Part shown: one piece after another, positions 1 through 59,926 of the stretch
Layout: every line of letters starts with the position of its first letter
Position numbering within the stretch: the stretch's first letter is position 1
Source: Escherichia coli
Lineage (GTDB): Bacteria; Pseudomonadota; Gammaproteobacteria; Enterobacterales; Enterobacteriaceae
DNA length: 59,926 nt
Reading direction: 5' to 3' (one strand)
Assembly: GCF_003334765.1 (NCBI RefSeq)
Contig: NZ_QOWT01000024.1
The notes under the pieces: model-generated
What the model was told of the DNA's origin: nothing
Seen by the model: the letters and a program-made list of their open reading frames with translations, nothing else
Databases searched by the model: none
Translations under genes and position numbers: made by a program

Positions 1-97
1 TTATCGTGAGAGTAATTCATCGGCACGTTAAATCATATCAGGCGTAATACCACAACCCTTAAGTTAGCGCTTATGGGGTTTTTCCCCACCGTTCAGG

Positions 98-492
98 GTG
101 TTCCCCGCGCCAGCGGGGATAAACCGGTCATCACGATGAATCAAAATTTCGCCCGGCTGTGTTCCCCGCGCCAGCGGGGATAAACCGCTTCTCCACCGTT
201 TGGCGAATCGGTGTGAGGGGTGTTCCCCGCGCCAGCGGGGATAAACCGATTGTTATAATTATTTATTGAAATATCATTCCGTGTTCCCCGCGCCAGCGGG
301 GATAAACCGAATCTATTGTGAATTTGAAATGGTCCAGCACTGTGTTCCCCGCGCCAGCGGGGATAAACCGGGTAAAAACACGGTCTGAACCGACATTCAT
401 GTGTGTTCCCCGCGTCAGCGGGGATAAACCGGGCGCACTGGATGCGATGATGGATATCACTTGGAGTTCCCCCGCCCCTGCGGTAGAACTCC
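98..492 (+). CRISPR. Type I-E CRISPR array: 7 direct repeats of 29 bp with 6 spacers of 32 bp; last repeat degenerate
   Basis: Repeat GTGTTCCCCGCGCCAGCGGGGATAAACCG at 98-126, 159-187, 220-248, 281-309, 342-370; variant with T at 415 at 403-431; degenerate terminal repeat GAGTTCCCCCGCCCCTGCGGTAGAACTCC at 464-492. Spacers at 127-158, 188-219, 249-280, 310-341, 371-402, 432-463, all exactly 32 bp. The repeat matches the E. coli type I-E repeat family. Confidence 0.95.
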
Positions 493-513
493 CAGCTCCC
501 ATTTTCAAACCCA

Positions 514-1551
514 TCAAGACGCCTTCGCCAGCTCCTTCACCAACGGTAGCATTATCCGCATAACGTCACGGCAGCGACGTTCTATTCTTCCAGGAAGTGC
601 CTTATCAATATGCTGTTGATTATCCAGTCTTACGTCATGCCAGCTATTTCCCGCAGGGAATGCGGCTGTTTTTGCGCGTTGCTGATAACCATCCTTATTC
701 CCAAGATTCCAGTTAGTCGCTTCCACCGAAAGTACAGCAATGCCCGCTTTGTCGAATATTTCTGCGTCATTACAACACCCAGTGCCTTTCGGATAATTTT
801 TATTCAAACCCGGATTGGTCGTTGCGGCTATTCCGTGACTGCGCGCAATTGCCAGCGCCCTGTCGCGCGTTAATTTCCTTACTGCTTCAGGGGTTTTTAC
901 ACCGCTGTTGAAATACAATTTATCGCCAACAATTAAGTTATCGAGATTAATCACCAGCAGCGTATTTTTCTTTTCGGTGTCACTCATCCGCTTGAGTAAA
1001 TTCTCAGCGCCTAATTTCCCTTCCTCTTCGCCGCTGGTCGCCACAAATCGAATACCATACTCGGTAGGCGTATTTTTCAGGCGTTCTGCCAATTCCAGCA
1101 TGACACCTAAACCTGCGGCGTTATCATCCATTCCTTGTAACGTCAGCCCGCCGAGATTGGCATCGGCGTCAGCATCGCTCAGCGGGGCGTAAGTATCCAG
1201 ATGCGCCATAATGATGATCTGCTGCGGCGCTTTGCCTTCATGAGCGGCAATCACCGTACTTCCTGTCACGTTATGCCAGTTCTTGCGATTATCGCGGGCG
1301 GTATAAATATACCGACTATTAAATGTCCGAATATCACTGCGATAACCCATTTGCTGAAACTGTTGGCGAATATAATCGGCAGATAACATTTCTGCTGGAG
1401 TTCCGGTCATGCGTCCCGGAAAGAAAGTAGCAATATGTCGTGCCTGGGTATTAGCAAAATCGCCAGGTTTAGGTGACGAGGCGTGTACGGGGAGAATAAA
1501 GCATACGCCGAGCGCTAGGGCAGCGGTACGGTGGCGCAATGCGGAAAACAT
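514..1551 (-). CDS. iap: Alkaline phosphatase isozyme conversion aminopeptidase
   Basis: 345 aa ORF, N-terminal signal peptide (MFSALRHRTAALALGVCFILPVHA), M28-type peptidase; lies next to the CRISPR array as in E. coli. Confidence 0.9.
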   Translation of the reverse strand: MFSALRHRTAALALGVCFILPVHASSPKPGDFANTQARHIATFFPGRMTGTPAEMLSADYIRQQFQQMGYRSDIRTFNSRYIYTARDNRKNWHNVTGSTVIAAHEGKAPQQIIIMAHLDTYAPLSDADADANLGGLTLQGMDDNAAGLGVMLELAERLKNTPTEYGIRFVATSGEEEGKLGAENLLKRMSDTEKKNTLLVINLDNLIVGDKLYFNSGVKTPEAVRKLTRDRALAIARSHGIAATTNPGLNKNYPKGTGCCNDAEIFDKAGIAVLSVEATNWNLGNKDGYQQRAKTAAFPAGNSWHDVRLDNQQHIDKALPGRIERRCRDVMRIMLPLVKELAKAS

Positions 1552-1802
1552 AGTGAGTCCTTAAATACCATGCAAATTTTTTTACCGCCATAGTATGAAA
1601 CTGCCGCTGCGCTAAAACAATTTCAAATCTTCCTAAACGCCCGAAATCCGGTGCCTTAAGCACTTTTTGATATTAGCTTTGCCAAATCGTTATTCCGTTA
1701 AGGAACTACTCATTCTAATTGGTAATTTCATTCGTTCTCTTACGCTCCCTATAGTCGAAACATCTGATGGCAAGAAAATAGCGGTATTGCAAAGGAACGG
1801 TT

Positions 1803-2711
1803 ATGGATCAAATACGACTTACTCACCTGCGGCAACTGGAGGCGGAAAGCATCCACATTATTCGCGAGGTGGCGGCAGAATTCTCAAATCCGGTGATGCT
1901 CTACTCTATCGGTAAAGATTCCAGCGTCATGCTGCATCTGGCGCGCAAGGCGTTTTATCCAGGTACGCTGCCTTTCCCGTTGCTGCATGTCGATACCGGC
2001 TGGAAATTCCGCGAGATGTATGAGTTCCGCGATCGTACGGCGAAAGCCTACGGCTGCGAGCTGCTGGTGCATAAAAACCCGGAAGGCGTGGCGATGGGGA
2101 TTAATCCATTCGTGCACGGCAGCGCGAAACATACCGATATTATGAAAACTGAAGGCCTGAAACAGGCGCTGAACAAATACGGTTTTGATGCCGCCTTCGG
2201 TGGTGCGCGCCGTGACGAAGAGAAATCCCGCGCTAAAGAGCGAATCTACTCTTTCCGTGACCGCTTCCATCGCTGGGATCCGAAAAATCAGCGCCCAGAG
2301 CTGTGGCACAACTACAACGGGCAAATTAACAAAGGCGAAAGCATCCGCGTCTTCCCGCTCTCTAACTGGACCGAGCAGGATATCTGGCAATACATCTGGC
2401 TGGAAAATATCGACATTGTGCCGCTGTATCTCGCTGCGGAACGTCCGGTTCTGGAACGCGACGGTATGTTGATGATGATTGATGACAACCGTATCGACCT
2501 GCAACCGGGCGAAGTGATTAAAAAACGGATGGTGCGTTTCCGTACGCTGGGCTGCTGGCCGCTGACCGGTGCGGTGGAGTCAAATGCACAAACACTACCG
2601 GAGATCATCGAAGAGATGCTGGTTTCTACCACCAGTGAACGTCAGGGCCGCGTGATTGACCGCGACCAGGCGGGGTCTATGGAGCTGAAAAAACGTCAGG
2701 GGTATTTTTAA
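1803..2711 (+). CDS. cysD: Sulfate adenylyltransferase subunit 2
   Basis: 302 aa ORF, PAPS reductase-like fold, recognised CysD sequence; followed by cysN with 1 bp spacing. Confidence 0.95.
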
Positions 2712-2712
2712 G

Positions 2713-4140
2713 ATGAACACCGCACTTGCACAACAAATCGCCAATGAAGGCGGCGTCGAAGCCTGGATGATTGCGCAACAACATAAAAGCCTGCTGCGTT
2801 TTCTGACCTGTGGTAGCGTCGATGACGGCAAAAGTACCCTGATTGGTCGCCTGCTGCACGATACCCGCCAAATCTACGAAGATCAGCTCTCATCGCTGCA
2901 TAACGACAGTAAACGTCACGGCACCCAGGGCGAAAAGCTGGATCTGGCACTGCTGGTGGACGGCCTGCAAGCTGAGCGCGAACAGGGCATCACCATTGAC
3001 GTGGCTTACCGCTATTTCTCTACCGAGAAGCGTAAATTTATTATCGCCGACACCCCAGGGCACGAGCAGTACACCCGCAATATGGCGACTGGCGCATCGA
3101 CATGTGAACTGGCGATCTTACTGATCGATGCCCGTAAAGGCGTGCTCGATCAAACCCGTCGTCACAGTTTTATCTCCACACTGTTGGGGATCAAACATCT
3201 GGTCGTGGCGATCAACAAAATGGATCTGGTGGATTACAGTGAAAAGACGTTCACCCGTATTCGTGAAGATTATCTGACCTTTGCCGGGCAGCTGCCGGGT
3301 AATCTGGATATCCGCTTTGTGCCGCTCTCTGCACTGGAAGGCGACAACGTGGCTTCGCAAAGTGAAAGTATGGCGTGGTACAGCGGTCCAACACTGCTCG
3401 AAGTGCTGGAAACCGTGGAGATCCAGCGAGTGGTGGATGCTCAGCCAATGCGCTTCCCGGTGCAGTACGTTAATCGCCCGAATCTCGATTTTCGTGGTTA
3501 CGCCGGAACGCTGGCATCCGGTCGCGTAGAAGTCGGGCAACGAGTCAAAGTGCTGCCCTCTGGTGTGGAATCAAACGTCGCCCGGATCGTGACTTTTGAT
3601 GGCGATCGCGAAGAAGCCTTTGCCGGAGAAGCGATCACCCTGGTGCTGACGGATGAGATCGACATCAGCCGTGGCGATCTGCTGCTGGCGGCAGACGAAG
3701 CGTTACCAGCTGTGCAGAGCGCGTCGGTGGATGTGGTATGGATGGCGGAACAGCCGCTTTCCCCGGGCCAGAGTTATGACATCAAAATTGCCGGTAAGAA
3801 GACGCGTGCTCGTGTTGATGGCATTCGTTATCAGGTTGATATTAATAACCTTACCCAACGCGAAGTTGAAAACCTGCCGCTGAACGGCATCGGCCTGGTG
3901 GATCTCACTTTTGACGAGCCACTGGTGTTAGATCGTTATCAGCAAAACCCGGTTACCGGTGGGCTGATTTTTATCGATCGCCTGAGCAATGTGACCGTAG
4001 GTGCCGGTATGGTGCATGAGCCAGTTAGCCAGGCAACTGCTGCGCCATCTGAATTTAGTGCATTCGAACTGGAATTGAATGCCCTGGTTCGCCGCCACTT
4101 TCCACACTGGGGCGCGCGCGATTTGCTGGGGGATAAATAA
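2713..4140 (+). CDS. cysN: Sulfate adenylyltransferase subunit 1 (GTPase)
   Basis: 475 aa ORF with GTP-binding motif [11 protein letters not shown]-Tu-like. Confidence 0.95.
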
Positions 4141-4745
4141 TGGCGCTGCATGACGAAAACGTCGTCTGGCATAGCCATCCGGTCACTGTGCAACAACGCG
4201 AGCTACACCACGGTCATCGTGGTGTAGTGCTGTGGTTTACCGGCCTCTCCGGGTCCGGTAAATCAACGGTCGCCGGGGCGCTGGAGGAGGCGTTACATAA
4301 ACTCGGCGTCAGTACGTATCTGCTGGATGGCGATAATGTTCGCCACGGATTATGCAGCGATCTCGGTTTTAGCGATGCCGATCGTAAAGAGAATATCCGT
4401 CGCGTCGGTGAAGTGGCGAATTTGATGGTTGAAGCCGGACTGGTGGTGCTGACCGCATTTATCTCGCCACACCGCGCCGAACGCCAGATGGTTCGTGAAC
4501 GCGTAGGAGAAGGGCGCTTTATCGAAGTGTTTGTCGATACGCCGCTGGCGATTTGCGAAGCCCGCGATCCAAAAGGCTTATATAAGAAAGCGCGTGCCGG
4601 TGAACTGCGCTACTTTACGGGAATAGATTCCGTTTACGAAGCGCCTGAATCGGCAGAAATTCATCTCAATGGTGAACAATTAGTAACAAATTTGGTACAG
4701 CAATTATTAGATCTGTTGAGACAGAACGATATTATCAGATCCTGA
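4140..4745 (+). CDS. cysC: Adenylylsulfate (APS) kinase
   Basis: 201 aa ORF, P-loop GLSGSGKST; start overlaps the cysN stop (translational coupling). Confidence 0.95.
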
Positions 4746-4794
4746 GACACCACCGGGTTTCCATGCCCGGTTCGTCAAAGTAACAGGATCAAAT

Positions 4795-5118
4795 ATGCGT
4801 AATAGCCATAACATTACACTAACAAATAACGACAGCCTTACTGAGGATGAAGAAACCACATGGTCACTGCCTGGTGCCGTGGTCGGTTTTATCTCCTGGT
4901 TATTTGCGCTGGCGATGCCGATGTTGATTTATGGCTCTAACACGCTGTTCTTCTTTATCTACACCTGGCCTTTCTTTCTTGCGCTGATGCCCGTCGCGGT
5001 AGTGGTGGGGATTGCGCTGCATTCATTGATGGACGGAAAGCTACGCTACAGTATTGTTTTCACCCTGGTGACAGTAGGCATTATGTTTGGCGCACTGTTT
5101 ATGTGGCTACTGGGCTAA
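4795..5118 (+). CDS. ygbE: Small inner-membrane protein of unknown function
   Basis: 107 aa ORF with hydrophobic segments; conserved position between cysC and ftsB. Confidence 0.75.
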   Translation: MRNSHNITLTNNDSLTEDEETTWSLPGAVVGFISWLFALAMPMLIYGSNTLFFFIYTWPFFLALMPVAVVVGIALHSLMDGKLRYSIVFTLVTVGIMFGALFMWLLG

Positions 5119-5311
5119 TTTGTACTTTCCCGTCTCCTCTGTTCATAATTCAAACCGTAACTAATAATGAGATTATGTTCTGCACGCCCTGGGTATACGT
5201 AACAATGGACAAATGTGGTACATTTGCCCGCGTTGTCGCGGTATCCCCAACAGAGGATGTAGAGTCGTCTTCGGATGCATGGGATGATGATGCCGTTTTT
5301 CAGGGGGCAGG

Positions 5312-5623
5312 ATGGGTAAACTAACGCTGCTGTTGCTGGCTATTCTGGTCTGGCTACAGTATTCGCTGTGGTTCGGTAAGAACGGTATACATGACTATAC
5401 CCGCGTCAATGATGATGTGGCGGCACAGCAAGCTACAAACGCGAAACTTAAAGCGCGAAACGATCAACTTTTTGCCGAAATTGACGATCTCAATGGCGGC
5501 CAGGAGGCGCTCGAAGAGCGTGCGCGTAATGAACTCAGCATGACCAGGCCGGGCGAAACTTTTTATCGTCTGGTGCCTGACGCGTCGAAGCGCGCACAGT
5601 CTGCGGGGCAAAACAATCGATAA
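5312..5623 (+). CDS. ftsB: Cell division protein FtsB
   Basis: 103 aa ORF, N-terminal transmembrane segment followed by coiled coil. Confidence 0.9.
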
Positions 5624-5641
5624 ATCAGCCCGGGAATTAAC

Positions 5642-6352
5642 ATGGCAACCACTCATTTGGATGTTTGCGCCGTGGTTCCGGCGGCCGGATTTGGCCGTCG
5701 AATGCAAACGGAATGTCCTAAGCAATATCTCTCAATCGGTAATCAAACCATTCTTGAACACTCGGTGCATGCGCTGCTGGCGCATCCCCGGGTGAAACGA
5801 GTCGTCATTGCCATAAGTCCTGGCGATAGCCGTTTTGCACAACTTCCTCTGGCGAATCATCCGCAAATCACCGTTGTAGATGGCGGTGATGAGCGTGCCG
5901 ATTCCGTGCTGGCAGGTCTGAAAGCCGCTGGCGACGCGCAGTGGGTATTGGTGCATGACGCCGCTCGTCCTTGTTTGCATCAGGATGACCTCGCGCGATT
6001 GTTGGCGTTGAGCGAAACCAGCCGCACGGGGGGGATCCTCGCCGCACCAGTGCGCGATACTATGAAACGTGCCGAACCGGGCAAAAATGCCATTGCTCAT
6101 ACCGTTGATCGCAACGGCTTATGGCACGCGCTGACGCCGCAATTTTTCCCTCGTGAGCTGTTACATGACTGTCTGACGCGCGCTCTAAATGAAGGCGCGA
6201 CTATTACCGACGAAGCCTCGGCGCTGGAATATTGCGGATTCCATCCTCAGTTGGTCGAAGGCCGTGCGGATAACATTAAAGTCACGCGCCCGGAAGATTT
6301 GGCACTGGCCGAGTTTTACCTCACCCGAACCATCCATCAGGAGAATACATAA
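5642..6352 (+). CDS. ispD: 2-C-methyl-D-erythritol 4-phosphate cytidylyltransferase
   Basis: 236 aa ORF, recognised IspD sequence; start overlaps into ispF. Confidence 0.95.
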
Positions 6353-6831
6353 TGCGAATTGGACACGGTTTTGACGTACATGCCTTTGGCGGTGAAGGCC
6401 CAATTATCATTGGTGGCGTACGCATTCCTTACGAAAAAGGATTGCTGGCGCATTCTGATGGCGACGTGGCGCTCCATGCGTTGACCGATGCATTGCTTGG
6501 CGCGGCGGCGCTGGGGGATATCGGCAAGCTGTTCCCGGATACCGATCCGGCATTTAAAGGTGCCGATAGCCGCGAGCTGCTACGCGAAGCCTGGCGTCGT
6601 ATTCAGGCGAAGGGTTATACCCTTGGCAACGTCGATGTCACTATCATCGCTCAGGCACCGAAGATGTTGCCGCACATTCCACAAATGCGCGTGTTTATTG
6701 CCGAAGATCTCGGCTGCCATATGGATGATGTTAACGTGAAAGCCACTACTACGGAAAAACTGGGATTTACCGGACGTGGGGAAGGGATTGCCTGTGAAGC
6801 GGTGGCGCTACTCATTAAGGCAACAAAATGA
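6352..6831 (+). CDS. ispF: 2-C-methyl-D-erythritol 2,4-cyclodiphosphate synthase
   Basis: 159 aa ORF beginning [12 protein letters not shown], recognised IspF. Confidence 0.95.
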
Positions 6832-7857
6832 TTGAGTTTGATAATCTCACTTACCTCCACGGTAAACCGCAAGGCACCGGGCTGCTGAAAGCCAATCCGG
6901 AAGACTTTGTGGTGGTGGAAGATTTGGGCTTTGAGCCTGATGGTGAAGGTGAGCATATTCTGGTTAGAATCCTCAAAAACGGCTGCAATACCCGTTTTGT
7001 GGCGGATGCACTGGCGAAATTCCTGAAAATTCATGCCCGTGAAGTCAGCTTCGCTGGGCAAAAAGACAAACATGCTGTTACGGAACAGTGGTTATGCGCT
7101 CGCGTGCCGGGCAAGGAAATGCCCGATCTGAGCGCCTTTCAACTGGAAGGCTGCCAGGTGCTGGAGTATGCGCGGCACAAGCGCAAGCTGCGTTTAGGGG
7201 CGCTGAAAGGAAACGCCTTTACCCTGGTTCTGCGCGAAGTGAGCAATCGCGATGACGTTGAACAACGTCTGAACGATATTTGCGTAAAAGGTGTACCGAA
7301 CTACTTCGGTGCCCAACGTTTTGGGATTGGCGGTAGCAACTTGCAGGGGGCGCAGCGCTGGGCGCAAACCAATACTCCGGTGCGCGATCGCAATAAACGG
7401 AGTTTTTGGTTGTCGGCAGCCCGCAGTGCGTTGTTTAATCAGATTGTTGCTGAGCGCCTCAAAAAAGCAGACGTTAATCAAGTTGTTGACGGCGATGCGC
7501 TACAATTAGCCGGACGTGGTAGCTGGTTTGTCGCAACCACCGAAGAACTGGCGGAATTACAGCGTCGCGTTAACGATAAAGAGCTGATGATAACCGCCGC
7601 ATTGCCGGGCAGTGGCGAATGGGGAACTCAGCGTGAAGCGCTGGCATTCGAACAAGCAGCTGTCGCCGCAGAAACTGAATTACAAGCTTTACTGGTGCGC
7701 GAAAAAGTTGAAGCCGCGCGCAGAGCGATGCTGCTGTATCCGCAACAATTAAGCTGGAATTGGTGGGATGACGTCACCGTAGAGATCCGTTTCTGGCTTC
7801 CGGCGGGTAGTTTTGCAACCAGCGTTGTCAGGGAACTTATCAACACAACAGGTGATT

Positions 7858-7877
<20 letters not shown>
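6828..7877 (+). CDS. truD: tRNA pseudouridine(13) synthase
   Basis: 349 aa ORF, recognised TruD; 4 bp overlap with ispF. Confidence 0.93.
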
Positions 7878-9239
<1,362 letters not shown>

Positions 9240-9378
9240 AACGTGAGGAAATACCTGGATTTTTCCTGGTTATTTTGCCGCAGGTCAGCGTATCGTGAAC
9301 ATCTTTTCCAGTGTTCAGTAGGGTGCCTTGCACGGTAATTATGTCACTGGTTATTAACCAATTTTTCCTGGGGGATAA

Positions 9379-10518
9379 ATGAGCGCGGGAAGCCCAAAAT
9401 TCACCGTTCGCCGCATTGCGGCTTTGTCACTGGTTTCGCTATGGCTGGCAGGCTGTTCTGACACTTCAAATCCACCGGCACCGGTCAGCTCCGTTAATGG
9501 CAATGCGCCTGCAAATACTAATTCTGGTATGTTGATTACGCCGCCGCCGAAAATGGGGACGACGTCTACAGCGCAGCAACCGCAAATTCAGCCGGTACAG
9601 CAGCCACAAATTCAGGCTACTCAACAACCGCAAATCCAGCCAGTGCAGCCAGTAGCTCAGCAGCCGGTACAGATGGAAAACGGACGCATCGTCTATAACC
9701 GTCAGTATGGGAACATTCCGAAAGGCAGTTATAGCGGCAGTACCTATACCGTGAAAAAAGGCGACACACTTTTCTATATCGCCTGGATTACTGGCAACGA
9801 TTTCCGTGACCTTGCTCAGCGCAACAATATTCAGGCACCATACGCGCTGAACGTTGGTCAGACCTTGCAGGTGGGTAATGCTTCCGGTACGCCAATCACT
9901 GGCGGAAATGCCATTACCCAGGCCGACGCAGCAGAGCAAGGAGTTGTGATCAAGCCTGCACAAAATTCCACCGTTGCTGTTGCGTCGCAACCGACAATTA
10001 CGTATTCTGAATCTTCGGGTGAACAGAGTGCTAACAAAATGTTGCCGAACAACAAGCCAGCTGCGACCACGGTCACAGCGCCTGTAACGGTACCAACAGC
10101 AAGCACAACCGAGCCAACTGTCAGCAGTACATCAACCAGTACGCCTATCTCCACCTGGCGCTGGCCGACTGAGGGCAAAGTGATCGAAACCTTTGGCGCT
10201 TCTGAGGGGGGCAACAAGGGGATTGATATCGCAGGCAGCAAAGGACAGGCAATTATCGCGACCGCAGATGGCCGCGTTGTTTATGCTGGTAACGCGCTGC
10301 GCGGCTACGGTAATCTGATTATCATCAAACATAATGATGATTACCTGAGTGCCTACGCCCATAACGACACAATGCTGGTCCGGGAACAACAAGAAGTGAA
10401 GGCGGGGCAAAAAATAGCAACCATGGGTAGCACCGGAACCAGTTCAACACGCTTGCATTTTGAAATTCGTTACAAGGGGAAATCCGTAAACCCGCTGCGT
10501 TATTTGCCGCAGCGATAA
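9379..10518 (+). CDS. nlpD: Murein hydrolase activator lipoprotein NlpD (LysM plus degenerate M23 domain)
   Basis: 379 aa ORF, lipobox LAGCS, internal QQPQIQ repeats, C-terminal M23-like domain. Confidence 0.95.
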
Positions 10519-10580
10519 ATCGGCGGAACCAGGCTTTTGCTTGAATGTTCCGTCAAGGGATCACGGGTAGGAGCCACCTT

Positions 10581-11573
10581 ATGAGTCAGAATACGCTGAA
10601 AGTTCATGATTTAAATGAAGATGCGGAATTTGATGAGAACGGAGTTGAGGTTTTTGACGAAAAGGCCTTAGTAGAAGAGGAACCCAGTGATAACGATTTG
10701 GCCGAAGAGGAACTGTTATCGCAGGGAGCCACACAGCGTGTGTTGGACGCGACTCAGCTTTACCTTGGTGAGATTGGTTATTCACCACTGTTAACGGCCG
10801 AAGAAGAAGTTTATTTTGCGCGTCGCGCACTGCGTGGAGATGTCGCCTCTCGCCGCCGGATGATCGAGAGTAACTTGCGTCTGGTGGTAAAAATTGCCCG
10901 CCGTTATGGCAATCGTGGTCTGGCGTTGCTGGACCTTATCGAAGAGGGCAACCTGGGGCTGATCCGCGCGGTAGAGAAGTTTGACCCGGAACGTGGTTTC
11001 CGCTTCTCAACATACGCAACCTGGTGGATTCGCCAGACGATTGAACGGGCGATTATGAACCAAACCCGTACTATTCGTTTGCCGATTCACATCGTAAAGG
11101 AGCTGAACGTTTACCTGCGAACCGCACGTGAGTTGTCCCATAAGCTGGACCATGAACCAAGTGCGGAAGAGATCGCAGAGCAACTGGATAAGCCAGTTGA
11201 TGACGTCAGCCGTATGCTTCGTCTTAACGAGCGCATTACCTCGGTAGACACCCCGCTGGGTGGTGATTCCGAAAAAGCGTTGCTGGACATCCTGGCCGAT
11301 GAAAAAGAGAACGGTCCGGAAGATACCACGCAAGATGACGATATGAAGCAGAGCATCGTCAAATGGCTGTTCGAGCTGAACGCCAAACAGCGTGAAGTGC
11401 TGGCACGTCGATTCGGTTTGCTGGGGTACGAAGCGGCAACACTGGAAGATGTAGGTCGTGAAATTGGCCTCACCCGTGAACGTGTTCGCCAGATTCAGGT
11501 TGAAGGCCTGCGCCGTTTGCGTGAAATCCTGCAAACGCAGGGGCTGAATATCGAAGCGCTGTTCCGCGAGTAA
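10581..11573 (+). CDS. rpoS: RNA polymerase sigma factor RpoS (sigma-38)
   Basis: ORF track 10545-11573; conserved N-terminus [21 protein letters not shown] begins at the internal ATG at 10581, giving 330 aa; sigma-70 family regions recognisable. Confidence 0.95.
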
Positions 11574-11588
11574 GTAAGCATCTGTCAG

Positions 11589-11661
11589 AAAGGCCAGTCT
11601 CAAGCGAGGCTGGCCTTTTCTGTGCACAATAAAAGGTCCGATGCCCATCGGACCTTTTTAT
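11589..11661. terminator. Bidirectional intrinsic terminators between convergent rpoS and ygbN
   Basis: Hairpin AGGCCAG-N12-CTGGCCT flanked by AAA and TTTT (11589-11620); hairpin GGTCCGATG-N3-CATCGGACC flanked by AAAA and TTTTTATT (11631-11662). Confidence 0.85.
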
Positions 11662-11666
11662 TAAGG

Positions 11667-13031
11667 TCAAATTACCGCCCATACGCACCAGGTAATTAAG
11701 AATCCGGTAAAACCGAGAATGGTCGTTAACACTGTCCAGGTTTTCAGACCGTCTGCTACCGATAACCCCAGATATTTGGTCACAATCCAGAACCCTGAGT
11801 CATTAATATGTGACGCACCAAGCCCACCAAAGCAGGCTGCCAGCGTCACCAATACGCACTGAATCGGATTCAATCCCATCACCGCTTCTGAGAGTAACCC
11901 GCCGGTTGTCAGTATTGCTACGGTTGCTGACCCCTGCGATGCACGCAGCGCCAGTGAAATAATAAATGCGGCTGGTAACAGAGGCAGGTCAATCATTTGT
12001 AGCATGTTGGCAAGGGCTTTGCCGACGCCCGATTCCACCAGCACTTTGCCAAATACCCCTCCAGCACCAGTAACCAAAATCACTACCGCCGCAGTAGGAA
12101 GCGCTGAGCCCATAATGTCGCTGGTGTGTTGTAAGCTCCAGCCGCGACGTAAAGCCAATAACCAGAATGCCAGCACCAGCGCAATCATTAGAGCTACCAT
12201 TGGTGAGCCGATCAGCTGTAGCGTACCAAGCAGGGGATGCGAAGGCGGCATCAGTGTTGCGGAAACCGTACCCGCCATGATAATCGCGATAGGAATAACA
12301 ATTAGCGAGGTGACCAGCGCGACGCCCGGTGGATTTATTTTATCGCTTAATTTTGTCGCGCCTTCCTCACTGGCCGGAGCCAGTTGCATCTGTTCCAGTA
12401 CTTCTACTGACATCGCATATTGGCGCTTATTGATTATTTTCGCTGCAAAGTAGCCAACAACCCCTACGGGAATAGAAATCGCAATACCGATGATGGTTAG
12501 CCAGCCGATGTCTGCGTGGAGTAACCCCGCTGCGGCGACAGGGCCTGGATGCGGCGGTACCGCCACGTGAACAGTGAGCATGATCCCAGCGACAGGCAGG
12601 CCAAATTTGAGTGGCGATATTTTGGCAACCTTGGCAAAACCGTAAATGATTGGCGCAAGAATAATAAAGCCGACATCAAAGAAGACGGGAATACCGAGGA
12701 AGAACGCTGCCAGAGTCAGCGCAGCGATAGTTCGTTTGTCACCTAACTTGCGACTGAAATAATTAGCCAGTGACTCTGCACCACCAGAGTGTTCGATCAT
12801 ACGCCCCAGCATAGCGCCCAGACCAATAATAATAGTGACGGAACCAAGCACACCGCCCATCCCGGCGATCATCACTTTACCCACTTCGCCCGCCGGTATA
12901 CCCGCCGCAAGTGCGACTAACAGGCTGACGAGGAGCAGAGCAACGAATGGTTGTACCTTTGCCTTGATGACCAGCAGCAACAGCATGATTACGCCAGTTA
13001 ACGCAATGCATAACAATGTAATTGTGGACAT
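11667..13031 (-). CDS. ygbN: GntP-family acid-sugar permease
   Basis: 454 aa polytopic membrane ORF typical of gluconate:H+ symporter family. Confidence 0.85.
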   Translation of the reverse strand: MSTITLLCIALTGVIMLLLLVIKAKVQPFVALLLVSLLVALAAGIPAGEVGKVMIAGMGGVLGSVTIIIGLGAMLGRMIEHSGGAESLANYFSRKLGDKRTIAALTLAAFFLGIPVFFDVGFIILAPIIYGFAKVAKISPLKFGLPVAGIMLTVHVAVPPHPGPVAAAGLLHADIGWLTIIGIAISIPVGVVGYFAAKIINKRQYAMSVEVLEQMQLAPASEEGATKLSDKINPPGVALVTSLIVIPIAIIMAGTVSATLMPPSHPLLGTLQLIGSPMVALMIALVLAFWLLALRRGWSLQHTSDIMGSALPTAAVVILVTGAGGVFGKVLVESGVGKALANMLQMIDLPLLPAAFIISLALRASQGSATVAILTTGGLLSEAVMGLNPIQCVLVTLAACFGGLGASHINDSGFWIVTKYLGLSVADGLKTWTVLTTILGFTGFLITWCVWAVI

Positions 13032-13119
13032 GGGAAACCCTGTCTGAAAGTTATAGTTAACCTACCCCATCCGTAGATGGGGGGATGTATGGGTACGTTG
13101 TAATTAGGGATTTAACGAA

Positions 13120-13896
13120 TTAGCGCCAGGCGTCAAACCAGCCAAGCCCTTCTTCGGTGAGGCCACGAGGTTTATATTCACAACCGATCCAGCCCTGATA
13201 TCCCACCTCATCGAACAGGCGGAACAGCCACGGATAGTTGATTTCTCCATCGTCCGGTTCATGTCGATCAGGTAGTCCGGCAATTTGTACGTGCGCATAT
13301 TTCCCGGCGTAGTCGCGGATTAAATGCGTCAGGTTGCCATCTACTTTTTGCGCATGAAAAGTATCTAGTTGAATAAACACGTTATCTCGCGCAACTTCTT
13401 CAACAATAGCCAGTGCCTGATACTGGCTGGAGAAGAGATAATGAGGCTTAACGCCGGGGCTGAGTGCTTCAACTAATATTCGCTTGCCGTGTGGCGCAAA
13501 GCGGTCGGCAGCGTAGCGGAGATTATCGATAAATACTGCCCGGTACCGTTCAGCATCTTCGCCAGCGGGCACGACGCCTGCCATCACATGGACTTGTTCA
13601 CAATTGAGCGCCAATGCATATTCCAGTGCCAGGTCGATGTCTGCGTGTGCTTCGTGCTCACGTCCGGGAAGGGCGGATAATCCCCATTCCCCCGCATTAA
13701 TATCTCCGGGAGCGGTATTGAACAGCGCCAGTGTCAGATGGTTTTGCTCCAGTTGCTTTTGGATTTGCAGGGTGGAGTAGTCATAGGGAAACAGAAATTC
13801 CACAGCATCGAACCCGGCTTTTCGCGCTGCGGCGAAGCGTTCAATAAAAGGCACTTCGGTGAACATCATGGATAAATTAGCTGCAAAACGAGGCAT
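13120..13896 (-). CDS. ygbM: Hydroxypyruvate isomerase-family TIM-barrel enzyme (2-oxo-tetronate isomerase)
   Basis: 258 aa ORF, xylose isomerase-like fold family; functional name from published DUF1537 pathway work, recalled not verified. Confidence 0.8.
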
Positions 13897-13900
13897 TGCA

Positions 13901-14539
13901 TTAACTCCTTAATTCCGCAATTTCACCTGCGGTCAGATAACGGATCGGGCGGTCACCGAGAATAAAAATCAGCTTTGCCGTTTCCTCCAGCTCTTCCATA
14001 TTGTTGGCGGCTTCTTGCAGGCTTTCACCGCAAACCACTGGGCCATGATTTGCCAGTAAAAAAGCCTGATTGTCTGCTGCCAGTTCCGCCAGATCCTGTG
14101 CGATGCGTTTATCGCCCGGTCGGTAATAAGGCACCAGCGGGACATTTCCCATCCGCATCACCACGTATGGTGTGAACGGACGAATAACGTTGCTGCTGTC
14201 CAGCCCTTGCAGGCAGGAAAGCGCCGTCGACCATGTGCTGTGCAAATGCACCACCGCTTTACAACGCGGATTGTTGCGATACAGCGCCAGATGAAAGAGC
14301 ACCTCTTTCGAGGGTTTGTCACCACTTAACCATTCGCCATCCGCGGCGACTTTGGAAAGCCGCTGCGGATCGAGATTGCCCAGGCATGAACCTGTCGGTG
14401 TCGCCAGTAAATTCCCGTCAGGTAAAAGCAGCGACAGATTGCCAGCCGAACCGGTTGCATAGCCGCGCTGAAAGAATGAACTGGCAATCCGCGTCATCTC
14501 CTCTCGCAAAGACTGCTCTACTTTTGCGAAATCGCTCAT
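13901..14539 (-). CDS. ygbL: Class II aldolase/adducin-family enzyme (3-oxo-tetronate 4-phosphate decarboxylase)
   Basis: 212 aa ORF; 4 bp overlap with ygbK. Confidence 0.8.
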
Positions 14540-15798
14540 GATAAAAACTCTCTTTGGGCTCGTGAAAAAAAGGCGTCATCACCGAAGTTGCCAGATTTAA
14601 GGGCGAGTGAGACAGGCTTATCCAGTGCGTTTACCCACGGCACGCCGGGGGAAATGGTTGGGCCAATATGAAACCCTTTTATTCCCAGGCTCTGTGTGAC
14701 TACGCCGGAGGTCTCACCGCCTGCGACAATAAAGCGTGTCACGCCTTCCGCTGCTAACCGCGCCGCTAGTTGAGAAAACAGTGTTTCTACTGCCTGACTG
14801 GCTTTTTGTGCACCGTATTGCTGTTGAATTGCTGCCAATGCGTCAGTGCTGGCGGTGGCAAAAACCAGTGGAGCAAGTACACTTTCCTGGCCCAGAACCC
14901 ACTCTGCCAGTTCGTGTGCATAAGCGGCCAGAGTTTCAATTGAGAGGCAGCGTGCCACATCAACTTCACGGGCTGGTGCAATTTGACGGTAATGTGCTAC
15001 CTGGCGGTTGGTCATTTGAGAGCATGAACCGGAGAGCACTACGCCGCGCCCAGCGAGCGGACGCCCTGCTTTGCGAGCCTGGTTACCGTTTTCTTGCGCC
15101 CACTGCCGGGCCAGGCCAATCGCCAGACCAGAACCGCCCGTTACCAGTGGGGCATCGCGCAAGGCTTCTCCCTGAATTTCCAGATGGTGTTCGGTCAGCG
15201 CATCAAGCACCGCGTAGCGGTAGCCCTCTTGCTGTAAGCGAGCCAGCTCTTGACGAACGGCATCCACACCTTGTTCGAAAACATGTGCCGAAACGACGCC
15301 GCAGCGCCCTGTGGATTGCGCTTCAACCAGACGGGGAAGATAGCTGTCGGTCATGGGATTTACCGGGTGATGGCGCATCCCGGATTCGGCCAGCAGTTGA
15401 TTCATTACGAACAAATACCCCTGATAAACCGTACGTCCGTTGACCGGCAGGGCCGGAGAGAAGACCGTAAACGGCGTGTCGAGAGCATCCATTAAGGCAT
15501 CGGTAACCGGGCCAATATTACCTTTCGCCGTACTGTCGAAAGTAGAGCAGTATTTGAAATAGATCTGTTTGCAACCTTGCTGTTGCAACCAGCTCAGAGC
15601 CGCCAGCGATTGCTGTGTGGCTTCAACCACTGGACAGGAGCGCGTTTTCAGGCTGATCACCAGTGCGTCGATTGCTTCCGGCATTTTACCTGTTGGAACA
15701 CCGTTAATTTGTACCGTTGGTAGACCGTTTTCCACCAGAAAACTGGCGATATCCGTCGCGCCGGTAAAATCATCGGCGATAACGCCAATCTTGATCAT
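14536..15798 (-). CDS. ygbK: DUF1537-family four-carbon acid-sugar kinase
   Basis: 420 aa ORF with N-terminal MIKIGVIADDFTGATD typical of the family; annotated length may differ from the ORF. Confidence 0.8.
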   Translation of the reverse strand: MIKIGVIADDFTGATDIASFLVENGLPTVQINGVPTGKMPEAIDALVISLKTRSCPVVEATQQSLAALSWLQQQGCKQIYFKYCSTFDSTAKGNIGPVTDALMDALDTPFTVFSPALPVNGRTVYQGYLFVMNQLLAESGMRHHPVNPMTDSYLPRLVEAQSTGRCGVVSAHVFEQGVDAVRQELARLQQEGYRYAVLDALTEHHLEIQGEALRDAPLVTGGSGLAIGLARQWAQENGNQARKAGRPLAGRGVVLSGSCSQMTNRQVAHYRQIAPAREVDVARCLSIETLAAYAHELAEWVLGQESVLAPLVFATASTDALAAIQQQYGAQKASQAVETLFSQLAARLAAEGVTRFIVAGGETSGVVTQSLGIKGFHIGPTISPGVPWVNALDKPVSLALKSGNFGDDAFFSRAQREFLS

Positions 15799-16703
15799 GA
15801 TTTCGCTCCCGGTAGAGTGATGCCAGAGAAAATCTTGATAACTGCGCTATCGTCTTCTTTCCCGTAACCCGCGTTACTGGCGCTGGTGAACATATTCAAT
15901 GCTGTTGAGGCCAATGGCAGCGGGAAGTGCAGGGCTTTGGCTGTATCGGCAACCAGACCAAGATCCTTAACAAAAATATCGACGGCTGAATGCGGGGTGT
16001 AATCGCCATCCACCACATGACGCATCCGGTTTTCGAACATCCAGGAATTTCCGGCGGCATTGGTCACGACGTCATACATCACATCCAGCGGGATCCCCGC
16101 ACGGGCTGCAAGTGCCATCGCTTCGGCTCCGGCAGCAATATGTACGCCCGCTAACAACTGGTGAATAATTTTTACGGTCGAACCTAGTCCCGGTTCTGCA
16201 CCTATGCGATAAACTTTTCCGGCAACGGCTTCCAGCACGGGTGCCAGTCGTTCAAAGGCAATATCGCTACCGGAGGCCATGATAGTCATTTCACCGTTAG
16301 CGGCTTTTACTGCACCACCAGAAACTGGCGCATCCAGCATTTCCAGATCGAATCCAGCCAGAGCGGTAGCAATTTCTTGCGCATCAGCACTAGCGATAGT
16401 GGAAGAAACCATTACTGCCGTACCGGGTTTCAGATGTTGTGCAACGCCTGTTTCACCAAACAGCACCTGTTTAACCTGGGCCGCATTGACCACCAGCACC
16501 AGCAGTGCGTCCAGTTTTTCGGCAAACGTCGCGGCGTTATCAGAAACCCCGCAAGCACCTGCCTCTTTCAACGTAGCGCAGGCATTGCTGTTCAGGTCTG
16601 CGCCCCAGGTAGAAAGACCTGCGCGGACACATGACAGTGCTGCTCCCATTCCCATTGACCCTAAGCCAACGATACCGACATGAAACTCAGATCCCGTTTT
16701 CAT
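15795..16703 (-). CDS. ygbJ: 3-hydroxyisobutyrate dehydrogenase-family NAD-dependent dehydrogenase (L-threonate dehydrogenase)
   Basis: 302 aa ORF with Rossmann motif GIVGLGSMG. Confidence 0.8.
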   Translation of the reverse strand: MKTGSEFHVGIVGLGSMGMGAALSCVRAGLSTWGADLNSNACATLKEAGACGVSDNAATFAEKLDALLVLVVNAAQVKQVLFGETGVAQHLKPGTAVMVSSTIASADAQEIATALAGFDLEMLDAPVSGGAVKAANGEMTIMASGSDIAFERLAPVLEAVAGKVYRIGAEPGLGSTVKIIHQLLAGVHIAAGAEAMALAARAGIPLDVMYDVVTNAAGNSWMFENRMRHVVDGDYTPHSAVDIFVKDLGLVADTAKALHFPLPLASTALNMFTSASNAGYGKEDDSAVIKIFSGITLPGAKS

Positions 16704-16898
16704 CTGCTCTCCTTGTTAATTTAAGTGATATTTTGTTTGATATTGTGAATATAAGCGCTGGAAGATAACGATATGGTGATCTGATTCACATAAATTAACA
16801 TTGTGTGTTATTTTATGTGAACTAAGCGTTAGTTGCGCCGCGCACGTTTCGCAGGCAAATAGCGTAGAATGTCAGCAGGACAAAGGAAGGAGCAAAAG

Positions 16899-17666
16899 TT
16901 GATACCCGTAGAGCGTCGCCAAATCATCCTTGAGATGGTAGCTGAAAAAGGCATTGTCAGTATTGCTGAACTAACGGACAGAATGAATGTGTCACATATG
17001 ACCATTCGTCGGGATTTACAAAAACTGGAGCAGCAGGGAGCCGTTGTGCTGGTGTCCGGAGGCGTCCAGTCTCCGGGACGCGTGGCGCATGAACCTTCTC
17101 ATCAGGTAAAAACTGCGCTGGCAATGACGCAAAAAGCGGCTATTGGCAAGCTGGCGGCAAGTCTTGTTCAGCCGGGAAGTTGTATCTATCTGGATGCGGG
17201 AACGACCACGTTAGCGATAGCACAGCATCTGATTCACATGGAGTCACTGACTGTGGTCACAAACGATTTCGTTATTGCGGACTACTTGCTCGACAACAGT
17301 AATTGCACAATTATTCACACTGGCGGTGCAGTGTGTCGGGAAAACCGTTCCTGTGTCGGGGAAGCCGCTGCGACCATGCTGCGCAGCCTGATGATTGATC
17401 AGGCTTTTATTTCTGCATCGTCATGGAGTGTGCGGGGGATTTCTACGCCAGCGGAAGATAAAGTCACGGTGAAACGGGCGATTGCCAGTGCCAGCCGCCA
17501 GCGAGTTTTGGTCTGTGATGCGACGAAATATGGTCAGGTGGCGACATGGCTGGCGTTACCATTAAGCGAGTTTGATCAGATTATTACAGACGACGGTTTG
17601 CCGGAGAGTGCCAGTCGCGCGCTGGTGAAGCAGGATCTCTCTTTGCTGGTAGCGAAAAATGAATAA
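16899..17666 (+). CDS. ygbI: DeoR-family transcriptional regulator
   Basis: N-terminal HTH and C-terminal sugar-phosphate-binding domain; ORF track starts at ATG 16869, but a TTG at 16899 preceded by AGGAGC is the likelier start; divergent from ygbJ. Confidence 0.75.
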   Translation: MIPVERRQIILEMVAEKGIVSIAELTDRMNVSHMTIRRDLQKLEQQGAVVLVSGGVQSPGRVAHEPSHQVKTALAMTQKAAIGKLAASLVQPGSCIYLDAGTTTLAIAQHLIHMESLTVVTNDFVIADYLLDNSNCTIIHTGGAVCRENRSCVGEAAATMLRSLMIDQAFISASSWSVRGISTPAEDKVTVKRAIASASRQRVLVCDATKYGQVATWLALPLSEFDQIITDDGLPESASRALVKQDLSLLVAKNE

Positions 17667-17716
17667 TGGCCTGCAATAACACCGGGTTACTCATGCTTCA
17701 CAGAAGAAGCATGAGA

Positions 17717-18373
17717 CTACTTTATTTTATAAAATGACAGCCGCCCGCTGTTCGGCGATCCGGTATCAATATAAATCTGGTTAGCGAACGTCTGAATGTT
17801 ATCAAACATCATATGTCCAAATATAAAATAATCAGCGCCGTTTATTTGTTGTAACTCGCCATTAAGCGATTTCTGCACACGATCAACAGGCCAGAGTAAT
17901 TCGCTCTCCGCTATTTCTTTACCAAAGAGATATTCACTCCCCGGATAATCTGCATGTGCGATGGCATATTTTATGTTGTCGTTAGTGATTTCAATAATAT
18001 GTGGAAGGTGATGGAATTTCAGCAACAGATCTATTGCCTCTTGTTGCTCTGAATCATTTAAATCGAAAAACCAGTCACCACCGCTGGCAAGCCACATATT
18101 GCCATCGCCAGTTTCGAATGCCTCAAGCGCCATCGCTTCGTGGTTGCCTTTAACCGACGTAAACCAGGGTTGGTTTAGCAGGCGCAGGACGTCAAGACTC
18201 TCCGGTCCACGATCAATATTATCGCCGACAGAAATAAGTAAGTCGATTTCGGGGAAAAAAGAGAGTTGATGTAAGCGGGATTGTAATAACTGATATTCAC
18301 CATGAATATCACCAACGACCCATATATGGCGATAGTGATGGGCATTGATTTTTTGATAGCGTGTAGATGGCAT
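17717..18373 (-). CDS. pphB: Serine/threonine protein phosphatase 2
   Basis: 218 aa ORF with calcineurin-like phosphoesterase motifs GDIHG and GDNIDRG. Confidence 0.9.
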   Translation of the reverse strand: MPSTRYQKINAHHYRHIWVVGDIHGEYQLLQSRLHQLSFFPEIDLLISVGDNIDRGPESLDVLRLLNQPWFTSVKGNHEAMALEAFETGDGNMWLASGGDWFFDLNDSEQQEAIDLLLKFHHLPHIIEITNDNIKYAIAHADYPGSEYLFGKEIAESELLWPVDRVQKSLNGELQQINGADYFIFGHMMFDNIQTFANQIYIDTGSPNSGRLSFYKIK

Positions 18374-18478
18374 GGTTTTACCCTGTAAAATAAGCTTTCC
18401 TATTATACAGGGTGTTTTTATTTTATTCGTCAGTTGTCGTTAATATTCCCGATAGCAAAAGACTATCGGGAATTGTTA

Positions 18479-21040
18479 TTACACCAGGCTCTTCAAGCGA
18501 TAAATCCACTCCAGCGCCTGACGCGGGGTGAGTGAATCCGGATCAAGATTTTCCAGAGCTTCGACCGCAGGCGAAGTTTCTTCTGGTACTGACAGCAAAG
18601 ACATTTGCGTACCATCCACTTGCGTAGCGGCGGCGTTCGGCGAAATGCTTTCCAGCTCACGCAGCTTTTGCCGTGCGCGCTTAATAACCTCTTTTGGCAC
18701 GCCTGCCAGAGCTGCAACCGCCAGGCCGTAGCTTTTGCTCGCCGCGCCATCCTGCACGCTGTGCATAAAGGCAATGGTGTCGCCGTGCTCCAGTGCATCG
18801 AGATGCACGTTAGCGACGCCTTCCATTTTCTCCGGTAACTGGGTCAGCTCGAAATAGTGGGTAGCAAATAACGTCAATGCCTTAATCTTATTCGCCAGAT
18901 TTTCCGCGCACGCCCACGCCAGCGACAGACCATCGTAGGTGGACGTTCCACGCCCGATCTCATCCATTAACACCAGACTGTATTCGGTGGCGTTATGTAA
19001 AATATTGGCGGTTTCAGTCATCTCCACCATAAAGGTTGAGCGCCCGGACGCCAGGTCATCTGCCGCGCCTACGCGGGTAAAGATGCGATCGATAGGTCCA
19101 ATCTCGACTTTTTGTGCCGGTACATAGCTGCCGATGTAGGCCATCAGCGCAATCAGTGCGGTCTGGCGCATATAGGTACTTTTACCGCCCATGTTCGGAC
19201 CGGTGATGATCAACATGCGGCGCTGCGGCGACAGATTCAGCGGGTTGGCGATAAATGGCTCATTCAGTACTTGTTCAACTACCGGATGGCGACCTTCGGT
19301 AATGCGAATGCCCGGTTTATCAATGAAGGTCGGGCAGGTGTAGTTCAGGGTATAGGCCCGTTCCGCCAGGTTAACCAGCACGTCGAGTTCCGCCAGCGCG
19401 CTCGCGCTCTGTTGCAACGCTTCCAGATGCGGCAACAGCAGGTCGAACAGCTCTTCATAAAGCTGTTTTTCCAGTGCCAGTGCTTTGCCTTTTGAGGTGA
19501 GAACTTTATCTTCGTACTCTTTTAGCTCTGGAATGATGTAGCGCTCGGCGTTTTTCAGCGTCTGGCGACGCATGTAGTTGATGGGTGCCAGATGGCTTTG
19601 CCCACGGCTGATTTGAATGTAGTAGCCGTGCACCGCATTAAAGCCAACTTTCAGCGTGTCCAGGCCGGTACGTTCACGCTCGCGGACTTCCAGACGCTCC
19701 AGATAATCGGTCGCGCCGTCAGCCAGCGCGCGCCACTCATCCAGCTCTTCGTTATAGCCCGATGCGATAACACCACCGTCGCGTACCAGCACCGGCGGTG
19801 TGTCGATGATTGCTCGCTCCAGCAGATCGCGCAGCTCGGCAAACTCGCCCATCTTCTCACGTAGCGCCTGTACCGGTGCACTATCGACAGTTTCTAACTG
19901 CGCACGCAGCTCCGGCAGTTGCTGGAAAGCGTGGCGCATACGGGCCAGATCGCGTGGGCGAGCAGTTCGTAAAGCCAGACGTGCCAGAATACGTTCCAGG
20001 TCGCCGACCTGACGCAGTACCGGCTGTAGCCCGGCGGTGAAATCCTGCAATGCGCCAATAGTTTGCTGGCGCTCAAGCAACACGCGGGTATCGCGCACTG
20101 GCATATGCAGCCAGCGTTTCAGCATACGGCTGCCCATCGGCGTGACGGTGCAGTCGAGCACAGAAGCCAGCGTATTTTCCGCACCACCCGCCAGGTTCTG
20201 GGTGATTTCCAGATTACGACGCGTCGCGGCATCCATAATGATGCTGTCCTGCTCACGTTCCATGGTGATGGAACGAATATGCGGCAGAGTCGTACGTTGG
20301 GTATCTTTCGCATACTGCAACAGACAACCGGCAGCACAAAGTCCGCGCGGCGCGTTCTCGACGCCAAAACCGACCAGATCGCGGGTCCCAAATTGCAGAT
20401 TCAACTGCTGGCGCGCGGTGTCGATTTCAAACTCCCACAGCGGGCGACGGCGCAGGCCGCGACGGCCTTCAATTAACGACATTTCAGCAAAATCTTCTGC
20501 ATACAGCAGTTCCGCAGGATTAGTGCGTTGCAGTTCTGCCGCCATCGTTTCGCGGTCAGCCGGTTCGCTCAGGCGAAAACGCCCGGAACTGATATCCAGC
20601 GTCGCGTAGCCGAAACCTTTGCTGTCCTGCCAGATAGCCGCCAGCAGGTTGTCCTGACGCTCCTGCAACAGGGCTTCATCGCTGATGGTGCCTGGCGTAA
20701 CGATACGCACAACTTTGCGCTCAACCGGACCTTTGCTGGTCGCCGGATCGCCAATTTGTTCGCAGATGGCAACGGACTCTCCCTGATTCACCAGTTTGGC
20801 GAGATAGTTTTCCACCGCATGGTAGGGAATCCCCGCCATCGGGATCGGCTCTCCCGCCGAAGCACCGCGTTTGGTCAGTGAAATATCCAGCAGTTGCGAC
20901 GCGCGTTTTGCGTCGTCATAAAACAGTTCATAAAAATCACCCATCCGGTAAAACAGCAGGATCTCGGGATGCTGGGCTTTCAGCCTGAGATACTGCTGCA
21001 TCATGGGCGTATGGGCGTCGAAATTTTCTATTGCACTCAT
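18479..21040 (-). CDS. mutS: DNA mismatch repair protein MutS
   Basis: 853 aa ORF, N-terminus [21 protein letters not shown], Walker [10 protein letters not shown]. Confidence 0.97.
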
Positions 21041-21286
21041 GGGGTTATGTCCGGTTCCCTGATATTAAATGGGGTGTGATGGTTTTTATTTTCGTTGTAA
21101 TCACATAAGGCGCACATGATACCGGAGTTAATCATTTCAGGGGAAGAAGCGAACGGCGAGTTCTTGATGCTGGTTCCGGGAAAGATGCTGTTTTGCAGCT
21201 TTTGCGTGATGCTTATGAAGCAAGTACGCAAAATTGTATCGGTTGGCTAACCCTTCTTCTTTGGAGTCATAGTGCCCTTTAAGATT

Positions 21287-21309
21287 AAGATGTAATATAA
21301 ATACATCTT
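21287..21309. promoter_or_regulatory. NsrR-type operator upstream of ygbA
   Basis: AAGATGTAATATAAATACATCTT, inverted repeat AAGATGTA-N7-TACATCTT, 18 bp upstream of ygbA ATG and overlapping a likely -10. Confidence 0.75.
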
Positions 21310-21326
21310 AATGAGGTGGAGGCAGC

Positions 21327-21680
21327 ATGTCCGGCAAGCGTATCTCTCGTGAAAAACTGACGATTAAAAAAATGATCGATCTTTATCAAGCGAAATGCCC
21401 GCAGGCGTCAGCGGAGCCGGAGCATTACGAGGCGTTGTTTGTTTACGCGCAAAAGCGGCTGGATAAATGTGTGTTCGGCGAAGAGAAACCAGCCTGTAAG
21501 CAGTGTCCGGTGCACTGTTACCAGCCTGCAAAGCGTGAAGAGATGAAACAGATTATGCGTTGGGCCGGGCCGAGAATGCTGTGGCGTCATCCGATCTTAA
21601 CCGTGCGTCATCTCATCGATGACAAGCGTCCGGTGCCAGAACTGCCGGAAAAATATCGTCCGAAAAAACCTCATGAATAG
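21327..21680 (+). CDS. ygbA: Small Cys-rich protein of unknown function, nitric-oxide inducible
   Basis: 117 aa ORF; an NsrR-like operator sits immediately upstream. Confidence 0.85.
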   Translation: MSGKRISREKLTIKKMIDLYQAKCPQASAEPEHYEALFVYAQKRLDKCVFGEEKPACKQCPVHCYQPAKREEMKQIMRWAGPRMLWRHPILTVRHLIDDKRPVPELPEKYRPKKPHE

Positions 21681-21716
21681 TATGCCGGACAGGCAGATCT
21701 GTCCGGCAATTTGCAG

Positions 21717-23795
21717 TTAAATCAATGCCGATTTATCAATTCCCAGCCGCTTCATCCGTGACAGCAGGGTCGTGCGTTTCAGCCCCAGACGTTGCGCAGC
21801 GCCTTTAGGCCCGGCAACCACGCCGTTGGTTTCTTTCAGCACGCGCACAATCAACTGATATTCATCTTCGCCCTCCAGGGCGACAACCGTTGCGGCAGGC
21901 GGCGTTTCAGGTTCCGGTAAAACAATATCTGGCAATGACAGCTGCAGCACGTTACCGCGTGTTAGCAATACCGCGCGCTCAATGACGTTTTCCAGTTCGC
22001 GTACGTTACCCGGCCACTCCATGTTGCTCAAGGTGCGCAGCGTCTCGGCAGGAATGCTGTCGATATTGCGCCCCAGACGACGGGCAATTTTGAAGGTAAA
22101 GGCTTTCGCCAGCAGCGGAATATCTTCCGGACGCTCGCGTAGTGGCGGCAGGTGAATCGGGAATACGTTCAGGCGGTAATAGAGATCGCTACGGAACTCA
22201 CGGTCGGCGACCATTTTTTTCAGATCGCGGTTAGTCGCGGCGATTAGACGCACGTCCGTCTGAATGATTTTGTTGCTGCCGAGACGTTCAAACTCCTGTT
22301 CCTGCAATACACGCAGCAACTTCGGCTGTAACTCCAGTGGCATATCGCCCACTTCGTCGAGGAACAGGGAGCTTTTATCCGCCAGTTCAAAACGACCGAT
22401 ACGCTGGGCGCTGGCACCGGTAAAAGCCCCACGCTCATGACCAAACAGATCGCTTTCCAGCAATCCGGCAGGCATCGCCGCGCAGTTCATTTTGACCATG
22501 CGGCGATTATTACGCCCACTGAGATTATGGATCGCACGGGCAATCAGCTCTTTACCCGTGCCAGTTTCACCGAGGATCAGCACGGTACTGTCACTTTGCG
22601 CCACCATTTCAACTTGTTTAAGCACGCTGTACATGGCTTCGCTGCGGCCAATAATCTCGCCAAATTCACTATCAACATTGTTGAGCTGCTCGGTCAGGGC
22701 GAGGTTTTCATCAACCAGCCGTTCTTTCAGACGATGGATTTCCTGATAGGCGAGGGCGTTATCGACAGCGATTGCCACACGTTCGGCAATCTGGCGCAGT
22801 AAATTCAGATTGGTAGTGGTAAACACTTTCTCTTCGCATTGCGCCAGTTTCAGCACGCCCAGCATGGTGTCGCCAGACATCAGCGGTAACAGGCACAAGG
22901 TTTGAATCTGGTTGCCCCAGGTGTCGAACAACATGCGTTCATAGGGGGCTAAATCGTCCCGCTCGTGGAGATTGATCAGCAGCATCTCTTTACTTTTGAA
23001 CACGCGTTCGGTGAGGGTTCCGGCTTCATCGACTTCGCTCTGTTCGTGGGCGGGATGCTGTTTATCAAGATAGTGAGTGGAGTAGATGTTGAGTTTGTTT
23101 TTACGGTGGCTGCGTAAGACGATACTGATATCGTCAATGTCGAAATAGTAATGGATTTCTTTGGCGACTTCGCTGACCAGTTCGTCCATATCCAGGCGGG
23201 AAAGCACCGCGTTGGTGATGGCGACCAGGATGCGGAAGTTATCGCGTTCCCGGCATAACAACTCATAGTCGACATTGTTAACGACGCGGCTCTGGATTTG
23301 TTCGGTGACGACAGAAACGATCTGCGTAAATGTTTGCAGACGATTGAACTCTTTTTCGCTCCAGGGGCGATCGTCATAACGAATAAATTCACAGCCACCA
23401 AAAATATGCCCTTCCGCCGCCAGTGGCATCAGGCAATAGTGACCAAATTTTGGGTATAGCCCACCTGCGTCCAGCTGCGGCCAGGTTTCACAAAATTCTT
23501 CGTAACTGCAATGCAGCGTATCAGGGCGCGACAAAATGCTGCGTACCGGACCGTGTGCCAGAACAGTTTCGTCTTCATATTTAATGGGGGTGTCTTTTTC
23601 ACGCGACGCGTAATAAGACGCACGTTGAGTCTGCGCTTGCCACAACACAATAGCCGCGTTGTCGGCGAGCGCAGAACGCTTTACCAGTTGCGAAAGAGCC
23701 TCACACAGCGAGGCCAGATCGGGCTGCTGCAATAGTGTCCGAGTGATGTCGAACAACCCTTGTTGTCCGAGATCACTCATCGGTGTATATGACAT
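21717..23795 (-). CDS. fhlA: Formate hydrogenlyase transcriptional activator (sigma-54 dependent)
   Basis: ORF track 21717-23831; recognised N-terminus MSYTPMSDLGQQGLFD begins at the internal ATG at 23795, giving 692 aa; AAA+ sigma-54 activation domain with GETGTGKE and GAFTGA, C-terminal HTH. Confidence 0.95.
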   Translation of the reverse strand: MSYTPMSDLGQQGLFDITRTLLQQPDLASLCEALSQLVKRSALADNAAIVLWQAQTQRASYYASREKDTPIKYEDETVLAHGPVRSILSRPDTLHCSYEEFCETWPQLDAGGLYPKFGHYCLMPLAAEGHIFGGCEFIRYDDRPWSEKEFNRLQTFTQIVSVVTEQIQSRVVNNVDYELLCRERDNFRILVAITNAVLSRLDMDELVSEVAKEIHYYFDIDDISIVLRSHRKNKLNIYSTHYLDKQHPAHEQSEVDEAGTLTERVFKSKEMLLINLHERDDLAPYERMLFDTWGNQIQTLCLLPLMSGDTMLGVLKLAQCEEKVFTTTNLNLLRQIAERVAIAVDNALAYQEIHRLKERLVDENLALTEQLNNVDSEFGEIIGRSEAMYSVLKQVEMVAQSDSTVLILGETGTGKELIARAIHNLSGRNNRRMVKMNCAAMPAGLLESDLFGHERGAFTGASAQRIGRFELADKSSLFLDEVGDMPLELQPKLLRVLQEQEFERLGSNKIIQTDVRLIAATNRDLKKMVADREFRSDLYYRLNVFPIHLPPLRERPEDIPLLAKAFTFKIARRLGRNIDSIPAETLRTLSNMEWPGNVRELENVIERAVLLTRGNVLQLSLPDIVLPEPETPPAATVVALEGEDEYQLIVRVLKETNGVVAGPKGAAQRLGLKRTTLLSRMKRLGIDKSALI

Positions 23796-23868
23796 TTTGT
23801 TCTTCCAGGAAAGCACCGCAAAGCGGTGCAAAAGGTCATTGACTAACTATAGGAGATTTAGAATTTTA

Positions 23869-24879
23869 TTAGCATATACGCGGAAGCGGTTCGGCGTGTG
23901 GTAAATCGAGGGTTCGTTTCACGCCATACAGACCGGCAAGACGAACACCTTTACGTTCCACCACTTCACCAATCAGCGCCGCGTCTTTCCCCAGTGGATG
24001 GGAATGTAACGCTGCCAGCACTTGCTCTGCCGCGTTGCGTTCAACAGCTATTACTAGTTTGCCTTCGTTGGCAAAGTTCAGGGCGTCCAGTCCCAGCAAT
24101 TCGCAAACGCCACGCACGGCAGGTTTAACAGGCAGTGCCGCTTCTGAAAGTTCAATACCACAACCGCAGGCTGCCGCGAACTCATGAACCACCGCGTTTA
24201 CACCACCACGGGTGGCATCACGCAGCGCTTTCACGCCGGGAATGTCACGCAGCGTCTGAATAAGCGGCGTCAGCACCGCGCAGTCGCTGACCAGTTCGCC
24301 ATCCAGCCCCAGCTGCTCACGCAGGTTAAGGATAGTCGCCCCGTGGTCGCCGAGTGTACCGCTCACCAGCAATACATCGCCTGCGGTTAGCGTCTGTGCG
24401 CCCCAGTGAATATTCGCCGGAATTGCGCCCATGCCAGCGGTGTTGATAAACAGTTTATCTACCGCGCCGCGCTGCACCACTTTAGTATCGCCAGTAACGA
24501 TGGCAATGCCTGCCGCGCGGGCGGTTTCTGCCATGCTGGTCACTACGGCTTTCAGTGTCTCCATCGGCAATCCTTCTTCGAGGATAAAGCCACAGGAGAG
24601 ATAGCGCGGAATAGCGCCACTGACCGCAACGTCATTGGCTGTGCCGCAAATCGCCAGCTTGCCGATATTACCGCCAGGGAAGAACAGCGGGTCAATAACG
24701 TAACTGTCGGTGGAGAACGCCAGACGGTCGCCTTCCGCTACCAGCTGCGCCAGATCAAGACGTGCCTGATCTTCCTGCTCTGCCAGCCACGGGTTGGCAA
24801 AGGCTTCCATAAACAGGCTGTTGATTAATTGCTGCATCGCCTGGCCGCCGCTACCGTGGGCGAGTTGGATATTATTCAC
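23869..24879 (-). CDS. hypE: Hydrogenase maturation protein HypE
   Basis: 336 aa ORF ending in the C-terminal PRIC cysteine motif. Confidence 0.95.
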   Translation of the reverse strand: MNNIQLAHGSGGQAMQQLINSLFMEAFANPWLAEQEDQARLDLAQLVAEGDRLAFSTDSYVIDPLFFPGGNIGKLAICGTANDVAVSGAIPRYLSCGFILEEGLPMETLKAVVTSMAETARAAGIAIVTGDTKVVQRGAVDKLFINTAGMGAIPANIHWGAQTLTAGDVLLVSGTLGDHGATILNLREQLGLDGELVSDCAVLTPLIQTLRDIPGVKALRDATRGGVNAVVHEFAAACGCGIELSEAALPVKPAVRGVCELLGLDALNFANEGKLVIAVERNAAEQVLAALHSHPLGKDAALIGEVVERKGVRLAGLYGVKRTLDLPHAEPLPRIC

Positions 24880-25997
24880 GCTTCACTCTCCTGCTGACGA
24901 TACTGATACCACGCGGCGCACGCTCCTTCGGAGGAAACCATCAGCGCACCAAACGCGGTTTGAGGATTACAGGTGTTACCAAACAGCGGGCATTGATGCG
25001 GCTTACATTTGCCCGTTAATACCTCACCACAACGCGCGCGCGGGTCATCGCAGACCTGCTGCGGTGCCGGGCGGAAATGTGCTTCGGCATCGAATCGTTG
25101 ATAATCCGGCGTCAGGTGCACGCCAGAAGATTCAATCACGCCTAAGCCGCGCCATTCGCTGTCGCCGTTGACACAGAACACATCGGCAATCGCCTGTTGC
25201 GCCAGCAGGTTACCGGCATCCGGTACCACTCGACGATACTGATTCTCTACCTTGCTGTGGGCCGCTATTTTCTGCTGCACCAGCATGACCACGCCTTGTA
25301 GTAGATCAAGGGGTTCGAATCCAGCAACCACCAGCGGACGATGAAAATCGCTGGCGATAAAATTATAGGCGTCGGTGCCGATAACCATACTGACGTGACC
25401 CGGCGCGAGGAACGCATCGATACCGTTATCCGGCTGTTCCAGCAAACTGCGCAACGTCGGGATAAGCGTAATGTGCTGGCAGAAGAAGTAAAAATTCTGC
25501 ACATCACGCGCTTTCGCCTGTTGCAGAGTGATAGCGGTGGTCGGCATAGTGGTTTCAAAACCTAAGCCGAAGAACACCACTTTGCGGGTTGGATTCTCCT
25601 GCGCCAGTTTCAACGCATCCATCGGCGAGTAAACGATGCGCACATCGGCACCGCGTGCTTTTGCCTGCAACAGCGATCCCTGTTTCCCCGGCACGCGCAT
25701 GGCGTCGCCAAAGGTACAGAAGATGACTTCCGGATGGCTGGCAATCTCCACGCAGGTGTCGATTCTACCCATCGGCAGTACGCACACCGGGCACCCCGGA
25801 CCGTGGATAAACTCAACGTTTTCCGGCAGTAACTGGTCGAGGCCGAATTTAAAGATAGCGTGGGTATGACCGCCACACACTTCCATAATCCGCAGAGGGC
25901 GTTCGGCGGTGTAAGAGAGATGTGAAGCACGTTCGCGCAGATGCTCAATTAACTGCATCACCTGTTCCGGCGCGCGATATTCATCAACAAAACGCAT
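24876..25997 (-). CDS. hypD: Hydrogenase maturation protein HypD
   Basis: 373 aa ORF with conserved Cys motifs (CGGHTH, GPGCPVC). Confidence 0.95.
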   Translation of the reverse strand: MRFVDEYRAPEQVMQLIEHLRERASHLSYTAERPLRIMEVCGGHTHAIFKFGLDQLLPENVEFIHGPGCPVCVLPMGRIDTCVEIASHPEVIFCTFGDAMRVPGKQGSLLQAKARGADVRIVYSPMDALKLAQENPTRKVVFFGLGFETTMPTTAITLQQAKARDVQNFYFFCQHITLIPTLRSLLEQPDNGIDAFLAPGHVSMVIGTDAYNFIASDFHRPLVVAGFEPLDLLQGVVMLVQQKIAAHSKVENQYRRVVPDAGNLLAQQAIADVFCVNGDSEWRGLGVIESSGVHLTPDYQRFDAEAHFRPAPQQVCDDPRARCGEVLTGKCKPHQCPLFGNTCNPQTAFGALMVSSEGACAAWYQYRQQESEA

Positions 25998-26269
25998 TAT
26001 TTTTCCTCGCCATACAACAGCGCGCCGACATCCGGCTCAACGTCAAACATGTTTTGTAAGGCGTCGAGAGTGTCGCGTGCTTCGGCTTCATTAATTACGC
26101 TCATGGCAAAGCCAACGTGTACCAGTACCCACTGGCCCACGCGCGGCTGACCGTTTTCATCGCAGCTGCCGACTAACGTTAAATCGACATCGCGCTGAAT
26201 GCCGCAGACGTCGACTTTCGCCTGGTTGCCGTCAATGGTGCGGATCTGGCCGGGAACGCCTATGCACAT
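25997..26269 (-). CDS. hypC: Hydrogenase maturation chaperone HypC
   Basis: ORF track extends to 26296; the true N-terminus MCIGVPGQI begins at the internal ATG at 26269, giving 90 aa. Confidence 0.9.
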
Positions 26270-27132
26270 CGCTGTGTCTCCAGCCAGTTCAGCCACTGGT
26301 CCATCCCTTCGCCGCTGGTGGCGGAAATAAGGATGATTTCAATTTCTGGATTGACTTCGCGGGCGCAGGCGATGCACTTTTCAACGTCAAAGTTGAGATA
26401 CGGCAACAGGTCAACTTTGTTGAGCAGCATCAGCGAGGCGGCGGCAAACATATGCGGATATTTCAGCGGTTTGTCTTCACCTTCGGTAACGGAAAGCACC
26501 GCCACTTTGTGTTTTTCACCGAGATCGAAGCTGGCCGGGCATACGAGGTTGCCAACGTTTTCGATAAACAGAATACCGTTATCGTCCAGTGGCAGACGCG
26601 GTGCGGCGTCGGCAATCATCTGTGCGTCAAGATGGCAGCCTTTACCGGTGTTCACCTGAATCGCTGGTGTGCCGGTAGCGCGAATGCGTGCGGCATCGTT
26701 CACGGTTTGCTGGTCGCCTTCAATAACTGCGCACGGAACGCTGTCTTTCAGGCGCATTAGGGTTTCCGTCAGCAGGGTGGTTTTACCGGAACCAGGGCTG
26801 GAAACCAGGTTGAGCACCAGTTGCTTGCGGGCAGCAAAGCGCGCGCGGTTGCGTTCAGCCAGACGGTTATTTTTGTCCAGCACGTCAATTTCGACTTCCA
26901 GCATCCGACGCTGGCTCATGCCCGGTGCGTGAGTGCCCGCTTCGCCATGACCGTAATGCAGGTCGCCTTCTTCAGTCTGGCTGGGGGTAAATTCAGGCGC
27001 TTTAATGCCGGTGATTTTCATCTTCGGGCGTGCCGCCGGGGCAAATGGCGCGCTACGAAACGCGGAATGAGGGTTATGTTCATCACCCTCGATATACAGG
27101 TTGCCTTCACCGCAACCGCATGTTGTACACAT
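26260..27132 (-). CDS. hypB: Hydrogenase nickel-incorporation GTPase HypB
   Basis: 290 aa ORF, N-terminal [10 protein letters not shown] metal-binding motif, GTPase P-loop GSGKTT. Confidence 0.95.
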
Positions 27133-27135
27133 CGC

Positions 27136-27486
27136 TCACTCCTGGTCTATTTCTATCCGCCGAATCTGTAAACCGTCGTCTGCCACAATCTGCAGCATGT
27201 CACCATGACACTGTGGACAGCGGCGGACGCGCTGGGTCAGTAGCGTCACATACTGTTGGCATGTTTCACACCAGCATTCGGCCTCTTGTTCTTCGAGGTG
27301 CAGTTTACAACCTTCCGCCACGCTGCCGCGGCAAACCAGATCAAAACAAAAGGCAAGAGAGCTGGTTTCGACACAAGAAAATGCGCCAATTTTGAGCCAG
27401 ACCCCAGTTACGCGTTTTGCGCCGTGTTTTGCGGCCTGCTGTTCGATCAATTCCAGTGCCCGTTGGCAGAGGGTTATTTCGTGCAT
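27136..27486 (-). CDS. hypA: Hydrogenase nickel-insertion protein HypA
   Basis: ORF track extends to 27498; N-terminus MHEITLCQ begins at the internal ATG at 27486, giving 116 aa; zinc-binding CxxC pairs. Confidence 0.9.
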   Translation of the reverse strand: MHEITLCQRALELIEQQAAKHGAKRVTGVWLKIGAFSCVETSSLAFCFDLVCRGSVAEGCKLHLEEQEAECWCETCQQYVTLLTQRVRRCPQCHGDMLQIVADDGLQIRRIEIDQE

Positions 27487-27517
27487 ATCGCCTCCCATTA
27501 ACTATTGCCAGCTACAA

Positions 27518-27532
27518 GCAATAATTGTGCCA
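27518..27532 (-). promoter_or_regulatory. Sigma-54 (-24/-12) promoter of the hyp operon
   Basis: Plus strand GCAATAATTGTGCCA, reverse complement TGGCACAATTATTGC; about 30 bp upstream of hypA ATG on the minus strand. Confidence 0.7.
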
Positions 27533-27559
27533 GTGTTGATTATCCCTGCGGTGAATAAT

Positions 27560-27605
27560 GTCGATGATGTCGAAATGACACGTCGACACGGCGACGAAAT
27601 TCATC
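27560..27605. promoter_or_regulatory. Putative FhlA upstream activating sequence (hypA-hycA intergenic)
   Basis: TGTCGATGATGTCGAAATGACA ... CGACGAAATTCAT; the same motif recurs in the hycA-hycB intergenic region. Confidence 0.6.
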
Positions 27606-27645
27606 TTTAGCTTAAAAATCTCTTTAATAACAATAAATTAAAAGT

Positions 27646-27661
27646 TGGCACAAAAAATGCT
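27646..27661 (+). promoter_or_regulatory. Sigma-54 (-24/-12) promoter of the hyc operon
   Basis: TGGCAC-N6-TGCT, matching the TGGCAC-N5-TTGC class with correct GG to GC spacing; about 40 bp upstream of hycA ATG. Confidence 0.75.
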
Positions 27662-27697
27662 TAAAGCTGGCATCTCTGTTAAACGGGTAACCTGACA

Positions 27698-28159
27698 ATG
27701 ACTATTTGGGAAATAAGCGAGAAAGCCGATTACATCGCACAGCGGCATCGTCGCCTACAGGACCAGTGGCACATCTACTGCAATTCGCTGGTTCAGGGGA
27801 TCACGTTATCGAAAGCGCGCCTGCATCACGCCATGAGCTGCGCGCCGGACAAAGAACTCTGTTTCGTCCTTTTTGAACATTTTCGCATTTACGTCACCCT
27901 GGCGGATGGCTTTAACAGCCACACCATCGAGTATTACGTCGAAACAAAAGATGGCGAAGACAAACAGCGGATTGCGCAGGCGCAACTGAGCATTGACGGC
28001 ATGATTGATGGCAAGGTCAACATCCGCGATCGCGAACAGGTTCTGGAACACTATCTCGAAAAAATCGCTGGCGTTTACGACAGCTTATACACCGCTATTG
28101 AAAACAATGTGCCGGTGAATTTAAGCCAACTGGTAAAGGGACAAAGCCCGGCAGCATGA
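27698..28159 (+). CDS. hycA: Formate hydrogenlyase regulatory protein HycA
   Basis: 153 aa ORF, first gene of the hyc operon, divergent from hypA. Confidence 0.9.
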   Translation: MTIWEISEKADYIAQRHRRLQDQWHIYCNSLVQGITLSKARLHHAMSCAPDKELCFVLFEHFRIYVTLADGFNSHTIEYYVETKDGEDKQRIAQAQLSIDGMIDGKVNIRDREQVLEHYLEKIAGVYDSLYTAIENNVPVNLSQLVKGQSPAA

Positions 28160-28207
28160 GCTGAGGCTTTGCCCGTTTTGCAGGCGTTACGCCTGTTTGG
28201 GGATGGG

Positions 28208-28264
28208 CGTGTCGATGAGTGTCGAAAATGACATTTCATCGGCATGTTTTCGTCAAAAATGACA
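28208..28264. promoter_or_regulatory. Putative FhlA upstream activating sequence (hycA-hycB intergenic)
   Basis: GTGTCGATGAGTGTCGAAAATGACA ... TTCGTCAAAAATGACA, paralogous to 27560-27605. Confidence 0.6.
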
Positions 28265-28283
28265 ATCACCTGAGGAATGCCTG

Positions 28284-28895
28284 GTGAATCGTTTTGTAAT
28301 TGCTGACTCCACGCTCTGTATCGGCTGCCACACTTGTGAGGCCGCCTGTTCAGAGACGCATCGCCAGCACGGCCTGCAATCAATGCCGCGCCTGAGAGTG
28401 ATGCTGAATGAAAAAGAATCTGCGCCGCAGCTCTGTCACCACTGTGAAGATGCACCCTGCGCGGTGGTCTGCCCGGTTAACGCCATCACCCGCGTCGATG
28501 GGGCCGTGCAGTTGAATGAAAGCCTGTGCGTAAGCTGCAAGCTGTGCGGCATCGCCTGCCCGTTTGGCGCAATTGAATTTTCCGGCAGCCGTCCGCTGGA
28601 TATTCCGGCAAACGCCAATACCCCGAAAGCGCCACCGGCACCGCCTGCTCCGGCGCGTGTCAGCACATTGCTTGACTGGGTGCCAGGTATTCGCGCGATC
28701 GCCGTCAAATGTGACCTTTGTAGCTTTGATGAACAAGGTCCGGCCTGCGTGCGGATGTGCCCGACTAAAGCCCTGCATCTGGTGGATAACACCGATATCG
28801 CCCGCGTCAGCAAACGTAAGCGTGAGCTGACCTTTAACACGGACTTTGGCGATCTCACCTTGTTTCAGCAGGCTCAAAGTGGAGAGGCTAAATGA
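28284..28895 (+). CDS. hycB: Formate hydrogenlyase subunit 2 (4Fe-4S ferredoxin-type)
   Basis: 203 aa ORF with several CxxCxxCxxxCP clusters. Confidence 0.95.
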   Translation: MNRFVIADSTLCIGCHTCEAACSETHRQHGLQSMPRLRVMLNEKESAPQLCHHCEDAPCAVVCPVNAITRVDGAVQLNESLCVSCKLCGIACPFGAIEFSGSRPLDIPANANTPKAPPAPPAPARVSTLLDWVPGIRAIAVKCDLCSFDEQGPACVRMCPTKALHLVDNTDIARVSKRKRELTFNTDFGDLTLFQQAQSGEAK

Positions 28896-30718
28896 GCGCA
28901 ATTTCCCTGATCAATAGCGGCGTGGCGTGGTTTGTCGCCGCCGCTGTTCTGGCATTTCTCTTTTCTTTTCAAAAAGCGTTAAGTGGCTGGATAGCTGGAA
29001 TTGGCGGCGCGGTTGGTAGTCTGTATACGGCAGCCGCGGGCTTCACTGTACTGACTGGCGCGGTTGGCGTGAGCGGTGCGCTGTCGCTGGTAAGCTACGA
29101 TGTGCAAATCTCTCCGCTTAACGCGATTTGGCTGATTACGCTCGGTCTGTGCGGTCTGTTTGTCAGCCTCTACAACATTGACTGGCATCGCCACGCGCAG
29201 GTGAAGTGCAACGGCTTGCAGATCAATATGTTGATGGCTGCCGCCGTCTGCGCCGTCATTGCCAGCAACCTCGGCATGTTCGTGGTAATGGCCGAAATCA
29301 TGGCCCTGTGCGCGGTGTTCCTCACCAGCAACAGCAAAGAGGGCAAACTGTGGTTTGCGCTGGGGCGTCTTGGCACTCTGCTGCTGGCGATTGCTTGCTG
29401 GCTGCTGTGGCAGCGTTACGGCACGCTGGATCTGCGCCTGCTGGATATGCGTATGCAACAGCTGCCGCTCGGTTCCGATATCTGGCTGCTCGGAGTGATT
29501 GGCTTTGGCCTGCTGGCCGGGATTATTCCGCTGCACGGCTGGGTGCCGCAGGCACATGCGAACGCCTCTGCGCCAGCTGCCGCGTTGTTTTCTACGGTAG
29601 TCATGAAAATTGGCCTGCTGGGCATTTTAACCCTGTCACTGCTGGGCGGTAATGCACCGCTGTGGTGGGGGATCGCGCTGCTGGTGCTCGGCATGATCAC
29701 CGCGTTTGTCGGTGGTCTGTATGCGCTGGTGGAGCACAACATCCAGCGCCTGCTGGCTTACCACACCCTGGAAAATATCGGCATCATCCTGCTGGGGCTG
29801 GGCGCTGGCGTAACGGGTATCGCGCTCGAACAACCGGCGCTGATTGCTCTTGGCCTGGTCGGTGGTCTGTACCATCTGCTTAACCATAGCCTGTTCAAAA
29901 GCGTACTGTTCCTCGGGGCGGGGAGCGTCTGGTTCCGTACCGGTCATCGCGATATCGAAAAACTCGGTGGTATTGGCAAGAAAATGCCGGTTATCTCCAT
30001 CGCCATGTTAGTCGGGCTGATGGCAATGGCTGCGCTGCCGCCGCTGAATGGTTTTGCCGGGGAATGGGTTATCTATCAATCATTTTTCAAACTGAGCAAT
30101 AGTGGCGCGTTTGTTGCCCGTCTGCTGGGGCCGCTGCTCGCTGTGGGGCTGGCAATTACCGGTGCGCTGGCGGTGATGTGTATGGCGAAAGTCTATGGCG
30201 TCACGTTCCTCGGCGCGCCGCGCACCAAAGAAGCCGAAAACGCCACCTGTGCGCCGCTCCTGATGAGCGTAAGCGTAGTGGCACTGGCGATTTGCTGCGT
30301 AATTGGCGGTGTTGCTGCGCCGTGGCTACTGCCGATGCTCTCTGCTGCTGTACCCCTGCCGCTGGAGCCTGCTAACACCACCGTTTCTCAACCGATGATC
30401 ACGTTGCTGCTGATTGCCTGCCCGCTGCTGCCATTCATCATTATGGCGATTTGCAAAGGCGATCGTTTGCCATCGCGTTCCCGCGGTGCGGCCTGGGTGT
30501 GCGGTTACGACCACGAAAAATCAATGGTGATTACCGCTCACGGTTTTGCCATGCCGGTGAAACAGGCGTTTGCGCCGGTGCTGAAACTACGCAAATGGCT
30601 GAATCCGGTGTCTCTGGTGCCGGGCTGGCAGTGCGAGGGGAGTGCGTTGCTGTTCCGCCGGATGGCGCTGGTTGAACTGGCGGTACTGGTGGTGATTATT
30701 GTTTCACGAGGAGCCTGA
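28892..30718 (+). CDS. hycC: Formate hydrogenlyase subunit 3 (membrane antiporter-like)
   Basis: 608 aa polytopic membrane ORF, NuoL/N-like. Confidence 0.95.
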   Translation: MSAISLINSGVAWFVAAAVLAFLFSFQKALSGWIAGIGGAVGSLYTAAAGFTVLTGAVGVSGALSLVSYDVQISPLNAIWLITLGLCGLFVSLYNIDWHRHAQVKCNGLQINMLMAAAVCAVIASNLGMFVVMAEIMALCAVFLTSNSKEGKLWFALGRLGTLLLAIACWLLWQRYGTLDLRLLDMRMQQLPLGSDIWLLGVIGFGLLAGIIPLHGWVPQAHANASAPAAALFSTVVMKIGLLGILTLSLLGGNAPLWWGIALLVLGMITAFVGGLYALVEHNIQRLLAYHTLENIGIILLGLGAGVTGIALEQPALIALGLVGGLYHLLNHSLFKSVLFLGAGSVWFRTGHRDIEKLGGIGKKMPVISIAMLVGLMAMAALPPLNGFAGEWVIYQSFFKLSNSGAFVARLLGPLLAVGLAITGALAVMCMAKVYGVTFLGAPRTKEAENATCAPLLMSVSVVALAICCVIGGVAAPWLLPMLSAAVPLPLEPANTTVSQPMITLLLIACPLLPFIIMAICKGDRLPSRSRGAAWVCGYDHEKSMVITAHGFAMPVKQAFAPVLKLRKWLNPVSLVPGWQCEGSALLFRRMALVELAVLVVIIVSRGA

Positions 30719-30720
30719 GA

Positions 30721-31644
30721 ATGAGTGTTTTATATCCGTTAATTCAGGCGCTGGTGTTATTTGCCGTTGCGCCGCTGCTCTCCGGTATAACCCGCGTGGC
30801 GCGCGCCCGCTTGCATAACCGTCGCGGGCCGGGCGTGTTGCAGGAGTATCGCGACATTATCAAACTGCTGGGGCGTCAGAGCGTCGGCCCGGATGCCTCC
30901 GGCTGGGTGTTCCGCCTGACGCCGTATGTGATGGTGGGCGTCATGCTGACTATCGCTACTGCGCTGCCGGTGGTGACCGTCGGTTCTCCGCTGCCGCAAC
31001 TGGGTGATTTGATCACCTTACTGTATCTCTTTGCCATCGCGCGTTTCTTCTTTGCCATTTCTGGTCTGGATACCGGTAGCCCGTTTACCGCTATCGGCGC
31101 GAGCCGTGAAGCGATGCTTGGCGTGCTGGTCGAACCGATGCTGCTGCTTGGTCTGTGGGTTGCCGCACAGGTTGCCGGTTCCACCAACATCAGCAACATC
31201 ACCGACACCGTTTATCACTGGCCGCTGAGCCAGAGCATCCCGCTGGTACTGGCGCTTTGTGCCTGTGCGTTCGCCACCTTTATCGAAATGGGCAAACTGC
31301 CGTTCGACCTGGCGGAAGCCGAGCAGGAGCTGCAGGAAGGCCCGCTCTCTGAATACAGCGGCAGCGGCTTTGGCGTCATGAAATGGGGTATCAGCCTGAA
31401 ACAGCTGGTGGTGTTGCAGATGTTCGTCGGGGTGTTTATTCCGTGGGGACAAATGGAAACCTTCACCGCCGGTGGACTGCTGCTGGCGCTGGTGATTGCC
31501 ATCGTAAAACTGGTGGTCGGCGTCCTGGTTATCGCGCTGTTCGAAAACAGCATGGCCCGTCTGCGTCTTGATATTACTCCGCGCATTACCTGGGCTGGGT
31601 TTGGCTTTGCATTTTTAGCGTTCGTCTCCTTGCTGGCGGCGTGA
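30721..31644 (+). CDS. hycD: Formate hydrogenlyase subunit 4 (membrane, NuoH-like)
   Basis: 307 aa membrane ORF. Confidence 0.95.
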   Translation: MSVLYPLIQALVLFAVAPLLSGITRVARARLHNRRGPGVLQEYRDIIKLLGRQSVGPDASGWVFRLTPYVMVGVMLTIATALPVVTVGSPLPQLGDLITLLYLFAIARFFFAISGLDTGSPFTAIGASREAMLGVLVEPMLLLGLWVAAQVAGSTNISNITDTVYHWPLSQSIPLVLALCACAFATFIEMGKLPFDLAEAEQELQEGPLSEYSGSGFGVMKWGISLKQLVVLQMFVGVFIPWGQMETFTAGGLLLALVIAIVKLVVGVLVIALFENSMARLRLDITPRITWAGFGFAFLAFVSLLAA

Positions 31645-31661
31645 TTAAAGAGAGTTTGAGC

Positions 31662-33371
31662 ATGTCTGAAGAAAAATTAGGTCAACATTATCTCGCCGCG
31701 CTGAATGAGGCATTTCCGGGCGTCGTGCTGGACCACGCCTGGCAGACCAAAGATCAGCTGACTGTCACCGTAAAGGTGAACTACCTGCCGGAAGTGGTGG
31801 AGTTTCTTTACTACAAACAGGGTGGCTGGCTGTCGGTGCTGTTTGGTAACGACGAACGCAAACTGAATGGTCATTACGCCGTTTACTACGTGCTGTCGAT
31901 GGAGAAGGGCACTAAGTGTTGGATTACGGTTCGCGTCGAAGTTGACGCCAACAAACCGGAATATCCGTCCGTGACGCCGCGCGTTCCGGCGGCGGTGTGG
32001 GGCGAGCGTGAAGTGCGCGATATGTACGGTTTGATTCCGGTTGGTCTGCCGGATGAACGTCGTCTGGTGCTGCCGGATGACTGGCCGGATGAACTTTATC
32101 CGCTGCGTAAAGACAGCATGGATTATCGTCAGCGTCCGGCACCGACCACCGATGCTGAAACCTACGAGTTCATCAACGAACTGGGCGACAAGAAAAACAA
32201 CGTCGTGCCGATTGGTCCGCTGCACGTCACTTCTGATGAACCGGGCCACTTCCGTCTGTTCGTCGATGGCGAAAACATTATCGACGCCGACTACCGTCTG
32301 TTCTACGTCCATCGCGGCATGGAAAAACTGGCGGAAACCCGTATGGGTTATAACGAAGTGACCTTCCTCTCTGACCGTGTGTGCGGGATCTGCGGCTTTG
32401 CCCACAGCACCGCCTACACCACGTCGGTGGAAAACGCGATGGGTATTCAGGTGCCAGAACGTGCGCAGATGATCCGCGCCATTCTGCTGGAGGTAGAACG
32501 CTTGCACTCGCATCTGCTCAACCTTGGCCTGGCCTGTCACTTTACCGGCTTCGACTCCGGCTTTATGCAGTTCTTCCGCGTGCGTGAAACCTCCATGAAA
32601 ATGGCAGAGATCCTTACCGGTGCGCGTAAAACCTACGGCCTGAACTTGATCGGCGGGATTCGTCGCGATCTGCTGAAAGACGACATGATCCAGACCCGCC
32701 AGCTGGCACAACAGATGCGTCGTGAAGTGCAGGAGCTGGTGGATGTGCTGCTGAGCACTCCGAACATGGAACAGCGCACTGTCGGCATTGGTCGTCTGGA
32801 CCCGGAAATCGCTCGCGACTTCAGTAACGTCGGCCCGATGGTCCGTGCCAGCGGTCACGCCCGTGATACCCGCGCCGATCACCCGTTTGTCGGCTATGGC
32901 CTGCTGCCAATGGAAGTCCACAGCGAGCAGGGCTGCGACGTTATTTCCCGTCTGAAAGTGCGTATCAACGAAGTCTATACCGCGCTGAACATGATCGACT
33001 ACGGTCTGGATAACCTGCCGGGTGGCCCACTGATGGTGGAAGGCTTTACCTACATTCCGCACCGCTTTGCGCTGGGCTTTGCCGAAGCGCCGCGCGGCGA
33101 TGATATCCACTGGAGCATGACCGGCGACAACCAGAAGCTGTACCGCTGGCGCTGCCGTGCCGCGACCTACGCGAACTGGCCGACCCTGCGCTACATGCTG
33201 CGCGGCAACACCGTTTCCGATGCGCCGCTGATTATCGGTAGCCTCGACCCTTGCTACTCCTGTACCGACCGCATGACCGTGGTCGATGTGCGTAAGAAGA
33301 AGAGCAAAGTGGTGCCGTACAAAGAACTCGAGCGTTACAGCATTGAGCGTAAAAACTCGCCGCTGAAATAA
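31662..33371 (+). CDS. hycE: Hydrogenase 3 large subunit [NiFe]
   Basis: ORF track starts 31641; recognised N-terminus MSEEKLGQHY begins at 31662, giving 569 aa; CxxC nickel-binding motifs near N-terminus (RVCGICG) and C-terminus (DPCYSC). Confidence 0.95.
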   Translation: MSEEKLGQHYLAALNEAFPGVVLDHAWQTKDQLTVTVKVNYLPEVVEFLYYKQGGWLSVLFGNDERKLNGHYAVYYVLSMEKGTKCWITVRVEVDANKPEYPSVTPRVPAAVWGEREVRDMYGLIPVGLPDERRLVLPDDWPDELYPLRKDSMDYRQRPAPTTDAETYEFINELGDKKNNVVPIGPLHVTSDEPGHFRLFVDGENIIDADYRLFYVHRGMEKLAETRMGYNEVTFLSDRVCGICGFAHSTAYTTSVENAMGIQVPERAQMIRAILLEVERLHSHLLNLGLACHFTGFDSGFMQFFRVRETSMKMAEILTGARKTYGLNLIGGIRRDLLKDDMIQTRQLAQQMRREVQELVDVLLSTPNMEQRTVGIGRLDPEIARDFSNVGPMVRASGHARDTRADHPFVGYGLLPMEVHSEQGCDVISRLKVRINEVYTALNMIDYGLDNLPGGPLMVEGFTYIPHRFALGFAEAPRGDDIHWSMTGDNQKLYRWRCRAATYANWPTLRYMLRGNTVSDAPLIIGSLDPCYSCTDRMTVVDVRKKKSKVVPYKELERYSIERKNSPLK

Positions 33372-33380
33372 GGAATCGCC

Positions 33381-33923
33381 ATGTTTACCTTTATCAAAAA
33401 AGTCATCAAAACCGGCACGGCGACCTCGTCTTATCCGCTGGAGCCGATTGCGGTTGATAAAAACTTCCGTGGTAAGCCAGAGCAGAACCCGCAGCAGTGC
33501 ATCGGCTGCGCGGCCTGCGTCAATGCCTGCCCGTCAAACGCCTTAACGGTTGAAACTGACCTCGCCACAGGAGAGCTTGCCTGGGAGTTTAATCTTGGGC
33601 ACTGCATCTTCTGTGGACGCTGCGAAGAAGTCTGCCCGACGGCGGCGATCAAACTGTCGCAAGAGTACGAACTGGCGGTGTGGAAGAAAGAAGACTTCCT
33701 GCAACAGTCCCGCTTCGCGCTGTGCAACTGCCGCGTCTGCAATCGTCCTTTCGCCGTCCAGAAAGAGATCGACTACGCCATTGCGCTGCTTAAGCACAAC
33801 GGCGACAGCCGCGCGGAAAACCACCGCGAAAGCTTTGAGACTTGCCCGGAATGTAAGCGCCAGAAATGCCTGGTGCCGTCCGACCGTATTGAACTGACTC
33901 GCCATATGAAAGAGGCCATCTGA
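33381..33923 (+). CDS. hycF: Formate hydrogenlyase subunit 6 (Fe-S)
   Basis: 180 aa ORF with two 4Fe-4S ferredoxin motifs. Confidence 0.95.
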
Positions 33924-34690
33924 TGAGCAATTTATTAGGCCCCCGTGACGCCAACGGCATTCCGGTCCCCATGACGGTGGATGAATCCATCGCCAGCATG
34001 AAGGCGTCGTTACTGAAAAAAATCAAACGTTCTGCCTATGTTTACCGCGTGGACTGCGGCGGCTGCAACGGTTGCGAAATCGAAATTTTCGCCACGCTTT
34101 CGCCGCTGTTTGATGCAGAACGCTTCGGCATTAAAGTCGTTCCTTCACCGCGTCATGCGGATATTTTACTGTTTACCGGCGCGGTCACCCGTGCAATGCG
34201 ATCCCCTGCGCTGCGTGCGTGGCAGTCCGCGCCGGACCCGAAAATTTGTATCTCCTACGGTGCCTGCGGTAACAGTGGCGGGATCTTCCACGATCTCTAC
34301 TGCGTGTGGGGCGGTACGGATAAAATTGTCCCTGTGGATGTTTATATCCCTGGCTGCCCGCCAACGCCTGCCGCCACGCTGTACGGCTTTGCAATGGCGC
34401 TCGGCCTGCTGGAGCAGAAAATTCACGCCCGTGGGCCGGGTGAACTGGATGAACAACCGGCGGAGATCCTGCATGGTGATATGGTGCAGCCGCTGCGCGT
34501 GAAAGTGGATCGCGAAGCACGTCGCCTGGCGGGTTATCGTTACGGTCGTCAGATTGCCGATGATTACCTTACACAGTTAGGGCAGGGCGAAGAACAGGTT
34601 GCACGCTGGCTGGAAGCGGAAAACGATCCGCGTCTGAACGAGATTGTCAGCCATCTGAATCATGTTGTTGAAGAGGCGCGTATCCGATGA
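33923..34690 (+). CDS. hycG: Hydrogenase 3 small subunit
   Basis: 255 aa ORF, NuoB-like with CGGC and CPP motifs. Confidence 0.95.
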
Positions 34691-35097
34691 GTGAAAAGGT
34701 GGTGTTCAGTCAACTGAGCCGTAAATTTATTGATGAGAACGATGCCACGCCCGCCGAGGCGCAGCAGGTGGTCTATTACAGCCTGGCGATTGGTCACCAC
34801 CTTGGGGTTATCGATTGCCTGGAAGCGGCGCTCACCTGCCCGTGGGATGAATATCTGGCATGGATTGCCACTCTGGAGGCAGGCAGTGAAGCCCGCCGCA
34901 AAATGGAAGGCGTGCCGAAATATGGTGAGATCGTCATCGACATTAACCATGTGCCGATGCTGGCCAACGCATTCGATAAAGCCCGGGCAGCGCAAACTTC
35001 GCAGCAGCAGGAATGGAGTACAATGCTGTTAAGTATGCTGCATGATATTCATCAGGAAAACGCCATCTATTTGATGGTGAGGAGACTGCGTGACTGA
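34687..35097 (+). CDS. hycH: Formate hydrogenlyase maturation protein HycH
   Basis: 136 aa ORF. Confidence 0.9.
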
Positions 35098-35560
35098 CGT
35101 TTTACTCTGTGTTGGCAATAGCATGATGGGCGATGATGGCGCAGGTCCGCTGCTGGCGGAAAAGTGCGCCGCCGCGCCGAAAGGTAACTGGGTGGTGATT
35201 GACGGCGGTAGCGCACCGGAAAACGACATCGTCGCTATCCGTGAACTGCGCCCGACACGACTGCTGATTGTCGACGCCACGGATATGGGGCTAAACCCCG
35301 GCGAGATCCGCATCATCGACCCGGATGATATCGCCGAGATGTTTATGATGACTACCCATAACATGCCGTTGAATTACCTTATCGACCAGTTGAAAGAAGA
35401 TATTGGCGAAGTGATTTTCCTCGGCATTCAGCCGGATATCGTCGGCTTTTACTACCCGATGACCCAGCCGATTAAAGATGCGGTAGAAACCGTTTATCAA
35501 CGACTGGAAGGCTGGGAAGGAAATGGCGGCTTCGCGCAGTTAGCGGTGGAAGAAGAGTAG
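35090..35560 (+). CDS. hycI: Hydrogenase 3 maturation endopeptidase
   Basis: 156 aa ORF; last gene of the operon. Confidence 0.95.
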   Translation: MTDVLLCVGNSMMGDDGAGPLLAEKCAAAPKGNWVVIDGGSAPENDIVAIRELRPTRLLIVDATDMGLNPGEIRIIDPDDIAEMFMMTTHNMPLNYLIDQLKEDIGEVIFLGIQPDIVGFYYPMTQPIKDAVETVYQRLEGWEGNGGFAQLAVEEE

Positions 35561-35631
35561 TTTTTCATTAAGGAATCAGGACAGGGATGTTCTTGATGGG
35601 GTGAACCAGCTCTGATGCCAAATGCTAAATT

Positions 35632-35710
35632 GCCCGATGCGCTGCGCTTATCGGGCCTTCATGGTTCGTGCGACATGTAGGCCGGATAAGGCGTTCACGC
35701 CGCATCCGGC
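35632..35710. repeat. BIME: two inverted REP elements between hycI and ascB
   Basis: Degenerate REP palindrome at 35632-35656 and canonical REP GTAGGCCGGATAAGGCGTTCACGCCGCATCCGGC at 35677-35710. Confidence 0.85.
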
Positions 35711-35718
35711 ACTGTTAC

Positions 35719-38609
<2,891 letters not shown>

Positions 38610-38868
38610 CGGATTTTATCCTGTTATCAGTAGGGTAGATGTAGTTGTTATCAGTCGACGTGACGGAAAAATGCCGATGCTGAAACGGAATTAAGAAACC
38701 GGTTTCACAAAATCATGAATAGTTGTCACTAAATAAGCAAGAGAGTGAATTGTTCATTTTTTATATTTGTGAAACCGGTCACCTGAATATTTTTCCCGCC
38801 GATTGTGCAAGGACAATCGGCAAACGGTGCAGTACACTGCGTTGATTGCGTGTAAAGGGATGAAAATG

Positions 38869-39879
38869 ATGACGACGATGCTGGAAGTGGCGAAGCGCGC
38901 CGGGGTTTCAAAAGCGACCGTTTCCCGCGTGCTTTCAGGTAATGGCTACGTCAGCCAGGAGACTAAAGATCGCGTGTTTCAGGCGGTAGAAGAGAGCGGT
39001 TACCGTCCAAACTTGCTGGCGCGCAATCTGTCGGCGAAGAGTACTCAGACGCTGGGGCTGGTAGTGACCAACACGCTTTACCACGGCATTTATTTTAGTG
39101 AATTACTCTTTCATGCCGCGCGAATGGCGGAAGAGAAAGGGCGGCAGTTGCTATTGGCAGATGGTAAACACAGCGCAGAAGAAGAGCGCCAGGCGATTCA
39201 GTATCTGCTGGATCTGCGCTGCGACGCGATCATGATTTACCCGCGTTTTTTAAGCGTGGATGAGATCGATGACATCATTGACGCGCACAGTCAGCCGATA
39301 ATGGTGCTTAATCGCCGCCTGCGCAAAAACAGCAGCCATAGCGTCTGGTGCGATCATAAACAGACCAGTTTTAACGCCGTGGCAGAGTTGATAAACGCCG
39401 GGCATCAGGAGATTGCTTTCCTTACCGGCTCGATGGATTCCCCCACCAGCATTGAACGTCTTGCCGGGTATAAAGACGCGCTGGCGCAGCATGGTATTGC
39501 GCTCAATGAAAAACTTATCGCTAACGGTAAATGGACGCCTGCCAGCGGGGCCGAAGGGGTAGAAATGTTGCTCGAACGTGGGGCTAAATTTAGCGCGTTA
39601 GTTGCCAGTAACGACGATATGGCGATAGGTGCGATGAAAGCGTTACACGAGCGCGGCGTAGCGGTGCCAGAGCAGGTGTCAGTTATCGGATTCGATGATA
39701 TCGCTATTGCCCCCTACACCGTTCCGGCGCTCTCCAGCGTAAAAATTCCGGTGACTGAGATGATTCAGGAAATTATTGGACGGCTGATTTTTATGCTCGA
39801 TGGCGGGGATTTCTCACCGCCGAAAACCTTCAGCGGAAAACTGATCCGCCGCGACTCACTCATTGCTCCTTCGCGATAA
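38869..39879 (+). CDS. ascG: LacI/GalR-family repressor of the asc operon
   Basis: ORF track starts 38803; conserved HTH N-terminus MTTMLEVAKRAGVSKATVSRVL begins at about 38869, preceded by AAGGGA; start uncertain by one codon. Confidence 0.88.
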   Translation: MTTMLEVAKRAGVSKATVSRVLSGNGYVSQETKDRVFQAVEESGYRPNLLARNLSAKSTQTLGLVVTNTLYHGIYFSELLFHAARMAEEKGRQLLLADGKHSAEEERQAIQYLLDLRCDAIMIYPRFLSVDEIDDIIDAHSQPIMVLNRRLRKNSSHSVWCDHKQTSFNAVAELINAGHQEIAFLTGSMDSPTSIERLAGYKDALAQHGIALNEKLIANGKWTPASGAEGVEMLLERGAKFSALVASNDDMAIGAMKALHERGVAVPEQVSVIGFDDIAIAPYTVPALSSVKIPVTEMIQEIIGRLIFMLDGGDFSPPKTFSGKLIRRDSLIAPSR

Positions 39880-40027
39880 ACATTGTCATCACATGTCATC
39901 GTCACTAGTGTCGATGACATCGTTTTTCCTGCATTACAGAAATTAATTTCCTTAAATAACAGTAAATTAAAAACTGGCATGATTTGTGAATGTATCGGCG
40001 CATTAACTGTCATTGCTGGAGAATTTG

Positions 40028-40555
40028 ATGAACCGTTTCATCATTGCTGACGCGAGTAAATGTATTGGTTGCCGTACCTGTGAAGTAGCGTGCGTGGTTT
40101 CTCATCAGGAAAATCAGGACTGTGCATCGCTGACCCCGGAAACTTTTTTACCGCGTATCCATGTCATTAAAGGTGTGAACATTTCCACGGCGACAGTTTG
40201 CCGTCAGTGTGAAGATGCACCGTGCGCTAACGTCTGCCCGAATGGTGCTATCAGCCGTGATAAAGGGTTTGTTCATGTGATGCAGGAACGTTGCATTGGT
40301 TGCAAAACCTGCGTTGTGGCTTGCCCGTATGGTGCGATGGAAGTGGTGGTACGTCCGGTGATCCGCAACAGCGGCGCGGGTCTGAATGTACGGGCTGACA
40401 AAGCCGAAGCCAATAAATGCGACCTGTGCAACCATCGTGAAGACGGCCCGGCGTGTATGGCGGCTTGCCCGACTCATGCGCTGATTTGTGTCGATCGTAA
40501 TAAACTTGAACAACTGAGCGCAGAAAAACGCCGCCGTACGGCGCTGATGTTCTAA
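40028..40555 (+). CDS. hydN: Electron-transport ferredoxin-like protein HydN
   Basis: ORF track starts 40013; N-terminus [15 protein letters not shown] gives 175 aa; four 4Fe-4S motifs. Confidence 0.9.
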
Positions 40556-40707
40556 AAATCTTACAGAACTGTTCTGGCATCAAAGGAATTCCCGGAAATA
40601 TTCGTAGAATACGGAGCGGGCGGTATCGCCGACCTGTGACTGCCGGATGCGACGCTGTCGTGTCCGGCAGGGCGGGTTACGCAATTCATGATGGCGGGAA
40701 TAACTCA

Positions 40708-42960
40708 ATGGCAAAAAACACATCTTGCGGTGTCCAACTGCGTATTCGTGGCAAAGTGCAGGGCGTCGGTTTTCGTCCGTTTGTCTGGCAGCTGGCACAG
40801 CAATTAAATCTTCACGGCGATGTCTGTAATGACGGCGATGGCGTAGAAGTCCGGCTGCGGGAAGACCCGGAAACGTTTCTTGTTCAATTGTATCAGCACT
40901 GCCCGCCGCTGGCGCGTATTGATAGCGTCGAGCGTGAGCCGTTTATCTGGTCACAACTGCCCACCGAGTTCACTATACGCCAGAGCACAGGCGGCACCAT
41001 GAATACGCAAATTGTTCCCGATGCCGCTACTTGCCCTGCTTGCCTTGCCGAAATGAATACCCCAGGCGAACGGCGTTATCGTTATCCGTTTATCAACTGT
41101 ACCCGCTGCGGCCCGCGTTTCACCATTATTCGCGCCATGCCTTACGACCGCCTGTTTACCGTGATGGCGGCGTTTCCGCTATGTCCGGCCTGTGACAAAG
41201 AGTACCGTGACCCGCTCGATCGTCGCTTCCACGCCCAGCCGGTGGCCTGCCCGGAGTGTGGCCCGCATCTTGAATGGGTAAGTCATGGTGAACATGCGGA
41301 ACAAGAGGCGGCATTACAGGCAGCTATCGCACAGTTAAAAATGGGCAAAATTGTCGCCATCAAAGGGATTGGCGGATTTCATCTTGCCTGCGATGCACGT
41401 AACAGTAACGCGGTGGCGACACTTCGGGCGCGCAAACATCGCCCGGCGAAACCGCTGGCGGTCATGTTGCCAGTGGCTGACGGTTTACCAGACGCTGCGC
41501 GCCAGTTGCTTACCACGCCCGCCGCGCCGATTGTGCTGGTGGATAAAAAATACGTTCCTGAGCTTTGTGATGATATCGCCCCTGACCTTAACGAAGTCGG
41601 GGTAATGTTGCCTGCGAACCCGCTCCAGCATTTGCTGTTACAGGAACTGCAATGCCCGCTGGTGATGACCTCCGGCAACCTGAGCGGTAAACCACCAGCT
41701 ATCAGCAACGAACAGGCGCTGGCGGATTTGCAGGGCATTGCCGACGGATTCTTGATACATAACCGCGACATCGTGCAGCGGATGGATGATTCGGTGGTGC
41801 GCGAAAGCGGCGAAATGCTGCGCCGTTCGCGGGGGTATGTGCCGGATGCGCTGGCTTTGCCTCCGGGCTTTAAAAATGTTCCGCCTGTGCTGTGTCTCGG
41901 CGCGGATCTGAAAAATACCTTCTGCCTGGTGCGCGGTGAACAAGCGGTGTTGAGTCAGCATCTGGGCGATTTAAGTGACGATGGCATCCAGATGCAGTGG
42001 CGCGAAGCGTTACGCCTGATGCAAAACATCTACGATTTTACCCCGCAATACGTTGTGCATGACGCGCATCCGGGCTATGTCTCCAGCCAGTGGGCGCGTG
42101 AAATGAATCTGCCGACGCAAACGGTACTGCATCATCATGCCCATGCAGCGGCGTGTCTGGCAGAGCATCAGTGGCCGCTGGATGGCGGTGATGTCATTGC
42201 TTTGACGCTCGACGGTATCGGTATGGGGGAGAACGGCGCTTTGTGGGGCGGCGAGTGCCTGCGGGTGAACTATCGCGAATGTGAGCACCTGGGCGGCTTG
42301 CCTGCAGTGGCGCTTCCGGGTGGCGATTTGGCAGCGAAGCAGCCGTGGCGAAACCTGCTGGCGCAGTGCCTGCGCTTTGTGCCGGAGTGGCAGAATTACT
42401 CTGAAACAGCAAGTGTGCAACAGCAAAACTGGAGCGTGCTGGCGCGGGCCATTGAGCGTGGAATTAACGCGCCGCTGGCGTCATCGTGTGGGCGTTTTTT
42501 CGATGCAGTGGCGGCGGCACTGGGCTGTGCGCCAGCCACGTTAAGTTATGAAGGTGAAGCGGCTTGTGCTCTGGAGGCGCTCGCAGCCTCATGCCACGGA
42601 GTGACGCATCCGGTGACAATGCCGCGGGTGGACAATCAACTGGATCTCGCCACTTTCTGGCAGCAGTGGCTGAACTGGCAGGCACCGGTTAATCAACGCG
42701 CGTGGGCGTTTCATGATGCGCTGGCGCAGGGTTTTGCCGCGTTGATGCGTGAGCAGGCCACGATGCGTGGTATCACTACGCTGGTATTTAGCGGCGGGGT
42801 TATTCATAACCGTTTGCTGCGTGCACGTCTGGCGCATTATCTCGCTGATTTCACATTGCTCTTTCCACAGAGTTTACCGGCGGGTGATGGCGGTTTGTCT
42901 CTGGGGCAGGGGGTTATTGCTGCGGCGCGTTGGTTAGCGGGTGAAGTCCAGAACGGATAA
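40708..42960 (+). CDS. hypF: Hydrogenase maturation carbamoyltransferase HypF
   Basis: ORF track starts 40636; recognised N-terminus [27 protein letters not shown] (acylphosphatase domain) begins at 40708, giving 750 aa; two zinc-finger CxxC pairs, YrdC and Kae1-like domains. Confidence 0.95.
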
Positions 42961-42984
42961 AACGTGTTGCATTTGGACACCATT

Positions 42985-43066
<82 letters not shown>

Positions 43067-43087
43067 ATTTTAGGCACAGTAGCCCAC

Positions 43088-44221
43088 CTACATCGGCAAT
43101 GTTTTCAACAATCCAAATGCCTCTTTCATCCGATCCTCACTGACCACAAAGGCGCGAAGCTGGTCAGCATCGTCAACGCCGCGCGCCACCATTCCCTGGC
43201 GTTCGGTATTAATTTGCCAGCGTAAATCCTGACGCTGGGTTTCGCCTGCCAGATGCAGCGGTAATTCCGGCGTTTTGATTTTCACCAGCATCGCCGGGAG
43301 TTTCAGCGGCGTGTTATTGCCGAGAAGATTTTTTGCCAGCACCATCGCGCTAAGTTGAATCGGCTGGAGGAACGGCAATACCTGACCGTTAATTTCCGCG
43401 CAATCGCCCAGCGCGTAAATATCGGTATTACTGGTTTGCAGATAACTATCGACGCAAACGCCGCGATTAATCGTCAGCCCGGCGCGTCGTGCCAGGGCGG
43501 TTTCCGGGCGCAGTCCGGTGGCGGCAATTACCGCATCCACTTCGATGCTACGCTGGCGGTCCAGCGTTGCCAGAATGCCAGAATCCGTTTTTTCCAGCCC
43601 CTGCAACTGAGATTTCAACAGCAGATGAACACCCATCTCCGTCAACCGATGCTGCAAGCGGCTGCTTACTTCCGGTGGCATTAACGACGCCAGAATACTG
43701 GCAGCGTTGTCGATTAGCGTGACCGCTTTGCCTGCACGACAAAAATCCATCGCCAGTTCGCTACCAATCAAACCACCGCCAACAATCAACACGCGTCGGG
43801 CATCCCGCAGTTGCGTTTCACAGGCGCGATACTCTTGCTGACTATTTAACGTCAGCATTAACTCACGCCCAGGCACAGGCGGGACAAAGGCGCTGGCACC
43901 GGTTGCCAGCACTAACTTGTCGTATTGCCACTGATTATTCTGGCTTTTCACCACATGGGCTTCGGCATCGATATCCGTCACCCAGGTGTGCGGAAACAGG
44001 CGCAGATTAAACTGCTCGGCAAATTCACCCGCCGTCTGGCGGGTAAGGTCGTCGGCACGTTGCCCCTGACTGATAACATGGCTGAGGTCAGGTTTGTTGT
44101 ACTCATCTATGCTGTCGGCGGCAATCAAGGTTAATGGAATAGTGGCGTCCTGTTTGCGAATATTTTTCACCAGTTGTCGGGCGGCGAAGCCCGAACCAAT
44201 GATCACAATGCCGTTGCTCAT
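43088..44221 (-). CDS. norW: NADH:flavorubredoxin reductase
   Basis: 377 aa ORF with FAD/NAD-binding motifs ([14 protein letters not shown]). Confidence 0.95.
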
Positions 44222-45657
44222 TTTGCCTCCGATGCCAGTTCGTCAAAGACGTCTTTGCCGAGGGAGCATTCCGGGCACAGGAAGTTATCCGGGACTTCAC
44301 TCCACGGCGTTCCTGGTGCAACGTCCTGCATTGGCTCGCCTTTTGCCGGATCGTAAATCCACCGGCAGACGCTGCACTGCATCCGTGGGCCGAGGTCAGC
44401 CGTCGTGGCGGCAGAGGTTTCTTCTTTAACTACCGTATTCACCGTGCTCTGCGGCAGCGGCGCGAGCGCCCACTGACGGGCGATTTCGCGACCGTGTTCA
44501 CGGCATAACTCCAGAGCGTCCTGGTCTGGTCGCCATTTGGCTTTCAGGCTGAGCGACATTTCGAAACCCGCATCCTGCAGGCGCGTGGAAAGACGATCCA
44601 CCGCACCGCCGCTCCAGCCGTGAGAGCCGAAAGCACTGGCGCGTTTGTTACGGAAGCGTAAACCAGTCATCTCCTCCACCAGCCCGGCGATTTTCGGCAT
44701 CATCACGTTATTCATCGTCGAAGTGCCGACCAGCACGCCTTTTGAGCGGAAGACATTGGTCAGGATTTCGTTTTTATCGCTTCGGGCGACGTTGAAAATT
44801 TTCACCGCCACGCGTGGGTCGGTTTCCGCAATCCCCTGGGCGATAGCGTCAGCCATCATGCGGGTGTTATTCGACATGGTGTCGTAGAAAATGGTGATTC
44901 TGTCTTCCTGATAATCAGCCGCCCATTTCAGGTACAGCTCGACAATTTGCGTCGGGTTATCGCGCCAGACCACGCCGTGGGAGGTCGCTATCATATCGAC
45001 TGGTAAGTTAAAGCCCAGGATCTCGGTAATTTTCGGCGTTACCAGGCGGCTGAACGGCGTCAGGATATTGGCGTAGTAACGCTGGCACTGCTCGAAAAGC
45101 TCCGTCTGATCCACTTCATCGTTGAACAGATGCTCGTCACAGTAGTGCTGACCGAAAGCATCGTTACTGAACAGCACCGCGTCGCCTGTCAGGTAAGTCA
45201 TCATGCTGTCCGGCCAGTGCAGCATTGGTGTTTCGACAAAAATGAGCTGTTTGCCGTTGCCGATATCCAGCGTGTCGCCAGTTTTCACCACATTAAAATT
45301 CCACTCCGGATGATGGTGATGACCATTTATCGAGTCGATAGCGTTGGCAGTACAGTAGATCGGCGTATCGGGAATTTGTGCCATCAGTTCGGTCAGCGCC
45401 CCAGCGTGGTCCTCTTCTGCATGGTTAATCACGATGTAATCGATATCCGCCAGATCGATTTCATTACGCAGGTTCTGCACAAATTCGCGGCTGAATTTAT
45501 GGTCGACGGTGTCGATCAGCACGTTTTTTTCTTCGCGGATGAGGTAGCTATTGTAGCTGCTGCCGCGCAGCGTTTTATATTCCGTGCCGTGAAAATCACG
45601 CACTTCCCAGTCACGTTGACCAACCCAATGAATGTTATTTTTCACCACAATAGACAT
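44218..45657 (-). CDS. norV: Anaerobic nitric oxide reductase flavorubredoxin
   Basis: 479 aa ORF: metallo-beta-lactamase-like plus flavodoxin domains and a C-terminal rubredoxin CxxC pair. Confidence 0.95.
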
Positions 45658-45703
45658 AGCAACCTCAATTTATTCAGCGTGTTCTAAAAAGATGTCTTGC
45701 TAA

Positions 45704-45720
45704 TTGCAGATTGCGTGCCA
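45704..45720 (-). promoter_or_regulatory. Sigma-54 (-24/-12) promoter of norVW
   Basis: Reverse complement reads TGGCACGCAATCTGCAA, close to TGGCACG-N4-TTGCA; upstream of norV ATG on the minus strand. Confidence 0.8.
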
Positions 45721-45775
45721 GTTTTTTATCTGATTGTTTTTACTCTATAAATAAAATTATGCCCATTAATGAGTA

Positions 45776-45831
45776 GTCAAAATGACTATCAATCAAATGG
45801 TCGATATGACAATATCTATAGTCAAATTGAC
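45776..45831. promoter_or_regulatory. Three NorR binding sites (GT-N7-AC) in the norR-norV intergenic region
   Basis: GTCAAAATGAC (45776-45786), GTCGATATGAC (45800-45810), GTCAAATTGAC (45821-45831). Confidence 0.8.
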
Positions 45832-45843
45832 AGTGAGGCAAAG

Positions 45844-47358
45844 ATGAGTTTTTCCGTTGATGTGCTGGCGAATATCGCCATCGAATTGCAGCGTGGGATT
45901 GGTCACCAGGATCGTTTTCAGCGCCTGATCACCACGCTACGTCAGGTGCTGGAGTGCGATGCGTCTGCGTTGCTACGTTACGATTCGCGGCAGTTTATTC
46001 CGCTTGCCATCGACGGTCTGGCAAAGGATGTACTCGGTAGACGCTTTGCGCTGGAAGGGCATCCACGGCTGGAAGCGATTGCCCGCGCCGGGGATGTGGT
46101 GCGCTTTCCCGCAGACAGCGAATTGCCCGATCCCTATGACGGTTTGATTCCTGGGCAGGAGAGTCTGAAGGTTCACGCCTGCGTTGGTCTGCCATTGTTT
46201 GCCGGGCAAAACCTGATCGGCGCACTGACGCTCGACGGGATGCAGCCCGATCAGTTCGATGTTTTCAGCGACGAAGAGCTACGGCTGATTGCTGCGCTGG
46301 CGGCGGGAGCGTTAAGCAATGCGTTGCTGATTGAACAACTGGAAAGCCAGAATATGCTGCCAGGCGATGCCACGCCGTTTGAAGCGGTGAAACAGACGCA
46401 GATGATTGGCTTGTCCCCTGGCATGACGCAACTGAAAAAAGAGATTGAGATTGTGGCGGCGTCCGATCTCAACGTCCTGATCAGCGGTGAGACTGGAACC
46501 GGTAAGGAGCTGGTGGCGAAAGCGATTCATGAAGCCTCGCCACGGGCGGTGAATCCGCTGGTCTATCTCAACTGTGCTGCACTGCCGGAAAGTGTGGCGG
46601 AAAGTGAGTTGTTCGGGCATGTGAAAGGAGCGTTTACTGGCGCTATCAGTAATCGCAGCGGGAAGTTTGAAATGGCGGATAACGGCACGCTGTTTCTGGA
46701 TGAGATCGGCGAGTTGTCGTTGGCATTGCAGGCCAAGCTGCTGAGGGTGTTGCAGTATGGCGATATTCAGCGCGTTGGCGATGACCGTTGTTTGCGGGTC
46801 GATGTGCGCGTGCTGGCGGCGACTAACCGCGATTTACGCGAAGAGGTGCTGGCAGGGCGATTCCGCGCCGATTTGTTTCATCGCCTGAGCGTGTTTCCAC
46901 TTTCGGTGCCGCCGCTGCGTGAGCGGGGCGATGATGTCATTCTGCTGGCGGGGTATTTCTGCGAGCAGTGTCGTTTGCGGCAGGGGCTCTCCCGCGTGGT
47001 ATTAAGTGCCGGAGCGCGAAATTTACTGCAACACTACAGTTTTCCGGGAAACGTGCGCGAACTGGAACATGCTATTCATCGGGCGGTAGTTCTGGCGAGA
47101 GCCACCCGCAGCGGCGATGAAGTGATTCTTGAGGCGCAACATTTTGCTTTTCCTGAGGTGACGTTGCCGACGCCAGAAGTGGCGGCGGTGCCCGTTGTTA
47201 AGCAAAACCTGCGTGAAGCGACAGAAGCGTTCCAGCGTGAAACTATTCGTCAGGCACTGGCACAAAATCATCACAACTGGGCTGCCTGCGCGCGGATGCT
47301 GGAAACCGACGTCGCCAACCTGCATCGGCTGGCGAAACGTCTGGGATTGAAGGATTAA
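45844..47358 (+). CDS. norR: NO-responsive sigma-54-dependent activator NorR
   Basis: ORF track starts 45769; recognised N-terminus [19 protein letters not shown] begins at 45844, giving 504 aa; GAF domain, AAA+ with GETGTGKE and GAFTGA, C-terminal HTH. Confidence 0.95.
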
Positions 47359-48320
47359 ATAATCCCGGCCTGATAGAAATCCTGCAGGTTTATTGCGCCG
47401 GTGAGTTTGCCGTTTTCATCCACCACCGGTGCGGCAGTGATTTTGCGCTTCATCAGGATCTCTTTGGCGTCGATGGCGCGACTTTGCGATTGCAACGTGG
47501 TGCCGCCGACCGTCATCGCTTCATTGACTGGCGTGGTGAGTGCGCCGCCGCCAACCAGCCAGCGACGTAAATCGCCGTCGGTAAAGACGCCTTGTACCTG
47601 TTGTTGAGCGTCACATACCGCCACCAGCCCCAGACCGGTGCGGCTGAGTTCCAGCATCGCATCCATCACGCTGGCGGTTAACGCCACCTGTGGGATGGCA
47701 TCGTCACGGCGCATCAGATGATGCACTTTATTCAGCAAGCGAGCGCCCAGTGCCCCGGCTGGGTGGGAGCGGGCAAAATCTTCTTCATTAAATCCGCGCG
47801 CCTGCATGACCGCCATCGCCAGCGCGTCACCCATCATCAGGGTATTGACGGTGCTGGAGGTCGGCGCAAGGTGCATCGGGCAGGCTTCGCGTTCTACGGA
47901 GATATCCAGCACCGCTTTTGCCGCCAGGCCCAGCGGTGACGTCGGTTTGCCGGTCATCGCCAGCAGCGCGATAGATTTATCTTCCAGACGCGGAATAATC
48001 AGATCCAGTTCCTTCGCGCCACCGGAGTAAGAGATAAACAGCATCACATCGCGGCTTTCGATCATCCCCAGATCGCCGTGCAGCGCTTCTGCCGGATGGA
48101 CAAAAAAAGCCGGAGTGCCGGTACTGGCAAGCGTTGCGGCGATTTTCTTACCAATGTGGCCCGATTTGCCAATTCCCGAAACCACCACTTTGCCTTCACA
48201 GTGCAGGATGATATTGGCGGCGCGAACAAAATCATCGCCCAGACGTTCCGGTAAACGGCTTGCTTCCTGCAACTCCAGCATTAACGTCTGACGTCCCGCG
48301 TTCAGTAGTGCTTCACTCAT
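47355..48320 (-). CDS. gutQ: D-arabinose 5-phosphate isomerase (SIS plus tandem CBS domains)
   Basis: 321 aa ORF. Confidence 0.93.
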
Positions 48321-49086
48321 TGCTCTCTCCGGTTATGATCACATCGATCCCTTTCTCTTCCAGCGCCTGACGAAACGCCGGATCGATACCTGCGTCGGTA
48401 ATCAGCTTATCGACGCTTTCAAGACTGCAAACTACGTTGGGGCTTTTACGGCCAAACTTTGATGAGTCCGCCATCAAAATCACTTCGCGCGCGGCATTGC
48501 ACATTGCCTTACTGACGGTATAAACCTCGTTAAAGGTGGTTACGCCCGCATTGAGATCGATGCCGTCGGTGCCCATAAACAATTTATCGAAGGTGAAATG
48601 CTCGAAGGCATTCTCTGCCAGTTGCCCGTGAAATGAGGCCGATTTTTTGCGAAACGTTCCGCCTGGCATCAGGATAGTTTGTTCGTTATCCAGTTCGGAT
48701 AGCGCATTGACGATATGCAGGCTGTTGGTCATCACCGTGATGTTATTAAAGCGCGAGAGCAGGGGAACCATCTGCAAAACGGTACTGCCAGCATCAAGAA
48801 TGATCGAATCGCCATCATGGATAAAACTAACGGCAGCTTCTGCAATCAGCTCTTTCTTGTGGGTGTTGATGAGTGTTTTATGATCGATAGGCGGATCGGA
48901 TTCCTCTTTATTCAACACCACTCCGCCATAAGTACGAATGACGGTTCCGGCATGTTCCAGAATGACCAGATCTTTGCGAATGGTTGTGCCTGTGGTGTCA
49001 AAGTATTGCGCCAATTCTTCAACCGAGCATTTACCCTGCTTTTGCAGATACTCCAGAATGGCGGCCTGACGCTGACGAGGTTTCAT
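48313..49086 (-). CDS. srlR: DeoR-family glucitol operon repressor
   Basis: 257 aa ORF with N-terminal HTH. Confidence 0.95.
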
Positions 49087-49152
49087 GGGCGTGATTACCT
49101 GATTTAGGTTTCAAAATGATAACTTCGCAAGCAAGTAACATTCACAACGAAA

Positions 49153-49512
49153 TTATCCACGTTTCAGTTTAAGCGCCAATGATAGAGCATTCTGTGATAG
49201 TGGATCATGGGGAAAGATCACATCGGGCTGTAAATCACCCGCATGCATACCGGTAATTGCGGGAATTTTTTGCGGTCGGGCGAAGACGGTCAGTCCTTTC
49301 ATAAACAAGGTGTCGACGATGCGCTGCTGATCGTCCAGCGCGATGGCGACCACGACCCGCGGTTTAAAGCGCCCGCTGGAACGGCCCACGCCAACCCGCC
49401 CTTGCTGGCATAGTGTGTCGAAGGCACGGTTAAAACGAGAAATTTGCCAGCCGCCTAAGGCCAGTTGCGCACACCAGGCGATAACGGCGACGGTGATGAG
49501 TGCGGATACCAT
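49153..49512 (-). CDS. gutM: Glucitol operon activator
   Basis: 119 aa ORF with N-terminal hydrophobic segment. Confidence 0.9.
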   Translation of the reverse strand: MVSALITVAVIAWCAQLALGGWQISRFNRAFDTLCQQGRVGVGRSSGRFKPRVVVAIALDDQQRIVDTLFMKGLTVFARPQKIPAITGMHAGDLQPDVIFPHDPLSQNALSLALKLKRG

Positions 49513-49545
49513 AACTTTTCCTTAATGTAGTGGCGGAAGTCCTGT

Positions 49546-49574
49546 ATGCCTGATGAGCGTAGCGCATCAGGCAT
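49546..49574. repeat. REP-like palindrome between gutM and srlD
   Basis: ATGCCTGATG-AGCGTAGCG-CATCAGGCAT palindrome; a second perfect hairpin GGAGATCC-TTAAT-GGATCTCC follows at 49590-49610. Confidence 0.6.
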
Positions 49575-49616
49575 TCTATAGTCTCACGGAGATCCTTAAT
49601 GGATCTCCGCTGTTGA

Positions 49617-50771
<1,155 letters not shown>

Positions 50772-50781
50772 GTTTCAGCCT

Positions 50782-52319
<1,538 letters not shown>

Positions 52320-52556
52320 TTATTGTTTTATTACCAAACGGCAACCTAATCTAATCAGATTGAAAGATTTAAAAGTGTTATTTTGATCGCAAAATGAAAG
52401 ATAAATATTTTAATTTGAAAGTTTGAATAAAAGGATAGCGAGGGGAATGAGTTGAGTTATGTAAAGTCCGTATCGGGCAGTGACTACCGCTTCCTTGTGC
52501 GGGGCGTGATGCTTTACCATACTTGCCCCTGGTTGAATCTGTTAAATGGACCCCTC

Positions 52557-53642
52557 ATGTTCAAGCGTCGTTATGTAACATTGCTTCCCCTTTTTGTGTT
52601 GCTTGCCGCCTGTAGCAGCAAGCCAAAACCTACTGAGACTGATACGACCACCGGAACGCCGTCTGGCGGCTTCCTGCTTGAGCCGCAGCACAATGTGATG
52701 CAGATGGGCGGCGATTTCGCTAATAACCCGAATGCCCAGCAGTTCATCGACAAAATGGTGAACAAACACGGTTTCGATCGTCAGCAGTTGCAGGAAATTC
52801 TCTCCCAGGCGAAGCGTCTGGATTCGGTACTGCGGCTGATGGATAACCAGGCACCAACCACATCGGTGAAACCGCCATCAGGTCCGAACGGCGCATGGCT
52901 CCGTTATCGCAAAAAATTTATTACGCCGGACAACGTGCAGAACGGTGTGGTTTTCTGGAATCAGTATGAAGATGCGTTGAATCGCGCGTGGCAGGTGTAT
53001 GGAGTACCGCCGGAAATTATCGTCGGGATTATCGGCGTTGAAACCCGCTGGGGGCGCGTGATGGGGAAAACTCGCATCCTCGATGCGCTGGCAACGCTGT
53101 CATTTAACTACCCACGCCGCGCGGAGTATTTCTCTGGCGAGCTGGAAACCTTCCTGTTGATGGCGCGCGACGAGCAGGACGATCCGCTCAATCTGAAAGG
53201 TTCCTTTGCCGGGGCGATGGGCTACGGACAGTTTATGCCGTCGTCTTACAAACAATATGCGGTAGATTTCAGCGGCGACGGGCATATCAACCTGTGGGAT
53301 CCGGTTGATGCGATCGGTAGCGTGGCGAACTATTTCAAAGCGCACGGCTGGGTGAAAGGCGATCCGGTCGCGGTAATGGCAAACGGTCAGGCTCCAGGCT
53401 TGCCAAATGGCTTCAAAACTAAGTACAGCATTTCGCAGCTTGCCGCCGCAGGTTTAACGCCACAGCAGCCGCTGGGCAACCATCAACAAGCCAGCCTGCT
53501 GCGTCTGGATGTTGGCACCGGCTACCAGTACTGGTACGGTCTGCCGAACTTCTACACCATCACCCGTTACAACCACAGCACCCATTACGCAATGGCGGTC
53601 TGGCAGTTAGGACAAGCCGTGGCGCTGGCGCGAGTACAGTAG
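52557..53642 (+). CDS. mltB: Membrane-bound lytic murein transglycosylase B (lipoprotein)
   Basis: ORF track starts 52452; lipoprotein signal MFKRRYVTLLPLFVLLAACSS begins at the internal ATG at 52557, giving 361 aa. Confidence 0.9.
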   Translation: MFKRRYVTLLPLFVLLAACSSKPKPTETDTTTGTPSGGFLLEPQHNVMQMGGDFANNPNAQQFIDKMVNKHGFDRQQLQEILSQAKRLDSVLRLMDNQAPTTSVKPPSGPNGAWLRYRKKFITPDNVQNGVVFWNQYEDALNRAWQVYGVPPEIIVGIIGVETRWGRVMGKTRILDALATLSFNYPRRAEYFSGELETFLLMARDEQDDPLNLKGSFAGAMGYGQFMPSSYKQYAVDFSGDGHINLWDPVDAIGSVANYFKAHGWVKGDPVAVMANGQAPGLPNGFKTKYSISQLAAAGLTPQQPLGNHQQASLLRLDVGTGYQYWYGLPNFYTITRYNHSTHYAMAVWQLGQAVALARVQ

Positions 53643-53786
53643 CTATTTACAAGAGGGGGGCGTGAGCTTCCCTCTGGCTAATCAGCTTTTTTCTGAATCC
53701 TCCTCGTAAAATTGCAACGCCAACACCATCTTCCTGACGAAAGTGCTATCTTGTCCGGCATAAATTTTTGACTGACAGAGGTTGTG

Positions 53787-54284
53787 ATGACTGACAGTGA
53801 ACTGATGCAGTTAAGTGAACAGGTTGGGCAGGCGCTGAAAGCCCGTGGCGCAACCGTAACAACTGCCGAGTCTTGTACCGGTGGTTGGGTAGCGAAAGTG
53901 ATTACCGATATTGCCGGTAGCTCCGCCTGGTTTGAACGCGGATTTGTCACCTACAGTAACGAAGCCAAAGCGCAGATGATCGGCGTACGCGAAGAGACGC
54001 TGGCGCAGCATGGCGCGGTGAGTGAACCCGTCGTGGTGGAAATGGCGATAGGCGCACTGAAAGCGGCTCGTGCTGATTATGCCGTGTCTATTAGTGGTAT
54101 CGCCGGGCCGGATGGCGGCAGTGAAGAGAAGCCTGTCGGCACCGTCTGGTTTGCTTTTGCCACTGCCCGCGGTGAAGGCATTACCCGGCGGGAATGCTTC
54201 AGCGGCGACCGTGATGCGGTGCGTCGTCAGGCTACTGCGTATGCATTGCAGACCTTGTGGCAACAATTTCTACAAAACACTTGA
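53787..54284 (+). CDS. pncC: NMN amidohydrolase (CinA C-terminal domain family)
   Basis: 165 aa, N-terminus MTDSELMQLSEQVG; gene immediately upstream of recA. Confidence 0.9.
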   Translation: MTDSELMQLSEQVGQALKARGATVTTAESCTGGWVAKVITDIAGSSAWFERGFVTYSNEAKAQMIGVREETLAQHGAVSEPVVVEMAIGALKAARADYAVSISGIAGPDGGSEEKPVGTVWFAFATARGEGITRRECFSGDRDAVRRQATAYALQTLWQQFLQNT

Positions 54285-55425
<1,141 letters not shown>

Positions 55426-55445
55426 TCGTCTTGTTTGATACACAA

Positions 55446-55476
55446 GGGTCGCATCTGCGGCCCTTTTGCTTTTTTA
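55446..55476 (+). terminator. Intrinsic terminator after recA (read-through would give recX)
   Basis: GGGTCGC-ATCT-GCGGCCC hairpin followed by TTTTGCTTTTTT. Confidence 0.75.
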
Positions 55477-55493
55477 AGTTGTAAGGATATGCC

Positions 55494-55994
55494 ATGACAG
55501 AATCAACATCCCGTCGCCCGGCATATGCTCGCCTGTTGGATCGTGCGGTACGCATTCTGGCGGTGCGCGATCACAGTGAGCAAGAACTGCGACGTAAACT
55601 CGCGGCACCGATTATGGGCAAAAATGGCCCAGAAGAGATTGATGCTACGGCAGAAGATTACGAGCGCGTTATTGCCTGGTGCCATGAACATGGCTATCTC
55701 GATGACAGCCGATTTGTTGCGCGCTTTATCGCCAGCCGTAGCCGCAAAGGTTATGGACCTGCGCGTATTCGCCAGGAACTGAATCAGAAAGGTATTTCCC
55801 GCGAAGCGACAGAAAAAGCGATGCGTGAATGTGACATCGACTGGTGCGCACTGGCGCGCGATCAGGCGACGCGAAAATATGGCGAACCTTTGCCAACTGT
55901 CTTTTCAGAAAAAGTTAAGATCCAGCGTTTTCTGCTCTATCGTGGCTATCTGATGGAAGATATCCAGGAGATTTGGCGAAATTTTGCCGACTGA
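55494..55994 (+). CDS. recX: RecA regulator RecX
   Basis: 166 aa ORF downstream of recA. Confidence 0.95.
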
Positions 55995-56121
55995 ACGCAT
56001 ACGGTATTTTACTTCCCAGTCAAGAAAACTTATCTTATTCCCACTTTTCAGTTACCAGCCCGGCGGTTAAGACACGCTGGAGCTGGTGGCGATATTTCGT
56101 TAGCTTGATTTCAGGATAATT

Positions 56122-58752
56122 ATGAGCAAGAGCACCGCTGAGATCCGTCAGGCGTTTCTCGACTTTTTCCATAGTAAGGGACATCAGGTAGTTGCCAGCA
56201 GCTCCCTGGTACCCCATAACGACCCAACTTTGTTGTTTACCAACGCCGGGATGAACCAGTTCAAGGATGTGTTCCTTGGGCTCGACAAGCGTAATTATTC
56301 CCGCGCTACCACTTCCCAACGCTGCGTGCGTGCGGGTGGTAAACACAACGACCTGGAAAACGTCGGTTACACCGCGCGTCACCATACCTTCTTCGAAATG
56401 CTGGGCAACTTCAGCTTCGGCGACTATTTCAAACACGATGCCATTCAGTTTGCATGGGAACTGCTGACCAGCGAAAAATGGTTTGCCCTGCCGAAAGAGC
56501 GTCTGTGGGTTACCGTCTATGAAAGCGACGACGAAGCCTACGAAATCTGGGAAAAAGAAGTAGGGATCCCGCGCGAACGTATTATTCGCATCGGCGATAA
56601 CAAAGGTGCGCCATACGCATCTGACAACTTCTGGCAGATGGGTGACACTGGTCCGTGCGGCCCGTGCACCGAAATCTTCTACGATCACGGCGACCACATT
56701 TGGGGGGGCCCTCCGGGAAGCCCGGAAGAAGACGGCGACCGCTACATTGAGATCTGGAACATCGTCTTCATGCAGTTCAACCGCCAGGCCGATGGCACGA
56801 TGGAACCGCTGCCGAAGCCGTCTGTAGATACCGGTATGGGTCTGGAGCGTATTGCTGCGGTGCTGCAACACGTTAACTCTAACTATGACATCGACCTGTT
56901 CCGCACGCTGATCCAGGCGGTAGCGAAAGTCACTGGCGCAACCGATCTGAGCAATAAATCGCTGCGCGTAATCGCTGACCACATTCGTTCTTGTGCGTTC
57001 CTGATCGCGGATGGCGTAATGCCGTCCAATGAAAACCGTGGTTATGTACTGCGTCGTATCATTCGTCGCGCAGTGCGTCACGGTAATATGCTCGGCGCGA
57101 AAGAAACCTTCTTCTACAAACTGGTTGGTCCGCTGATCGACGTTATGGGCTCTGCGGGTGAAGACCTGAAACGCCAGCAGGCGCAGGTTGAGCAGGTGCT
57201 GAAGACTGAAGAAGAGCAGTTTGCTCGTACTCTGGAGCGCGGTCTGGCGTTGCTGGATGAAGAGCTGGCAAAACTTTCTGGTGATACGCTGGATGGTGAA
57301 ACTGCTTTCCGTCTGTACGACACCTATGGCTTCCCGGTTGACCTGACGGCTGATGTTTGTCGTGAGCGCAACATCAAAGTTGACGAAGCTGGTTTTGAAG
57401 CTGCAATGGAAGAGCAGCGTCGTCGCGCGCGCGAAGCCAGCGGCTTTGGTGCCGATTACAACGCAATGATCCGTGTTGACAGTGCATCTGAATTTAAAGG
57501 CTATGACCATCTGGAACTGAACGGCAAAGTGACTGCGCTGTTTGTTGATGGTAAAGCGGTTGATGCCATCAATGCAGGCCAGGAAGCTGTGGTCGTGCTG
57601 GATCAAACGCCATTCTATGCGGAATCCGGCGGTCAGGTTGGCGATAAAGGCGAACTGAAAGGCGCTAACTTCTCCTTTGCGGTGGAAGATACGCAGAAAT
57701 ACGGCCAGGCGATTGGTCACATCGGTAAACTTGCTGCGGGTTCTCTGAAAGTGGGCGACGCGGTGCAGGCTGATGTTGATGAGGCTCGTCGCGCCCGTAT
57801 TCGTCTGAATCACTCCGCAACGCACCTGATGCACGCTGCGCTGCGCCAGGTTCTGGGTACTCATGTATCGCAGAAAGGTTCACTGGTTAACGACAAGGTG
57901 CTGCGCTTCGACTTCTCACACAACGAAGCGATGAAACCAGAAGAGATTCGTGCGGTCGAAGACCTGGTGAACACACAGATTCGTCGCAATTTGCCGATCG
58001 AAACCAACATCATGGATCTCGAAGCGGCGAAAGCGAAAGGTGCGATGGCGCTGTTCGGCGAGAAGTATGATGAGCGCGTACGCGTGCTGAGCATGGGCGA
58101 TTTCTCTACCGAGTTGTGTGGCGGTACTCACGCCAGCCGCACTGGTGATATTGGTCTGTTCCGCATCATCTCTGAATCGGGTACTGCTGCAGGCGTTCGT
58201 CGTATCGAAGCGGTAACCGGAGAAGGTGCTATCGCCACCGTTCATGCAGACAGCGATCGCTTAAGCGAAGTCGCGCATCTGCTGAAAGGCGATAGCAATA
58301 ATCTGGCTGATAAAGTGCGCTCAGTACTGGAACGTACGCGTCAGCTGGAAAAAGAGTTACAACAGCTTAAAGAACAAGCTGCCGCACAGGAGAGCGCAAA
58401 TCTTTCCAGTAAGGCAATTGATGTTAATGGTGTTAAGCTGTTGGTTAGCGAGCTTAGCGGTGTTGAGCCGAAAATGTTGCGTACCATGGTTGACGATTTA
58501 AAAAATCAGCTGGGGTCGACAATTATCGTGCTGGCAACGGTAGTCGAAGGTAAGGTTTCTCTGATTGCAGGCGTATCTAAGGACGTCACAGATCGTGTGA
58601 AAGCAGGGGAACTGATTGGTATGGTCGCTCAGCAGGTGGGCGGCAAGGGTGGTGGACGTCCTGACATGGCGCAAGCCGGTGGTACGGATGCTGCGGCCTT
58701 ACCTGCAGCGTTAGCCAGTGTGAAAGGCTGGGTCAGCGCGAAATTGCAATAA
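56122..58752 (+). CDS. alaS: Alanine--tRNA ligase
   Basis: 876 aa ORF, N-terminus [24 protein letters not shown]. Confidence 0.98.
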
Positions 58753-58986
58753 TATAAGCGTCAGGCAATGCCGTGGACTCGCTTCACGGCATTCGCATTA
58801 ACGCTATCGACAACGATAAAGTCAGGTTGAAGTTGTGTATATCGGCTAAACTTAGGTTTAACAGAATGTAATGCCATGACTGCTTAGATGTAATGTGTTT
58901 GTCATTGCTTACTTTTTGGCGTTATATGATGGATAATGCCGGGATACAGAGAGACCCGACTCTTTTAATCTTTCAAGGAGCAAAGA

Positions 58987-59172
58987 ATGCTGATTCTGAC
59001 TCGTCGAGTTGGTGAGACCCTCATGATTGGGGATGAGGTCACCGTGACAGTTTTAGGGGTAAAGGGCAACCAGGTACGTATTGGCGTAAATGCCCCGAAG
59101 GAAGTTTCTGTTCACCGTGAAGAGATCTACCAGCGTATCCAGGCTGAAAAATCCCAGCAGTCCAGTTACTAA
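58987..59172 (+). CDS. csrA: Carbon storage regulator CsrA (RNA-binding)
   Basis: 61 aa [51 protein letters not shown]. Confidence 0.98.
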
Positions 59173-59487
59173 TCTTTCCGCGTCTCATCTTTATCGGTGA
59201 GACGCACCCTCAAAATTTCTCCTTCACTCTATAGTCTTTTCGCTTTACTCCCGTTCATTCAACTTAAGTCTCCATTTTTTTGCATTACTACTATCTGTCA
59301 GACCTCCATTCTTCTGTTGATAAAACACTCTTTTTGACGTTTTTACAGACTAATTGAACGTGAAGTGTGCAAACGATAAAAGTGTAGGAAAAATTGTTTG
59401 ACTTATAAGTCTCAGAAAGTAATATGTGCGCCACGCAGCGACGATGAGCGATAAACAAGTTCTTCGAAGCACTCGTAAGAGGCGTGT

Positions 59488-59580
59488 GGTGAGGTGGCCG
59501 AGAGGCTGAAGGCGCTCCCCTGCTAAGGGAGTATGCGGTCAAAAGCTGCATCCGGGGTTCGAATCCCCGCCTCACCGCCA
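59488..59580 (+). tRNA. serV: tRNA-Ser (anticodon GCU), long variable arm
   Basis: 93 nt; acceptor stem GGTGAGG...CCTCACC plus CCA, anticodon loop CCTGCTAAGG, T-loop GGTTCGAATCC. Confidence 0.93.
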
Positions 59581-59583
59581 TTT

Positions 59584-59660
59584 GCATCCGTAGCTCAGCT
59601 GGATAGAGTACTCGGCTACGAACCGAGCGGTCGGAGGTTCGAATCCTCCCGGATGCACCA
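59584..59660 (+). tRNA. argV: tRNA-Arg (anticodon ACG)
   Basis: 77 nt; GCATCCG acceptor stem, anticodon loop GGCTACGAACC, T-loop GGTTCGAATCC, 3' CCA; 3 nt after serV. Confidence 0.93.
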
Positions 59661-59858
59661 TATTCTACGTACTTTCAGCGATGAAGGTATGGAAGAGGTG
59701 GCGGTAATAACCGCAGGCACCAGGGAGGATAACGTTGCTTTAGCAACGGCCCGAAGGGCGAGCCGCAAGGCGAGTAATCCTCCCGGATGCACCATCTCTT
59801 ACTTGATACGGCTTTAGTAGCGGTATCAAAAAATCTGCAGTAAAGTAAGTTTCCCGAT

Positions 59859-59926
59859 GCATCCGTAGCTCAGCTGGATAGAGTACTCGGCTACGAACCG
59901 AGCGGTCGGAGGTTCGAATCCTCCCG
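59859..59926 (+). tRNA. argY: tRNA-Arg (ACG), second tandem copy, truncated by the window end
   Basis: Identical to the first 68 nt of the copy at 59584-59660; starts exactly 275 bp after it. Confidence 0.85.

Follow-up and report, generated by a model that had tools for sequence, protein, structure and literature searches.

What a short CRISPR array is doing beside iap with neither a leader nor cas genes at its side is the question raised by this stretch of Escherichia coli DNA (59,926 nt of contig NZ_QOWT01000024.1, assembly GCF_003334765.1), which in its full length is referred to here as the window. Our answer, to which we assign a probability of about 93%, is that the array is the leader-distal stump of the CRISPR-I (CRISPR2.1) locus, left after the insertion sequence IS186 removed everything upstream. 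The features on which this reading depends lie at the left end of the window:

1-75, minus strand: right-hand end of IS186/IS421 (IS4 family), assigned by identity to the copy in strain FORC 064 and by the PGAP annotation of identical genomes.
76-97, plus strand: last 22 nt of a truncated spacer, sp11 (GGGTTTTTCCCCACCGTTCAGG), which is intact in strain J6 directly upstream of S1.
98-126, 159-187, 220-248, 281-309, 342-370 and 403-431, plus strand: repeats 1 to 6, type I-E.
127-158, 188-219, 249-280, 310-341 and 371-402, plus strand: spacers S1 to S5.
432-463, plus strand: spacer S6, the oldest, common to K-12 and all other arrays examined.
464-492, plus strand: degenerate terminal repeat at the leader-distal end of the array; the same unit occurs in K-12, E. 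coli B, J6 and strain 774.
514-1551, minus strand: iap (alkaline phosphatase isozyme conversion aminopeptidase), a 345-aa ORF named from the annotation of an identical sequence.

The array is composed of six 29-nt type I-E repeats (GTGTTCCCCGCGCCAGCGGGGATAAACCG), which start at 98, 159, 220, 281, 342 and 403 with an exact period of 61 nt, and of six spacers of 32 nt each. Repeats 1 to 5 are perfect copies, repeat 6 carries C415T in the GCCA loop of the repeat hairpin, and the terminal repeat (GAGTTCCCCCGCCCCTGCGGTAGAACTCC) is so degenerate that a search for repeat copies at up to 9 substitutions missed it; the same search found no other copy in the entire 59.9-kb window. Because six 29-mers recur exactly at a fixed period, C415T aside, a chance origin is excluded. 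The repeat, with its palindromic CCCCGC...GCGGGG core, lies one position from the K-12 repeat and marks the array as the E. coli type I-E array CRISPR2.1 (CRISPR-I). On its right, across a gap of 21 bp (493-513), iap converges on the array and forms the conserved right boundary of the CRISPR-I locus, with cysD starting at 1803. A preliminary description of this DNA had reported these repeats, the six spacers, the degenerate unit, the C to T change and the 21 bp to the iap stop, and all of its coordinates and spacer sequences were confirmed.

General-purpose annotation recovered little of this. TRF detected the array only in part (220-370), because the spacers are unrelated to one another, and Rfam at gathering thresholds returned no CRISPR repeat family anywhere in the window, only three tRNAs at 59.5-59.9 kb. 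These three tRNA genes occupy 59488-59926, the last of them cut by the window edge; they agree with the serV-argV tRNA cluster of K-12, some 60 kb away from its iap, and the window would then be roughly colinear with K-12. A promoter and terminator scan of 1-600 gave one promoter-like site within S3 and one terminator-like site within iap, both at chance frequency, and no promoter-like site on the plus strand before repeat 1. None of the cas genes (cas3, cse1, cse2, cas7, cas5, cas6e, cas1, cas2) is present inside the window.

The 97 bp in front of repeat 1 are the end of an IS186 followed by a spacer remnant, not a leader. Our alignments gave no match to the leader end of K-12 (...ATGTATACTTTTAGA) or of the other E. 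coli variant (...GTTATGTATGCTTAGT), and neither leader variant, L1 (J6, strain 774) or L2 (K-12), precedes repeat 1. Instead, the 23-bp terminal inverted repeat of IS186, CAACCCTTAAGTTAGCGCTTATG, occupies 53-75, and the transposase gene, whose start codon is at 20-18, is on the minus strand and reads away from the array. When window positions 1-560 were searched by megablast against 5,426 complete E. coli genomes, the 40 best matches all had 100% coverage and 100% identity, and PGAP had annotated them as an IS4-like element IS421 family transposase, the CRISPR and iap, in this order. The complete element in FORC 064 measures 1,339 bp, ends in the 23-bp inverted repeats CATAAGCGCTAACTTAAGGGTTG and CAACCCTTAAGTTAGCGCTTATG, and is identical to K-12 IS186A at 1339/1339 positions; only 75 bp of it fall within the window. 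The preliminary description had rightly judged 1-97 to be unlike the K-12 leader, but it recognised neither the IS186 end nor the spacer remnant. It had also allowed for an ordinary array, with 1-97 aligning to the known leader or with six spacers in the reference array as well; neither was found. Its statement that the K-12 array is about twice as long was sound, as K-12 has 13 spacers at this locus and shares S6 alone with the window.

Complete genomes show what lies to the left of position 1 in close relatives. FORC 064, which matches the window without a single difference over 14,560 bp, has the gene order cysJ, cysI, cysH, hok, IS186, array, iap, cysD, and its cysH and iap stops are about 2.2 kb apart. 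E. coli B ATCC 11303 matches FORC 064 in gene order, in both IS junction sequences and in the IS itself, and in both genomes the leader and cas3-cas2 are absent between cysH/hok and the array. In strain 774, cas3 through cas2 are retained between hok and the array, and the hok-side site reads ...CGCGGGGGTAAAACCCCGCG..., a terminator hairpin after hok; IS186 insertion at the CRISPR-I locus occurs 21 nt after the hok stop. The flanks of the IS in window-type genomes, ...GGGGGTAAAACC on the left and GGGTTTTTCCCC... on the right, derive from the hok terminator and from sp11, respectively. No target-site duplication surrounds the element, the left flank being GGGTAAAACC and the right flank GGGTTTTTCC. 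Because the duplication is missing and the flanks come from two different sites, the IS stands at a deletion joint.

The state before the deletion is represented by strain J6, which was retrieved with a chimeric query in which the non-K-12 cas2 and leader were joined to the remnant-R1-S1-R2-S2 segment. J6 has IS186 beside hok, in the same place and orientation as in window-type genomes and with a clean 10-bp duplication (GGGTAAAACC); its cas3-cas2 operon is intact, its leader is present and its array holds 18 spacers. The eleventh of these is the intact sp11 (32 nt, AGTTAAGAGGGGGTTTTTCCCCACCGTTCAGG), followed immediately by S1, S2, S3, S4, S4, S5 and S6. Because sp11 stands intact directly before S1 in J6, positions 76-97 of the window are its last 22 nt, the first ten of which (76-85, GGGTTTTTCC) represent a single copy of the 10-bp target that IS186 duplicates. 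Strain 774, whose array came closest among those free of IS186 in a spread sample, was set aside: it shares only S3-S6 and lacks the parent of the 22-nt remnant.

The reciprocal junction, a repeat followed by AGTTAAGAGGGGGTTTTTCC and the left end of the IS, is present at 100% identity in three genomes (HSP425, AF58 and ES4), in all of which the IS is flanked on both sides by GGGTTTTTCC within sp11. HSP425 and AF58 carry two IS186 copies in direct orientation, each with its own 10-bp duplication (GGGTAAAACC and GGGTTTTTCC), in the order hok, IS186, cas3, casA'-cas2 fusion, leader, array part 1, IS186, array part 2, iap; the fusion deletes casB-cas1. ES4 has IS186 in sp11 with casA-cas2 upstream. 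A comparison of HSP425 with the window over 11,777 bases shows one difference. The segment available for deletion comprises 9,497 bp plus one IS copy in a J6-like locus and 4,624 bp plus one IS copy in an HSP425-like locus. About 24 further genomes, such as ECCHD184, have two IS186 copies at these hok and sp11 sites in inverted orientation, and the region that they enclose, cas3 to array part 1, is itself inverted. The loci concerned are:

HSP425, locus positions 7087-14388: closed genome with two direct IS186 copies.
AF58, locus positions 6648-13888: closed genome with two direct IS186 copies.
ECCHD184, NZ_CP033250.1, about 1,019,000-1,033,300: inverted locus.

The inverted state was rejected for the window, as the IS adjoining S1 in ECCHD184 has the opposite orientation. 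Both orientations of IS186 are thus represented at the sp11 site, suggesting either a hot spot or events that recurred.

These genomes suggest the following history. The ancestor would have had hok, the cas3...cas2 operon of the cas-E1 variant, leader L1, about 17-22 spacers and iap. A first IS186 would have landed immediately behind hok, in the G/C-rich hairpin of the terminator (target GGGGGTAAAACCCC, duplication GGGTAAAACC), and a second, in the same orientation, in sp11, where a target of this kind also occurs (GGGGGTTTTTCCCC, duplication GGGTTTTTCC). The two direct copies would then have undergone homologous recombination, with loss of the cas operon, the leader and the more recent spacers, so that one IS186 remained between the hok flank and the last 22 nt of sp11; window positions 1-97 would be the right-hand part of this product. 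Recombination of two direct copies yields the hybrid flanks of window-type genomes exactly, and the two-IS genomes make this two-step route plausible for the window lineage. A contracted array or a rearranged leader-cas junction had been proposed at the outset, and this proposal fits: IS186 stands in place of the leader, the cas operon and ten or more leader-proximal spacers, and truncates an eleventh. The suggestion of a different strain also held, since the array derives from a non-K-12 cas-E/leader variant with only the oldest spacer in common.

A one-step route would leave the same product. Here the hok-side IS186 would have attacked GGGGGTTTTTCCCC in sp11 intramolecularly, giving an adjacent deletion without a stable two-IS intermediate. 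The right flank does start at precisely the base where the staggered cut by IS186 in this target would be expected, and the roughly 24 genomes in which cas and array part 1 are inverted between inverted IS copies at the same site resemble the reciprocal type of outcome. However, cut-and-paste elements of the IS4 family, of which IS186 is a member, do not as a rule give replicative deletions or inversions, and genomes with two direct copies exist that are nearly identical to the window, so that recombination would require nothing further. We therefore consider the one-step route improbable, and prefer recombination between two direct copies.

How common the deletion is can be estimated from the junctions. 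The junction in the orientation of the window (query 1-126) occurs in 279 of the 5,426 complete E. coli genomes, and the junction in either orientation (query 36-126) in 303. Only 3/279 also contain the junction between the 5' part of sp11 and the IS, so that about 276 complete genomes, or about 5%, are presumed to be in the deletion state, a figure for which the hok side was inspected in two. These counts bear on a further alternative, namely that the source genome is itself a two-IS intermediate, with a simple IS insertion into sp11 and the rest of the array, the leader and all or part of the cas operon lying just upstream of the window. The right-hand junction is the same in both states, and HSP425, which is an intermediate, is only one base from the window over the 11,777 compared. 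Yet the matching junction on the far side of the IS is confined to 3 of the 279 genomes, and the 14,560 bp identical to FORC 064 come from a genome in the deletion state. An intermediate source is thus very improbable. As the window starts within the IS, its upstream side has to be read from relatives; both the 276:3 ratio and the perfect match to a genome in the deletion state indicate that the source almost certainly carries the deletion.

Two remaining explanations have negligible probability. The joint of hok, IS and array might be an assembly artefact in which two IS copies collapsed, as the window starts in a multicopy IS, a frequent break point of short-read contigs; but the window holds only the right junction, which is real in every state, and the deletion joint is found in genomes that are complete and closed, among them several independent assemblies of E. 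coli B. That the array is ordinary and active, with 1-97 as an unusual, moderately AT-rich leader, would agree with the position of these bases next to repeat 1, but it is refuted by the identity of 1-75 to the IS186 terminus, transposase start and inverted repeat included, by the origin of 76-97 in a known spacer and by the failure of either E. coli leader variant to align.

E. coli B genomes topped the junction search, but the window is not from a B strain: ATCC 11303 is 97.7% identical to window positions 281-3560 (iap-cysD) over 3,284 bp, a divergence of 2.3%, whereas J6 and HSP425 reach 99.2-99.99% there. That E. coli B shares the junctions despite this divergence may reflect either later recombination or transfer of the deleted allele. 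The identity of junctions and IS across divergent iap-cysD sequences hints at such recombination or transfer between lineages.

A broader interpretation is possible, although we hold it to be doubtful. The sp11 spacer, which contains GGGGGTTTTTCCCC, may be an IS186 hot spot that was hit more than once and repeatedly caused loss of the CRISPR-Cas system (279 genomes), inversion (about 24) and splitting (3), so that immune memory would have seeded the destruction of its own system. The window lineage, at 1 SNP per 11.8 kb from a two-IS strain, would then represent a recent and possibly recurrent deletion, or, alternatively, the source would itself be a rare two-IS intermediate.

The remaining spacers retain traces of what the system once met. 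S5 matches the phage-plasmids P1, P7 and SJ46 and many P1-like plasmids at 32/32 positions; its protospacer in P7 is at 93,995-94,026 in gene upf94.2, directly preceded by CTG, whereas an AAG occurs 3 nt farther upstream. The CTG in place of AAG at the P1/P7 protospacer could reflect slipped acquisition or PAM drift in the phage. S2 matches a TIR-domain gene of an IncF plasmid, also at 32/32, with the canonical AAG PAM. For sp11, S1, S3, S4 and S6, no phage match was obtained at E<=0.1. Two 4.9-Mb PLSDB records (NZ_CP141089.1 and NZ_CP134663.1) match S5-S6 and look like chromosomes filed as plasmids. Within the stump, spacers are frequently lost or duplicated by recombination between repeats: S4 is tandemly duplicated in J6 (sp15 = sp16; J6 locus 12274-12366), and internal losses affect S5 in E. 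coli B, S2 in AF58, and S3-S4 in ES4 and ECCHD184.

In type I-E systems, the leader carries the array promoter and the integration site, Cas1-Cas2 are required for acquisition, and crRNA maturation and interference depend on Cas6e, Cascade and Cas3. Because the stump has no leader, and thus no promoter or integration site, and no adjacent Cas1-Cas2, Cas6e, Cascade or Cas3, we infer that it can neither acquire spacers nor make working crRNAs. The sole adjacent promoter, that of the IS186 transposase, is directed away from the array. The array is probably best seen as inert, a fossil that documents earlier contacts with elements such as P1-like phage-plasmids and an IncF plasmid. A different element is found in the leader of strain 774 (11603-12930) and ES4 (10568-11776), where ISVsa5 (IS10-like) lies a few bases before repeat 1. 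Its duplication in strain 774 is TGCTTAGTG, and cas3 of this strain is frameshifted; ISVsa5 in the leader represents another inactivation route for the CRISPR-I locus.

For annotation, the locus should be recorded as a leaderless orphan CRISPR-I stump and not scored as a functional type I-E system, with 1-97 labelled as an IS186 end and a spacer remnant in place of a leader. Beyond annotation, the finding matters little.

Compared with known systems, the window resembles the CRISPR-I locus of K-12 MG1655 (cas-E2, leader L2) in its position on the iap side, repeat family, S6 and degenerate terminal repeat. The K-12 array differs in its 13 spacers, none of which except S6 is found in the window, in its intact leader and eight cas genes, and in repeats that start with GAG where those of the window start with GTG; hok is truncated in K-12. 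K-12 was therefore rejected as the reference for contraction, being another cas/leader variant that shares only S6, and J6 and HSP425 are the proper comparators. A closer counterpart is E. coli B, with BL21(DE3) and BL21-AI, the naturally cas-less host that is standard in type I-E studies: the junctions and IS of ATCC 11303 are identical to those of the window, and its array consists of S1 (with 1 SNP), S2, S3, S4 and S6, having lost the S5 that the window keeps. BL21 has been described as a natural mutant lacking cas3 and Cascade (PMC12235044).

The insertion sites agree with what is known of IS186. Three targets show a G-run/C-run pattern with a 10-bp duplication, namely GGGGGTAAAACCCC at hok, GGGGGTTTTTCCCC in sp11 and GGGGATCACTCCCC at K-12 IS186A, and 10-bp duplications at simple insertions were seen in J6, HSP425, AF58 and ES4. 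IS186 reportedly has the target consensus G4-N(5-6)-C4, a rule said to go back to SaiSree and colleagues. K-12 IS186A (NC_000913.3, 15,387-16,731) lies beside hokC/mokC in a GGGG-N6-CCCC target with the duplication GGATCACTCC, which parallels the hok-side insertion. A hot spot for IS186 in the lon promoter of E. coli B is attributed to SaiSree et al. 2001 in the passage of PMC3045373 that cites it. The target described here lies instead in a CRISPR spacer, that is, in DNA imported by the CRISPR system itself.

The arrangement as a whole is already known, and at about 5% of complete E. coli genomes it is an ordinary one. The survey of the iap-cysH region by Almendros et al. 2014 (mBio 5:e00767-13, PMC3903273) places IS186 at the hok-side boundary and within CRISPR2.1, and describes an 'arrangement G' consisting of hok/sok, IS186, a truncated CRISPR2.1 and iap, without the L1 leader and cas-E1; its authors infer that leader L1, cas-E1 and some of the array were lost through IS186 recombination. 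Locus, IS, proposed mechanism and losses in this account are those found here, with the right half of arrangement G in the window and the left half in genomes with an identical locus. Our observations add only two points to it. The array-side breakpoint lies exactly within a spacer and not a repeat, whereas the survey places IS186 targets 'mostly within the repeats'. Moreover, the two-IS state, which the 2014 model had to postulate (AH1/AH2, in its hypothetical scheme), now exists in at least 2-3 complete genomes, with the closed genomes HSP425 and AF58 carrying the exact 10-bp duplications that predict the hybrid flanks of the window, and the inverted state likewise exists in real genomes.

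Follow-up and report, generated by a model that had tools for sequence, protein, structure and literature searches.

An ordinary rpoS allele with GAG (Glu) at codon 33, almost certainly from a non-K-12 Escherichia coli

Sigma-S, the product of rpoS, is the sigma factor of the general stress response and of stationary phase. Codon 33 of its gene reads GAG in a stretch of Escherichia coli DNA of 59,926 nucleotides, here called the window. The initial annotation had taken this codon, together with a short CRISPR array, as a hint that the DNA does not belong to the MG1655 lineage. This raises the question of how ordinary a GAG at this place is, and whether it can tell from which kind of E. coli the window comes.

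The rpoS gene of the window

The coding sequence of rpoS extends from 10581 to 11573 on the plus strand and comprises 330 codons followed by TAA, without a single internal stop codon; it was delimited by translation, by profile matches and by nucleotide identity to the rpoS genes of strains FORC 064 and BL21(DE3). Codon 33, at positions 10677 to 10679 of the same strand, is GAG whether read from the sequence, the translation (residue 33 is Glu) or the alignments. Sequence and translation thus agree with the initial annotation both in placing GAG at these positions when counting from 10581 and in finding the frame intact over 330 codons up to the terminal TAA. In MG1655 the annotated rpoS coding sequence begins at the base that aligns with 10581, and within the locus the gene has the coordinates annotated in FORC 064, a genome that agrees with the window at 100% over the first 25 kb. 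Another in-frame ATG, at 10545, would give a protein of 342 amino acids; none of the reference annotations uses it as start, and it was rejected. Also set aside were three open reading frames on the minus strand over rpoS (10579-10830, 11007-11648 and 11111-11473), which are mechanical ORF calls without annotation support in MG1655 and FORC 064.

The protein scored 604.6 bits against the RpoS equivalog model NF004207 of NCBIfam (cut-off 394) and 480.7 bits against the RpoS model TIGR02394 (cut-off 378.7), the latter match beginning at residue 48. Its Pfam domains follow each other in the order Sigma70_r1_2 (residues 56-88), r2 (94-163), r3 (174-248) and r4 (262-315). Upstream of the gene start at 10581 lies nlpD, which ends at 10518, and the order pcm-nlpD-rpoS is common to the window, MG1655, FORC 064, BL21(DE3) and O157:H7. 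By its equivalog scores, its domain order and the position of its gene downstream of nlpD the protein is assigned to sigma-S, a group 2 member of the sigma-70 family. It is expected to be functional, as may reasonably be concluded from the intact reading frame and the identity to a common allele, because the coding sequence is identical to that of the annotated protein WP_000081550.1 of BL21(DE3) and FORC 064 and the score is far above the equivalog cut-off. A search of the PDB showed that structures of the E. coli RpoS holoenzyme are on record (6kj6, 5ipl, 6omf and others).

Residue 33 lies outside all Pfam sigma-70 domains, the first of which begins at residue 56, and also outside the TIGR02394 match. 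Glu33 is therewith placed in the acidic N-terminal segment that precedes sigma region 1.2. Suppressor-free rpoS(Am) strains form a partially active delta1-53 sigma-S, translation of which starts at a secondary initiation region (PMC2763269); this activity fits a position of residue 33 in a dispensable N-terminal segment.

Codon 33 in laboratory strains, natural isolates and related genera

Aligned to 10581-11573, the rpoS genes of MG1655, W3110 and E. coli B showed CAG, TAG and, in BL21(DE3), GAG at codon 33. The MG1655 gene (b2741, NP_417221.1) has the same position between nlpD and ygbN and likewise 330 codons; 991 of its 993 nucleotides and 329 of its 330 residues are identical to those of the window. 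There are exactly two base differences. At nucleotide 97 the window has G where MG1655 has C, which makes codon 33 GAG rather than CAG and residue 33 Glu rather than Gln. At nucleotide 942 the window has T where MG1655 has C, which makes codon 314 (11520 to 11522, plus strand) CGT rather than CGC and leaves the residue unchanged. The initial annotation had given CAG for MG1655, and the alignment confirmed it; a GAG in MG1655 would have removed the strain inference.

In W3110 codon 33 is TAG and nucleotide 942 is C; the rpoS of this strain, which contains an internal stop, is classed by RefSeq as a pseudogene. The rpoS(Am) alleles of W3110, EMG2, WG1 and J53 differ from the window at the same polymorphic base, nucleotide 97, and have the stop codon TAG, whereas the gene of the window encodes a full-length protein. 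The rpoS genes of BL21(DE3) and FORC 064, both annotated with WP_000081550.1, are identical to that of the window in every nucleotide. An O157:H7 strain has GAG and four synonymous differences. ECOR05 and ECOR08, which gave an rpoS-mutS PCR product of K-12 size, are listed in Table 1 of PMC3074542 with 'C97G, C942T; Q33E' relative to MG1655, which is the haplotype of the window.

The frequency of the alleles was determined by searching 5,426 complete E. coli genomes with exact-word queries of 41 nucleotides centred on nucleotide 97. Since each 28-nucleotide megablast seed within such a query spans nucleotide 97, only genomes with the queried allele are found. GAG was present in 4,850 genomes; the matches listed range over O157:H7, O55:H7 and numerous isolates of commensal and clinical origin. 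CAG was found in 175 genomes, with sublines of MG1655, BW25113, DH10B, MC4100, BW2952 and RV308 among the matches listed; all 60 of the CAG genomes listed (60 of 175) look like K-12 derivatives. TAG was found in 121 genomes, the matches listed including W3110, EMG2, WG1, J53, NCM3722, HMS174, AG100, S17-1, O16:H48 isolates and BLR(DE3); those listed (60 of 121) are K-12-like in appearance, with the exception of BLR(DE3). The fourth allele, TAT, occurred in one genome only, that of C600. The 279 genomes outside these four classes may differ by a further SNP within about 7 nucleotides of the site, may have a deletion or another allele, or may lack rpoS; a nucleotide search with rpoS gave no match in 11 of the 5,426 genomes.

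An error of sequencing or assembly, or a chance private mutation without significance for the lineage, would be another explanation of the GAG. The same 41-nucleotide word in 4,850 independent complete genomes speaks against it, as does the complete 993-nucleotide gene, of which at least 40 E. coli genomes have a copy of 100% identity, among them ATCC 8739, E. coli C and ML35; we give this explanation no credence.

BLR(DE3) (NZ_CP020368.1) is a derivative of E. coli B and has the K-12 amber codon TAG at position 33 of rpoS, BL21(DE3) having GAG. In this B strain K-12 DNA was introduced in the vicinity of recA. Its TAG would fit an import of K-12 DNA along with the neighbouring recA/srl region when the strain was constructed, in which case BLR(DE3) would be rpoS(Am).

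Outside E. coli, codon 33 was examined in the genomes of GTDB species representatives with a degenerate pattern for residues 26 to 44, in which codon 33 was left as NNN. At least 80 loci were found, and in 80 of the 80 Enterobacteriaceae representatives listed the codon specifies Glu, 78 times as GAG and twice as GAA. The loci belong to Escherichia albertii, E. whittamii and other Escherichia, to Salmonella enterica subsp. arizonae and diarizonae, and to Citrobacter, Enterobacter, Kosakonia, Leclercia, Atlantibacter, Pluralibacter and others. Glu is found in all 80 outgroup representatives listed, and GAG therefore is the ancestral codon. By comparison of sequences, the codon of the window belongs to the ancestral Glu33 class, the majority state in E. 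coli, which is common to the outgroups.

The published record points in the same direction. In K-12 codon 33 is variable, being TAG in some strains and a codon for Glu, Tyr or Gln in others, and the VTEC strains tested all had GAG, as compared to CAG in MG1655 (PMC2700278). The same paper states, citing Atlung et al. (2002) and Subbarayan and Sarkar (2004), that GAG is common among natural non-K-12 isolates. The 'codon 33' of PMC11148124 was found to be that of lacZ rather than rpoS and was disregarded, as was PMC5405132, which has the expression among its references only. What the initial annotation had stated about the distribution of the alleles therewith holds on both sides: the amber codon is present in many K-12 derivatives (W3110, EMG2, WG1, J53, NCM3722, HMS174 and AG100 all have TAG), and GAG is typical of non-K-12 isolates, as evidenced by its presence in no fewer than 4,850 of the 5,426 E. 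coli genomes and by Glu in 80 of 80 Enterobacteriaceae representatives listed.

The strain background

From 403 to 59926 the window is collinear with MG1655 (2877729 to 2818207) at 99.76% identity, with 143 mismatches (SNPs) and one gap over 59.5 kb. The SNPs are clustered. Iap (17), cysD (10) and cysN (40) together contain 67 of them (window 500-6000), and norV (16) and norW (19) together another 35 (window 42000-46000); in the regions from 18 to 42 kb and from 46 to 60 kb there are almost no differences. The clusters look like recombined patches on a K-12-like phylogroup A backbone, a mosaic that is expected of a close phylogroup A relative of K-12 rather than of a K-12 derivative. The window ends (59583-59926) inside the tandem tRNA-Arg/tRNA-Ser cluster (argQ, argZ, argY, argV and serV in MG1655), where several internal repeat matches were observed.

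The gene nlpD (9379 to 10518, plus strand; assigned from its ORF and from annotations) directly upstream of rpoS differs from MG1655 in six SNPs, four of which lie in 10014-10580. nlpD carries the main rpoS promoter and the long 5' leader of the rpoS mRNA. The four SNPs in the 3' part of nlpD, which serves at the same time as this leader, are at 10060, 10116, 10398 and 10419, and none is found in the last 160 nucleotides before the start codon of rpoS.

Downstream of rpoS the arrangement is like that of phylogroup A and K-12, not of the O157 type. The first gene is ygbN (11667 to 13031, minus strand; from its ORF and annotations), with which the K-12-type rpoS-mutS segment (ygbN-ygbI) begins, whereas in O157:H7 a MarR-family gene follows rpoS. 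Further on, otnK/ygbK (14536-15798, minus strand) is an ORF of 420 amino acids, the stop codon of which overlaps the start of ygbL, as annotated in FORC 064 and BL21(DE3). The single indel of the comparison is located here, at 14651 of the window: MG1655 lacks one G (at its 2863481), which results in a ygbK of 388 amino acids with a different, shorter C-terminus. It appears that the gene of the 3-oxo-tetronate kinase (ygbK) is frameshifted in the K-12 reference and that the copy of the window is intact.

At its other end the window contains a short type I-E CRISPR array (98 to 436, plus strand) with six repeats and five spacers at a spacing of 61 nucleotides. When it was aligned to MG1655, nothing matched but the terminal, degenerate repeat and what lies beyond; a comparison of spacers revealed none common to the array of the window and MG1655. 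Positions 1-402 have no MG1655 counterpart besides the CRISPR repeat sequence, and positions 1-97 matched nothing in the 73 kb of MG1655 that were compared, the interval between cas2 and the array included. The first 20 nucleotides (1 to 20, minus strand) belong to the coding sequence of an IS421 (IS4-family) transposase, as annotated at the identical sequence of FORC 064, and IS421 adjoins the array at the place that in MG1655 is taken by the sequence towards cas2. FORC 064 has the identical locus order cysH - hok/gef - IS421 - CRISPR - iap, without cas genes. Judged by the FORC 064 locus, the array of the window appears to be an orphan, the whole cas3-cas2 operon being missing. That the short array speaks against MG1655, as the initial annotation had suspected, was borne out by the different spacers and by IS421 in place of the cas genes.

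Could the window nevertheless come from a K-12 derivative with GAG at codon 33, that is from a true revertant of the amber mutation or from a stock that never acquired it? Some K-12 stocks are on record with GAG (PMC2700278; PMC5491219), and both the collinearity with MG1655 at 99.76% identity and the K-12-type rpoS-mutS segment are what such a derivative would have. Against this stand the 143 SNPs and the one indel over 59.5 kb, the array without MG1655 spacers, IS421 in place of the cas side of the array, the T at nucleotide 942 of rpoS, which is absent from both MG1655 and W3110, and the intact otnK, which in MG1655 is the frameshifted ygbK. K-12 derivatives differ among themselves by far fewer changes than 143 SNPs in 59.5 kb. 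A member of the K-12 lineage should be nearly identical to MG1655 or W3110, including the CRISPR-I spacers and the adjacent cas operon, and the window is not. The flanking SNPs and the CRISPR/IS421 context effectively refute a K-12 strain with a GAG revertant, and we consider this origin extremely improbable. The initial annotation was right in separating the DNA from the MG1655 lineage; what decides the matter are the SNPs and the indel, the CRISPR array without common spacers and the IS421 flank. Codon 33 alone is a weak discriminator of K-12 and non-K-12 because the literature has GAG in some K-12 stocks (PMC2700278).

The next candidate is the E. coli B lineage (BL21 or REL606). The rpoS gene of BL21(DE3) is identical in nucleotide sequence and encodes the same protein, WP_000081550.1; in both, the elements follow each other as cysH - hok/gef - IS421 - short CRISPR - iap, and otnK encodes 420 amino acids. 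However, between 281 and 43100 the identity of the window to BL21(DE3) is no higher than 98.66% (563 mismatches, 11 gap openings), which rules out E. coli B as the source. The BL21(DE3) array is also shorter by one repeat-spacer unit, the CRISPR feature being 273 nucleotides long as compared to 334 in FORC 064, and other natural isolates are 100% identical to the window over 25 kb. The chance that a B strain is the source is therefore minute.

The isolates in question are FORC 064, CFS3292, VG48B2, Z217-2/-4 and Z1323HEC0011, which are 100% identical to the window from 1 to 25000; the natural isolates identical over this part are from cucumber, cattle, farm, hospital and human sources. From 35000 to 59926 the best matches among E. 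coli genomes are, by bit score, apparently a few mismatches below perfect. Among the matches listed, strain P377, from lettuce, is the only one near the top for both parts.

The window thus almost certainly carries the ordinary ancestral rpoS allele in a non-K-12 E. coli that is near to K-12 and has a phylogroup-A-like arrangement of the locus. Evidence contradicting this explanation was not met.

Origin of the K-12 alleles and the meaning of codon 33

GAG being the ancestral codon, a single G-to-T transversion within the K-12 pedigree would have converted it to the amber codon TAG. From TAG, single-base pseudo-reversions would then have led to CAG (Gln) in MG1655, BW25113, MC4100 and DH10B, and to TAT (Tyr) in C600. 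We infer the direction and the order of these mutations by parsimony and from the literature. TAG as the K-12 founder allele, with CAG and TAT as pseudo-revertants, fits because in the census EMG2 and WG1, which we take to be early K-12 stocks, carry TAG. The lineage of the window would never have passed through this history of codon 33, and its sigma-S would be full-length and is expected to be fully active.

One could still ask whether Glu33 and Gln33 of sigma-S are functionally equivalent. A subtle effect of residue 33 on a region-1.1-like autoinhibition, on promoter preference or on turnover is conceivable; the window has no bearing on it, and we regard it as very unlikely. In PMC3074542 it is stated that Q33E is commonly observed and that both forms have 'similar functional activity', and also that RpoS levels differ between strains with identical RpoS sequences. 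If the two residues were nevertheless not equivalent, decades of work on RpoS physiology based on MG1655 would slightly misrepresent the natural protein.

GAG at codon 33 of rpoS is already known as a textbook polymorphism and as the ordinary, normal allele (Atlung, 2002; Subbarayan and Sarkar, 2004; Ferenci, 2011), and our analysis adds nothing beyond the literature published since 2002. The codon is of use as a quick typing marker, most laboratory derivatives of K-12 having TAG, CAG or TAT, and natural E. coli as well as E. coli B having GAG; it also indicates how likely a strain is to make full-length sigma-S. Here it rightly flags the window as non-K-12 DNA with an intact gene for the general stress regulator.

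Follow-up and report, generated by a model that had tools for sequence, protein, structure and literature searches.

The rpoS-mutS interval of an Escherichia coli genome: K-12-like layout and a repressor-controlled gene unit predicted to act on L-threonate

Layout of the interval

The window analysed here is a stretch of 59,926 nucleotides of Escherichia coli DNA, and its segment 11574-18478 is the known E. coli rpoS-mutS interval in its K-12-like form, which is real, ordinary and already described. The list of open reading frames places it exactly between the rpoS stop and the mutS stop, as in the original prediction, and every gene identity given there held against the ORF list, NCBIfam and Pfam. 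All genes of the interval are intact and each scores over its curated NCBIfam cut-off. The features are as follows.

rpoS, ends at 11573, + strand; RpoS model 604 bits, cut-off 394
11574..11619, + strand; rpoS 3' tail and terminator hairpin, left edge of the interval
11620..11627, no strand; K-12-type junction CTGTGCAC, where the cassettes of other strains sit
11631..11658, - strand; hairpin with a 12-bp stem directly downstream of ygbN, likely the ygbN terminator
11667..13031, - strand; ygbN, GntP-family permease, 454 aa
13120..13896, - strand; ygbM = otnI, 2-oxo-tetronate isomerase, TIM barrel, 258 aa
13901..14539, - strand; ygbL = otnC, OxoTetrPhDc model NF043034, 334.8 bits, cut-off 250
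14536..15798, - strand; ygbK = otnK, 3-oxo-tetronate kinase, DUF1537 (SBD_N + NBD_C), 420 aa, intact
14647..14651, - strand; C5 run inside otnK, C4 in K-12 MG1655
15795..16703, - strand; ygbJ = ltnD, 302 aa, L-threonate (2-)dehydrogenase of the beta-hydroxyacid dehydrogenase family, at the head of the operon
16704..16898, no strand; divergent ygbI/ltnD control region with four TGTT-N7-GTGA copies
16899..17666, + strand; ygbI, repressor of the DeoR family, 255 aa when counted from the TTG start annotated in RefSeq
17690..17715, no strand; hairpin in the spacer where ygbI and pphB converge
17717..18373, - strand; pphB (prpB), PPP-family serine/threonine phosphatase, 218 aa
18445..18473, - strand; hairpin directly downstream of mutS, likely the mutS terminator, right edge of the interval
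18479-21040, - strand; mutS, MutS model 1388 bits, cut-off 642

The rpoS terminator consists of a stem (GGCCAG at 11592-11597, CTGGCC at 11610-11615) followed by a T-run at 11616-11619, and folds at -26.5 kcal/mol (z -5.25). Homology breaks off exactly at 11619 in comparisons with every E. coli layout, Salmonella, S. bongori and Citrobacter; with Salmonella and Citrobacter it picks up again at 18479, next to the mutS-side hairpin (-17.6 kcal/mol, z -6.5). The hairpin below ygbN (-17.2 kcal/mol, z -4.68) remains with ygbN in strains that carry the decarboxylase cassette, and in one of them (L002) it directly follows the decarboxylase D stop. The 50-nt spacer between ygbI and pphB folds at -20.9 kcal/mol (z -5.0).

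The DeoR regulator is divergent from the operon, as had been claimed (ORF list, NCBIfam). The overlapping stop and start codons claimed for the operon are present at ltnD/otnK and otnK/otnC (ATGA each), but otnC and otnI are separated by a 4-nt spacer. The reading frame of ygbI continues upstream to an ATG at 16869, and the match to its model (YgbI NF040890, 481.9 bits, cut-off 400) begins at residue 11 of this longer ORF. The phosphatase gene pphB (PphB PRK09968 / NF007425, 467 bits, cut-off 332) has a GC content of 42.5% compared to 53.3% for the window, is retained even in strains in which the ygb cluster is deleted, and is not matched by any gene in the rpoS-mutS interval of Salmonella or Citrobacter. 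It is a low-GC phosphatase gene unrelated to the catabolic unit.

The segment has the genes of K-12 MG1655 (b2733-b2741; in the o454-nlpD typing scheme of PMC4209514, 'pattern II') in the same order and with the same junctions, at 99.83% nucleotide identity over 11.5 kb and with 20 differences, namely 19 substitutions and one indel. Strain ML35 is 100% identical to the segment except for its IS1 insertion, in otnC. As a separate observation, a 1-bp frameshift truncates OtnK in K-12 MG1655 (C4 in place of C5, versus NC_000913.3), whereas the window allele is intact. The K-12 YgbK has 388 aa and is followed by a 91-nt gap before ygbL, while the otnK of the window encodes 420 aa and overlaps otnC. 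The frameshift removes an OtnK motif that is present in 10/10 other aligned family members; the C-terminal motif PGVPW...LALKSGNFG..FF is kept in the window allele. For population counts we used 5426 complete E. coli genomes. The exact K-12 otnK allele was found in 371 of them and a different one in 4210; the extra C (70-nt span) is present in 30 of the 36 genomes listed among the latter, and all four frameshift carriers among the matches listed belong to the K-12 lineage.

Enzymes, control and substrate

The predicted tie between a DUF1537 kinase, an aldolase-like decarboxylase and an isomerase on the one hand and four-carbon acid-sugar catabolism on the other agrees with both profiles and literature. 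The first gene of the operon matches the L-threonate dehydrogenase model (ThreonDh NF043037, 473.7 bits, cut-off 350), and its runner-up model, tartronate semialdehyde reductase, stays well under cut-off. OtnK scores 598 bits against OxoTetrKin NF043035 (cut-off 350) and 131.7 bits against the D-threonate kinase model (cut-off 450); by profile the kinase falls with the 3-oxo-tetronate kinases and not with the D-threonate kinases. It has the Pfam domains PF07005 and PF17042, and its nearest solved structures are 3DQQ, 1YZY and 5DMH. OtnC is 85% identical to its Salmonella counterpart. OtnI scores 396.4 bits (OxoTetrIsom NF043033, cut-off 325) and shares 81% amino acid identity with the Salmonella orthologue, which has the Pfam domain AP_endonuc_2.

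In their 2016 PNAS work on DUF1537 kinases, Zhang et al. reportedly showed the enzyme chemistry of a four-step L-threonate pathway (LtnD/OtnI/OtnK/OtnC) for orthologues in other bacteria. All four of these enzyme families are found in the window, each over its NCBIfam equivalog cut-off, but the E. coli cluster lacks DenD, the entry enzyme for D-erythronate. The assignment of the pathway to E. coli is one of equivalog-level homology only. We read the main content of the interval as a single repressor-controlled catabolic unit, in which ygbI is transcribed away from the operon ltnD-otnK-otnC-otnI(-ygbN). L-threonate would be imported by YgbN, a GntP-type symporter, and oxidized by LtnD with NAD+ to 2-oxo-tetronate, which OtnI would convert to 3-oxo-tetronate. 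OtnK would phosphorylate the latter at C4 with ATP, and OtnC would decarboxylate the product to dihydroxyacetone phosphate (DHAP), which enters glycolysis. Enzyme chemistry and gene-deletion phenotypes for other bacteria are given in PMC12540250 and PMC12994016, which cite Zhang et al. 2016.

YgbN (GntP PRK09821 / NF007332, 827 bits, cut-off 524) is the putative importer of the pathway substrate because its synteny is conserved. The order otnI-ygbN, with a YgbN of about 56% identity, is also found in Anaerobiospirillum, Succinivibrio, another Succinivibrionaceae genome and Desulfovibrio sp. An276, and the whole order ygbI/ltnD-otnK-otnC-otnI-ygbN, without denD, occurs in distant gut bacteria. 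At the Salmonella and Citrobacter locus blastn gave no nucleotide homology to ygbN, and the position is taken by a 498-aa GntP protein only 33% identical to YgbN.

The TGTT-N7-GTGA copies of the control region lie at 16714-16728 (+), 16734-16748 (+), 16786-16800 (-) and 16806-16820 (+), and are candidate YgbI operators. The window contains 7 matches to this motif compared to 1.9 expected, 4 of them inside 107 bp of the ygbI/ltnD spacer, which also has inverted repeats. Salmonella, S. bongori, Citrobacter and E. albertii keep all four sites, and 3 are found in the corresponding spacer of Anaerobiospirillum. In K-12, ChIP-exo of YgbI gave one peak genome-wide, between ygbI and ygbJ, and ygbJKLMN was derepressed on deletion of ygbI, making YgbI a repressor (PMC8464067). 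Bound to the four-site cluster, which would overlap the ltnD promoter, YgbI would keep the operon off. YgbI resembles AgaR, GlpR, SrlR and UlaR in having HTH_DeoR and DeoRC domains, in being divergent from its target operon and in its multiple repeated half-sites as candidate operators; it differs from them in the single genomic target reported for it.

In the E. coli literature found, phenotypes tie the cluster only to tartrate and 2,4-dihydroxybutyrate, and none to threonate. That the cluster serves tartrate catabolism, with YgbI repressing an L- or meso-tartrate pathway as put forward in K-12 work, is a reading we consider unlikely. A ygbI deletion in K-12 does grow on 20 mM L-tartrate (PMC8464067), and two independent lines evolved on m-tartrate had ygbI mutations with ygbJKLMN overexpressed (PMC6452873). 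However, the four enzymes match the equivalogs of the L-threonate pathway well over cut-offs, and the evolution study itself calls the activity 'likely promiscuous' (PMC6452873). Tartrate supports no growth of the wild type and is therefore not an inducer. Moreover, since otnK is frameshifted in the K-12 strain used, the phenotype can probably arise without the complete pathway; uptake by YgbN, a side activity of LtnD, or both may account for it. LtnD homologues can be promiscuous, the Agrobacterium enzyme using L-idonate according to PMC12994016.

A use of D-erythronate, or of both four-carbon acid sugars equally as predicted for the Salmonella-type cluster, seems quite improbable to us. The two routes converge at 2-oxo-tetronate (PMC12994016), so OtnI, OtnK and OtnC should be competent for both acids, but entry of D-erythronate requires DenD. 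The gene for this enzyme (Salmonella DenD: NF043036, 449.5 bits, cut-off 325) adjoins otnI in Salmonella, S. bongori and Citrobacter, a place occupied by ygbN in E. coli. No denD was found in the window by tblastn (E<=1e-3), nor in any of the 5426 complete genomes at the DNA level, where the search reaches to about 65-70% identity. The E. coli version should therefore take L-threonate and not D-erythronate, although D-erythronate could still enter the pathway through an unrelated enzyme encoded elsewhere. The original prediction had left the substrate as not established; with ltnD present and denD not found, the choice is narrower than that and favours L-threonate over D-erythronate.

Variation and origin of the interval

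The layouts of this interval have been published as patterns I-IV (PMC4209514), and our genome counts and breakpoints agree with them. The exact K-12-type rpoS-ygbN junction is contiguous in 1948 of the 5426 genomes (about 36%); the interval is variable, and the universal conservation named beforehand as evidence against this was not seen. At least 80% of the segment is present in 4576 genomes (about 84%), the carriers of the ygb cluster, whereas about 840 (about 15%, O157:H7 type) are without the cluster and keep only pphB. A 2.9-kb cassette with marR and hydroxyarylic-acid decarboxylase BCD was found in 2418 genomes and a 2.1-kb cassette with flavodoxin and MBL-hydrolase (B2) in 1043. Pattern IV has the former cassette plus ygb and pattern III the latter plus ygb, while the window has neither; pattern I (O157:H7 type) has a cassette and no ygb. 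Patterns I, III and IV have pphB, mutS and the edge at the rpoS terminator (11619) in common with the window; III and IV in addition have the entire ygb cluster, 97-99% identical. Breakpoints by blastn were 11619/11628 (L002) and 11619/11679 (L003).

Salmonella enterica, S. bongori and Citrobacter freundii (L021, L023, L024) also have the core ygbI-ltnD-otnK-otnC-otnI in their rpoS-mutS interval, with proteins 77-87% and DNA about 74% identical. After otnI these three genomes have denD and the different GntP gene; they always have the marR and decarboxylase BCD module and never pphB. Salmonella has additional LysR, MFS and DUF4440 genes adjoining mutS, and its block is inverted relative to Citrobacter and E. 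coli. Across the cluster dN/dS is 0.01-0.08 compared to E. albertii and Salmonella (ltnD 0.03-0.08; otnC 0.069 versus Salmonella; ygbN 0.014 versus E. albertii), which points to strong purifying selection on the core.

The segment had been called a variable island, and of this description the variability stands, but for the ygbI-otnI core the word 'island' misleads. A recent horizontal acquisition of ygbI-ygbN by some E. coli lineages could be suspected from its varying presence inside the species, from the locus being a published recombination hot spot (PMC4209514), and from ygbN and pphB, the only genes of the locus without a counterpart at the Salmonella and Citrobacter site. We nevertheless regard it as very unlikely. 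The core does not stand out from the window in GC content (51.6-54.5%) or GC3, the window contains no integrase, IS, tRNA or flanking repeat, synteny of the core extends to E. albertii as well as to the three genomes above, with dS of vertical magnitude, and 84% of genomes carry the cluster. In the layouts examined its absence is a clean deletion, and the O157-type deletion ends exactly at the pphB stop codon, at position 17718. The core thus appears not to be a foreign island; in the Escherichia/Salmonella/Citrobacter group its presence here would be the ancestral state. Because it is syntenic in Salmonella, S. bongori and Citrobacter, the O157-type absence looks like loss, through a deletion that begins at the rpoS terminator, ends at the pphB stop codon and affects about 15% of the complete genomes.

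It is hardly credible that the cluster is in decay, a remnant of cryptic genes without function: it is silent in wild-type K-12, disrupted there in otnK and by IS1 in the otnC of ML35, and lost from 15% of genomes, but its reading frames are all intact in the window, the dN/dS values are low, and the frameshift allele, found in 371 genomes, was confined to the K-12 lineage in the four listed.

Overall, with a probability of about 0.8, we read the segment as a pattern II rpoS-mutS interval with a YgbI-controlled unit for L-threonate and not D-erythronate, the core of which would be ancestral and have been lost in about 15% of E. coli.

Gene content and strain layouts of the rpoS-mutS interval

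The list of open reading frames and the curated family models place the interval 11574-18478 exactly between the rpoS stop codon (11573, + strand) and the mutS stop codon (18479, - strand), and both bear out the gene identities of the original prediction. The cut-off of an NCBIfam equivalog model is exceeded by all proteins of the interval.

Features of the rpoS-mutS interval. Window positions and strand are given. Paired values denote bits and the curated NCBIfam equivalog cut-off.
11667-13031, - strand: ygbN, GntP permease
13120-13896, - strand: ygbM (otnI), 2-oxo-tetronate isomerase (NF043033, 396.4/325)
13901-14539, - strand: ygbL (otnC), 3-oxo-tetronate-4-P decarboxylase (NF043034, 334.8/250)
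14536-15798, - strand: ygbK (otnK), 3-oxo-tetronate kinase (NF043035, 598/350)
15795-16703, - strand: ygbJ (ltnD), L-threonate dehydrogenase (NF043037 ThreonDh, 473.7/350)
16704-16898: divergent control region of 195 bp between ltnD and ygbI
16899-17666, + strand: ygbI, DeoR repressor (NF040890, 481.9/400)
17717-18373, - strand: pphB, above its NCBIfam equivalog cut-off

LtnD belongs to the beta-hydroxyacid dehydrogenase family, and its second-best model falls far under its own cut-off. OtnK, for which close solved structures exist, is composed of the DUF1537 pair SBD_N and NBD_C (Pfam PF07005 and PF17042), and against the D-threonate kinase model it scores far too low to pass (131.7/450). In the window the protein is complete at 420 aa, and it retains the conserved KSGNFG motif and an intact C-terminal nucleotide-binding region. 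The ygbJKLM genes had been described as having overlapping stop and start codons, which holds for ltnD/otnK and otnK/otnC, where ATGA overlaps are found, and not for otnC/otnI, which lie 4 nt apart. Folding the ygbM-ygbN spacer for a terminator or other structure gave no significant result (z -0.74), and ygbN is therefore probably in the same transcript as the upstream ygb genes.

RefSeq names for ltnD, otnK and otnC are already in use, and plain 'aldolase' is often the only name given to ygbL. In the genomes examined, RefSeq/PGAP labels otnI as 'HPr family phosphocarrier protein' (source model NF007441/PRK09989). This is in fact a propagated misnomer, the protein being a TIM-barrel isomerase that passes the 2-oxo-tetronate isomerase equivalog.

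In order to assess variation of the interval within the species, 5426 complete E. coli genomes were used. The segment was matched in 5417/5426 genomes, with at least 80% of it in 4576/5426, and about 840 genomes keep only ~12%, corresponding to pphB and the ends. Universal conservation, set beforehand as the outcome contrary to a variable interval, was not observed among the 5426 E. coli genomes, and the interval does vary within the species as had been proposed. The rpoS-ygbN junction is contiguous, as in the window, in 1948/5426 genomes; a 2.9-kb cassette with marR and hydroxyarylic-acid decarboxylase BCD is found in 2418/5426, and a 2.1-kb cassette with flavodoxin and MBL-hydrolase genes (the B2-type cassette) in 1043/5426. 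These three junction classes total 5409, nearly all of the genomes. Layouts were derived from annotated example genomes and blastn breakpoints; in the typing scheme of Ewers et al. 2014 (PMC4209514), they are patterns II, IV, III and I.

Layouts of the rpoS-mutS interval in E. coli. Coordinates are window positions.
Layout A (window and K-12): ygb genes present, neither cassette; pattern II
Layout B: decarboxylase cassette between 11619 and 11628, ygb genes present; pattern IV
Layout C: B2-type cassette between 11619 and 11679, ygb genes present; pattern III
Layout D (O157:H7 type): cassette present, 11620-17717 missing; pattern I

All layouts have the same left edge, 11619, at the final T of the rpoS terminator. 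In layout D, homology picks up again exactly at the pphB stop codon. The window itself is of pattern II, with ygbN adjoining the rpoS terminator and neither the 2.9-kb nor the 2.1-kb cassette. Strain variation of the mutS-rpoS interval is already published; the interval, its strain layouts and the pathway family are all already known from the literature and routine annotation. The practical use of the interval is as a lineage typing marker for E. coli by patterns I-IV.

Several further observations were made on individual strains. A fifth layout is seen in strain MEI003, where an additional tetratricopeptide-repeat gene separates pphB from mutS. The pphB alleles are unusually divergent in the species, about 317 genomes having less than 95% identity and some going down to about 86%. 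Three matches to the segment sit on E. coli plasmids. Several papers in which both ygbI and ygbJ are mentioned deal with IncX3 plasmids that carry blaSHV-12 or blaNDM. Strain ML35 (L001) shows 100% identity to the window over the region, apart from otnC, which is interrupted by a 2.8-kb composite insertion flanked by IS1 (L001 4398-7229; the equivalent window positions are 14462-14470). The insertion is accompanied by a target duplication of 9 bp, and its cargo consists of a hypothetical gene and a gene of the CDP-glycerol glycerophosphotransferase family. To the left of the window equivalent, the near-identical strain CP131_Sichuan (L028 1-8858) has a type I-E CRISPR-Cas locus that is broken by IS1 and IS66 elements and in which cas3 is a pseudogene.

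Substrate of the cluster and the K-12 otnK allele

As described in PMC12540250 and PMC12994016, LtnD oxidises L-threonate to 2-oxo-tetronate (Zhang et al. 2016, cited there), OtnI converts this to 3-oxo-tetronate, OtnK phosphorylates it, and OtnC decarboxylates the product to DHAP; D-erythronate joins the same pathway via a separate dehydrogenase, DenD. The conversion of L-threonate to DHAP and gene-dependent growth on L-threonate come, in the same papers, from orthologues in other bacteria, and the four enzyme steps are assigned here to the E. coli proteins by inference from these orthologues. Salmonella and Citrobacter encode DenD beside otnI (NF043036, 449.5/325; NAD-dependent epimerase/dehydratase family). 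For denD, there was no tblastn match in the window and no DNA-level match in the 5426 E. coli genomes, and neither denD nor the Salmonella-type GntP was matched in E. coli. Since denD was not found in these searches and the ltnD pathway is present, the sequence narrows the predicted substrate to L-threonate, a breakdown product of ascorbate. The original prediction had considered the substrate not established from sequence; the failure to find denD restricts the choice further than that.

The order ygbI/ltnD-otnK-otnC-otnI-ygbN without denD is also found in Anaerobiospirillum, Succinivibrio, another Succinivibrionaceae genome and Desulfovibrio sp. An276, and YgbN is about 56% identical in these four distant clusters. 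The recurring otnI-ygbN gene order supports YgbN as the putative cognate transporter. A further-reaching reading is that natural E. coli strains having the intact allele set would grow on L-threonate and not on D-erythronate, by means of YgbN and LtnD-OtnI-OtnK-OtnC, and that K-12 would be a natural null. We consider this reading tentative, with a probability of roughly one in three.

The K-12 part of this reading concerns the kinase gene. In MG1655, ygbK is annotated with 388 aa (5836-7002 of the K-12 locus L025) and is followed by a gap of 91 nt before ygbL. MG1655 is one base short in the C5 run at window positions 14647-14651, a run that is complete in the intact allele of the window. As a consequence of the frameshift, OtnK loses its last 36 residues, among them PGVPW...LALKSGNFG..FF, a block kept in 10/10 other aligned sequences, which come from Gamma-, Alpha- and Betaproteobacteria and Desulfovibrio. 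Of 4581 genomes bearing the cluster, 371 have the exact K-12 otnK allele; the four of these that were listed are K-12 lineage strains. The number of genomes differing from the K-12 query is 4210; among those listed, 30/36 match over 70 nt in a way that fits the extra C. MG1655 is also the strain used in the E. coli experiments that we found on the ygb operon.

The RegulonDB operon model, as quoted in PMC4168707, has 'ygbJK' and 'ygbLM' as separate units with a 92-nt gap, and the paper also notes a transcript across ygbK-ygbL. Since the intact otnK and otnC share 4 nt, a single operon, ltnD-otnK-otnC-otnI(-ygbN), is implied. Given this overlap, the ygbJK/ygbLM split appears to result from the K-12 lesion, and the 'indirect' control of ygbLM is most simply explained as an artefact of it.

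A different role, that of a tartrate operon, is suggested by the growth that K-12 ygbI mutants gain on L-tartrate (PMC8464067) and by the ygbI mutants that arise in evolution on m-tartrate (PMC6452873). However, the enzymes of the cluster are equivalogs of the threonate pathway, the authors of the evolution study themselves speak of promiscuous activity (PMC6452873), and the strain behind the tartrate phenotypes has a defective kinase gene. We therefore rank this explanation low. Derepressed ygbN has also been invoked, in published work, for uptake of 2,4-dihydroxybutyrate. If K-12 is a null for the L-threonate pathway, then three published conclusions from that strain would be artefacts or side activities and not the native function: the operon split, the tartrate role, and the control of ygbLM and ygbN described as 'indirect'. 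K-12 is a poor model for the ygb operon, its kinase gene being frameshifted and that of the window and most natural isolates intact.

Control by YgbI

YgbI is an HTH_DeoR and DeoRC protein encoded divergently from its target operon. In K-12, ChIP-exo gave one YgbI peak in the genome, located between ygbI and ygbJ, and deletion of ygbI derepresses all of ygbJKLMN (PMC8464067). The motif TGTT-N7-GTGA occurs four times within 107 bp (16714-16820) inside the 195-bp spacer, and seven copies are found in the whole window versus 1.9 expected. All four sites are kept in E. albertii, Salmonella, S. bongori and Citrobacter, and three are present in the equivalent Anaerobiospirillum spacer. These sites, which overlap the target promoter, are likely to be the YgbI operators, a link between motif and protein that we infer. 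A promoter and terminator scan did not exceed shuffles (10 vs 6.9 and 9 vs 7.8, respectively); it missed the rpoS and ygbN hairpins, both of which were folded directly instead. DeoR-family regulators usually respond to a product formed by the kinase step or a later one. If this is the case for YgbI, the lack of any induction of the operon in K-12 would likewise follow from the frameshift. A second DeoR-family reading frame of the window, at 48334-49080 (- strand), has 29% identity to YgbI.

Ancestry of the ygbI-otnI core

The segment had been called an island, a label that the ygbI-otnI core does not sustain. The GC content of the ygb genes is 51.6-54.5% versus a window mean of 53.3%, and pphB (42.5%) is the only gene of atypical GC in the interval. 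No integrase or transposase reading frame was found in 11574-18478, and within the interval Rfam identified neither a tRNA nor any other RNA family, its sole matches being at the far window end, where three tRNA genes lie at 59488-59926, the last one cut by the window end. The junctions have no flanking repeats and have terminator hairpins instead. Values of dN/dS are 0.01-0.08 for every gene.

A search with OtnK of genome contigs returned 16 loci, with E. albertii the only close relative among them; the Salmonella and Citrobacter context was obtained via a protein search and look-up of the encoding contigs. Salmonella enterica, S. bongori and Citrobacter freundii likewise have the ygbI/ltnD-otnK-otnC-otnI block in their rpoS-mutS interval, with about 74% nucleotide identity of the Salmonella/Citrobacter core to window 13120-17659 and 77-87% identity of the proteins. 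E. albertii has the full set from ygbI to ygbN at 88% nucleotide identity, a comparison that covered the cluster itself. Absence from the sister-taxon locus is true only of ygbN and pphB, relative to Salmonella and Citrobacter; at the place of ygbN, Salmonella and Citrobacter instead have denD and a different GntP of 498 aa, only 33% identical to YgbN. For the core, we rejected a horizontally acquired island in view of the ordinary GC, the lack of mobility genes and the presence in sister taxa. The simplest reading is that the core is an ancestral cluster, deleted in about 15% of E. coli genomes.

Relative to Citrobacter (L024), Salmonella (L021/L023) has the whole block of decarboxylase DCB-marR and ygbI-ltnD...denD-gntP in inverted orientation, and the marR-BCD module of E. 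coli pattern IV has the opposite orientation and position. The rpoS-mutS locus has thus undergone repeated rearrangement.

Two points might be worth experiment, namely the use of L-threonate by natural strains and K-12 as a null for the pathway. If strains with the intact allele do use L-threonate, it would be a carbon source that differs between commensal-type and O157:H7-type lineages, and, were the reading true, the deletion seen in O157:H7-type lineages would mark a real difference in nutrient niche.

Follow-up and report, generated by a model that had tools for sequence, protein, structure and literature searches.

The protein NsrR of Streptomyces coelicolor is a structurally characterised repressor of the Rrf2 family with a [4Fe-4S] cluster. 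As far as the available text of the reports on this protein extends, it is the holo-[4Fe-4S] form that binds DNA, and this binding is abolished by NO (PMC11500311, PMC5411485, PMC4861436). At the S. coelicolor hmpA operator, as described in these accounts, a holo dimer sits on an inverted repeat of the promoter until NO releases it, and the same logic is considered here for the ygbA gene of Escherichia coli. The comparison is made with a different organism, in which the NsrR regulon consists of just three genes according to PMC4861436.

In E. coli, ygbA was first described as a target of NsrR in 2005-2006, and its site is also listed in genome-wide tables that have been published. The motif was defined by Rodionov et al. 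in 2005, in a paper in which NsrR repression of E. coli hmp, ytfE and ygbA is mentioned as a personal communication (PMC1274295). Regulation of ygbA by NsrR in E. coli K-12 was described by Bodenmiller & Spiro in 2006, as cited by later papers, and occupancy of the K-12 ygbA promoter by NsrR was found in the ChIP-chip study of Partridge et al. in 2009, as cited in PMC5320621. In strain CFT073, ygbA ranks with the genes that nitrate/NO induces most strongly. ChIP-chip is cited as having located NsrR at ygbA in K-12, whereas ChIP-seq in CFT073 did not detect it there, a result that the authors of the latter study regard as a probable false negative (PMC5320621). The sequence-only reading of the present locus had predicted derepression of ygbA by NO through NsrR, and this agrees with the published work (PMC1274295, PMC5320621, PMC2884951). 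That reading would have been refuted by unchanged ygbA expression in an nsrR deletion; the published value for an nsrR mutant of Salmonella is a 31.8-fold rise (PMC2884951). The NsrR-dependent repression, the in vivo occupancy in K-12 and the chemistry of the cluster with NO are taken here from these papers.

The window is the whole stretch of E. coli DNA that was analysed, 59,926 nucleotides in length. A 901-bp query around the operator is 100% identical to K-12 MG1655 and to many other strains, and nsrR (b4178) is annotated in the K-12 genome (NC_000913.3). The features of the locus are as follows.

18479-21040, minus strand: mutS.
21041-21326: the mutS-ygbA intergenic region, 286 bp.
21284-21312: full perfect palindrome of the K-12 allele, with 11-nt arms and a 7-nt spacer, as given by a repeat finder.
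21287-21309: NsrR operator of the 11-1-11 type (AAGATGTAATA T AAATACATCTT), assigned by matrix score and by the homologous published CFT073 site.
21287-21297, plus strand: gene-distal half-site AAGATGTAATA, the weaker one, 7.5 bits.
21293-21298, plus strand: inferred -10 hexamer TAATAT inside the distal half-site, placed by sequence.
21299-21309, minus strand: gene-proximal half-site AAGATGTATTT, the best 11-nt half-site in the window.
21318-21322, plus strand: Shine-Dalgarno sequence GGAGG, 4 nt before the ygbA ATG, read from the sequence and conserved among E. coli strains.
21327-21680, plus strand: ygbA, the regulated gene, 117 amino acids, from the open reading frame and the RefSeq annotation.
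21684-21707: GC-rich hairpin GCCGGACAG...CUGUCCGGC within the 36 bp that separate the convergent genes ygbA and fhlA.
21717-23831, minus strand: fhlA.

The hairpin at 21684-21707 folds as RNA with an energy of -20.2 kcal/mol (z -4.68; none of 200 shuffles is equally stable) and is probably a terminator common to ygbA and fhlA; it is not called by the strict terminator scan because it lacks a T-run. On the other side of the gene, the region 21184-21240 contains a terminator-like hairpin (GCTGTTTTGCAGC, then TTTTGCG; 21187-21199) and two more inverted repeats, which might insulate the divergent mutS and ygbA promoter regions. The RefSeq pipeline also annotates a 44-residue 'hypothetical protein' at 21116-21250 on the plus strand, between mutS and ygbA. 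Other E. coli lineages have this open reading frame frameshifted or unannotated, and since the region also lacks conservation between genera, it is probably not a real gene.

The sequence AAGATGTAATATAAATACATCTT, which had been pointed out as a near-perfect NsrR operator, is found at exactly 21287-21309. It had been described as an inverted repeat with 8-bp arms around a 7-nt spacer; the spacer is correct, whereas the arms were understated, as the repeat finder gives 11-nt arms that are 100% complementary, at 21284-21294 (ATTAAGATGTA) and 21302-21312 (TACATCTTAAT). The distance to the ygbA start had been given as 18 bp, which is the offset as counted; 17 nt lie between the site and the ATG at 21327. 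Perfect inverted repeats with arms of at least 11 nt and a spacer of 0-9 nt occur at three distinct loci in the whole window, compared with 0-2 in each of 30 dinucleotide shuffles, mostly 0. The inverted repeat upstream of ygbA exceeds chance.

The scan with an NsrR matrix, suggested as a check by the sequence-only reading, was done with a symmetrised weight matrix built from the 25 other distinct 11-1-11 sites of Table 4 in PMC5320621, with the ygbA site left out. The site at 21287-21309 scores 23.1 bits, the top of all 59,926 bases and a value between the extremes of the training sites (12.6 and 32.2 bits). When the window is shuffled 300 times with its dinucleotides preserved, this score is reached once; under an i.i.d. 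model, 0.0005 such sites are expected per window. The two half-sites contribute unequally: the proximal half-site AAGATGTATTT scores 15.2 bits, when the maximum possible is 15.9, and the distal half-site AAGATGTAATA is off the NsrR consensus at positions 9 and 11.

The architecture of the site is that of the E. coli ytfE, hmp and hcp operators (consensus AAGATGCATTTnAAATGCATCTT), which are controlled by the same regulator: the 23-bp layout is the same, and the outer AAGATG...CATCTT arms are shared. Its score lies between those of hmp (21.3 bits) and hcp (27.3 bits). The outer edge of the operator is 40 nt before the ygbA ATG, and the corresponding distances in K-12 are 49 nt for ytfE, 49 nt for hmp and 37 nt for hcp. 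The ytfE site is also palindromic, with a shorter perfect palindrome than the K-12 ygbA allele, in which the 11-nt arms include three flanking bases. The ygbA site differs from the generic E. coli NsrR sites in the inner part of the distal half, which reads CATTT in the generic sites and TAATA in ygbA, with the central base conserved as T. The published CFT073 ygbA site (AAGGTGCATTTATATTACAACTT in Table 4 of PMC5320621) is the same site at the same locus, read on the opposite strand, and the K-12 allele differs from it at positions 4, 17 and 20. Assignment of the ygbA site to the 11-1-11 family, as first proposed from the sequence, is thus borne out by the matrix score, the position, the presence of nsrR and the conservation across genera.

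For the comparison across genera, 57 diverse YgbA homologues were aligned, and the alignment was used to fetch 80 loci from species genomes. In 24 of the 30 Enterobacterales ygbA loci, the 300 nt before the gene contain a site that scores 15 bits or more, and in each case this is the best site of the approximately 6-kb locus. Two further loci have sites of 12-14 bits at the same position, giving 26 of 30 at 12 bits or more. The rest of these Enterobacterales loci (168.5 kb) contains six matches of at least 15 bits, which corresponds to an approximately 74-fold enrichment per nucleotide upstream of ygbA. When the upstream regions of 15 Enterobacteriaceae are aligned (the window and 14 other genera), the operator is the sole conserved block, and its position is nearly fixed, 38-45 nt from the ATG. 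Like the motif match, its significance and the presence of nsrR, this conservation and positional constancy are observations of the present analysis. NsrR-type sites are likewise present upstream of the homologues in Vibrio ezurae, V. breoganii and Photobacterium aquimaris, and the P. damselae homologue has been reported to be co-regulated with hcp (PMC10308900).

Within E. coli, the ygbA intergenic region is unusually polymorphic, and about 1,000 of 5,420 genomes share just 80-90% identity across 410 bp. In the seven alleles taken as representative, the surroundings of the operator are polymorphic, and the operator itself differs at positions 4, 17 and 20 only; these positions are degenerate in the NsrR matrix, and all the E. 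coli alleles score 21-24 bits. The exact K-12 57-mer is present in 2,106 of 5,382 genomes. Other E. coli lineages and E. albertii carry less symmetric alleles, mismatched at positions 4/20. The allele of strain SCU-116 (AAGTTGTAATATAAATGCACCTT) is the reverse complement of the published CFT073 ygbA site, and E. albertii carries the same allele; the CFT073-type allele is therefore probably ancestral, as judged from its distribution among these sequences. Between this allele, shared by B2, CFT073 and E. albertii, and the K-12 allele there are three substitutions (positions 4, 17 and 20), each of which raises the palindromic symmetry. On that reading, the perfect palindrome would be a derived trait of the K-12 lineage that the site as such does not require. 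There is also a smaller possibility that the more symmetric K-12 allele binds NsrR more tightly than the B2/CFT073 allele; if true, this would explain why the ChIP result is positive in K-12 and negative in CFT073.

The deviation of the distal half-site from the generic motif coincides with a conserved hexamer. Orthologous ygbA operators have a conserved TATTAT, or TAATAT in Escherichia, at site positions 7-12, and this hexamer is absent from the generic NsrR motif. At position 11, A is found in 74% of the ygbA operators versus T in 80% of the generic motif, and position 12 is T in 87% of the ygbA operators and unconstrained in the generic motif. In TAATAT, positions 2 and 6 are the A and the T that a -10 element requires. 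On account of this conserved hexamer with the A and T of a -10 element, the -10 has been placed at 21293-21298, and a block of RNA polymerase is suggested. The strict sigma-70 consensus scan of 21000-21760 finds no promoter, and the best -35 for the proposed -10 has 2 of 6 bases matching, so that we only infer an overlap of the operator with the ygbA core promoter, as well as steric occlusion as the mode of repression.

The mechanism would then be as follows. When NO is absent, the holo-NsrR dimer would occupy both 11-bp half-sites, of which the strong one is nearer to ygbA and the weak one most likely bears the -10 hexamer TAATAT (21293-21298). With the -10 in the weak half-site, NsrR occupancy would shut out RNA polymerase and keep ygbA off. 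On exposure to NO, nitrosylation of the cluster would take NsrR off the DNA, and ygbA would be transcribed.

Other explanations of the palindrome have been considered. It could form an RNA hairpin in a longer ygbA leader, hiding the Shine-Dalgarno sequence and exerting translational or attenuation control. The RNA of 21275-21330 is indeed predicted to fold with -15.8 kcal/mol (z -4.08; a stability reached by none of 200 shuffles), and an outer helix, CCUUUA/UGGAGG, would cover the Shine-Dalgarno sequence, but any palindromic operator folds on paper, and the palindrome would be transcribed whole only if transcription started upstream of 21284. The arms show no covariation among 23 distinct orthologous sites: the paired fraction of 82.6% is what shuffling gives on average (82.6%), and the covariation score does not even reach its shuffle mean. 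Each half is conserved to the consensus independently, which fits the operator of a dimeric protein and argues against a hairpin. Moreover, perfect pairing is confined to the K-12 allele, mismatches at positions 4/20 being present in other E. coli and in E. albertii; the flanks that would form the outer helix are unconserved between genera; and an Rfam search of the operator region gives no family matches. Control by such a leader is therefore considered very improbable.

The palindrome could also be the operator of a regulator other than NsrR, such as Fur, FNR or a further member of the Rrf2 family (IscR, for instance), with NsrR acting indirectly. AT-rich palindromes are typical of many operators, the distal half-site is off the NsrR consensus, and the CFT073 ChIP-seq is negative at ygbA. 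Nevertheless, the matrix is built from NsrR ChIP-seq peaks only, and with this matrix, the ygbA site ranks first in the window and in 24 orthologous loci, and the proximal half-site comes close to the maximum (15.2 of 15.9 bits). NsrR has also been located at ygbA in K-12 by ChIP-chip, as reported in the citing literature. In a base-by-base comparison, 8 of 19 positions agree with the Fur box consensus, and the intergenic region has its two FNR-like matches at other places (21091 and 21206), with 2-3 mismatches each. It is as hard to believe in another regulator as in a leader hairpin. Finally, a functionless AT-rich repeat could occur by chance in promoter DNA, since the intergenic DNA is AT-rich and, with a background of 60% AT, about 0.8 sites of the 23.1-bit level are expected per 4.6 Mb. 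The same placement of the site across genera with unalignable flanks and the approximately 74-fold upstream enrichment speak against chance, as does the regulation of ygbA documented in the literature; this last explanation has a negligible probability and is effectively refuted by the conservation analysis.

The preferred reading is that 21287-21309 is an NsrR operator from which an NsrR dimer represses ygbA, probably by occlusion, and that this repression is relieved by NO; we give it a probability of about 0.93. In view of the published repression, the published occupancy and the published site table, the finding of the ygbA operator is correct and already known. As a regulatory element, it has been described before, it is ordinary, and nothing new is added to it here.

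The location of ygbA between mutS and the fhlA/hyp genes had been called notable. As a functional linkage, this is unsupported: fhlA is adjacent in 12 of the 80 ygbA-family loci, all of them Enterobacteriaceae, and mutS adjoins the ygbA homologue in 6 of the 80. In many E. coli strains, a TOBE/Mop gene (molybdopterin-binding, similar to the C-terminal part of ModE) is present between ygbA and fhlA, and the fhlA/mutS interval is a documented hotspot of island insertion, with SPI-1 and sitABCD being located there in Salmonella (PMC7232297). Given the few fhlA-adjacent loci, the TOBE/Mop insertion and the island hotspot, the adjacency is no evidence of shared function. The inserted TOBE/Mop gene and a deletion in strain p4A, which takes ygbA and the end of fhlA, illustrate the plasticity of the ygbA-fhlA interval.

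Further NsrR matches are seen downstream in the same region. The runner-up of the window scan, and thereby its second-best full NsrR match, is AAATGACATTTCATCGGCATGTT (28226-28248) between hycA and hycB, with 16.9 bits; this site is itself one of the training sites. In CFT073, it is reported as the NsrR ChIP-seq peak of second rank, and hycB is strongly down-regulated under nitrate. A strong single half-site, AAGATGAATTT (27597-27607, 12.5 bits), is present in the hypA-hycA intergenic region, at the place where an NsrR peak near hypA has been found by both ChIP-chip and ChIP-seq in published studies. With the peaks at ygbA, hycB and hypA, a stretch of about 7 kb of the window therefore contains three reported NsrR-bound regions.

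The product of ygbA had been described as a small Cys-rich protein, in agreement with its length of 117 residues and with an invariant Cys/His motif. YgbA matches Pfam family PF11756 (YgbA_NO; E 1.4e-40, residues 4-106) and the NCBIfam equivalog NF007713 (PRK10410) with 274 bits, the cut-off being 234, and the family comprises 1,195 clusters at 50% identity. The name 'nitrous oxide-stimulated promoter', used by Pfam and NCBI, is an apparent misnomer for a nitric-oxide-induced protein. In the 57 diverse members, the invariant residues are C48, K54, C57, C60, H63 and C64, which include the motif C-x8-C-x2-C-x2-H-C. The structure prediction that had been proposed for YgbA is available as an AlphaFold model, which is all-helical and confident (pLDDT 93) and has the Cys/His motif in the 47-66 loop; the sequence search and the fold search give no solved relative and no recognisable fold relative. 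Most family members also have an N-terminal Y-C-x3-H...C-x2-C motif, of which the enterobacterial YgbA keeps C24 alone (residues 24-40, 21396-21446). As judged from its residues, the C-x3-H...C-x2-C part is a probable second metal site.

The gene neighbourhoods of distant homologues have also been compared. In a betaproteobacterial metagenome-assembled genome, the ygbA homologue comes last in a row that starts with a NarL-like gene and continues with an Rrf2 gene (42% identical to NsrR) and a YtfE/DnrN-like hemerythrin gene, and in two other distant genomes, a hemerythrin/RIC-like gene adjoins the ygbA homologue. This linkage, in 3 of about 50 distant loci, is a weak hint of a tie to the repair of NO damage. 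It is conceivable, though rather doubtful at this stage, that YgbA is a metal or Fe-S protein, with C48-x8-C57-x2-C60-x2-H63-C64 as its site, which acts beside the di-iron repair protein YtfE/RIC in recovery from NO damage and which, in the enterobacteria, has lost the N-terminal metal site.

Salmonella expresses ygbA at a high level inside the macrophage vacuole. Few enterobacterial genes are induced by NO as consistently as ygbA, and it belongs to a widespread family. The analyses direct the interest to the YgbA protein, whose Cys/His site is invariant and whose gene is occasionally linked to nsrR and ytfE-like genes.

Follow-up and report, generated by a model that had tools for sequence, protein, structure and literature searches.

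The gene hycA, which encodes an antagonist of the formate-sensing sigma-54 activator FhlA, lies in Escherichia coli between two blocks of repeated sequence that very probably serve as FhlA enhancers, one acting at close range on the hydrogenase operon hyc and the other acting remotely on the divergent hydrogenase operon hyp, with autoregulation of FhlA as part of the same arrangement; we put the probability of this reading at roughly 85%. The sites themselves, the promoters, the significance of the repeats and their conservation are observed directly, in a stretch of 59,926 nucleotides that was analysed as a whole (the window) and in related genomes. Both the sites and the control of hyc and hyp by FhlA are already known textbook biology, and the analysis holds no new biology in that sense. 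What it brings out is that a fairly subtle layout, in which two sigma-54 promoters are combined with one near and one remote enhancer and with a feedback loop, is recoverable from raw sequence alone. To this it adds a comparative refinement: the enhancer in the hycA-hycB spacer is strongly conserved, and the element proposed as a second site between hypA and hycA is not.

Divergent sigma-54 promoters and a composite repeat around hycA

The 1.2 kb around the hycA sites is 100% identical to the corresponding region of E. coli K-12 MG1655 and was found in 5,426 of the 5,426 complete E. coli genomes searched. Gene coordinates were taken from the annotation of the identical MG1655 record, with the locus numbering shifted by +20299 to that of the window. 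On the minus strand, hypA, the first hyp gene (27136-27486), has a Shine-Dalgarno sequence, GGAGG, immediately upstream of it, and beyond hypA come hypB, hypC, hypD, hypE (23869-24879) and then fhlA (21717-23795), which lies directly 3' of hypE on the same strand. As the last gene downstream of hypABCDE, fhlA is the target of the feedback loop. In RefSeq/PGAP it carries the symbol of a flagellar export gene, 'flhA', together with the correct product name, 'formate hydrogenlyase transcriptional activator'. On the plus strand, hycA (27698-28159; identified from PF11046 and the annotation) lies between the two enhancer blocks, and hycB (28284-28895) has its Shine-Dalgarno sequence, GAGGA, and GTG start at 28272-28286.

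Sigma-54 promoters of the -24/-12 type stand back to back in the hypA-hycA spacer, CTGGCACAATTATTGCT for hypA (27517-27533, minus strand) and TTGGCACAAAAAATGCT for hycA (27645-27661, plus strand), both assigned from the sequence, from an RpoN matrix (PMC7658346) and from identity with ChIP-seq sites. The hypA element TGGCACAATTATTGC (27518-27532, minus strand) is the only perfect match to TGGCAC-N5-TTGC in the 60-kb window, and the hycA element TGGCACAAAAAATGCT (27646-27661, plus strand) has a single mismatch to it; over the window, the RpoN matrix places the hypA promoter first, the known norV promoter second and the hycA promoter third (15.4 bits). The -24/-12 letters of the two promoters are identical to those of OS27 (hycA) and OS28 (hypA), sigma-54 sites located by ChIP-seq (Bonocora et al. 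2015; PMC4591121), an identity that bears out the divergent elements proposed in the initial annotation, and the Salmonella orthologues of both promoters are also bound by sigma-54 (PMC3844500). Of the 50 loci in which the distance between the divergent -24 elements was measured, 43 have 114-115 bp and six have 102-103 bp, with variable non-motif sequence in between.

Two further features of this region were noted. The divergent promoters form a 27-nt inverted repeat (27506-27532 and 27646-27672; 81% complementary), which continues beyond the -12 elements into a common AGCTGGCA near the expected start sites; the extension is lost outside Escherichia. Within hycA, a sigma-54-like sequence, TGGCACATCTACTGCA (27767-27782, plus strand), is the fourth-best match to the RpoN matrix in the window (15.1 bits). 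It was considered as a target of either block and set aside, since the conserved residues W24-H-I-Y27-C28 mostly account for it; in about 17 of 81 loci the Cys is encoded by TGT, which breaks the GC of the -12 element, and the site looks largely like a by-product of coding. No separate ChIP-seq peak is listed for it, at a distance of only about 120 bp from the peak of the hycA promoter.

The predicted enhancer in the hypA-hycA spacer, block 1, reads TGTCGA-TGA-TGTCGAAATGACA-CG-TCGACA (27559-27588), with TGTCGAAATGACA at 27568-27580 and the outer inverted repeat TCGACA at 27583-27588. In the hycA-hycB spacer, the first part of the predicted block 2 reads TGTCGA-TGAG-TGTCGAAAATGACA-TTTCA-TCGGCA (28210-28244), with TGTCGAAAATGACA at 28220-28233 and the outer inverted repeat TCGGCA at 28239-28244. 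Through these outer repeats both blocks are the same nested imperfect palindrome. Block 2 contains a second site, TTTCGTCAAAAATGACA (28248-28264, with TTCGTCAAAAATGACA at 28249-28264), a direct repeat (D1) that lies 31 bp start-to-start from the first site and ends 8 bp ahead of the hycB ribosome-binding site; none of these sites is assigned a strand. All sequences quoted in the initial annotation were found at the positions that it gave, and the motif that it had seen recurring after hycA turned out to be part of a longer repeat, TGTCGATGATGTCGAAATGACA (27559-27580) corresponding to TGTCGATGAGTGTCGAAAATGACA (28210-28233). This composite, TGTCGA-N3/4-TGTCGAAA(A)TGACA, is present in two copies in 60 kb, one in each spacer flanking hycA. 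Searched as TGTCGAN{3,4}TGTCGAAAN{0,1}TGACA, a pattern that permits the two one-base spacing differences between the blocks, it gave two matches in the window, blocks 1 and 2, and none in 100 shuffles. The bracketed A of the original motif was apt as well, since some genera have the 13-bp and others the 14-bp form of TGTCGAAA(A)TGACA at the hycA-hycB site.

A 14-position FhlA matrix, built from 13 characterised sites with reference to Schlensog 1994 and Leonhartsberger 2000 (PMC7658346, Table 2), was run over both strands of the window (59,913 positions). Its best match is 28220-28233 in block 2 (17.9 bits), its second TGTCGATGATGTCG in block 1 (27559-27572; 16.4 bits) and its seventh the second site of block 2 (28251-28264; 12.1 bits); the 13-bp motif at 27568-27580 is outside the 14-bp register of the matrix, which the overlapping 27559-27572 fits. 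At 16 bits or more, two matches were observed against 0.063 expected, and none of 300 random windows (first-order Markov) had two, a test that is partly circular, the matrix probably including these very sites, and that mainly shows that the motifs coincide with the field's FhlA sites; conservation provides the independent test. A reconstruction of the matrix sites, intended to show block 2 among the 13, was abandoned on account of ambiguous column counts. The third-ranked match, TGTCGATGGTGTCA (51228-51241, plus strand; 15.1 bits), is inside the coding DNA of srlE, a gene of the sorbitol PTS operon, and is probably due to chance; a gSELEX RpoN peak has been reported near it, between srlB and srlD (PMC8743547).

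The idealised 16-bp FhlA consensus CATTTCGTACGAAATG, credited to Leonhartsberger et al. 2000 in PMC4987338, has no match with three or fewer mismatches anywhere in the window, and it is represented there by half-sites only (CGAAATG at 27571, CGAAATT at 27595 and CATTTCA at 28232); the 14-bp matrix and the half-sites were therefore used in its place. Among shorter words, six copies of the 9-mer TGTCGATGA were counted in the window (0.56 expected), half of them at the three FhlA-dependent enhancers and half in coding DNA, and the 8-mer TTTCGTCA is unenriched (5 observed, 2.4 expected).

Conservation across enterobacterial genera

A search with a HycA profile yielded 80 loci, which represent about 15 enterobacterial genera (Escherichia, Salmonella, Citrobacter, Enterobacter, Klebsiella, Raoultella, Kluyvera, Lelliottia, Kosakonia, Pseudocitrobacter, Pseudescherichia, Superficieibacter, Huaxiibacter, Intestinirhabdus and others), and the arrangement of hypA, divergent hycA and hycB is kept in all 80. 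Column conservation was averaged over 41 representative taxa, and invariance was scored on 72 distinct sequences. Mean column conservation is 0.85 for block 1 (27559-27585), 0.86 for the first part of block 2 (28209-28233) and 0.99 for its second site (28248-28263), in which every column reaches at least 0.9; the -24/-12 elements of the two promoters average 0.88. As a neutral comparison, fourfold-degenerate sites of hycB give 0.73 and the adjacent spacer 0.29-0.54, so that both blocks, at 0.85-0.99, exceed the fourfold-degenerate level. The alignment consensus of block 1 is TG.CGA...TG.CGAAATGACA.GTCG, and in the hycA-hycB spacer TG.CGA, TGTCGA and TCGTCA.AA.TGAC are invariant.

The hycA-hycB spacer, 124-146 bp where it is long, is reduced to 67-83 bp in most genera, and in its reduced form it keeps gTGTCGA-N3-gTGTCGAaa(+/-1)GACA, a variable linker, TTTCGTCAAAAATGAC and the ribosome-binding site of hycB. 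In most genera the first 48 bp past the hycA stop codon are either missing or impossible to align (mean column conservation 0.29). Judged from the aligned sequences, the hycA-hycB enhancer, and TTTCGTCAAAAATGAC above all, appears to be among the most conserved non-coding sequences of the locus across Enterobacteriaceae. Directly after the hycA stop codon, Escherichia, Salmonella, Citrobacter and Intestinirhabdus have an extra segment of 50-65 bp (28160-28208), which the other genera are without; it contains a hairpin (CAGGCGTTACGCCTG in E. coli), and its palindromes in Salmonella and Citrobacter differ from that of E. coli.

A different picture was obtained for CGACGAAATTCAT (27592-27604), which carries the 6/7 half-site CGAAATT and which the initial annotation had listed as a related element of the hypA-hycA spacer. 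Its status as a site is doubtful: the FhlA matrix gives nothing above 4 bits there, and its mean column conservation over the 41 taxa is 0.32, compared with 0.85-0.99 for the other elements. The element is retained only in Escherichia, Salmonella and some Citrobacter, and in the alignment it is not present in the C. freundii group, Enterobacter, Klebsiella, Kluyvera or Kosakonia. On score and conservation it is not supported as a second site in the spacer. The proposed weight-matrix search thus recovered blocks 1 and 2 and passed over this element, and the comparison of related operons divides in the same way, the main blocks being conserved across genera and CGACGAAATTCAT being lost in several of them.

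Probable pairing of blocks with promoters and alternative readings

Expression of hyc and hyp depends on FhlA and formate (PMC4591121, PMC3844500, PMC7658346, PMC11841067), and hypABCDE-fhlA is an FhlA-controlled, self-regulating operon (PMC7658346; PMC8743547); FhlA dependence and autoregulation, like the sigma-54 occupancy of the promoters, are taken here from the literature. Since hyp transcription ends with fhlA, formate-activated FhlA drives its own production, and the positive feedback loop drawn in the initial annotation is, given the position of fhlA after hypE and the literature on the self-regulated operon, established knowledge. The pairing of each block with a promoter, and the role of IHF, are what we infer from the layout together with earlier work reported on these operons.

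Block 1 precedes the hycA -24 element by about 57-87 bp and has, with respect to the hycA promoter, the canonical position of an enhancer, some 70-150 bp upstream of its target promoter; from the hypA -24 element it is separated by 26 bp. Between block 1 and the hycA promoter, sequence and alignment point to an AT-rich, IHF-like element (27628-27640; TAACAATAAATTA compared with WATCAANNNNTTR), which matches the IHF consensus and is kept across genera with the alignment consensus aAAtcAa....tTaAAa. Hopper et al. 1994 reportedly described it as an IHF site. FhlA bound at block 1, some 100 bp ahead of the hycA start, would be looped onto the sigma-54 polymerase at the hycA promoter with the aid of a bend at the IHF-like element, and block 1 would be too close to the hypA -24 element for an easy loop back onto that promoter.

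Block 2 is outside the canonical position. It lies about 550 bp downstream of the hycA promoter and 690-720 bp from the hypA promoter, and these two are its nearest candidate targets. Searched with TGGCAC-N5-TTGC and with the RpoN matrix, the stretch of about 4 kb that follows block 2 contains no sigma-54 site of high score, and for this reason block 2 must act at a distance. Sigma-54 enhancers are able to act from downstream or from kilobases away, as at rocG and glnA (PMC3844500), and the position of block 2 is consistent with a remote enhancer, although position alone does not prove the target. Over 50 loci, in which block 2 and the hyp promoter are 655-740 bp apart, helical phasing gave no signal (resultant length 0.2-0.4), a result that is neutral for the remote-enhancer reading. 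In the arrangement that we favour, block 2 (28210-28264) would serve the hyp promoter through a long DNA loop, and formate-activated FhlA would thereby boost its own synthesis, with the gene for its antagonist placed between the two enhancers. Published deletion work reportedly gave block 1 to hyc and block 2 to hyp, and the hycA-hycB site is said to have been assigned to the hyp promoter by Lutz et al. 1990 (Mol Microbiol 4:13) and by Schlensog, Lutz and Bock 1994 (J Biol Chem 269:19590); a search of the accessible full texts found no statement that this site is the hyp enhancer.

A division of labour less strict than this deserves consideration, even if we regard it as distinctly the less probable. 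Block 2 may not be specific to hyp and may also, or mainly, boost the hycA promoter from its position downstream, or an FhlA oligomer may bridge both blocks, with a loop of about 650 bp feeding both promoters. The nested-palindrome architecture that the two blocks have in common is compatible with such sharing, as is the capacity of sigma-54 enhancers to work from downstream or over kilobases (PMC3844500), and the near-constant spacing of the -24 elements (114-115 bp in 43 of 50 loci) suggests a co-ordinated unit. Against it stand the canonical placement that block 1 and the IHF-like site already have for hyc and the deletion work in which the blocks were reportedly allotted one to each operon.

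It is unlikely that block 2 couples the two operons, either through heavy hyc transcription that displaces FhlA and so throttles hyp-fhlA induction, or through bound FhlA or the hairpin attenuating read-through from hycA to hycB. If this were true, attenuation at block 2 would set the ratio of the HycA antagonist to the structural proteins; the one piece of evidence in favour of such coupling is the fold of the spacer RNA in E. coli. The same fold invites a related explanation, which we also consider unlikely, that the conservation of the hycA-hycB spacer reflects an RNA function in the hyc mRNA, such as an attenuator made of a hairpin and a U-tract or an element of hycB translation initiation. 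Block 2 is transcribed within the hyc mRNA, so part of its conservation could reflect a role there, and its second site stops 8 nt short of the hycB Shine-Dalgarno sequence. The E. coli spacer RNA folds at -54 kcal/mol (z = -4.9 against shuffles), and the palindromic repeats form a 15-bp hairpin (28209-28245) followed by GUUUUCGU (to 28255), which gives the region a terminator-like look; in a few lineages, moreover, the arms have changed in ways that preserve pairing, with double changes at four pairs. Across 72 sequences, however, the RNAalifold consensus reaches only -5.7 kcal/mol, with a covariation term of 0.1 and no compensatory pairs. In most genera the outer stem has pairs that are disrupted or missing, and the 3' arm is gone altogether in the Enterobacter and Lelliottia groups; the E. 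coli hairpin is 80% paired overall owing only to its invariant cores. Rfam gave no match for the spacer, and a terminator scan of it found nothing on the plus strand. Furthermore, block 1 has the same architecture in a position between divergent promoters that should not be transcribed, and the same motifs are found upstream of fdhF and hydN. A structured RNA or intrinsic terminator in the hycA-hycB spacer was rejected on the covariation result, and the conservation of sequence, as opposed to pairing, indicates recognition of the DNA by a protein.

Finally, the notion that the repeated motif is a chance likeness or a functionless relic of local duplication, to which the abundance of short A/T-rich palindromes in intergenic DNA and the three copies of TGTCGATGA in coding DNA of the window lend some colour, is opposed by the absence of the composite pattern from all 100 shuffles and of paired matches of at least 16 bits from all 300 random windows, and it is effectively refuted by the conservation data, in which the motifs are near-invariant over about 15 genera and the flanking spacer decays.

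Comparison with known FhlA and sigma-54 systems

The reading of blocks 1 and 2 as FhlA enhancers places them closest to the upstream activating sequences that Lutz et al. 1990, Schlensog, Lutz and Bock 1994, and Leonhartsberger et al. 2000 reportedly described for FhlA at the hyc and hyp operons of E. coli: organism, DNA and promoters are the same, and the matrix derived there peaks here. Nothing substantive is different; the element at 27592-27604, which is not conserved, may or may not equal a footprinted site.

Related repeats, TGTCGATGA and CGTCAAAACTGACG, are found upstream of other FhlA-dependent sigma-54 promoters, those of hydN and fdhF. The hydN promoter is within the window (39974-39990) and is preceded at 39883-39925 by TGTCAT and TGTCGATGACA repeats; the fdhF upstream region (NC_000913) has CGTCAAAACTGACG and TTTTTCGTCA repeats, and the second site of block 2 (28251-28264) is identical to CGTCAAAACTGACG at 12 of 14 positions. 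The best FhlA matrix score in the hydN enhancer region is just 6.2 bits, which means that the published matrix misses at least one accepted FhlA-dependent enhancer.

The FhlA enhancers of fdhF and hydN-hypF, which resemble the blocks described here, are clusters of TGTCG/CGTCA-type repeats located 60-130 bp upstream of a sigma-54 promoter. In those two systems the clusters are at the canonical distance from the promoter, whereas block 2 is about 700 bp from its presumed target and inside the transcription unit of another operon. For action over such a distance the likeness is with the downstream enhancer of Bacillus subtilis rocG and with relocated NtrC sites at glnA (PMC3844500), at which activators reach the sigma-54 polymerase through DNA loops of hundreds to thousands of base pairs. 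Those systems employ other activators and other motifs, and the hyc-hyp locus differs from them in that the remote enhancer is paired with a near enhancer for a divergent promoter.

Follow-up and report, generated by a model that had tools for sequence, protein, structure and literature searches.

The norR-norVW divergent control region of Escherichia coli: promoter, three-site NorR enhancer and conservation across the Enterobacterales

The norR-norVW region of Escherichia coli K-12 has reportedly been studied by Tucker et al. in 2004 and 2010, Gardner et al. in 2003, Hutchings et al. in 2002 and Justino et al. in 2005. The PnorV/NorR pair has found wide use as an NO biosensor. Three inverted repeats upstream of norV, each with a GT-N7-AC core, are bound by NorR (Tucker et al. 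2010, NAR, PMC2831303), and each of them is required for norV-lacZ induction, for the ATPase activity of NorR and for open-complex formation. In methylation protection experiments, mutation of a single site removes protection at the mutated site only; apo-NorR also binds DNA, and the DNA-bound protein forms a ring-shaped oligomer (PMC2831303). Open complexes at norV are sigma-54-dependent (PMC2831303), and IHF binds between the norV start site and the enhancer in E. coli (PMC2831303, citing Tucker 2004), with mention of a second IHF site in a further paper (PMC11334186). Genomic SELEX identifies the norR/norV spacer as the single strong target of NorR, accompanied by two minor peaks elsewhere (PMC8249747), and the same spacer is selected by the RpoN holoenzyme (PMC8743547).

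The locus described here is almost certainly this E. coli norR-norVW divergent control region, working as published. The region is thus already known and has been dissected experimentally, and there is no new biology at the locus. An earlier sequence-only reading, which had called the spacer the norR-norV control region, was accurate, and we set out below how its individual claims compare with database searches, published experiments and an alignment of orthologous spacers.

Gene layout and control elements

The window, that is the whole stretch of 59,926 nucleotides that was analysed, includes a segment (45400-46100) for which sequence searching gave 100% identity with E. coli K-12 MG1655 and with other strains. 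With this segment as the query, the norV-norR region was found in all 5426 of 5426 complete E. coli genomes. One E. coli record has a plasmid copy of the region, and three copies are found in at least one genome. PGAP annotation of the 100% identical K-12 record gives the gene order hypF, norW, norV, norR, gutQ, srlR. The minus strand carries norW and norV, the plus strand carries norR, and the intergenic spacer between norR and norV measures 186 bp (45658-45843). The features of the locus, with NorR site scores from the weight matrix described below, are as follows.

43088-44221, minus strand: norW, 377 aa, NADH:flavorubredoxin reductase, encoded second in the regulated operon (PGAP and NCBIfam NF003437)
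44218-45657, minus strand: norV, 479 aa, anaerobic NO reductase flavorubredoxin, the gene transcribed first from the sigma-54 promoter (PGAP and NCBIfam NF003954)
45658-45694, minus strand: norV 5' untranslated leader, from a putative start site 37 nt before the norV ATG
45705-45720, minus strand: norVW sigma-54 promoter TGGCACGCAATCTGCA (TGGCAC-GCAAT-CTGCA), 1 mismatch to TGGCAC-N5-TTGCW
45722-45745, no strand assigned: T-tract and IHF-like element, a block kept in the 79-sequence alignment
45746-45775, no strand assigned: AT-rich spacer or looping arm, poorly conserved, between the IHF region and the enhancer
45776-45786: NorR enhancer site 1, GTCAAAATGAC, promoter-proximal, centre at -87, 23.2 bits
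45800-45810: NorR enhancer site 2, GTCGATATGAC, centre at -111, 18.8 bits
45821-45831: NorR enhancer site 3, GTCAAATTGAC, centre at -132, 25.0 bits
45834-45838, plus strand: TGAGG, the probable ribosome-binding site of norR, 5 nt upstream of its ATG
45844-47358, plus strand: norR, NO-sensing sigma-54 enhancer-binding protein, 504 aa (PGAP and NCBIfam NF003451)

The identities of norR, norV and norW, as previously read from the letters, are borne out both by PGAP annotation of the identical K-12 record and by NCBIfam equivalog scores that lie far over their cutoffs. NorR scores 822.2 bits against NF003451 (cutoff 476) with residues 2-503 covered, NorV scores 1045.5 bits against NF003954 (cutoff 711) and NorW scores 684.6 bits against NF003437 (cutoff 392). 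The GAFTGA loop, which makes the sigma-54 contact, is present in NorR at residue 262. A longer open reading frame for norR (45769-47358) was considered and rejected, as the annotated start is at 45844 and the upstream in-frame ATG falls inside the enhancer. An Rfam scan of the whole window returned tRNAs at its far end only and no match in the norR/norV spacer. These tRNA genes form a cluster at the right end of the window (59488-59926), the last of them being cut by the window edge.

To extend the comparison across species, a NorR scan of one genome per species was used and gave 80 Enterobacterales loci. A divergent norV accompanies norR in 78 of these 80 loci, with a spacer of 179-192 bp, and in the other two the contigs are too short upstream to tell. 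The 78 relatives together with the window make up the alignment of 79 spacers that is referred to throughout, across which the GAGG of the probable norR ribosome-binding site is kept.

The sequence-only reading had placed a -24/-12 element on the strand opposite norR, and its coordinates are exact. The reverse complement of 45704-45720 is TGGCACGCAATCTGCAA, in which the promoter doublets GG at -25/-24 (45719/45718) and GC at -13/-12 (45707/45706) are 10 bp apart, with CTGCA as the -12 element, which differs from TTGCW at one base. The bases TGGCA are found in 79/79 orthologous spacers, T-14 in 79/79 and G-13 in 78/79. A sigma-54 scan, which had been suggested as a check, recovers the element at 45705-45720 with 1 mismatch, but the pattern alone does not rise above chance: when up to 1 mismatch is allowed there are 4 matches in the window against 3.4 expected, so that a single match is not significant and the weight of the assignment comes from context and conservation. 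All four matches are located in the norR/norV spacer, in the hypA/hycA spacer or just inside hycA, both spacers being divergent and adjoining operons that depend on sigma-54. Viewed in this context, the element at 45705-45720 represents the sigma-54 promoter of norV.

The transcription start was placed with the aid of the published limits of G protection, which are -84 and -137 (PMC2831303). If +1 is set at 45694, these limits coincide with the minus-strand G residues 45778 and 45831, and the promoter GC falls at -13/-12. Setting +1 at 45692 gives an equal fit, to the plus-strand G residues 45776 and 45829, with a promoter numbering that is non-canonical. We infer that 45694 is the canonical reading of the norV start site, with 45692 as the alternative.

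The IHF-binding region between promoter and enhancer was absent from the sequence-only reading. A search of the promoter-enhancer arm (45721-45775) for the IHF consensus WATCAANNNNTTR, allowing up to 1 mismatch, gave no match. The position homologous to the consensus is found at 45727-45739 on the minus strand (AAACAATCAGATA); it is centred near -39 and carries 2 mismatches in the window, while in 25/79 relatives it is an exact consensus on the minus strand. In the 79-spacer alignment a conserved T-tract and TTGAT block is seen just upstream of the -24 element. Because of the 2 mismatches in the window, support for the IHF site in E. coli comes from published work and homology, not from the consensus.

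Three GTC-N5-GAC palindromes had been reported at 45776-45786, 45800-45810 and 45821-45831, coordinates that are exact, and all three fit the GT-N7-AC core and GTC-N5-GAC alike. Their distance from the -24/-12 element, previously estimated as about 55 to 110 bp, is 56 to 111 bp when measured from the -24 element. The description of the palindromes as evenly spaced is only approximate, as the centre-to-centre distances are 24 and 21 bp. Relative to the norR ATG the sites span -13 to -68, immediately ahead of the conserved GAGG, and the right edge of site 3 is 12 bp from the ATG. Comparison with the published NorR enhancer, a further check that had been proposed, links these palindromes directly to experiment: the mutagenic primers of PMC2831303 map onto all three, the Site1 primer to 45767-45794, the Site2 primer to 45792-45817 and the Site3 primer to 45814-45843, each with exactly 2 mismatches, which are the designed GT>GG and AC>CC changes. 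The primers thus identify the palindromes with sites 1 (promoter-proximal), 2 and 3 of the published enhancer.

A weight matrix for the NorR site was built from the 237 sites of the 79 spacers, the window's own three included, and in a scan with this matrix these three sites score 25.0, 23.2 and 18.8 bits, the next best score in 59.9 kb being 8.5. A fourth GTC-N5-GAC (GTCACGTTGAC, 45610-45620) was considered as a downstream NorR site and rejected. It lies inside norV codons 13-16 (G-Q-R-D) and is probably a coding coincidence; the motif needs a GGT glycine codon, which is kept in only 25/78 relatives.

Conservation and natural variation of the spacer

The cross-species numbers show a rigid geometry, comprising the site cores, the 24/21 bp site spacing, a promoter-enhancer arm of 54-57 bp and the 12 bp to the ATG, set against a freely drifting spacer. 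Three GTC-N5-GAC palindromes are present in 77 of the 79 spacers and the exact 24/21 bp spacing in 76, while the distance from the -24 element to the start of site 1 is 54-57 bp in 78 and the 12 bp from the end of site 3 to the norR ATG are kept in 75. The 18 core bases of the sites are 99.9% conserved, compared with 0.52-0.63 for the inter-site DNA and 0.48 for the promoter-enhancer arm, the latter figure being the mean identity to the window base over 45740-45775 across the 79 spacers.

Within E. coli a similar picture is seen. A 64-bp block covering the enhancer is identical in 3739 E. coli records, its matches never fall below 95%, and it is without a match in 3/5426 genomes; the adjacent 64-bp arm is identical in only 1412 records, a further 172 match it at 80-90%, and 442 genomes have no match to it. 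Among six aligned E. coli strains, substitutions affect the arm and the DNA separating site 1 from site 2, and the palindromes, the promoter and the norV leader are all free of them. The looping arm is the most polymorphic part of the region within the species. The IHF-like core is also polymorphic within E. coli: it reads TTGTT in the window, or AACAA on the minus strand, and TTGAT in strains EC556 and AF3, whose minus strand thereby regains the ATCAA core found in most other genera.

The E. coli isolate AF3 (NZ_OZ547117.1, L003:3001-3141) has a norV-norR spacer of 141 bp, with a 45-bp deletion that corresponds to 45783-45827 of the window. Site 1 keeps only its left half and site 3 only its right half, and the two halves are joined into a single hybrid site, GTCAAAATGAC; an assembly error is possible. 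On the basis of the published three-site requirement, AF3 is predicted to be without induction of norVW by NO, and rare natural variants of this kind may be NO-blind for norVW.

A further variation concerns the -12 base of the norV promoter, for which 33 of the 79 spacers carry C, 43 carry A and 3 carry T. The sequences CTGCA or CTGCT, with the canonical -12 C, are found in 33 spacers, from Escherichia, Citrobacter, Salmonella and Kluyvera; TTGAT, in which the -12 base is A and not the normally conserved C, is found in 40 spacers (Enterobacter, Klebsiella, Kosakonia, Raoultella and others), and TGGCA, T-14 and G-13 are invariant in this second group. The -12 region helps to keep the sigma-54 closed complex silent. 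For this reason the two forms might differ in leakiness or NorR dependence, although we regard it as a doubtful proposition that the norV promoter exists in two lineage-specific forms, possibly differing in basal leakiness or in dependence on NorR.

Regulation of norR and alternative readings of the palindromes

The earlier interpretation also held that norR is regulated from the same three sites, and this is its least directly supported part. Hutchings et al. are said to have found negative self-regulation of norR in E. coli in 2002. Support for self-regulation in this organism comes from geometry, from secondary citations and from direct V. cholerae data. Two papers, both of them secondary for this point, name norR alongside norVW among the genes regulated by E. 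coli NorR (PMC8249747, PMC11334186), and V. cholerae NorR has been shown directly to repress its own promoter, independently of NO (PMC3345576).

It is possible to envisage that the palindromes activate norV and have no part in the control of norR, whose expression would then change through interference by divergent transcription, through IHF or FNR, or not at all. A scan for a sigma-70 promoter of norR, which gave no plus-strand match, favours such a view, as do the FNR-dependent effects on norV expression that have been reported (PMC11227560). The position of the enhancer argues the other way, since only 12 bp separate site 3 from the norR ATG, a distance maintained in 75/79 spacers, and norR transcripts must for that reason start in or upstream of DNA occupied by NorR, which is bound with or without NO (PMC2831303). 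The V. cholerae precedent and the two statements on E. coli NorR cited above likewise speak against an unregulated norR, which we consider improbable. The preferred reading is that NorR, when bound at the same three sites, would also dampen norR transcription, and that this effect would be repression and not the activation exerted at norV, a direction that the sequence-only reading did not give.

The sigma-70 scan returned one weak match, on the minus strand (TTGTCA-16-GATAGT, 45812 to 45785), at chance frequency. The best plus-strand candidate for a norR promoter found by eye, CTGATT-16-TAAAAT at 45730-45757, is below threshold and in unconserved DNA, and is not claimed here.

A second alternative, that the three palindromes are chance occurrences in AT-rich DNA or are targets of another regulator, for example the GAF-domain activator FhlA encoded nearby, is scarcely credible: although GTC-N5-GAC as such is not enriched across the window (16 observed against 11.3 expected), a Poisson model gives about 0.002 as the expected number of triplets inside 56 bp in the window, the core bases hardly vary amid drifting flanks, the published footprints contradict it, mutation of these same sites abolished NorR protection and norV activation (PMC2831303), and the norR/norV spacer is the only strong NorR peak in genomic SELEX (PMC8249747). 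For the AT-rich spacer with its own base composition, the expectation is 0.014 GTC-N5-GAC sites. The possibility of FhlA binding draws on the best non-NorR match to the matrix, TGTCGAAATGACA at 27565-27583, which is flanked by the two sigma-54 promoters found in the hypA-hycA spacer, and on the resemblance that may exist between FhlA-type and NorR-type sites; that match, however, scores 8.5 bits, compared with 18.8 to 25.0 for the NorR sites. The three palindromes of the norR/norV spacer are accordingly retained as the NorR enhancer.

The hyp-hyc region is itself represented in the window by several elements. The GTC-N5-GAC palindrome at 27565-27583 (TGATGTCGAAATGACACGT, 8.5 bits), between the hypA and hycA sigma-54 promoters, is presumably an FhlA upstream site, an assignment that would point to similar half-sites for the related activators FhlA and NorR. 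A sigma-54-like match on the minus strand just before hypA (TGGCACAATTATTGCT, 27517-27532) fits the known hyp promoter, and one on the plus strand before hycA (TGGCACAAAAAATGCT, 27646-27661) fits the known hyc promoter. A further plus-strand match (TGGCACATCTACTGCA, 27767-27782) is found inside the hycA coding sequence.

Proposed mechanism and relation to known systems

In the mechanism as published, which we propose also for this locus, three NorR dimers would occupy the three GT-N7-AC inverted repeats near -87, -111 and -132 upstream of norV, and the enhancer DNA would act both as scaffold and as ligand in assembling NorR into an AAA+ hexamer. Sigma-54 RNA polymerase would wait as a closed complex at the -24/-12 element, and bending of the AT-rich spacer by IHF would enable the hexamer to reach it. 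Binding of NO to the ferrous iron of the NorR GAF domain would then lift the repression of the AAA+ domain, whereupon ATP hydrolysis would open the promoter and norVW would be transcribed. With NorR on its sites in the presence or absence of NO, transcription of norR would be dampened through a putative self-repression. The anatomy, site identity, genes and conservation that enter into this scheme come from the present analysis; binding, the need for three sites, IHF, the hexamer and NO sensing are taken from published papers.

The region serves as the model case in which an enhancer-binding protein depends on three DNA sites for its assembly scaffold, and its closest counterpart is the E. coli K-12 norR-norVW region (NorR UAS1-3, IHF and sigma-54 PnorV), which is the same locus: sequence, sites, genes and layout are alike, and there is no difference between them. 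From the literature, the NorR/norAB system of Ralstonia eutropha and the NorR-hmp systems of Vibrio and Pseudomonas likewise have tandem GT-N7-AC boxes upstream of a sigma-54 promoter that adjoins norR (PMC2831303, PMC1274295), although the NorR targets in these organisms are norB or hmp, unlike norVW here. Vibrio NorR2 has two sites, with the consensus GATGT-N7-ACATC, compared with the three of the present enhancer (PMC1274295). Further parallels are provided by NtrC at glnAp2 and by TyrR, where, as with NorR, tandem upstream dimer sites nucleate an AAA+ oligomer with IHF-assisted looping (PMC2831303). TyrR resembles NorR in that three consecutive boxes build the hexamer (PMC2831303). In contrast, two sites suffice for NtrC, which can also act from solution, whereas NorR strictly needs three and is regulated while assembled on DNA (PMC2831303).

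Follow-up and report, generated by a model that had tools for sequence, protein, structure and literature searches.

A tRNA-Arg 3′ end copy in the Escherichia coli serV-argVYZQ operon lies within an unannotated spacer unit that is very probably of the RtT type

The rttR gene and the 178-bp repeats of the Escherichia coli tyrT operon reportedly provided the first description of RtT. To our knowledge, the only role proposed in print for rtT RNA is a modulating effect on the stringent response. Among other pieces of tRNA precursors, 3′ETS-leuZ and the spacers of metZWV are said to base-pair with small RNAs through Hfq. Gene segments running from the T-loop to the 3′ end of a tRNA are also reportedly used by integrases as att sites. 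On release as discrete RNAs, the literature concerns the RtTs of tyrT and of the Pasteurellaceae, and related RtTs have been seen to accumulate in this form (PMC4986893). Here, we analyzed the end of a 59,926-nt stretch of E. coli DNA (contig NZ_QOWT01000024.1; hereafter, the window), in which the spacer between two tRNA-Arg genes carries a copy of the tRNA 3′ end. The feature was recognizable and mostly ordinary: it is an unannotated short member of the known RtT family and not a phage-integration scar.

Positions 59300-59926 were 100% identical to K-12 MG1655, and the last 1 kb of the window corresponded to the csrA-serV-argV region of E. coli; the window terminates inside the csrA-serV-argVYZQ tRNA operon. 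On the plus strand, the first gene of the operon, serV, encodes tRNA-Ser (GCU) at 59488-59580, as determined by ARAGORN, the Rfam tRNA model (56.8 bits), and the RefSeq annotation of the identical K-12 locus. It is followed by argV, encoding tRNA-Arg (ACG), at 59584-59660 (ARAGORN, Rfam, and K-12 annotation). The second tRNA-Arg gene, argY, occupies 59859-59926 on the same strand and is cut by the window end, leaving its 5′ part (Rfam tRNA model, 50.8 bits, 3′-truncated; K-12 annotation). Within the 5.6 kb around the operon in K-12, the neighboring genes are alaS, csrA, yqaB, yqaA, and gshA. On the minus strand, ARAGORN called a tRNA-Arg (tcg) at 59604-59675, and sub-threshold Rfam matches to Plastid-ycf2 and Plastid-psbl-rps4 were obtained at 59584-59658 and 59523-59577. 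All of these calls are antisense images of argV and serV and were therefore rejected as artifacts.

The spacer between the two tRNA-Arg genes spans 198 nt (59661-59858), with the next tRNA-Arg starting at 59859, as an earlier note on this DNA had described. The 19-mer AATCCTCCCGGATGCACCA was found exactly twice in the window, once as the final 19 nt of argV (59642-59660), which is the source of the sequence, and once in the spacer at 59776-59794; the identity extends to 20 nt once the following T is counted. Two matches were obtained in 0 of 100 shuffles, in agreement with the view of the earlier note that this is a true tRNA-derived copy and no chance match. The spacer could be divided into a 134-nt unit (59661-59794, plus strand), in which the tRNA 3′ end copy comes last, and a 64-nt short spacer (59795-59858, plus strand). 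The latter is the ordinary leader of the next tRNA; in the spacer without a unit, the same sequence is located directly after the genuine argY 3′ end. Because the unit keeps a genuine tRNA 3′ strand and ACCA at its end, the 19-mer is the unit's own 3′ end and not a stray fragment.

With a C/G ratio of 0.76 and a GC content of 0.55, the unit is rich in G; it is also highly structured, and its predicted fold had a minimum free energy (MFE) of -60.3 kcal/mol (z = -5.4). All of the following parts lie on the plus strand. The 5′ part (59661-59716) contains two hairpins in the MFE fold, at 59668-59691 and 59701-59714, and its sequence was not conserved between genera in a comparison of the Arg-type units of Enterobacter, Pantoea, and Brenneria. 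The closing helix P1 follows, with the 5′ strand GCACC-A-GGGAGGAT at 59717-59730, which was delimited from the fold and from a comparison of this strand across units. In the predicted RNA, this strand (GCACC-A-GGGAGGAU) pairs with AUCCUCCC-GG-A-UGC (59777-59790) in a 14-position helix that encloses three hairpins: H2 (CGTTGC-TTTA-GCAACG, 59733-59748) and H3 (GCCC-GAA-GGGC, 59749-59759), both supported by the fold and the alignment, and H4 (GCC-GCAA-GGC, 59762-59771), a covarying stem flanked by CGAG on either side. The 3′ strand of P1 belongs to the tRNA-Arg 3′ end copy (59776-59794), of which the last four bases, ACCA (59791-59794), form an overhang that is unpaired at the 3′ end of the predicted fold. 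Both hairpins named in the earlier note, GGCGGT..ACCGC and CGTTGC-TTTA-GCAACG, were found within this fold. The segment GGCGAGTAATCCTCCC, which had been called degenerate T-arm-like, rather comprises the 3′ half of H4, a junction, and the 3′ strand of the closing helix, the partner of which is GGGAGGAT at 59723-59730.

The core was compared across 39 units from 5 tRNA types. H4 showed compensatory changes at four positions, and the observed covariation score was reached by 0 of 500 shuffles; this hairpin was outside the pattern used for retrieval. H2 and H3 were inside the pattern, and their conservation in the comparison set is therefore partly forced. The 5′ strand of P1 ended in GGAT (or GGGT) in every unit compared and matched the tail of its own tRNA type, as exemplified by Amphritea, in which GTATAGGAT is found with ATCCTATAC. 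The distance from this strand to H2 was 11 nt in short forms and 48-52 nt in long forms. Two of the three K-12 copies had an imperfect P1 with one mismatch each (GGGATGAT and GGAAGGAT versus ATCCTCCC). The P1 5′ strand is similar to a fusion of two tRNA strands, the acceptor 5′ strand GCATCCG and the T-stem 5′ strand GGAGG. The modeled helix looks like a mimic of the stacked acceptor and T stems of tRNA-Arg, with the H2-H3-H4 core in place of the T-loop. This acceptor/T-like helix and the tail were the only tRNA-like features of the unit, and neither ARAGORN nor the Rfam tRNA model found a tRNA cloverleaf on the plus strand of 59661-59858.

A coding function of the unit was considered and rejected. 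The lone candidate was an 8-codon ORF at 59681-59707 (ATG AAG GTA TGG AAG AGG TGG CGG TAA), which was not kept in the remaining two K-12 copies, where only 6 codons are left. Every longer ORF overlapped the tRNA genes, and no conserved ORF was found in the 115 nt between the repeats. The peptide of this ORF, MKVWKRWR, recalls the basic Tpr peptide of the tyrT repeats.

The unit was matched by the Rfam RtT model (RF00391) with 29.2 bits (E value, 0.0023), and with 35.1 bits (E value, 1.8e-5) when the spacer was searched alone. The internal K-12 copies scored 29.2, 35.1, and 33.5 bits and the terminal copy scored 22.8 bits, so that the E. coli arg units stayed below the gathering score of the family, which is 45 bits. 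Model positions 44-130 aligned well, with a near-identical core of approximately 50 nt that runs through AACGUUGC..GCAACGGCCCGAAGGGCGAG..CGAGUAAUCC and then into the tail, and the 5′ third of the model was unmatched. Without these two 5′ hairpins of the family, the E. coli arg units reach no more than 23-35 bits and have no annotation. Read from its sequence, the spacer unit is a short form in which the 5′ hairpins of the family appear to have been lost and the GGGAGGAT strand to have been joined directly to H2.

Like the RtT units of tyrT, the arg units belong to a tRNA operon and immediately follow one of its tRNA genes. The window unit begins at the base after the argV CCA (59661), and units are placed likewise behind argZ, behind argQ, and in other genera. 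In both systems, the last 19 nt of the unit repeat the tRNA 3′ end including CCA, and in the window they match 19 of 19 bases of the upstream tRNA. Both also have the core AACGTTGC..GCAACGGCCCGAAGGGCGAG..CGAGTAATCC, a closing helix in which the tail pairs with a GGAT-ended strand further upstream, and tandem arrays of variable copy number, and H2, H3, H4, and P1 were all present in the MFE fold of the arg unit. At the tyrT locus, PGAP annotates an RtT sRNA behind each tRNA-Tyr, in the same module order as in the arg operon and with the tRNA-Tyr 3′ end last. The arg units differ from those of tyrT in that their tail derives from tRNA-Arg instead of tRNA-Tyr, that the two additional 5′ hairpins found between P1 and H2 in the RtT family are absent, and that their 5′ 56 nt are unrelated to the tyrT units. 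We consider it very likely that the spacer unit is of the RtT type.

The arrangement of units in the operon was determined by cutting the sequence after every ...CCTCCCGGATGCACCA. Two modules were obtained: module A, consisting of a 62-64-nt short spacer plus a tRNA (139-141 nt in total), and module B, the 133-135-nt unit with the tRNA 3′ end copy last. K-12 reads tRNA-B-A-A-B-A-B, with B in the argV-argY and argZ-argQ spacers and a third, more diverged B after argQ, before the sole terminator-like site on the plus strand. The junctions were interchangeable, and either B or the short spacer may follow a tRNA or a B: the bases after the B end were the same short spacer as after the genuine argY end, and the sequence 3′ of argV, argZ, and argQ was the start of B. 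The exact 275-bp spacing that the earlier note had ascribed to the tandem copies holds for the argV-argY pair and does not extend to all copies, which are spaced 275, 139, and 275 bp in K-12, a pattern invisible within the window. Similarly, the fragment was expected in every spacer; it recurs in the argZ-argQ spacer and in the third copy after argQ, and it is missing from the argY-argZ spacer, which has only 62 nt.

Copy number differed between strains. Strain EC13 reads B B A B A B A B, with two identical 134-nt units in tandem behind argV (1862-2129 of locus L003) and a unit in every later spacer. Strain 19SZHZ869Rt reads B A A A B (locus L004), and its argZ-argQ unit is missing. The unit-specific 115 nt were detected in 5157 of 5426 complete E. 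coli genomes, with 1-6 copies per genome, and the remaining 269 gave no megablast match to this part. In the RefSeq E. coli genomes, the 115-nt part was always chromosomal and never lay under an annotated feature. Unannotated RtT-type units are thus present in the serV-argVYZQ spacers of almost every E. coli genome and account both for the odd copies of the tRNA 3′ end and for the differences in operon length between strains. Such copies should not be read here as integration scars or pseudo-tRNAs. A similar arrangement was seen in the lys-val operon of E. coli SCPM-O-B-8794 (locus L175; also L160, L165, and L173), in which the last two tRNA-Lys genes are separated by an RtT-type unit that has the construction of the arg short form and a tail matching tRNA-Lys (GTGAAGGATAACGTTGC...GAGTCATCCTGCACGACCCACCA).

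The bodies of the K-12 B modules were 84-90% identical, and their tails agreed at 18-19 of 19 positions, including the copy after argQ, which has a unique downstream flank. An intact tail on a drifting body argues, at the level of sequence comparison, for a constraint on the tail instead of the slow decay of a relic. The identity of the tails could also stem from repeated regeneration or gene conversion and not from selection.

Related units were collected with a pattern scan of one genome per species, which gave at least 120 loci, and the counts derived from it describe a sample. Among the matches listed, the core was located behind tRNA-Arg(ACG), tRNA-Arg(CCG), tRNA-Lys, tRNA-Pro, and tRNA-Tyr in Enterobacterales, Orbales, and marine Gammaproteobacteria. 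The Arg-type units of Yersinia and Serratia and the Lys- and Pro-type units passed the gathering score at 62-101 bits; with many Arg-, Lys-, and Pro-type units above this score, the RtT family is already broadly defined. Seventy-seven core copies among the matches listed had a same-strand tRNA no more than 1.2 kb upstream, and 66 of them carried the 3′ end of their own tRNA as the tail (at least 14 of 16 bases; Arg, 19; Lys, 18; Pro, 9; Tyr, 20). The tails tracked lineage-specific tRNA substitutions, as seen in the Arg tail of Yersinia nurmii, two Tyr variants, two Lys variants, and the Lys tail of Amphritea. The position of the unit was kept in the serV-arg operons of Enterobacter, Pantoea, Brenneria, Serratia, and Yersinia, and in other strains and genera a unit was present in only some of the spacers. 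The units of Yersinia and Serratia retained approximately 21 nt of the tRNA body (ACCGAGCGGTCGGAAGTTCGA) before the core. Viral contigs were also scanned with a loose pattern, which mostly returned GC-rich coding noise. The real units in that scan were only those of L032 (Lys-type, two copies at 12253-12432, IMG/VR) and of L051 and L067 (Tyr-type). RtT-type units at the very ends of predicted viral contigs are probably the host flanks of prophages located beside tRNA genes.

A role of the unit in the processing of the polycistronic precursor is plausible. The maturation of tRNAs in E. coli is well established, and the proposal made here rests on it and on the precedent of tyrT. One promoter-like site, upstream of serV, and one terminator-like site, after the third unit, were found on the plus strand, and no internal promoter or terminator was found on the plus strand of the units. 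On account of these two sites, the units would be co-transcribed with serV-argVYZQ from the single promoter-like site. As the end of the unit and the bases that follow it equal a real tRNA end, the enzymes of tRNA processing should treat the two alike: RNase E and then RNase T/PH would cut and trim behind the unit as they do behind each tRNA. The cut would release the unit as a discrete, structured, CCA-ended RNA, and the next tRNA would then reach RNase P with a normal 64-nt leader. Taken by itself, this role as a processing cap is a tentative proposal and close to an even call; the combined reading of an RtT-type unit with a processing-cap role appears fairly likely. The arg unit would thereby resemble 3′ETS-leuZ and the internal spacers of metZWV, which the processing machinery cuts out of tRNA precursors and which then persist as RNAs, as is predicted for the arg unit. 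Those spacers reportedly pair with small RNAs via Hfq, for which the arg unit has no known partner or pairing region. At the DNA level, units would be added and removed by slippage or unequal exchange, for which the 19-20-nt direct repeats and the repeated tRNA genes give the opportunity; with repeats 134 nt apart and repeated tRNAs, the observed gains and losses of units would follow.

The earlier note had interpreted the 19-mer as a relic of a partial duplication or of an integration/excision event, a reading that gives way here to that of a fixed 3′ end of a conserved, structured RtT-family unit. If it were an integration scar, a small element would have entered a tRNA gene in the T-loop region, leaving the 3′ end in two copies, attL and attR, and the 115 nt would be the remnant of this element, possibly still mobilizable in trans. 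As at integrase att sites, the direct repeat of 19-20 nt consists of a tRNA 3′ end and begins inside the T-loop, and filled and empty forms exist, the empty site argY-62 nt-argZ adjoining filled sites with identical downstream sequence; the same core also lies behind four different tRNA types. However, slippage between close direct repeats accounts for gain and loss, and explains the 20-nt flanking repeat and the empty site equally well. In contrast to att sites, which flank kilobases with a recombinase, the arg insert has merely 115 nt with a conserved covarying structure common to several tRNA operons, and it occupies the same operon position in several genera. No recombinase or mobile-element remains were found between or next to the repeats, and no integrase is annotated in the 5.6 kb around the K-12 operon. 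Repeat expansion is the better fit for tandem units without an intervening tRNA and for units that also contain the 5′ strand of the T-stem, and we regard an integration scar as highly improbable. It is also very unlikely that the main role of the unit is to pause or terminate transcription and so to grade expression along the operon. Such a role has been reported for the tyrT-distal repeats, inside which Rho-dependent termination reportedly occurs. Units often form the last element before the operon terminator, as is the case behind argQ in K-12 and behind the final Lys, Pro, or Tyr tRNA of other genera, and a related element is located between the rrnB T1 and T2 terminators. Two of the three K-12 units are nevertheless upstream of further tRNA-Arg genes that must still be transcribed, which makes termination at these internal units unlikely. 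Moreover, a G-rich structured unit is unlike a typical Rho loading site, and the plus strand of the units contained no intrinsic-terminator-like site.

A neutral by-product has to be weighed as well, namely a decayed tRNA-Arg copy with an insertion that is kept by the homogenization of tandem repeats and has no processing or RNA role. The slot of the unit is approximately as long as a spacer plus a tRNA (133-135 versus 139-141 nt), and the tRNA body ahead of the core in Yersinia and Serratia explains the likely origin of the unit. The number of units varies freely between strains, 269 of the 5426 genomes gave no megablast match to the unit-specific part, and P1 is imperfect in two K-12 copies. 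These features stand against the covariation of H4, the type-specific complementarity of P1, and the conservation of the core over Enterobacterales families and tRNA types. In addition, the tail of the terminal copy is intact even though its flanks offer little homology for conversion, and RtTs related to the unit are known to accumulate as RNAs of their own (PMC4986893). That the unit is no more than a neutral by-product therefore seems unlikely.

The core of the arg unit was also found behind another stable RNA gene. In K-12, the interval between the rrnB T1 and T2 terminators (530-625 of locus L197, which runs from the 5S rRNA gene to murB) contains an element of four hairpins that shares this core: AAATCCGCC-GGGA-GCGGATTT (H1), AACGTTGC-GAA-GCAACG, GCCC-GGA-GGG, and GGCGGGC-AGGAC-GCCCGCC. 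The rrnB T1-T2 interval is carried by many cloning vectors. Elements distal to 5S rRNA with the additional H1 and a covarying H4 were likewise present in several enterobacteria (loci L091, L083, L153, L162, L177, and L196). The H2-H3 core of the rrn element (AACGTTGCGAAGCAACGGCCCGGAGGGTG) is near-identical to that of the arg unit, and the element closes with 18 nt copied from the 3′ end of 5S rRNA and its trailer (AACTGCCAGGCATCAAAT), in the same module order as the tRNA-RtT units. It differs in being capped by 5S rRNA with an extra H1 and no obvious P1, whereas the arg unit is tRNA-capped and has P1. No Rfam family matched the rrn element at an E value of up to 1. The 3′ end copy is thus a constant, maintained feature across tRNA types, with a parallel form in 5S rRNA, and the idea that the 3′ ends of stable RNAs act as portable processing or protection signals thereby becomes testable.

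Outside stable-RNA operons, free copies of 74-75 nt with four hairpins and without a tRNA or rRNA end were observed, often in tandem (loci L085, L092-L096, L099-L114, L125-L133, L143-L151, L164, L167-L170, L180-L188, and L195). The hosts listed were Pseudomonas, Stutzerimonas, Alcanivorax, Salinicola, Halomonas, Marinobacter, Stenotrophomonas, and Pectobacterium, and Alcanivorax sp. 24 had more than 25 free copies among the matches listed. At variable positions, H1 and H4 of the free copies showed all four Watson-Crick combinations, and no Rfam family matched the free copies at threshold. The arg unit shares its core with these 74-75-nt repeats, which recall dispersed hairpin repeats of the REP/BIME type; the dispersed copies have no tRNA or rRNA end, whereas the arg unit is tRNA-ended and located in a stable-RNA operon.

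How the tRNA-capped, 5S-capped, and free copies of one core are connected may merit further attention. One could imagine a single superfamily of four-hairpin elements of approximately 55-75 nt in Gammaproteobacteria, with tRNA-capped, 5S-capped, and free forms, in which the arg unit would be a processed, CCA-ended minihelix RNA with a function of its own. Such an element would repeatedly have ended inside a duplicated 3′ segment of a host stable RNA and would borrow the 3′ end maturation and protection of the host RNA, like a natural tRNA scaffold. We regard this wider view as speculative and, as a whole, rather doubtful. The Rfam family RF02902 (Aggregatibacter sRNA 22) may be a Pasteurellaceae representative of the free element. 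It gave weak matches of 17-26 bits, against a gathering score of 39.8, at 59711-59805 of the window, at 709-805 of locus L102, and at 562-656 of locus L105. The RF02902 consensus contains the same run of hairpins, aaaacgC..Gcguuuu, CGuUGGC..GCCAaCG, and gCcCc..gGgGc.
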